From an uncultured Methanosarcinales archaeon (GTDB lineage Archaea; Nanobdellota; Nanobdellia; Woesearchaeales; DSVV01): 24,725 bases of DNA. Position numbers and translations under genes: made by a program. This document shows, in pieces, positions 1-24,725 of the stretch. Under the pieces are notes generated by a model, which did not search any database, was not told the DNA's origin, and saw nothing but the letters and a program-made list of their open reading frames with translations. Where the stretch lies: NCBI GenBank assembly GCA_964523155.1, contig CAZFZC010000001.1, positions 1-24,725 of the forward strand. The letters run 5' to 3'. Numbering within the stretch: the stretch's first letter is position 1; each line of letters opens with the position of its first letter.

Positions 1-921
1 GATTTCAACATAGTCCGGCTTGGCGCCGTATTTGGCAACCTCTCCAGGGGTTCCGGCAACTGCCCCGCCTATCAGAAGCACGTTGAGAGGCCGGCTTAGC
101 TGCGAAAGCGCATAGTGCACTGCTTCCTCGCTGTGCCGTGTGCTGTTGGCTGCAACCAGCGGGACTGAGTTCTGGTATATGCCTATCTGGCCCTCATCCT
201 CTGTAACAACAATGCTTCCGTAAAGGGACTCTTCGTGGTGCACAACACTCTGGCCGGGGTAGAGTTTGTGCATGGTATAGGAATTCACGTCTGCCCCGAT
301 TACGACTGCTGCCGCAAAAAAGGATACCAGAAGGGCAGAGTAGGCAAGCTGCCTGTTCCTGAGCCCAAGGGCAATTGCAAACGCGCAGGCAAGGTTAAGC
401 GCCAGAACAAGAAAAGCTGTGTAAAAGGCGCTTAGGAAGAATACAAGGAAAAATGAGAAAATAACGCCTCCTGCAATGTATCCCATATTGTGTGCCATAT
501 ACACTTTTGCTATGCTTTTTGCGCCCCTGGCCCTGTATCTGGCGCAGGCAATTGTCAGCATTGCCCCAAAAACCATGCAGAACGGCGCAAGGACTGCCAA
601 TGAAAACAAAAAAGCCCCCTTTGGGCCGATAATTGTCCCGGGAAGAAAGAGCACGTTACGCAGAACCCTGACTGAAAAAAGCATAGCAGGAGGCAGGACT
701 GCAACAAGCATCTGGCCAACTGCCAGGGTGCTGTAGCGCGGCTTAACGAACCTTCCGAGGTAAGAGCCAATTCCTGTCAGAAAGAGCCAGTTGGCAAGCA
801 GGATTGCAAGCACAAGCTCATTTGCGCTGATGAAGCCCAGAAACTCGCGCATCATGAGTACCAGGGTAATGACAGAACTTGCTCCCAGCGCAGTGACGCT
901 GGCCATGACGCGCCTGTTCAT
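1..921 (-). CDS. Membrane-fused spermidine synthase / SAM-dependent transferase-like protein (fused MFS/spermidine synthase type), 3'-partial
   Basis: Not in the ORF track because it runs off the window without a stop. Hand translation gives an open frame from in-frame ATGs (939, 927 or 921) to position 1: MNRRVMASVTALGASSVITLVLMMREFL...several hydrophobic helices...SLYGSIVVTEDEGQIGIYQNSVPL...EEAVHYALSQLSRPLNVLLIGGAVAGTPGEVAKYGAKPDYVEI. This has a Rossmann-type VLLIGG motif and the following acidic strand. Start 921 is preferred from TATA spacing. Confidence 0.85.
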   Translation of the reverse strand, partial: MNRRVMASVTALGASSVITLVLMMREFLGFISANELVLAILLANWLFLTGIGSYLGRFVKPRYSTLAVGQMLVAVLPPAMLFSVRVLRNVLFLPGTIIGPKGAFLFSLAVLAPFCMVFGAMLTIACARYRARGAKSIAKVYMAHNMGYIAGGVIFSFFLVFFLSAFYTAFLVLALNLACAFAIALGLRNRQLAYSALLVSFFAAAVVIGADVNSYTMHKLYPGQSVVHHEESLYGSIVVTEDEGQIGIYQNSVPLVAANSTRHSEEAVHYALSQLSRPLNVLLIGGAVAGTPGEVAKYGAKPDYVEI

Positions 922-942
922 ATTCATAATGCCGGGCATGGA

Positions 943-997
943 TTATATAAAGGTAGCGATGCCTGCTGCCTGCTGCAGAGCCAAAAAGTTTTATATA
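943..997. promoter_or_regulatory. Back-to-back archaeal TATA boxes for divergent, probably leaderless genes
   Basis: TTTATATAA on the minus strand (943-951) lies about 25 nt from ATG 921. AAAAAG-TTTTATATA on the plus strand (983-997) lies about 25 nt from ATG 1020. Confidence 0.7.
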
Positions 998-1019
998 GGA
1001 TTGCCAGAAACAGGAAGAG

Positions 1020-2066
1020 ATGGCTCTCACTACACGCGAATACGCCAGAATCAGGGGTGAGCTTGACTCCTGCAAAAACCCGCTGTACTTCTTCCACGAC
1101 GACCCTGATGGGCTGTGCTCGTTCCTGCAGTTATACATGTACAAGCAGGAAGGCTACGGCGTGATTGTCAAGAGCCGGCCGCTGATAGACCGCAAGTTCC
1201 TTGGCAAGGTGTCAAACTACAGCCCTGACAGGATATTCGTTCTTGACATTGCAATGATGGAGCAGGAGTTTGCTGACGAGGCCAGAACAGGCATTGTCTG
1301 GATTGACCACCACCAGGTTCAGGACCTGCACAAGGTGCTGTATTTCAACCCCAGGAAGCATGGGCACAGCAGGTGCGTATCATACCTTACGTACAGGGCT
1401 GTCAGAAAGAGCCTCTGGATTGCAGTAGTCGGCTGCATAAGCGACATGGACTGGCCGGATGACCTTGTGGGGGAGTTCAGGGAAAAATACCCCGGGCTTT
1501 TGCCCGCCTCAGTTAATGACCCAAGGGCTGCGCTCTACACGTCACCAGCAGGGGCCCTGGCCAGGATTTTCTCAAACATCCTCAAGGGCTCAAGCAGCGA
1601 TGCCATGAAGTATGTAAAGGCAATGACCAGGATAGAATCACCTTACGAAATCCTCAACCAGGATAACGCGAGGGCACGCTTCATATTCAGGAGGCACGAG
1701 CAGATAGAGCGGGAATACAGGATGCTTCTGGCACAGGCAAAAAAAAGAGTGGGGAAAAAAACTGTTATCTACATTTACCCTGACAGCAAGATTGCGTTCT
1801 CAAGCGACCTTGCAAACGAGATGGCATACCTGCACCCGGACAAGCTGGTCATAATAGGCAGGGAAAAGAACGGGGAAATCAAGTGCAGCATCCGAACGGA
1901 AAAGATGGACATACCTGCGGCAATTGAAAAAGCCCTTGCAGGCCTCAGGGGCTACGGCGGGGGACACGAGCACGCAGCCGGCTGCGTTATTGCACAGGAG
2001 GATTATGCTGCATGGGAAAAGCGGATGCGGGCAACATGGAAACGCGCGGCAGACGGCGCAGCATAG
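1020..2066 (+). CDS. DHH/DHHA1 family phosphoesterase (RecJ/NrnA-like)
   Basis: Motifs FHDDPDG, VLDIA, WIDHH and C-terminal GYGGGHEHAAG; 348 aa. Confidence 0.9.
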   Translation: MALTTREYARIRGELDSCKNPLYFFHDDPDGLCSFLQLYMYKQEGYGVIVKSRPLIDRKFLGKVSNYSPDRIFVLDIAMMEQEFADEARTGIVWIDHHQVQDLHKVLYFNPRKHGHSRCVSYLTYRAVRKSLWIAVVGCISDMDWPDDLVGEFREKYPGLLPASVNDPRAALYTSPAGALARIFSNILKGSSSDAMKYVKAMTRIESPYEILNQDNARARFIFRRHEQIEREYRMLLAQAKKRVGKKTVIYIYPDSKIAFSSDLANEMAYLHPDKLVIIGREKNGEIKCSIRTEKMDIPAAIEKALAGLRGYGGGHEHAAGCVIAQEDYAAWEKRMRATWKRAADGAA

Positions 2067-2117
2067 GCATCCCCCGGCGAGTATCCGTCTGTGCACAGCC
2101 GCCGCGCAGGGGTTAGA

Positions 2118-2125
2118 TTTATAAA
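2118..2125 (+). promoter_or_regulatory. TATA box of tRNA-Gly
   Basis: TTTATAAA about 26-33 nt upstream of tRNA nucleotide 1 (2151). Confidence 0.7.
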
Positions 2126-2150
2126 CATCCGGCAGAAACCAAAGAAACCT

Positions 2151-2375
2151 GCGCCGGTGGTCTAACGGCTACAGCCTTTTAGGAAAAGGCTGGCGAAAGC
2201 TGGTGGGTTGTCTCACTTCCTTTGCCAAGCCCACTAAGAAAGGGCTGCTGTAAATGACTGCGGCCTTCCATAATTTGCGGGGCAAATCTTGCTTCGCAAA
2301 GCGAAGCAAGCCGCATATCCGGGTTCAAAAACGGCACCGGGCTTCTGCGGGCCATTGAAAGTCCCGGCCGGCGCA
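2151..2375 (+). tRNA. tRNA-Gly(TCC) precursor with three introns: 2171-2253 (83 nt, site 20a/21), 2271-2308 (38 nt, 37/38), 2330-2361 (32 nt, 59/60)
   Basis: Removing the three segments gives a 72-nt cloverleaf: GCGCCGG TG GTCT AACGGCTA TGAC T GCGGC CT-TCC-AA GCCGC ATAT CCGGG TTCAAAT CCCGG CCGGCGC A. Each junction forms a BHB or BHL motif with central helices ACGG/CTGT, CTTC/GAAG and TTCA/TGAA. CCA is not encoded. Confidence 0.93.
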
Positions 2376-2384
2376 TTTTTTCTT
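2376..2384 (+). terminator. T-tract terminator after tRNA-Gly
   Basis: TTTTTTCTT immediately after discriminator A73. Confidence 0.55.
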
Positions 2385-2430
2385 CCTGCTTAAAGCAAAT
2401 TTTATATATAACGGCAGAAGCTCCAGGACA

Positions 2431-2661
2431 ATGGCATTTGACCCAAACCTGGACAAGGAGCTCTCAAGCGAGAGCGTGGAGTTTGAAGGAACAAGAATAA
2501 GCGTAAAAGTCATGAGCTACAACGACGGCCCGCCGAAGATGCAGCTGTCACGCGAAAACAAGAGAAATGACGAGTACGCGTTTACCAAGCTGGGCAGGCT
2601 GACAAAGGAAGAGGCAGGCGCCATCATTCCGCTTATGCAGCGCGGCCTGGAGCATATGTAA
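2431..2661 (+). CDS. Small PC4/YdbC-like single-stranded nucleic-acid-binding protein
   Basis: SYNDGPPKMQLSRE...FTKLGRLTKEEA resembles the PC4-fold pattern (SWNGxPPKxDLR...KxGxLTxEE). TATA TTTATATATA lies at about 2400-2410. Confidence 0.6.
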   Translation: MAFDPNLDKELSSESVEFEGTRISVKVMSYNDGPPKMQLSRENKRNDEYAFTKLGRLTKEEAGAIIPLMQRGLEHM

Positions 2662-2816
2662 TGGCATGCGTCCACGATTACAGGCTCCTGGAGCATGCCT
2701 TTGCGCCTGACGGCGCTAGGGTGTGGGTCTTCTTCTGCACAAAGTGCCTTGACCTGCAGGAAGTGGGCAAGTCTCCAAGGTTTCGCTACCCAAGCGACAA
2801 GCACAGGATAGGCTAG
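2661..2816 (+). CDS. 51-aa zinc-finger-like microprotein (CxH-x20-CxxC)
   Basis: Hand translation MACVHDYRLLEHAFAPDGARVWVFFCTKCLDLQEVGKSPRFRYPSDKHRIG*. The ATG overlaps the upstream stop (TAATG) and the ORF fills the gap to the rnhB promoter. It is below the ORF-track size cutoff. Confidence 0.7.
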   Translation: MACVHDYRLLEHAFAPDGARVWVFFCTKCLDLQEVGKSPRFRYPSDKHRIG

Positions 2817-2855
2817 CGCAAACTATATAACCCCCCTTGCCAATCATTCCCTGCA

Positions 2856-3497
2856 ATGAAAATTCTCGGCATTGACGAGGCGGGGCGCGGGCCCCTTATA
2901 GGCCCACTGGTAATTGCCGGCGCCCTGGTTGATGAAAAAGGCTACCCCGGGCTGCTCGCCCTAAAGCTTCGGGACAGCAAGCAGTACACTGCAAAGAAAA
3001 GGGAGGAGCTTTACCCAGCCATTGCCGCACTGCTGGAAAGCTATGAGATAATCATTGTACCGCCGTCAGAGATTGATGCTGCCCTGGCAGACCCGGCAAG
3101 CAACCTGAACTGGCTTGAGGCGCAGAAAATGATAGAGCTCTGGGACCGGTTCAGGCCAGGCAGGCTAATCGCTGACTGCCCCAGCAACAACATCGGCAGG
3201 TTCACTGAATACGTCAGGAACCGTATTGACCAAAATACTGAGCTTGTGTTTGAGCACAGGGCTGATGAGAACCACGCAATTGTGTCAGCAGCCTCAATCC
3301 TTGCCAAGGTTACCAGGGACCGCTCGATTGAAAACCTGAAAAAGGTCTACGGCGATTTCGGCTCAGGATACCTCGCTGACCCCAAAACACAGGCTTTTCT
3401 CAGGAAGGATTACAGGCTTCCAATTTACAGGAAAAGCTGGACGACCTGGAAGCGCTTGAGCAGGGAGCAAAACCAGAAACATCTCAAGGATTTCTGA
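2856..3497 (+). CDS. rnhB: Ribonuclease HII
   Basis: GIDEAGRGPLIGPLV, LRDSKQ, IADC, EHRADENHAIVSAASILAKVTRD, GSGYLAD; upstream TATA (CTATATAA at about 2823-2830). Confidence 0.97.
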   Translation: MKILGIDEAGRGPLIGPLVIAGALVDEKGYPGLLALKLRDSKQYTAKKREELYPAIAALLESYEIIIVPPSEIDAALADPASNLNWLEAQKMIELWDRFRPGRLIADCPSNNIGRFTEYVRNRIDQNTELVFEHRADENHAIVSAASILAKVTRDRSIENLKKVYGDFGSGYLADPKTQAFLRKDYRLPIYRKSWTTWKRLSREQNQKHLKDF

Positions 3498-3539
3498 TGT
3501 GCAAAATAAATTAACCGAAAACTTCTATAAGCACCACAA

Positions 3540-3623
3540 TGTTAAATTTATTAACACACATTTAGCCTTGTTGCATTTTCCAGGCGACAAGAACACGCAA
3601 AATCCTTGTTAATACAAATAACA
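3540..3623. promoter_or_regulatory. Two copies of the palindrome TGTTA-N7-TAACA in the AT-rich region upstream of smc
   Basis: TGTTA-AATTTAT-TAACA at 3540-3556 and TGTTA-ATACAAA-TAACA at 3607-3623. The smc TATA (TTTATATA) is at about 3690-3697. Confidence 0.55.
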
Positions 3624-3740
3624 AAAAAGATTAATTCTTACTATTCAGTTAATTAATAAAACATAAAACACAGGAAAGGCAATCAAAACCTTTATATACT
3701 CGGAAAAATTGAACTGGACCTGTTTTTCAGGCGAAAATCT

Positions 3741-6700
3741 ATGACAAGGATTAACAGGATGGTGATGAAGGGCTTTAAGTCCTTCGGCAAGCGCGTGGAG
3801 CTCGAGTTCGGGCCGCACTTCAACTGCGTGCTCGGTCCCAATGGCGCCGGAAAGAGCAATGTTCTTGACGCCCTCTGTTTTGTCCTTGGCAAGGGCTCAG
3901 CAAAGGGCCTTCGGGCAGACAAGGCTGCAAACCTTATCTACAACGGCGGCAAGAAGAAGGAGCCGGCAAAGCAGGGCGAGGTAAGCATCTACTTTGACAA
4001 CAGCAAGAAAACCTTTCCAACTGAAGATGACTTCGTGAAGATTACAAGGATAATCAGGGGCAGCGGCCAGAGCATCTACAGGATAAACGACCAGAAGCGG
4101 ACCAGGCAGGAGATACTCGACCTTCTTGCAATAGCAAACATTGACCCTGACAGCTACAACATTGTGCTGCAGGGAGACATTGTGCGCCTTGTTGAGATGG
4201 GTCCTGTTGAGCGCAGGCTGATTATTGAGGACATTGCCGGAATTAGCCAGTACGAGGAAAAGAAGAACAAGGCGCTAAACGAGCTTAAAAAGGTTGAGGA
4301 GAAACTGGGCGAGGCGCACATAATCCTTTCTGAAAGGAAGACCTACCTCAAAGAGCTCAAGAAGGACAGGGACCAGGCAATGCAATACAAGGAAGTCGCA
4401 GACAGCCTGAAACGGGCAAAGGCCACCTACAACCACCTGCGGAGAAAAGAGCGGGAAGAGAGGCTTGGGAAGCTTGCAAAGCAGATAGAAAAGCACCATG
4501 CACAGATTAAGGCGGGCGAGGAGGAGATTGCAGGGCTCAAGAAGGAGGTTGCGGAGAAGAAGAACAGGATAAGCCAGCTCACCAGGGAAATCGAGGAGAA
4601 GGGTGAGAAGGAGCAGGTCCGGATAATGAAGGACATTGAAAAGCTCAGGATTGACATTGCCACAAACAGGACAAGGATATCATCAGACGAAAACGAGATT
4701 ATGCGGATACAGGAAAGGAAAAAACAGCTCCAGGCAAGCATCTTTGAGCTGGACGAGCGGACAGAGGAGCAGGCAGAGAAGAAGAATGCGCTTGAGAAGC
4801 AGAAAGCAGAATGGCAAAAGCAGCTCGGCTATATTGAAGGCAGGATTGCGCAGTTCCGCAAAAAGCACAAAATCGAGGACTCCAACCAGATGGAGCTGGA
4901 CATGGACAGGCTGGATGAGAAGGCAGAAGCGCTGCAAAAGGAGCTTGAGTCGCTTCGCGAGGAGCAGCAGAACCTCCTGCGCGAGAAGGACAGGACAGAG
5001 ATGTACCTCAGGGGCATTGATGAGCGGATTGCAAAGGTGCTTGAGATTGAGAAGGAGCACAGGTCAGATGTTCTGAAGCTAAAGCAGAAGAGGGCCGACT
5101 TCAAGAGCACAACCCTTGAGCTAAACAGCCTGCTGAACGAGGACAGCGCGCTTGCAGCCCAGCTGGGAAATGCCAGGGCAAAGCTTGCATCTGCCCAGGA
5201 CGAGCTCTCAAAGCTTAGGGCAAGAAGCGGATCTATACAGCAGAAGCTTGCTGACTCAATTGCGGTCAAGAGCATAATGGACAGGAAGGGCTCGCTTGGA
5301 AATGTTTACGGCAGCATCTCAGACCTGGGAAAGGTACCTTCAAAATACTCGCTTGCGCTGCAGGTTGCTGCGGGGCCGCGCATAAAGAGCCTTGTGGTTG
5401 ACACGGACAAGACAGCTGCCGCCTGCATCAAGTACCTGAAGAAAAACAGGCTGGGAACAGCAGCCTTTCTGCCGCTGAACAAGATAAAGGGCACTGAAAA
5501 GGAGCCTGATGCTGCCGTGCTCAGAACCCAGGGCGTCCAGGGAAAGGCAATCGATTTGATTGACTTTGACAGCAAATTCAAAAACGCCTTCAGGTACGTC
5601 TTTGGCAGCACAATTGTGGTTGAGAACATTGATGTTGCAAGGCGCGTTGGCGTGGGAACAGTCAGGATGGTTACACTTGACGGAGACATTGTTGAACTAT
5701 CCGGCGCGATGCACGGCGGCTACCGCCAGAAGGCAGCAGGCCTTGCATTCCAGGAGAAGGAGGTTCTTGCAGGCATCAGGGAAAAGGAGAAGGCTGCAGC
5801 AGACCTTGAGCTTCTCGTTTTGGGGATAGACAAAAAAAGGGCCGACGCCCAGGCAAGGATTCAGAGGCTGCGGGAGCACAAGGCTGCACTTGAGGGAGAG
5901 ATAATCAAGGGCGAAAAGTCCCTGCACCTGGAGTCAGGCGACCTGGACGCGTCCAGAAAGGAGAAAAAGGAATATGCTGCGGCTCAGAAGGAAACAGAGA
6001 AGAAGCTTGCCGCAGTTTCGCAGAAAGTCACTTCTGCGCTAAAGGAGCTGACTTCAATCAAGGTCAGGAAGCAGGAGCTCAGAAACAAAATTTCCGAGAT
6101 GCGGAGCCCGACAGTCCTTGCAGAGCTCAACACCTTTGAGCAGAAAAAGGCAGAGCTCAAGGAGCAGCTTATACGCTCTGACTCCGAGATAAAGAGCGCC
6201 AGCATGCAGACTGCAAACATCCTTCTGCCAGAGAAGGAAAAAATAGCAAAGATACTGGGCCAGCTCGACAAGGAGGAGAAAAGCTTCACTGCGGAAATTG
6301 CCGGCCTCGGGGCAAAGATAAGGCTGCAGGAGAAGGAGCTTGCCCAGAAGGAAAAGCTCCAGAAGCAGTTCTACGGAAAATACAAGGGGCTGTTCCAGGA
6401 AAAGGACAGGGCGAACGAGGCGCTCCAGAGGCTTGAGAACAGGATTATCAAAACTGAGGAGGCCATACGGGGCAGCGAGCAGAAGAGCAATGTGCTGAGC
6501 GTGGATGCTGCCGCAATCAAGGCTGAGCTTGCCGGACTCAGGGAGGAGGCTGCAAAATATGCAGGTGTCCAGCTTTACAGGGGCAAAGGCGAAGAGGAGC
6601 TCAGGAAGGAAATATGGCAGATGGAGCGCACAATGGAGCAGGCGGGAAACATAAACATGCGCGCCCTTGAGGTCTACGACGAAATTGAGAAGGAATACAA

Positions 6701-7232
6701 CTCGCTTATCGAGAAGCAGGACAAGCTAACCCAGGAGAAGGAAGAGGTTCTCGTCATGATAAACGAGATTGAAACAAAAAAGAAGGACCAATTCATGGAA
6801 ACGTTTGGCCTTGTGGACAAGAATTTCCAGATGATGTTTGGGAACCTCACCACAAAGGGCGAGGCTTTCCTCGAGCTGGAGAACCCCAAGGACCCGCTGG
6901 CTGAGGGCCTTAGGATAAAGGTCAGGATATCAGGAAAAAAATTCCTTGACATAAGAAGCCTCTCGGGCGGGGAGAAAACCCTGACTGCCCTTGCCTTCAT
7001 TTTTGCAATCCAGGAGTTTGAGCCTGCCTCATTTTACGTGCTCGACGAGGTAGACGCTGCGCTTGACAAAAGGAACAGCGAAAAGCTGGCCGGCCTTATA
7101 GAGAGCTACTCCAAAAAGGCCCAGTACATACTAATCAGCCACAATGACACGATAATTTCCAAGGCGGACACGCTTTACGGCATATCAATGGACGAAAACA
7201 GCATGAGCAAGGTTGTCACGCTTAAGCTGTGA
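3741..7232 (+). CDS. smc: Chromosome segregation protein SMC
   Basis: KGFKSF, Walker A GPNGAGKSN, long coiled coils, hinge (VTLDGD..SGAMHGG), signature LSGGEK, Walker B/D-loop LDEVDAALD, ISHN; 1163 aa. Confidence 0.98.
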   Translation: MTRINRMVMKGFKSFGKRVELEFGPHFNCVLGPNGAGKSNVLDALCFVLGKGSAKGLRADKAANLIYNGGKKKEPAKQGEVSIYFDNSKKTFPTEDDFVKITRIIRGSGQSIYRINDQKRTRQEILDLLAIANIDPDSYNIVLQGDIVRLVEMGPVERRLIIEDIAGISQYEEKKNKALNELKKVEEKLGEAHIILSERKTYLKELKKDRDQAMQYKEVADSLKRAKATYNHLRRKEREERLGKLAKQIEKHHAQIKAGEEEIAGLKKEVAEKKNRISQLTREIEEKGEKEQVRIMKDIEKLRIDIATNRTRISSDENEIMRIQERKKQLQASIFELDERTEEQAEKKNALEKQKAEWQKQLGYIEGRIAQFRKKHKIEDSNQMELDMDRLDEKAEALQKELESLREEQQNLLREKDRTEMYLRGIDERIAKVLEIEKEHRSDVLKLKQKRADFKSTTLELNSLLNEDSALAAQLGNARAKLASAQDELSKLRARSGSIQQKLADSIAVKSIMDRKGSLGNVYGSISDLGKVPSKYSLALQVAAGPRIKSLVVDTDKTAAACIKYLKKNRLGTAAFLPLNKIKGTEKEPDAAVLRTQGVQGKAIDLIDFDSKFKNAFRYVFGSTIVVENIDVARRVGVGTVRMVTLDGDIVELSGAMHGGYRQKAAGLAFQEKEVLAGIREKEKAAADLELLVLGIDKKRADAQARIQRLREHKAALEGEIIKGEKSLHLESGDLDASRKEKKEYAAAQKETEKKLAAVSQKVTSALKELTSIKVRKQELRNKISEMRSPTVLAELNTFEQKKAELKEQLIRSDSEIKSASMQTANILLPEKEKIAKILGQLDKEEKSFTAEIAGLGAKIRLQEKELAQKEKLQKQFYGKYKGLFQEKDRANEALQRLENRIIKTEEAIRGSEQKSNVLSVDAAAIKAELAGLREEAAKYAGVQLYRGKGEEELRKEIWQMERTMEQAGNINMRALEVYDEIEKEYNSLIEKQDKLTQEKEEVLVMINEIETKKKDQFMETFGLVDKNFQMMFGNLTTKGEAFLELENPKDPLAEGLRIKVRISGKKFLDIRSLSGGEKTLTALAFIFAIQEFEPASFYVLDEVDAALDKRNSEKLAGLIESYSKKAQYILISHNDTIISKADTLYGISMDENSMSKVVTLKL

Positions 7233-7269
7233 GGAACTATGCAAAAACACAATCCGGAGAGGTGCAAAG

Positions 7270-7887
7270 ATGACTGCAAAAAAACTGACAGAAATTGAGT
7301 TTGACGCGCTCAGGGAGACAGCAAACATTGGTGCCGGAAACGCCTCAATTGCGCTCTCAAAAATCGTGAAGAAAACAGTGAACCTGAGGATAACTAACCT
7401 TGCGCTTCTGGCTATTGACCAGCTCAAGGGCCGTATTGGCCAGCCGCACAAGCTGTATGTCGGCGTTTTCACCCCCATCAGGTCCGGGCTGGGCGGCAGC
7501 ATTGCAATCATGCTTGAGAAAGCCAGTGCCCTGGGCCTTGCAGACCAGGTTATCGGAGCCAGGAAAAGGACGGGCGAAAAGCTCAGCCCAAGGGACAAGG
7601 ACAGCCTCAGGGATGTTGGCATGGCAATAACAAACAACTATGTTGAGTCGCTTAACAGGTTCCTTGACCTCAGGCTAAGGCTGGATGAGGCGGAAATCGC
7701 CACTTCGCTTGGCGCTTCTGCAATGGATGTGCTTACAGCAAACCTTGACCCGGGCGCCAGAGATGTCCTTCTTATCAATACTGACTTCGGGATACATGAG
7801 ACTGACATCAGCGGAAGCTTTATTCTGCTCCTCCCGGTAAGGGACGCAGACGTAATGCTCAGGGCGCTTGACAAAAAGATCAGATAG
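7270..7887 (+). CDS. cheC: CheC-like chemotaxis phosphatase family protein (partly degenerate)
   Basis: DALRETANIGAGNASIALS matches the CheC D-x3-E-x2-N motif, and the two-repeat layout is present. Start moved from 7213 to ATG 7270, which follows GGAGAGGTG. Confidence 0.75.
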   Translation: MTAKKLTEIEFDALRETANIGAGNASIALSKIVKKTVNLRITNLALLAIDQLKGRIGQPHKLYVGVFTPIRSGLGGSIAIMLEKASALGLADQVIGARKRTGEKLSPRDKDSLRDVGMAITNNYVESLNRFLDLRLRLDEAEIATSLGASAMDVLTANLDPGARDVLLINTDFGIHETDISGSFILLLPVRDADVMLRALDKKIR

Positions 7888-7888
7888 T

Positions 7889-9004
7889 TCAGGCAAACCG
7901 CGCAAAAATCTGCTCAATTTGCGCAATTGTGTGCTCCCACCGGAAATTGTCCTCAATGGTCTTTCTTGCGTTGCGGCCCAGCTCAGCCCGAAGATTCTCA
8001 TTCTCAAGAAGCATTGCCATTTTCATCGAGAGAACCAGGCTGTTCCTGAAGGGGAAGAACATGCCGTTATGCTTTTCCACTATGTATTCTTTCACAAAAC
8101 CAACCGGCGTAGTCAGGACAGGCAGGCCGCAGGCCATGGCCTCCATTGTTGCCAGGCTTGATGTTTCGGTAAGCGAGGACAGCACAAACACGTCCATTGC
8201 CTGGAGATAGTCAACCACATTGTCAACTGCGCCCGGAAGGACTATGTTTCTGCACGAGGAGAACATCTGCTCAAGCTCGCGGACACCCTTGCCTACTATA
8301 AGAAGCTGCGTGTCCGGATGCGTCTTCTCGACTCGGCGAAAGGCCCTGTAAAGCGTGATAAGGTCTTTTTCCCTGCCTATGCGTCCGCAGTAGCCCACTA
8401 TCTTGGTGTACGGGTCCAGGCCGATTTTCCTCCTGGACTCCTCCTTACTGGCTGAAGGCACAAAATACCCTGTGTCTGTTCCAAGATTGACAATCTCTGA
8501 CTTTGCCGTTATGCTGTTTTTCCTGTGCTTTGCCCTTACTTCCTCTGCAGGCACCAAAATTAGGTCGCATTTGTTGTAATAATGGCGGGCAATCCGCCTC
8601 GTGAGGATGTTTGCAAGGAGCTTGAAGCGCTTGACGCTTCTTGTTGCAAGCTCCCATTCAATTGAGTGGGCAAAGGCAACAACCGGCTTTTTCTGGCGTG
8701 ACGCCGCACGTATTGCAGACATGCCGACAGGCCCAATTGTCTGGACAAACACGAGGTCATGCTCCCTGACAAGCCTTCTTAGCCTTCCGGCCGGCCTGGA
8801 AAACTCTATGTCCCCGAAGGCAACCCGCACAAGGGGAAACCTGACAACCCTCGCTGACTCAAAGCCCCTGCAGGAGCCAAAGTCTGGCGCAGCTATGGTT
8901 ATCTCAAAATGGCGGGAAAGGCTGGGCACAACCTCAAGGAGGAACCTGCTAATTCCGTCCCATCTGGGCACAAAGCAGTCTGTTGCAATCAGGAGCCTCT
9001 TCAT
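7889..9004 (-). CDS. GT4 family glycosyltransferase
   Basis: MKRLLIATDCFVPRWDGIS, VGYCGRIGREKD, ETSSLATMEAMACGLPV (E-x7-E). Start at ATG 9004 overlaps the upstream stop (ATGA). Confidence 0.92.
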   Translation of the reverse strand: MKRLLIATDCFVPRWDGISRFLLEVVPSLSRHFEITIAAPDFGSCRGFESARVVRFPLVRVAFGDIEFSRPAGRLRRLVREHDLVFVQTIGPVGMSAIRAASRQKKPVVAFAHSIEWELATRSVKRFKLLANILTRRIARHYYNKCDLILVPAEEVRAKHRKNSITAKSEIVNLGTDTGYFVPSASKEESRRKIGLDPYTKIVGYCGRIGREKDLITLYRAFRRVEKTHPDTQLLIVGKGVRELEQMFSSCRNIVLPGAVDNVVDYLQAMDVFVLSSLTETSSLATMEAMACGLPVLTTPVGFVKEYIVEKHNGMFFPFRNSLVLSMKMAMLLENENLRAELGRNARKTIEDNFRWEHTIAQIEQIFARFA

Positions 9005-9684
9005 CTTATCTTGACAAACACCTCTGCATACTTTGAGCCCGCATACAGGCCGTTTGCAAGGCCCCTTATGTATATTGCAGGAACCATGGTAAGCAGCGTC
9101 ATCCACTGGCTTGAATGAAGCCGGACTGCCCTTATTTTCTGGGCCATTGTCTGCGTTATGTCCACAACCAGCCTGGGCTTGTCCCTCTGGCGCACATTGA
9201 GCGGGTTCCAGATGTCAAACGAGTAGATGTCGCACTTGTGCCTTATCTTGTCTGTGACCTCCATCACTGTCTGGTGGACTGCCCTGTGGTCGGGATGGGG
9301 GTCGTCAGGAGAGTGGGTGAATATTTTTACAGGCTTTTTCGAATTGATAATTCTCTTAATCTTTTGGCCCAGCCTTTTCTGCGCAATCTGCTCTGCAAAC
9401 TTCCCCTCCTTAAGGCCAAGGTATATCATTCCCTTGGCGCCAATCACAGAATCCGCCTTTTTTGACTCCAGTACCCGCATGCGTATGGCCTCATGGCTCT
9501 TCAGAAGCGGGTGGGCTTTCTCGCCATAGCTGAAAATGACCGAAAGCACTTCCTTTCCCTCGCGCGCGTACTTTGCGAGTGTTCCGCCTGCGCCGATAAT
9601 GTTGTCATCGTTGTGCGCACAGAAGACAAGGACATTCTCCTGCCCCTTTTCCGGTTCCATTGGCCCAGTACTTACAGGCGTCAT
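9001..9684 (-). CDS. PIG-L/LmbE family N-acetylglucosamine deacetylase
   Basis: VLVFCAHNDDNIIGAGGTLAKY (HxDD), HSPDDPHPDHRAV, KIRAVRLHSSQ. Start uncertain (ATG 9684, ATG 9660 or GTG 9747). Confidence 0.88.
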   Translation of the reverse strand: MTPVSTGPMEPEKGQENVLVFCAHNDDNIIGAGGTLAKYAREGKEVLSVIFSYGEKAHPLLKSHEAIRMRVLESKKADSVIGAKGMIYLGLKEGKFAEQIAQKRLGQKIKRIINSKKPVKIFTHSPDDPHPDHRAVHQTVMEVTDKIRHKCDIYSFDIWNPLNVRQRDKPRLVVDITQTMAQKIRAVRLHSSQWMTLLTMVPAIYIRGLANGLYAGSKYAEVFVKIR

Positions 9685-9826
9685 TAAAATATTTTTCGTG
9701 CGCCCGACAACTGGCTGCGGCGGCTGCCCGGGCAACCATATCTTCACGGCATCAGAAATACTTCGAAAACTTTATAAAGAAAGGAACAATACACTCCAAT
9801 ACAATCGATATTCTAGGTGTCTAGTG

Positions 9827-10465
9827 ATGGAGAAAAATAATACGCTGAAAGGAACTACAACAGTAGGCTTGGTCTGCAAGGACGCGGTCGTGCTTGCAGC
9901 AGACAAGAGGGCGACAGCAGGCAACCTGATTGTCAACAAGAACGCAGAGAAAATATACCAGATAGATGACTCAATGGCACTGACCATGGCAGGCACTGTC
10001 TCTGATGCCCAGCTGATGTGCAAACTCATTAAGGCAGAGCTTAACCTCAAGAAGCTTCGCACTGGCAGGGATTCTTCAGTAAGGGAGGCTGCCAACCTTC
10101 TTGCAAGCATGGTTTACGGAAACATCAGGAGAATGTCAATGATTCCCGGCATAAGCCATTTCCTGCTGGCAGGAAGGGACAGCACCGGATACTACCTCTT
10201 TGACATATTCCCGGACGGGAGCCTGACTGAGGAGGATTCCTTTATCACATCAGGCAGCGGAAGCGTAATGGCTTTCGGGGTGCTTGAAACCCTCTACCGC
10301 AAAGACATGCCTGTCAAGGACGGGGTTTCGCTTGCAATCAAGGCAATAAATGCCGCGCTTCAGCGGGACAGCGCCTCTGGAAACGGGATAAGTGTCATAT
10401 CAATCACAAAGGACGGAATAAAGAGAGTGTTTGACAAAAGCATTGACACCGGTATTCATGAGTAA
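9827..10465 (+). CDS. psmB: Proteasome beta subunit
   Basis: Short propeptide MEKNNTLKG followed by catalytic TTTVG; AADKRAT, GSGS, RDSASG. AGGTG RBS precedes ATG 9827, so the ORF-track start at 9536 is too far upstream. Confidence 0.97.
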   Translation: MEKNNTLKGTTTVGLVCKDAVVLAADKRATAGNLIVNKNAEKIYQIDDSMALTMAGTVSDAQLMCKLIKAELNLKKLRTGRDSSVREAANLLASMVYGNIRRMSMIPGISHFLLAGRDSTGYYLFDIFPDGSLTEEDSFITSGSGSVMAFGVLETLYRKDMPVKDGVSLAIKAINAALQRDSASGNGISVISITKDGIKRVFDKSIDTGIHE

Positions 10466-10488
10466 GTTCTAATTTGGAGAGTTAAAGA

Positions 10489-12381
10489 ATGAGTGCAATA
10501 ATCAAGGAAATTATGAAGCACCTGCCAGAGGACAAGATAAGCGAGGCAGTGTTTGAGGCTGCAAACATTGTGCTTTACACAAAAAGCCGCGATTTCTTTT
10601 TCAACAACAACGGCATGATAAAGGAGGTTGTTGACATAATAAAGAAGAGGGTCGAGCTGCGGCCAGACCCAAGCATTGTCCTTGAGCCTGAGAAGGCAGA
10701 GGCAGAGATAAGAAAGATTGTCCCTGAGGAGGCAGGCATCAGCCAGGTTCTCTTTGACCCACAGAGAAGCCAGGTGGTAATTGAGGCTGAAAAGCCGGGG
10801 CTTGCTATAGGCAAGCAGGGGAGCCTGCTAAGGGAAATAAAGGAAAAAACCCTCTGGATACCCCTTATAAGGAGGACGCCGGCAATCAGGAGCCAGCTTA
10901 TTGAAAGCATACGCTCAGTCCTGTACCAGAACAGCGACTACAGGCGCAGGTTCCTTGACAAGGCAGGCCACAGGATTTATGACGGCTGGCTGCGGCAGAA
11001 GAAGGAAGAATGGATACGCCTAACCTTCCTTGGGGCGGGAAGACAGGTTGGAAGAAGCTGCTTTTTTCTGCAGACCCCCGAAAGCAGGGTACTGATAGAC
11101 TGCGGCGTTGATGTTGCAAGCGAAAACGAGGCCTACCCTTTTCTTGAAGCGCCTGAGTTCAGGATAAATGAGCTTGACGCAGTAATAATCAGCCACAGCC
11201 ACCTGGACCACTGCGGGTTTCTGCCCTATCTCTTCAAGTTCGGCTATCGGGGCCCTGTCTACTGCACAGAGCCCACCAGGGATGTCATGAGCCTCCTGCT
11301 CCTTGACTATATCAAGATAATGCGAACCGAGGGAAAAGAGCCCATATTTACAAGCGATGATATCAGGGAGATGGTCAAGCACACTGTCTGCCTGGACTTT
11401 GACGAAGTCAGCGACATCACCCCGGATGTCCGGATTACGCTGCATAACGCAGGCCATATCCTTGGCAGCGCAATGGTGCATTTGCATATTGGAAACGGCC
11501 TTCACAACATACTTTATACAGGAGACCAGAAGTTCGGCAAGACACAACTTCTTGAGCCTGCAGTAACAAGGTTCCAGCGGCTTGAAACCCTGATAATTGA
11601 AAGCACCTACGGGGGCAGGGAAAACGTGCTGCCGCCAAAGCAGGAATGCGAGAATTTCCTTGCCGAAACAATCAAGAAGACTGTCGCCAGAAAAGGCAAG
11701 ATCCTGATACCTGTCCTTGGAAGCGGCCGCGCCCAGGAGGTCATGCTCATCGTTGAGAACATGGTTCGGACAGGGCAGCTCGAGCCCCTTCCGGTCTACA
11801 TTGACGGCATGGTCTGGGACATAACAGCAATACACTCCGCATACCCAGAATACCTCAATAACATCGTCAGAAAGCGCATATTCCACAAGAACCAGAACCC
11901 TTTCCTTAGCGACATTTTCAGGCGCGTGGGCTCTGTGAAGGAGCGCAGGCAGGTCATTGAGGAAAGCGAGCCCTGCGTTGTCCTTGCAACAAGCGGAATG
12001 CTTGTGGGCGGCCCAAGCGTTGAGTACCTCAAGGCCTTGTGCGAGAGCGAAAGAAACACTCTTATGTTTGTTGCCTACCAGGGAGAGGGATCCCTTGGAA
12101 GGCGCATCCAGCGCGGCGAGAGGGAGATTGCCTTTGCAAGGGGCAGCAGGCAGGAGATGTTTAAGATAAGGATGGAAGTTGACACAATCGAGGGCTTTAC
12201 AGGGCACTCGGGAAGAAAGCAACTGATGAGCTTCATCTACAAGCTTAACCCAAAGCCGAGGAAGGTTCTTATTACGCACGGCGAGGCAAGCAGGTGCCTG
12301 GACCTTGCAAGCTCTATTCACAAGGTCTACAGGATTGAGTCCATGGCACCCAGGAACCTGGACACTGTACGGTTGAAATAG
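10489..12381 (+). CDS. fttA: aCPSF1/FttA beta-CASP ribonuclease with N-terminal KH domains
   Basis: KH motif GLAIGKQG, FLGAGRQVGRSC, HSHLDHCG, NAGHILGS, ESTYGG, GFTGHS, THGE; 630 aa; directly downstream of psmB, a conserved archaeal pairing. Confidence 0.96.
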   Translation: MSAIIKEIMKHLPEDKISEAVFEAANIVLYTKSRDFFFNNNGMIKEVVDIIKKRVELRPDPSIVLEPEKAEAEIRKIVPEEAGISQVLFDPQRSQVVIEAEKPGLAIGKQGSLLREIKEKTLWIPLIRRTPAIRSQLIESIRSVLYQNSDYRRRFLDKAGHRIYDGWLRQKKEEWIRLTFLGAGRQVGRSCFFLQTPESRVLIDCGVDVASENEAYPFLEAPEFRINELDAVIISHSHLDHCGFLPYLFKFGYRGPVYCTEPTRDVMSLLLLDYIKIMRTEGKEPIFTSDDIREMVKHTVCLDFDEVSDITPDVRITLHNAGHILGSAMVHLHIGNGLHNILYTGDQKFGKTQLLEPAVTRFQRLETLIIESTYGGRENVLPPKQECENFLAETIKKTVARKGKILIPVLGSGRAQEVMLIVENMVRTGQLEPLPVYIDGMVWDITAIHSAYPEYLNNIVRKRIFHKNQNPFLSDIFRRVGSVKERRQVIEESEPCVVLATSGMLVGGPSVEYLKALCESERNTLMFVAYQGEGSLGRRIQRGEREIAFARGSRQEMFKIRMEVDTIEGFTGHSGRKQLMSFIYKLNPKPRKVLITHGEASRCLDLASSIHKVYRIESMAPRNLDTVRLK

Positions 12382-12522
12382 CCTGTTTGCATCCTTAGGA
12401 ATTTGATTTATGATGACATACCTCCTGCCTTGCTGTAGAACTCCTGATTTTCTGTTGCGCTGATAAAACCCCCAGACAGTAACAAAAAATATACATAAAT
12501 ACTGCTGTGCTTTTCTGTCTGC

Positions 12523-12741
12523 ATGCAAGAACAGACAAAAGACGAGCGTCCGGGCTTTATTAAGGAAAATGACGTGGGAACTGGCACCCTTGAATACATG
12601 GGGAAGATATATCCGTACACTGTTGTAAAAAGGGGGCTCAATCCTCTACTGCCATGCTTTGTGGGATTTGCCTCAAGAAAGCACCTGTTTATTTCAGAAG
12701 AAGCAGCTCCGGCGTACAGGGAGCAGAGCCTGGCAGGGTGA
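12523..12741 (+). CDS. 72-aa hypothetical protein, possibly a truncated remnant
   Basis: Only plausible ORF in the gap of about 470 nt; AT-rich TATA-like tract at about 12486-12500; no recognisable family. Confidence 0.35.
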   Translation: MQEQTKDERPGFIKENDVGTGTLEYMGKIYPYTVVKRGLNPLLPCFVGFASRKHLFISEEAAPAYREQSLAG

Positions 12742-12854
12742 GTTTTGTACGGGGCACAGGGGAACGGCCGGCATTTTTTCATCACCAAACAGTAAACAAA
12801 AACGAAACATTTATATAGTTGTTCTATTGTTTTGACCACTGTTTGGGGGTTACA

Positions 12855-13367
12855 ATGAAAAAAACACTGGGCATGCTGCTGTTCCTGGTCTTCCTGCTGG
12901 GATGGGCCACAAGCAACCTGTATACAGAGGCCTATGCAGAGAATTACGAAATTAATTTTGATGCAACCGAGGGATTTCAGACATTTATAGTTGCAAAAGA
13001 GAGGCTTAGCCCACAGGACAGGGTAAAGGAGGACCAGATACACGTCTATGACGACAGCGTTGTTATCCGGATAGATAACCCGGAATGGTCAACTTTCACT
13101 GACACGAACTCAATGGACCCCATAATCGACAAGGGGGCAAACGCCATCCACATAGTGCCGGCATCTGAGGAAGAGATACAATTAGGAGACATTGTCGCAT
13201 ATGAGAGCAGCCACAGGGGCGGCACAATAATCCACAGGGTTGTGGAAACCGGCTTTGACGAGAGCGGCAAGTACTTCATTATGAAAGGGGACAACAATCT
13301 TGAGCCTGACCCGGGCAAGGTAAGGTTCGCGCAGATTAAGCGGGTTCTTGTGGCAGTAATATATTAA
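12855..13367 (+). CDS. Signal peptidase I-like S26 peptidase (archaeal Ser-His type)
   Basis: N-terminal hydrophobic anchor, TNSMDP (Ser), GDIVAY, IIHRV (His), KGDNN..D. Start ATG 12855; TATA at about 12810-12817. Confidence 0.85.
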   Translation: MKKTLGMLLFLVFLLGWATSNLYTEAYAENYEINFDATEGFQTFIVAKERLSPQDRVKEDQIHVYDDSVVIRIDNPEWSTFTDTNSMDPIIDKGANAIHIVPASEEEIQLGDIVAYESSHRGGTIIHRVVETGFDESGKYFIMKGDNNLEPDPGKVRFAQIKRVLVAVIY

Positions 13368-13378
13368 AAAAAAGAAAG
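13366..13378 (-). terminator. T-tract terminator downstream of the archaellin gene
   Basis: A8-G-A3 on the plus strand reads as a T-rich tract about 20 nt past the archaellin stop. Confidence 0.5.
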
Positions 13379-13393
13379 AGGTGTGAAGCCTTT

Positions 13394-14344
13394 CTATGGA
13401 TAGAGGTAGACCCTTTCTGTGCTTATCACGTCAGGCGTGACAAACTGCGTAAGCGTGGGAGTCCCTATCTTCGGGATAAAGTTCAGCCGCACCTGCTCAT
13501 CCTCTGTAATCTGGCCAGGTGACTCAAAGCACAGCCGGATTATATCTCCCCTCTGCAGGTTGCCCTCAACATGGTTTGTCCCTTCCTGCTCATAGATGGC
13601 TGTGAAGTACCCTTCACCATACCTGTAGGGCCTCACATTTACGCTGACATTCTCATCAATTATGTCGTTCGTGCATGTCTGGCCGCTGACTGTCAGGTAG
13701 GCAATAACTTCAGCCCCTGTGCCTGTTCCGTTCATAACTACTGCGTTCGAGACACTGAGGGCAACGCATACGCCTGATGCATTGGTGATGTTTTCGCCGC
13801 CAGTGACGTTAAATGCCCCTGTGGCACTGAGATTGAAAACATACACAAGCGCATCCGTGTTTGTTATGTACATGTAGTCATCCAGGCCGTCATCATCAAG
13901 GTCTTCCTCAAGCCGGTACATGTTTGGCGTTGTATTAAGCAGCCCTACCTGCTCGTCGTTCCACGTATTGTATCCGATGGAATTGTTCTTCTCGCAGATT
14001 GCATCGGATGTGTCCCTGTATTTCAGGGTGCTTGTCCTGTCCTTTGTGTTAAATGTAAAGATAACCTGCGTCAGCTTTATAGGGTCGGATCCAGGAGCCA
14101 GTTTTATTATTTCCTGGAAATCCGTCAGGTTTCCGTTTCTGCCGTCTGTGCCGCTGACCTCTATTGCCCTTGCATTAGTTGATATCTGGCTTCTTGCCTG
14201 CTGGCCTGTTGAAAGGCTCTGCTCCTGCAGGCTGCCCGCAGTCTGTATCAGGACGCCTGCTGCAACTGCAGCAACAAGAAGCATGGCAATGAACACTATT
14301 AGTGTTCCAACGCCCATTTCAGCTTTTTTTGACCACATCTTCAT
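13394..14344 (-). CDS. flaB: Archaellin (FlaB/ArlB) with an insert of about 115-120 aa in the head domain
   Basis: Class III signal peptide KKA|EMGVGTLIVFIAMLLVAAVAAGVLI, archaellin head motifs KLAPGSDPIKL and GNLQRGD...IPKIG...TP...LYP, GAGGTG RBS. Start could be ATG 14338. Confidence 0.93.
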   Translation of the reverse strand: MKMWSKKAEMGVGTLIVFIAMLLVAAVAAGVLIQTAGSLQEQSLSTGQQARSQISTNARAIEVSGTDGRNGNLTDFQEIIKLAPGSDPIKLTQVIFTFNTKDRTSTLKYRDTSDAICEKNNSIGYNTWNDEQVGLLNTTPNMYRLEEDLDDDGLDDYMYITNTDALVYVFNLSATGAFNVTGGENITNASGVCVALSVSNAVVMNGTGTGAEVIAYLTVSGQTCTNDIIDENVSVNVRPYRYGEGYFTAIYEQEGTNHVEGNLQRGDIIRLCFESPGQITEDEQVRLNFIPKIGTPTLTQFVTPDVISTERVYLYP

Positions 14345-14400
14345 TCACACCTCTTTCGATTATGAATATTGGTATACGATTTCATATATTGAGATACCTC

Positions 14401-14485
14401 GAATATATAAAGGTTTCGCTTTTGCCGTGTTGTTTCTTGCGTTCGCTGAGTTAGATTTATATATATAAATATAACAATGTGTTAT
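14401..14485. promoter_or_regulatory. Divergent promoters: flaB TATA (minus, 14401-14412) and arsR-operon TATA palindrome (14455-14470), plus inverted repeat ATAACA-N3-TGTTAT (14471-14485)
   Basis: CTTTATATATTC on the minus strand; perfect 16-bp palindrome ATTTATATATATAAAT; inverted repeat between the TATA and ATG 14487. Confidence 0.6.
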
Positions 14486-14486
14486 C

Positions 14487-14765
14487 ATGGTGCTGGATTA
14501 TGCCTTGGCCCGCAAGCTGTTTCGGCTGCTCTCTGATGACACAAGACTAAAGATTGTGGCTGCCTGCCTAAAGCAAGAAAGAAGCGTCACCGAACTAACA
14601 GCGATTGCAGGAAAGGCCCAGCCGACAGTATCAATAAACCTCAGGCTTCTGGAAACAGGCGGGATGCTGCGCAGGACAAAAAAGGGGAGGCATGCTTTCT
14701 ATACAATAGAACCGGCCATGGGGGATAAGATAGTGAGATTGCTGGGGGCTGCTGAAAATGGCTGA
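14487..14765 (+). CDS. ArsR/SmtB family winged-helix regulator
   Basis: LSDDTRLKIV...RSVTEL......QPTVSINLRLL...G......GR...Y; overlaps the giant gene start by 8 nt. Confidence 0.9.
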   Translation: MVLDYALARKLFRLLSDDTRLKIVAACLKQERSVTELTAIAGKAQPTVSINLRLLETGGMLRRTKKGRHAFYTIEPAMGDKIVRLLGAAENG

Positions 14766-17700
14766 GAGGTGGCTTATCCTCTGTCTGGTGCTCCTGCTTT
14801 TGCCTGCCACCGCCTTTGGCGCTCTTGAGCGGGGGTTTAGGGTGCAACAGGGAAGTGCGCTTATCACAGGACTGGAGCACAATATTTCAATAGCTGCTGT
14901 ATCTTCCCTGGAAAGGGCCTTTGTTCTGCCTCCGCATTACAGTTCAACAGGCCAAAGAGATGTCTGGCCTGCAAGCGACACCAGCGCCATGACAAGCCAT
15001 GACTACGCTGACTATACAATAAGGCTCACAGGAAACAACAGGATATCTGTGGAGAGGGAATCAACAACAGACAATGTCACGGTTGGCTGGCAGGTTATTG
15101 AGGCAATTGACCATGAGTTCAAGGTATACAGGGGACTGTACGATGCAACTAACAGCGGCACGGATTTTTTCATACCGATAAACTCCACGGTAAATGCCTC
15201 AAACACAATGGTGCTTGTCACAGGACACCACACGAGCACCACCGGTACTGGACTCTATGGAAGGTTTCTCTTCAATGCATATGCCTACAACTCCACACAT
15301 ATCAGAGTCGCAAGGGGAGATGGGGGCGTGTCTGACTGCCAGATATCCTGGGTTGCGGTTGAGTTCAATTTAAGCAGGATATCAAGCTTTCAGACAGGCC
15401 GTACCCTTGTAGACGGGGGGGTACACACTGAGGCAAACCACAGTAAAGTGGCATTGAGTCCAGAGGTCAACACAAGCACATCCCTGCTGATTTTCCAAAT
15501 CAATGTGTCTGACGGCGGCCTTGACCAGTCTTCTGTTGCAGGCTACATTGCTGGTTCAAACCAGACGGATTTCTACCCGAGCAGCTGCGGAAACAGCGGG
15601 GACACAACTGTTGACAGGGATGTACGGTACTACATAATTGACTTCGGGCCTCAGAGCGGCCAAAAAGCTGGCGGCCAGCTTGACTACTCAAGCAACGCAA
15701 ACTGGTACAACCACTCCCAAAGCCTAGGCTCGGACTTCAACCTTTCACGCGCGGTTTCCTTTGTCAGCCTGACACATGATGGAACAGGAATCTACCACCC
15801 CAGGCCATTCCCAAATATCTATCTTGACAGCGCGTCAAGTCTGAACATATACAGGAGCTTCTACGGCCAAGAAGCCTATCTTGAATGGCAGGTTCTGGAG
15901 CTCCCATACTATAAGGACCGCTATCCGCCCAACATAACCCAGATTGCCCCTTCCCAGGGCTATTGGGATGATTCCTGGGACCCTGTCAATGTTACTTTCA
16001 ACTGCTCTGCCTCTGACCTGGACAACAAGCTTGCCAACATTTCACTTTACATCACGAACAGCCTGAACCTAAGCCTAAGCTACAATTCCAGCTGCAGCCC
16101 CGGCGCGCAGTCAGGGTACTGCAACTGGACGCTTGAGCTTGGCAAGGGCAACTACAGCTGGAAATGCAGGGCATATGACGAATACGGCAACGGAAATTTT
16201 TCCGCTGAGCGTCCATTGCGGCTCAATTTTACCGACACGACACCTCCTGTCTTTACGCAGCTGCCAGTAAACCGAACACTCGAGATAGGTGATGCCTTCT
16301 CATACAAGATAAATGCGACAGACAACTACAGGATGTCCAACTTCACTGTCAACGACAGTGCCTTCACCATAAGCACTTCGGGGCTTCTGGAGAACCAGAG
16401 CGCCCTCTCGGTCCGGCTTTACAGCCTGAATGTCACTGCAATTGATAGTTATGGAAATACGAATTCCAGTGTTTTCTGGCTAAATGTCACTGACACAACA
16501 CCGCCCCAGATACTCTACATGCCCAACGTAACTGAGCTCTCTGGAAAGCCCCTCGGCGCCCAGTTCCAGGCCGAAGATGTCACAGGAATCCACAGCTGGA
16601 GAGTAAATGACACAGGGGGGTTTGCAATCAACAGCACGGGATTCCTGTCCAATGCAACTGCCCTGGGCACGGGAATATACTGGATTAACATCTCCATAAA
16701 CGATTCTTTCAAGAACAGCGTCTGGCGACGCATATGGGTGAACATAACAAACAACCCAGACACACGAAAGCCGTGGTTTGAACCTGTGCCAGTTGACCAG
16801 TATTCTGAACTTGGAACTGCTTTTGCTTACGATATTGATGCATATGACGATTACGGCATTGGCAGCTACAATGTGAATGACAGCACCTTTTCCATTGACG
16901 GATTCGGGCTGCTCAGTAATGCCTCTGCGCTTGCAGTCGGCGTGTACTATCTCAATGTCAGCGTAAACGACACCAGCGGCAACATCAACCATACATTGTT
17001 CCTGGTGAATGTTTCTGACACGACCGAGCCTGCAATAACATACATCACAAATATAACTGTGTCCTACAACACCAGCCTTGCTGTGCAGTTCAATGCCAGC
17101 GACCTTTCCGGTATATATGCGTGGTCGGTGAACGACACGGATTTCCAGATATCCTCCTCGGGCCTTCTTGAGAACGCAACCCTGCTCGCCTTGGGCTACC
17201 ACCATTTGCTCATAACTGTCAACGACACCTACAACAACTCTGCGAACGAGACAATATATGTCAGGGTCATTGACACTCTTGCGCCCTGGTTCACTGACAT
17301 AGGCAATATCACAGTTGAATACGGCGACGGGCTCGACTATGACATCAATGCGAGCGACGACGTCGGAATCACATCATTCGGTGTTAACGACTCCCGTTTT
17401 GCCATAAACCTGAGCGGCCACCTCACAAACGAAACACATTTGCCTGTTGCGCCCTACAGCCTGAACATCTCCGTGTCAGACGGGGCAGCCAACACAGGCT
17501 GGGCTGTTGTTTGGATTAATGTCACAGACACAACACCTCCCCTGATAAGTGCATACAACCAGACAATAGAGTACTACTCGGATTCCGAAGGTGATTTCGA
17601 CGCAACAGACCTTTCGGGAATCAAAAAGTGGGATGTGAATGACACGCGCTTCACAATCAGGAACGGCTACCTGACAAACCTGCTGCAGCTTGCCAAAGGC

Positions 17701-24724: not shown

Positions 24725-24725
24725 G

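What the first reader, a model, noticed from the sequence alone, without database searches (positions are those of the whole stretch)
2151..2375. tRNA-Gly(TCC) interrupted by three introns, two at non-canonical sites
Introns lie at 20a/21, 37/38 and 59/60, totalling 153 nt against 72 nt of mature tRNA. Multi-intron tRNAs are established in Thermoproteales and some DPANN, and require a broad-specificity splicing endonuclease such as the (alpha-beta)2 or epsilon2 types. Standard tRNA finders could miss this gene. All three tRNAs in the window carry introns (five in total).
Basis: partly seen in the sequence, partly recalled or inferred. Interest (0 to 1): 0.68.

Follow-up and report, generated by a model that had tools for sequence, protein, structure and literature searches.

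The report
Three-intron glycine tRNA gene, Woesearchaeota
This is a real glycine tRNA gene of a tiny uncultured (DPANN/Woesearchaeota) archaeon, cut into four pieces by three protein-spliced introns; the gene structure is a known archaeal oddity, and this scan has met it several times before in this group.

Summary
Observation confirmed. Window 2151-2375 (+) holds four exons (20+17+21+14 nt) that join into a perfect 72-nt tRNA-Gly(UCC). They are separated by introns of 83, 38 and 32 nt at positions 20a/21, 37/38 and 59/60. Each junction pair has bulge-helix-bulge (BHB) geometry.

Eighteen orthologous genes in related genomes carry one to three introns, at these three sites plus 53/54 and 23/24. 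A nineteenth, in G045, has none. Alleles without a given intron show exactly the predicted junctions. The intron side of the central helix co-varies with the exon.

ARAGORN and Rfam both miss the unspliced gene. No RNA data were listed, so splicing itself is inferred.

The genome and its family encode one plain alpha4-like EndA, colinear with the M. jannaschii enzyme and lacking the CSL, ASL and NEQ/ARMAN loops. RtcB is present.

Extra finding: intron 1 belongs to a sequence family that also sits in the anticodon loop of tRNA-Arg(UCG) in other Woesearchaeales. Its 27-nt hairpin module recurs in introns of several tRNA types.

This scan has already reported three- to five-intron tRNAs and such hairpin modules on other DPANN DNA. 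Verdict: new member of a known kind.

The parts
2119..2126 (+). TATA-like box (TTTATAAA) 25-32 nt upstream of the tRNA 5' end; probable archaeal promoter
   Evidence: Read directly from the sequence. A/T-rich TATA-like boxes lie at a similar distance upstream of the orthologous genes. Function is inferred.
2151..2170 (+). Exon 1: acceptor 5' strand, position 8-9, D-stem 5' strand and D-loop up to 20a
   Evidence: This stretch runs on without a break into exon 2 in the same-genus ortholog L004.
2171..2253 (+). Intron 1 (83 nt) at 20a/21. BHB central helix ACGG/CTGT, bulges CTA and AAA, inner helix of 9 bp, outer helix of only 2 bp
   Evidence: It is 79-81% identical to the intron at the same site in G009. 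It belongs to an intron family shared with tRNA-Arg(UCG) (alignment A1).
2172..2199 (+). Hairpin-plus-purine-tail module inside intron 1 (9-bp stem, AGG loop, then GCGAAAG)
   Evidence: The 27-nt pattern, with up to 2 mismatches, is found in 32 of 401 Woesearchaeales genomes with up to 6 copies per genome. The reversed control pattern gives 0 hits. There is only one copy in this genome.
2254..2270 (+). Exon 2: A21, D-stem 3' strand, position 26, anticodon stem 5' strand and anticodon loop up to A37 (anticodon TCC at 2267-2269)
2271..2308 (+). Intron 2 (38 nt) at the canonical 37/38 site. Central helix CTTC/GAAG, 3' bulge CAA closed by the anticodon stem. The 5' bulge CAT opens into a 5x2 internal loop before a 12-bp hairpin
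2309..2329 (+). Exon 3: A38, anticodon stem 3' strand, 4-nt variable loop, T-stem 5' strand and T-loop up to A59
   Evidence: Exons 2, 3 and 4 are contiguous in the same-genus ortholog L016.
2330..2361 (+). Intron 3 (32 nt) at 59/60 in the T-loop. Central helix TTCA/TGAA, bulges AAA and AGT, outer helix is the 5-bp T-stem, inner helix interrupted by one mismatch
   Evidence: In orthologs TTCA/TGAA co-varies with TTCG/CGAA.
2362..2375 (+). Exon 4: U60, T-stem 3' strand, acceptor 3' strand, discriminator A73. No CCA is encoded
2376..2381 (+). Run of six T directly after the discriminator; probable transcription stop
   Evidence: T-runs follow most of the orthologs printed. Function is inferred.
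22470..22595 (-). tRNA-Ser(GCU) with one 41-nt intron at the canonical site (context for the claim of five introns in three tRNAs)
   Evidence: ARAGORN with introns allowed; BHB removal followed by ARAGORN; Rfam tRNA model 40.7 bits.
22695..22798 (+). tRNA with anticodon CAU (initiator-like, A1-U72) and an insert of about 31 nt in the anticodon loop. ARAGORN mislabels it Ser(cga)
   Evidence: Rfam tRNA model 48.4 bits with a 31-nt insertion.

Best explanation
Window 2151-2375 is the only detectable tRNA-Gly(UCC) gene of a Woesearchaeota (DPANN) genome, and three BHB introns interrupt it. It is probably transcribed from the TATA-like box at 2119-2126 to the T-run at 2376. In the precursor, each intron pairs four of its 3'-proximal bases with the last exon bases before its 5' splice site. 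This builds a 4-bp helix flanked by two 3-nt bulges. The splicing endonuclease EndA cuts in each bulge, six cuts in all. RtcB then joins the four exons and probably circularises the introns. CCA is added afterwards, because it is not encoded. Shown here: the exon and intron anatomy, the BHB geometry, conservation and covariation across orthologs, and the presence of EndA and RtcB genes. Inferred: transcription, cleavage and ligation themselves. The endonuclease is most likely a homotetrameric alpha4-type enzyme without any of the three insertions so far linked to broad specificity. Intron 1 is a copy of an intron family that has moved between tRNA genes and positions in Woesearchaeales.
For: The joined exons form a perfect 72-nt cloverleaf with anticodon UCC and A73. 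All three junction pairs show a 4/4 central helix and 3-nt bulges. The unconstrained MFE fold of the 225-nt precursor recovers the acceptor, D, anticodon and T stems together with the BHB-like elements, z = -4.4. Eighteen orthologous loci each give a 72-nt ARAGORN tRNA-Gly(tcc) once their BHB-defined introns are removed. They hold 33 introns in total, at 20a/21 (11 genes), 37/38 (9), 59/60 (7), 53/54 (3) and 23/24 (1), and 31 of the 33 have a 4/4 central helix. Same-genus alleles L004 and L016 lack intron 1, or introns 2 and 3, and show the predicted junctions. An intronless ortholog in G045 scores 65.1 bits with the Rfam tRNA model. Exon and intron co-vary: ACGG/CCGT, ATGG/CCAT and GTGG/CCAC at 20a/21, and TTCA/TGAA versus TTCG/CGAA at 59/60. 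No second tRNA-Gly(UCC) was found by BLAST of the mature sequence against the assembly, and ARAGORN finds only Gly(CCC) and Gly(GCC) elsewhere. EndA lies at G000:C31:7129-7656(-) and RtcB at G000:C155:1068-2357(-). A second sequencing run of the source sample reproduces the DNA.
Against: No RNA run was listed for this stretch, so neither transcription nor any spliced junction has been seen. None of the three BHBs is textbook-strict. The outer helix of intron 1 is only 2 bp, one of them G-U, and it competes with the normal D-stem register. The 5' bulges of introns 2 and 3 are closed weakly. The only EndA found is of a type that the literature describes as restricted to strict BHB motifs (PMC5829648, PMC6379350). 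The assembly is about 90% complete, so a second tRNA-Gly(UCC) or a second EndA subunit cannot be fully excluded.
Confidence: 0.93

Rival explanations
1. The gene is a dead tRNA gene, disrupted by insertions of a small hairpin element, and its function is supplied from elsewhere.
For: Intron 1 carries a dispersed hairpin module. In other genomes the same module lies beside intact tRNAs with about 20-nt duplications of tRNA sequence, which looks like plain insertion (L119, L127 and L128). No RNA evidence exists.
Against: All four exons are intact and close to the intronless ortholog. The insert ends carry bases complementary to the local exon, with covariation across 18 orthologs. No other tRNA-Gly(UCC) is in the assembly. 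Introns sit at the same three sites throughout the order, which is the pattern of maintained, functional genes.
Confidence: 0.03
2. Splicing needs a broad-specificity (alpha-beta)2 or epsilon2 endonuclease, whose second subunit or gene was missed.
For: The three BHBs are somewhat relaxed. Published work ties relaxed motifs to (alpha-beta)2 and epsilon2 enzymes carrying specific loops (PMC5829648, PMC3488258). The assembly is about 90% complete.
Against: There is one PF01974 hit and one PF02778 hit, both in the same 177-aa ORF, and no paralog at E<=10. There is one strong hit per genome in 25 of 28 family genomes, including the single-contig genome G002. The N. equitans beta subunit is detectable from this query at E=1e-13, so a comparable beta subunit should have been seen. 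All 87 Woesearchaeal EndA homologs examined have the M. jannaschii spacing of 10 residues between the catalytic Tyr and His.
Confidence: 0.05
3. The three-intron arrangement is an assembly artefact that joins pieces from different strains.
For: The genome is a metagenome bin of 212 contigs. A contig from another organism in run X4 carries a related gene with different intron content.
Against: A 13.5-kb contig of run X1 spans the stretch without any difference. Two contigs of a separate run of the same sample (X3) cover 1965-2600 identically. Three-intron versions also occur in independent assemblies G028 and G017.
Confidence: 0.01

Closest known systems
Multiple-intron tRNA genes of Thermoproteales (Sugahara et al. 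2008 and Fujishima et al. 2010, as cited in 10.64898/2026.10.13.758758; review PMC4090602 listed but not read)
   Same: Up to three BHB introns in one tRNA gene, at canonical and non-canonical sites including the D- and T-loops. Related intron sequences recur in different tRNA genes and positions, which has been read as intron transposition.
   Different: The lineage is DPANN (Woesearchaeales), not Crenarchaeota. The endonuclease is a single alpha-type gene without the Crenarchaea-specific loop, not an (alpha-beta)2 enzyme. In this genome the intron-1 family has only one copy; the sharing between tRNA types is seen across genomes, and within G350.
Disrupted tRNA genes of DPANN archaea with alpha4-type EndA (Kaneta et al. 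2018, PMC5829648)
   Same: That paper surveyed a Woesearchaeote among other DPANN genomes. [quoted passage not shown]
   Different: The paper links this to an L3 (Nanoarchaea/ARMAN-2) loop. I take that loop to be the insertion between the catalytic Tyr and His. The EndA here and 86 relatives show no such insertion. This specific gene and its ortholog series are not described there.
T-loop and D-arm introns processed by ARMAN-2 epsilon2 EndA and M. kandleri (alpha-beta)2 EndA (PMC3488258, PMC5829648)
   Same: Relaxed BHB introns in the T-loop (ARMAN-2 pre-tRNA-Cys) and in the D-arm (M. kandleri pre-tRNA-Glu), alongside a canonical intron in the same precursor.
   Different: Those enzymes have three-unit or two-subunit architectures. 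The M. kandleri enzyme, which lacks the loops, cuts its D-arm intron poorly. Here a loop-less single-subunit enzyme would have to handle three sites.
Earlier findings of this scan on other DPANN DNA (e1-5116711, e1-4878265, e1-5041552, e1-2798840; hairpin modules e1-3320498, e1-3203244, e1-3379381)
   Same: Three- to five-intron tRNA genes in Woesearchaeota, with orthologs carrying fewer introns. Also a hairpin-plus-purine-tail module shared by introns of different tRNAs and found outside tRNAs.
   Different: This is a different tRNA (Gly-UCC) in a different genome. I did not check whether my module is the same sequence family as theirs.

Membership tests
Archaeal BHB (EndA-dependent) tRNA introns / multiple-intron tRNA genes | Removing the inserts restores a canonical cloverleaf tRNA | tested here: met
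   ARAGORN calls tRNA-Gly(tcc), 72 nt, on the joined exons. The intronless ortholog scores 65.1 bits with Rfam RF00005.
Archaeal BHB (EndA-dependent) tRNA introns / multiple-intron tRNA genes | Each intron is bounded by two 3-nt bulges separated by a 4-bp helix formed between exon and intron | tested here: met
   All three introns have a 4/4 central helix and 3-nt bulges. The flanking helices are partly weak: h=2 for intron 1, and an interrupted h' for introns 2 and 3. The motifs are therefore best called mildly relaxed.
Archaeal BHB (EndA-dependent) tRNA introns / multiple-intron tRNA genes | The splice-site pairing is maintained in evolution | tested here: met
   31 of 33 ortholog introns have a 4/4 central helix. 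Compensatory exon/intron changes occur at 20a/21, 53/54 and 59/60.
Archaeal BHB (EndA-dependent) tRNA introns / multiple-intron tRNA genes | The genome encodes the splicing endonuclease and the RtcB ligase | tested here: met
   EndA (PF01974 at 4.8e-30, PF02778 at 8.1e-15) and RtcB (PF01139 at 3.1e-171).
Archaeal BHB (EndA-dependent) tRNA introns / multiple-intron tRNA genes | Spliced mature tRNA and excised (circular) introns are observed | not testable with these tools
   No RNA run was listed for the stretch.
Transposed tRNA intron families (Thermoproteales type) | Clearly related intron sequences occur in different tRNA genes and/or at different positions, with splice-site-proximal bases adapted to each host | tested here: met
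   Alignment A1 has 83% mean column identity between the Gly(UCC) 20a/21 introns (G000, G009, G350) and the Arg(UCG) 37/38 introns (G260, G350, G383). The 3' tails differ, CTGT-AA versus GAAG-GG, and match the local exon. The hosts were confirmed with ARAGORN for G260 and G350; G383 was assigned by similarity after my splice gave Pro(cgg). Within G000 itself there is only one copy.
alpha4-type (homotetrameric) EndA | A single gene of about 170-180 aa with N- and C-terminal EndA domains and the catalytic Tyr/His/Lys | tested here: met
   The ORF is 177 aa. It matches TIGR00324 at 114.7 bits against a cut-off of 59.6. It aligns almost without gaps to 1a79 over residues 32-177, with Y, H and K conserved.
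alpha4-type (homotetrameric) EndA | Assembles as a homotetramer | not testable with these tools
   Inferred only from the absence of a second subunit gene.
(alpha-beta)2-type EndA | A separate structural beta subunit gene | tested here: not met
   No paralog at E<=10 in this genome. One hit above the cut-off per genome in 25 of 28 family genomes.
epsilon2-type EndA (ARMAN-2) | A three-unit polypeptide of about 395 aa with the ASL loop | tested here: not met
   The protein is 177 aa. The alignment to 4fz2 shows gaps at the ASL (residues 158-168 of ARMAN-2) and at the 240-247 loop (loop definitions from PMC3488258).

The most novel reading that the evidence does not exclude
Woesearchaeales maintain many non-canonical and mildly relaxed BHB introns using a plain alpha4-type EndA that lacks all three insertions (CSL, ASL, NEQ/ARMAN loop) currently held responsible for broad substrate specificity. 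At least some of these introns, intron 1 here among them, are copies of a small hairpin-cored element that moves between tRNA genes and loop positions and adapts only its last six bases to the new host site. If so, the rule that EndA architecture and loops co-evolve with intron diversity does not hold in this lineage, and there is a natural system for studying how BHB introns are gained.
Probability: 0.45. Interest if true: 0.6.

Novelty: new member of a known kind. Interest (0 to 1): 0.36.

Why it matters
By itself this gene adds one more documented case of a multi-intron tRNA. It also shows that automatic annotation of DPANN genomes will report tRNA-Gly(UCC) as missing. The wider value lies in three things:

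- The ortholog series, in which the same gene carries zero to three introns at fixed sites.
- The evidence that intron 1 is homologous to an anticodon-loop intron of another tRNA.
- The mismatch between a loop-less single-subunit endonuclease and mildly relaxed, non-canonical splice sites.

Together these make the lineage a good test bed for how tRNA introns are gained and lost, and for what really sets EndA substrate range.

Tried and rejected
- ARAGORN default, ARAGORN with introns allowed, and Rfam at gathering score or at E<=10 all fail on the unspliced gene.
- I looked for a known RNA inside the introns, such as a C/D box sRNA. There is no Rfam match better than E=0.23 in 2000-2500 and no C-box sequence by eye.
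- I searched for paralogs of the three introns in this genome. Only short chance-level matches turned up.
- I attempted a genome-wide census by removing BHB candidates and running ARAGORN. Single removal recovered several extra intron-containing tRNAs. Double removal with introns allowed gave mostly false positives. The two apparent extra 'tRNA-Gly tcc' hits were not supported: the one on C15 was inspected and is junk, and neither it nor the one on C55, which was not inspected, passes the strict acceptor/T-arm filter. The census also missed the target gene, because I capped the middle exon at 60 nt. It is therefore indicative only.
- Masking long ORFs to shrink the search space hid known tRNAs and was dropped.
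- The D-region junction of the second candidate three-interruption tRNA (C177) could not be resolved.
- An automatic search for the tRNA hosts of the hairpin module failed for most loci. I identified the hosts by hand and confirmed most of them with ARAGORN.
- The search for RNA sequencing runs listed none.

Full report
**What is there**

The window is contig C1 of a 1.23-Mb, 212-contig assembly that is about 90% complete. The closest relatives of its EndA protein come from assemblies mostly titled Candidatus Woesearchaeota, Nanoarchaeota or Nanobdellota, and many others carry an 'uncultured Methanosarcinales' title, so I take it as a DPANN archaeon of the order Woesearchaeales.

At 2151-2375 on the + strand, four segments of 20, 17, 21 and 14 nt join into a 72-nt sequence. 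ARAGORN folds it as a standard tRNA-Gly with anticodon UCC, a 7-bp acceptor stem, discriminator A73 and no encoded CCA. The three inserts are:

| Intron | Coordinates | Length | Position |
|---|---|---|---|
| 1 | 2171-2253 | 83 nt | 20a/21 |
| 2 | 2271-2308 | 38 nt | 37/38 |
| 3 | 2330-2361 | 32 nt | 59/60 |

A TATA-like box (2119-2126) lies 25-32 nt upstream, and six T residues follow the discriminator.

**Is it more than chance?**

I scanned every possible pair of junctions inside the 225 nt for BHB geometry. The test asked for the last six exon bases to be a 4-nt helix strand plus two bulge bases, the last six intron bases likewise, and the two 4-nt strands to be complementary. The three junction pairs predicted from tRNA homology are among the eight best candidates, each with a 4/4 central helix.

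- Intron 1: ACGG/CTGT, with a 9-bp inner helix.
- Intron 2: CTTC/GAAG, closed by the anticodon stem.
- Intron 3: TTCA/TGAA, closed by the T-stem.

Across the whole genome, 302,471 junction pairs meet the same criterion. By my arithmetic that is about 6.5e-4 of all pairs of 11-200 nt. Three hits at positions fixed beforehand are therefore not chance. The unconstrained fold of the precursor recovers the four tRNA stems and the BHB-like elements, at -101.4 kcal/mol and z = -4.4.

The motifs are not textbook-strict. The outer helix of intron 1 is only A-U plus U-G, and it competes with the normal D-stem register. The 5' bulge of intron 2 opens into a 5x2 internal loop before a 12-bp hairpin. The inner helix of intron 3 has a mismatch after its first pair.

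**Comparative evidence**

A BLAST of the region against 60 relatives found pieces of the exons at variable spacing. A spliced alignment followed by BHB refinement recovered 18 orthologous genes, this one included. After intron removal every one gives a 72-nt ARAGORN tRNA-Gly(tcc). Together they hold 33 introns:

| Site | Genes with an intron there |
|---|---|
| 20a/21 | 11 |
| 37/38 | 9 |
| 59/60 | 7 |
| 53/54 | 3 |
| 23/24 | 1 |

Of the 33 introns, 31 have a 4/4 central helix. Three-intron versions occur in three genomes (G000, G028, G017).

Same-genus genomes differ in which introns they hold. G001 lacks intron 1, G003 lacks introns 2 and 3, and G002 lacks intron 3. Their uninterrupted sequences read exactly as the predicted junctions. 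A fully intronless ortholog in G045 scores 65.1 bits with the Rfam tRNA model.

The intron strand of the central helix follows the exon. At 20a/21 the pairs are ACGG/CCGT, ATGG/CCAT and GTGG/CCAC. At 59/60, TTCA/TGAA alternates with TTCG/CGAA. This is the strongest indirect evidence that the BHBs are used.

**Is the gene needed?**

ARAGORN and the Rfam model find tRNA-Gly(CCC) and tRNA-Gly(GCC) elsewhere in the assembly, but no other UCC isoacceptor. A BLAST of the mature sequence finds only this locus. The two 'tRNA-Gly tcc' calls from my double-removal census lack support. The one on C15 folds poorly on inspection. Neither it nor the one on C55 passes the strict filter. The DNA is reproduced without any difference in a second run of the source sample. 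No RNA run was listed, so splicing remains inferred.

**The enzyme**

Pfam models for both EndA domains hit a single ORF of 177 aa, which lies next to an RNase Z gene. No paralog appears at E<=10. In 25 of 28 genomes of the family there is exactly one hit above the family's cut-off, including a single-contig genome.

The protein aligns almost without gaps to the M. jannaschii alpha4 enzyme (1a79). Compared with the loop-bearing enzymes it shows gaps at three places (loop definitions from PMC3488258):

- where S. tokodaii alpha carries the Crenarchaea-specific loop (CSL);
- where ARMAN-2 carries the ASL;
- where N. equitans alpha and ARMAN-2 carry an insertion between the catalytic Tyr and His.

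All 87 Woesearchaeal homologs examined keep the M. jannaschii spacing of 10 residues at that last place. RtcB is present.

Kaneta et al. 2018 (PMC5829648) already noted alpha4-type EndAs in DPANN lineages with heavily disrupted tRNA genes, but tied this to an L3 loop. If L3 is the Tyr-His insertion, this lineage lacks it.

**Intron 1 is not unique to this gene**

A search of 400 genomes of the order with the 83-nt intron found full-length relatives at 74-80% identity in other families. Alignment A1 has 83% mean column identity. It joins the D-loop introns of tRNA-Gly(UCC) in G000, G009 and G350 with anticodon-loop introns of tRNA-Arg(UCG) in G260, G350 and G383. ARAGORN confirmed the Arg(UCG) hosts for G260 and G350. 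G383 is assigned by similarity, because my first splice there was off by two bases.

Only the last few bases differ between the two groups, and they match the local exon: CTGT-AA pairs with ACGG in the D-loop, and GAAG-GG pairs with CUUC in the anticodon loop. The long-range inner helix is kept by compensatory changes.

The first 27 nt form a 9-bp hairpin plus a purine tail. This module occurs in 32 of 401 genomes sampled, with up to six copies per genome, and the reversed control pattern gives none. Its settings include:

- introns of tRNA-Gly(CCC) at 37/38, and of tRNA-Val(UAC) and (by eye) tRNA-Arg(GCG) at 59/60;
- two of the three introns of a tRNA-Arg(UCG) in G350;
- sites next to intact tRNAs, flanked by about 20-nt duplications of tRNA sequence;
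- a repeated structured element of about 250 nt in G100 and G137 that has no Rfam match.

This is the intron-transposition pattern known from Thermoproteales. The papers I searched do not report it for DPANN. This scan has reported it on other DPANN DNA. In the full-length family the splice-competent long-range helix is better conserved than the local hairpin.

**Context in this genome**

Standard tools find only 28 tRNAs. Removing BHB candidates recovered more intron-containing genes:

- Val(CAC) with a 59/60 intron (passes my strict filter);
- Leu(CAA) with two introns (passes my strict filter);
- Arg(UCG) with a D-loop intron (does not pass the strict filter);
- an Ile(GAU)-like gene on C177, interrupted in the D-region, the anticodon loop and the T-loop. 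Its D-region junction is unresolved, so whether it is a true three-intron gene is open.

**Verdict**

Multi-intron tRNAs are established in Thermoproteales and have been noted for DPANN. This scan has already confirmed three- to five-intron tRNAs in Woesearchaeota. This is therefore a new member of a known kind.

Two points deserve attention beyond the gene itself: the loop-less single-subunit endonuclease, and the membership of intron 1 in a family shared between tRNA types.

Noticed in passing
L114, L116, L124, L125 (G137:C36, G100:C63, G100:C2, G137:C31): A repeated structured element, at least about 130 nt and up to about 250 nt, begins with the same hairpin module as intron 1. It continues with hairpins that show compensatory changes between two distant families, for example GGGAC/GTCCC versus CGGGC/GCCCG. 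It is not a tRNA and has no Rfam match at E<=0.01.
   Followed up: partly
L119 (G203:C25), L127 (G203:C87), L128 (G240:C1): The hairpin module lies just outside intact tRNA genes. It is flanked by a 20-24-nt imperfect duplicate of the adjacent tRNA end (5' end in L119 and L127, 3' end in L128). This looks like an insertion with target duplication rather than an intron.
   Followed up: partly
L122 (G350:C60, minus strand): A tRNA-Arg(UCG) with three introns of 64, 82 and 65 nt in the D-, anticodon- and T-loops. Two of the three carry the hairpin module. ARAGORN calls Arg(tcg) after splicing.
   Followed up: yes
G000:C177:1965-2143 (-): A second heavily interrupted tRNA in this genome, Ile(GAU)-like. 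It has an 18-nt anticodon-loop insert, a 45-nt T-loop insert at 59/60 and an insert of about 37-45 nt in the D-region whose exact junction I could not resolve.
   Followed up: partly
G000:C59:3908-4032 (+), C163:658-752 (+), C123:423-535 (-), C191:1418-1593 (-): Further tRNAs with non-canonical or multiple introns, all missed or mislabelled by standard ARAGORN: Leu(CAA) with two introns, Val(CAC) with a 59/60 intron, Arg(UCG) with a D-loop intron, and Asn(GUU) with two introns. Only the Leu(CAA) and Val(CAC) calls passed my strict filter.
   Followed up: partly
window 22695-22798 (+): ARAGORN labels this Ser(cga) with a 29-nt intron. The Rfam alignment shows anticodon CAU and an A1-U72 initiator-like acceptor with a 31-nt insert. 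Several other ARAGORN 'Ser', 'Phe' and 'Pro' calls in this genome change identity once the intron is placed by BHB (for example His, Ala, Val).
   Followed up: partly
window 2179-2247: A second BHB-like arrangement is nested inside intron 1: central helix TTAG/CTAA, bulges GAA and GAA, a 7-bp outer helix, predicted cuts after 2184 and before 2240. It may be chance or a trace of the inserted module.
   Followed up: no
G000:C31 (L021 1474-2007 minus strand and 2078-2974 plus strand): The EndA gene is adjacent to, and divergently oriented from, a metallo-beta-lactamase-fold ORF that looks like RNase Z. Two tRNA-processing genes are thus paired.
   Followed up: no
window 1020-2066, 2856-3497, 3741-7232 (+): The neighbours of the tRNA gene are a weak RecJ/DHH-family match (below cut-off), RNase HII and SMC. 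This is ordinary housekeeping context, with no mobile-element genes next to the tRNA.
   Followed up: partly
run X4, contig record 7: Another organism in the same study carries a related tRNA-Gly gene. It matches only the first 21 and last 27 bases of the stretch, with 90 other letters in between, so its intron content differs.
   Followed up: no
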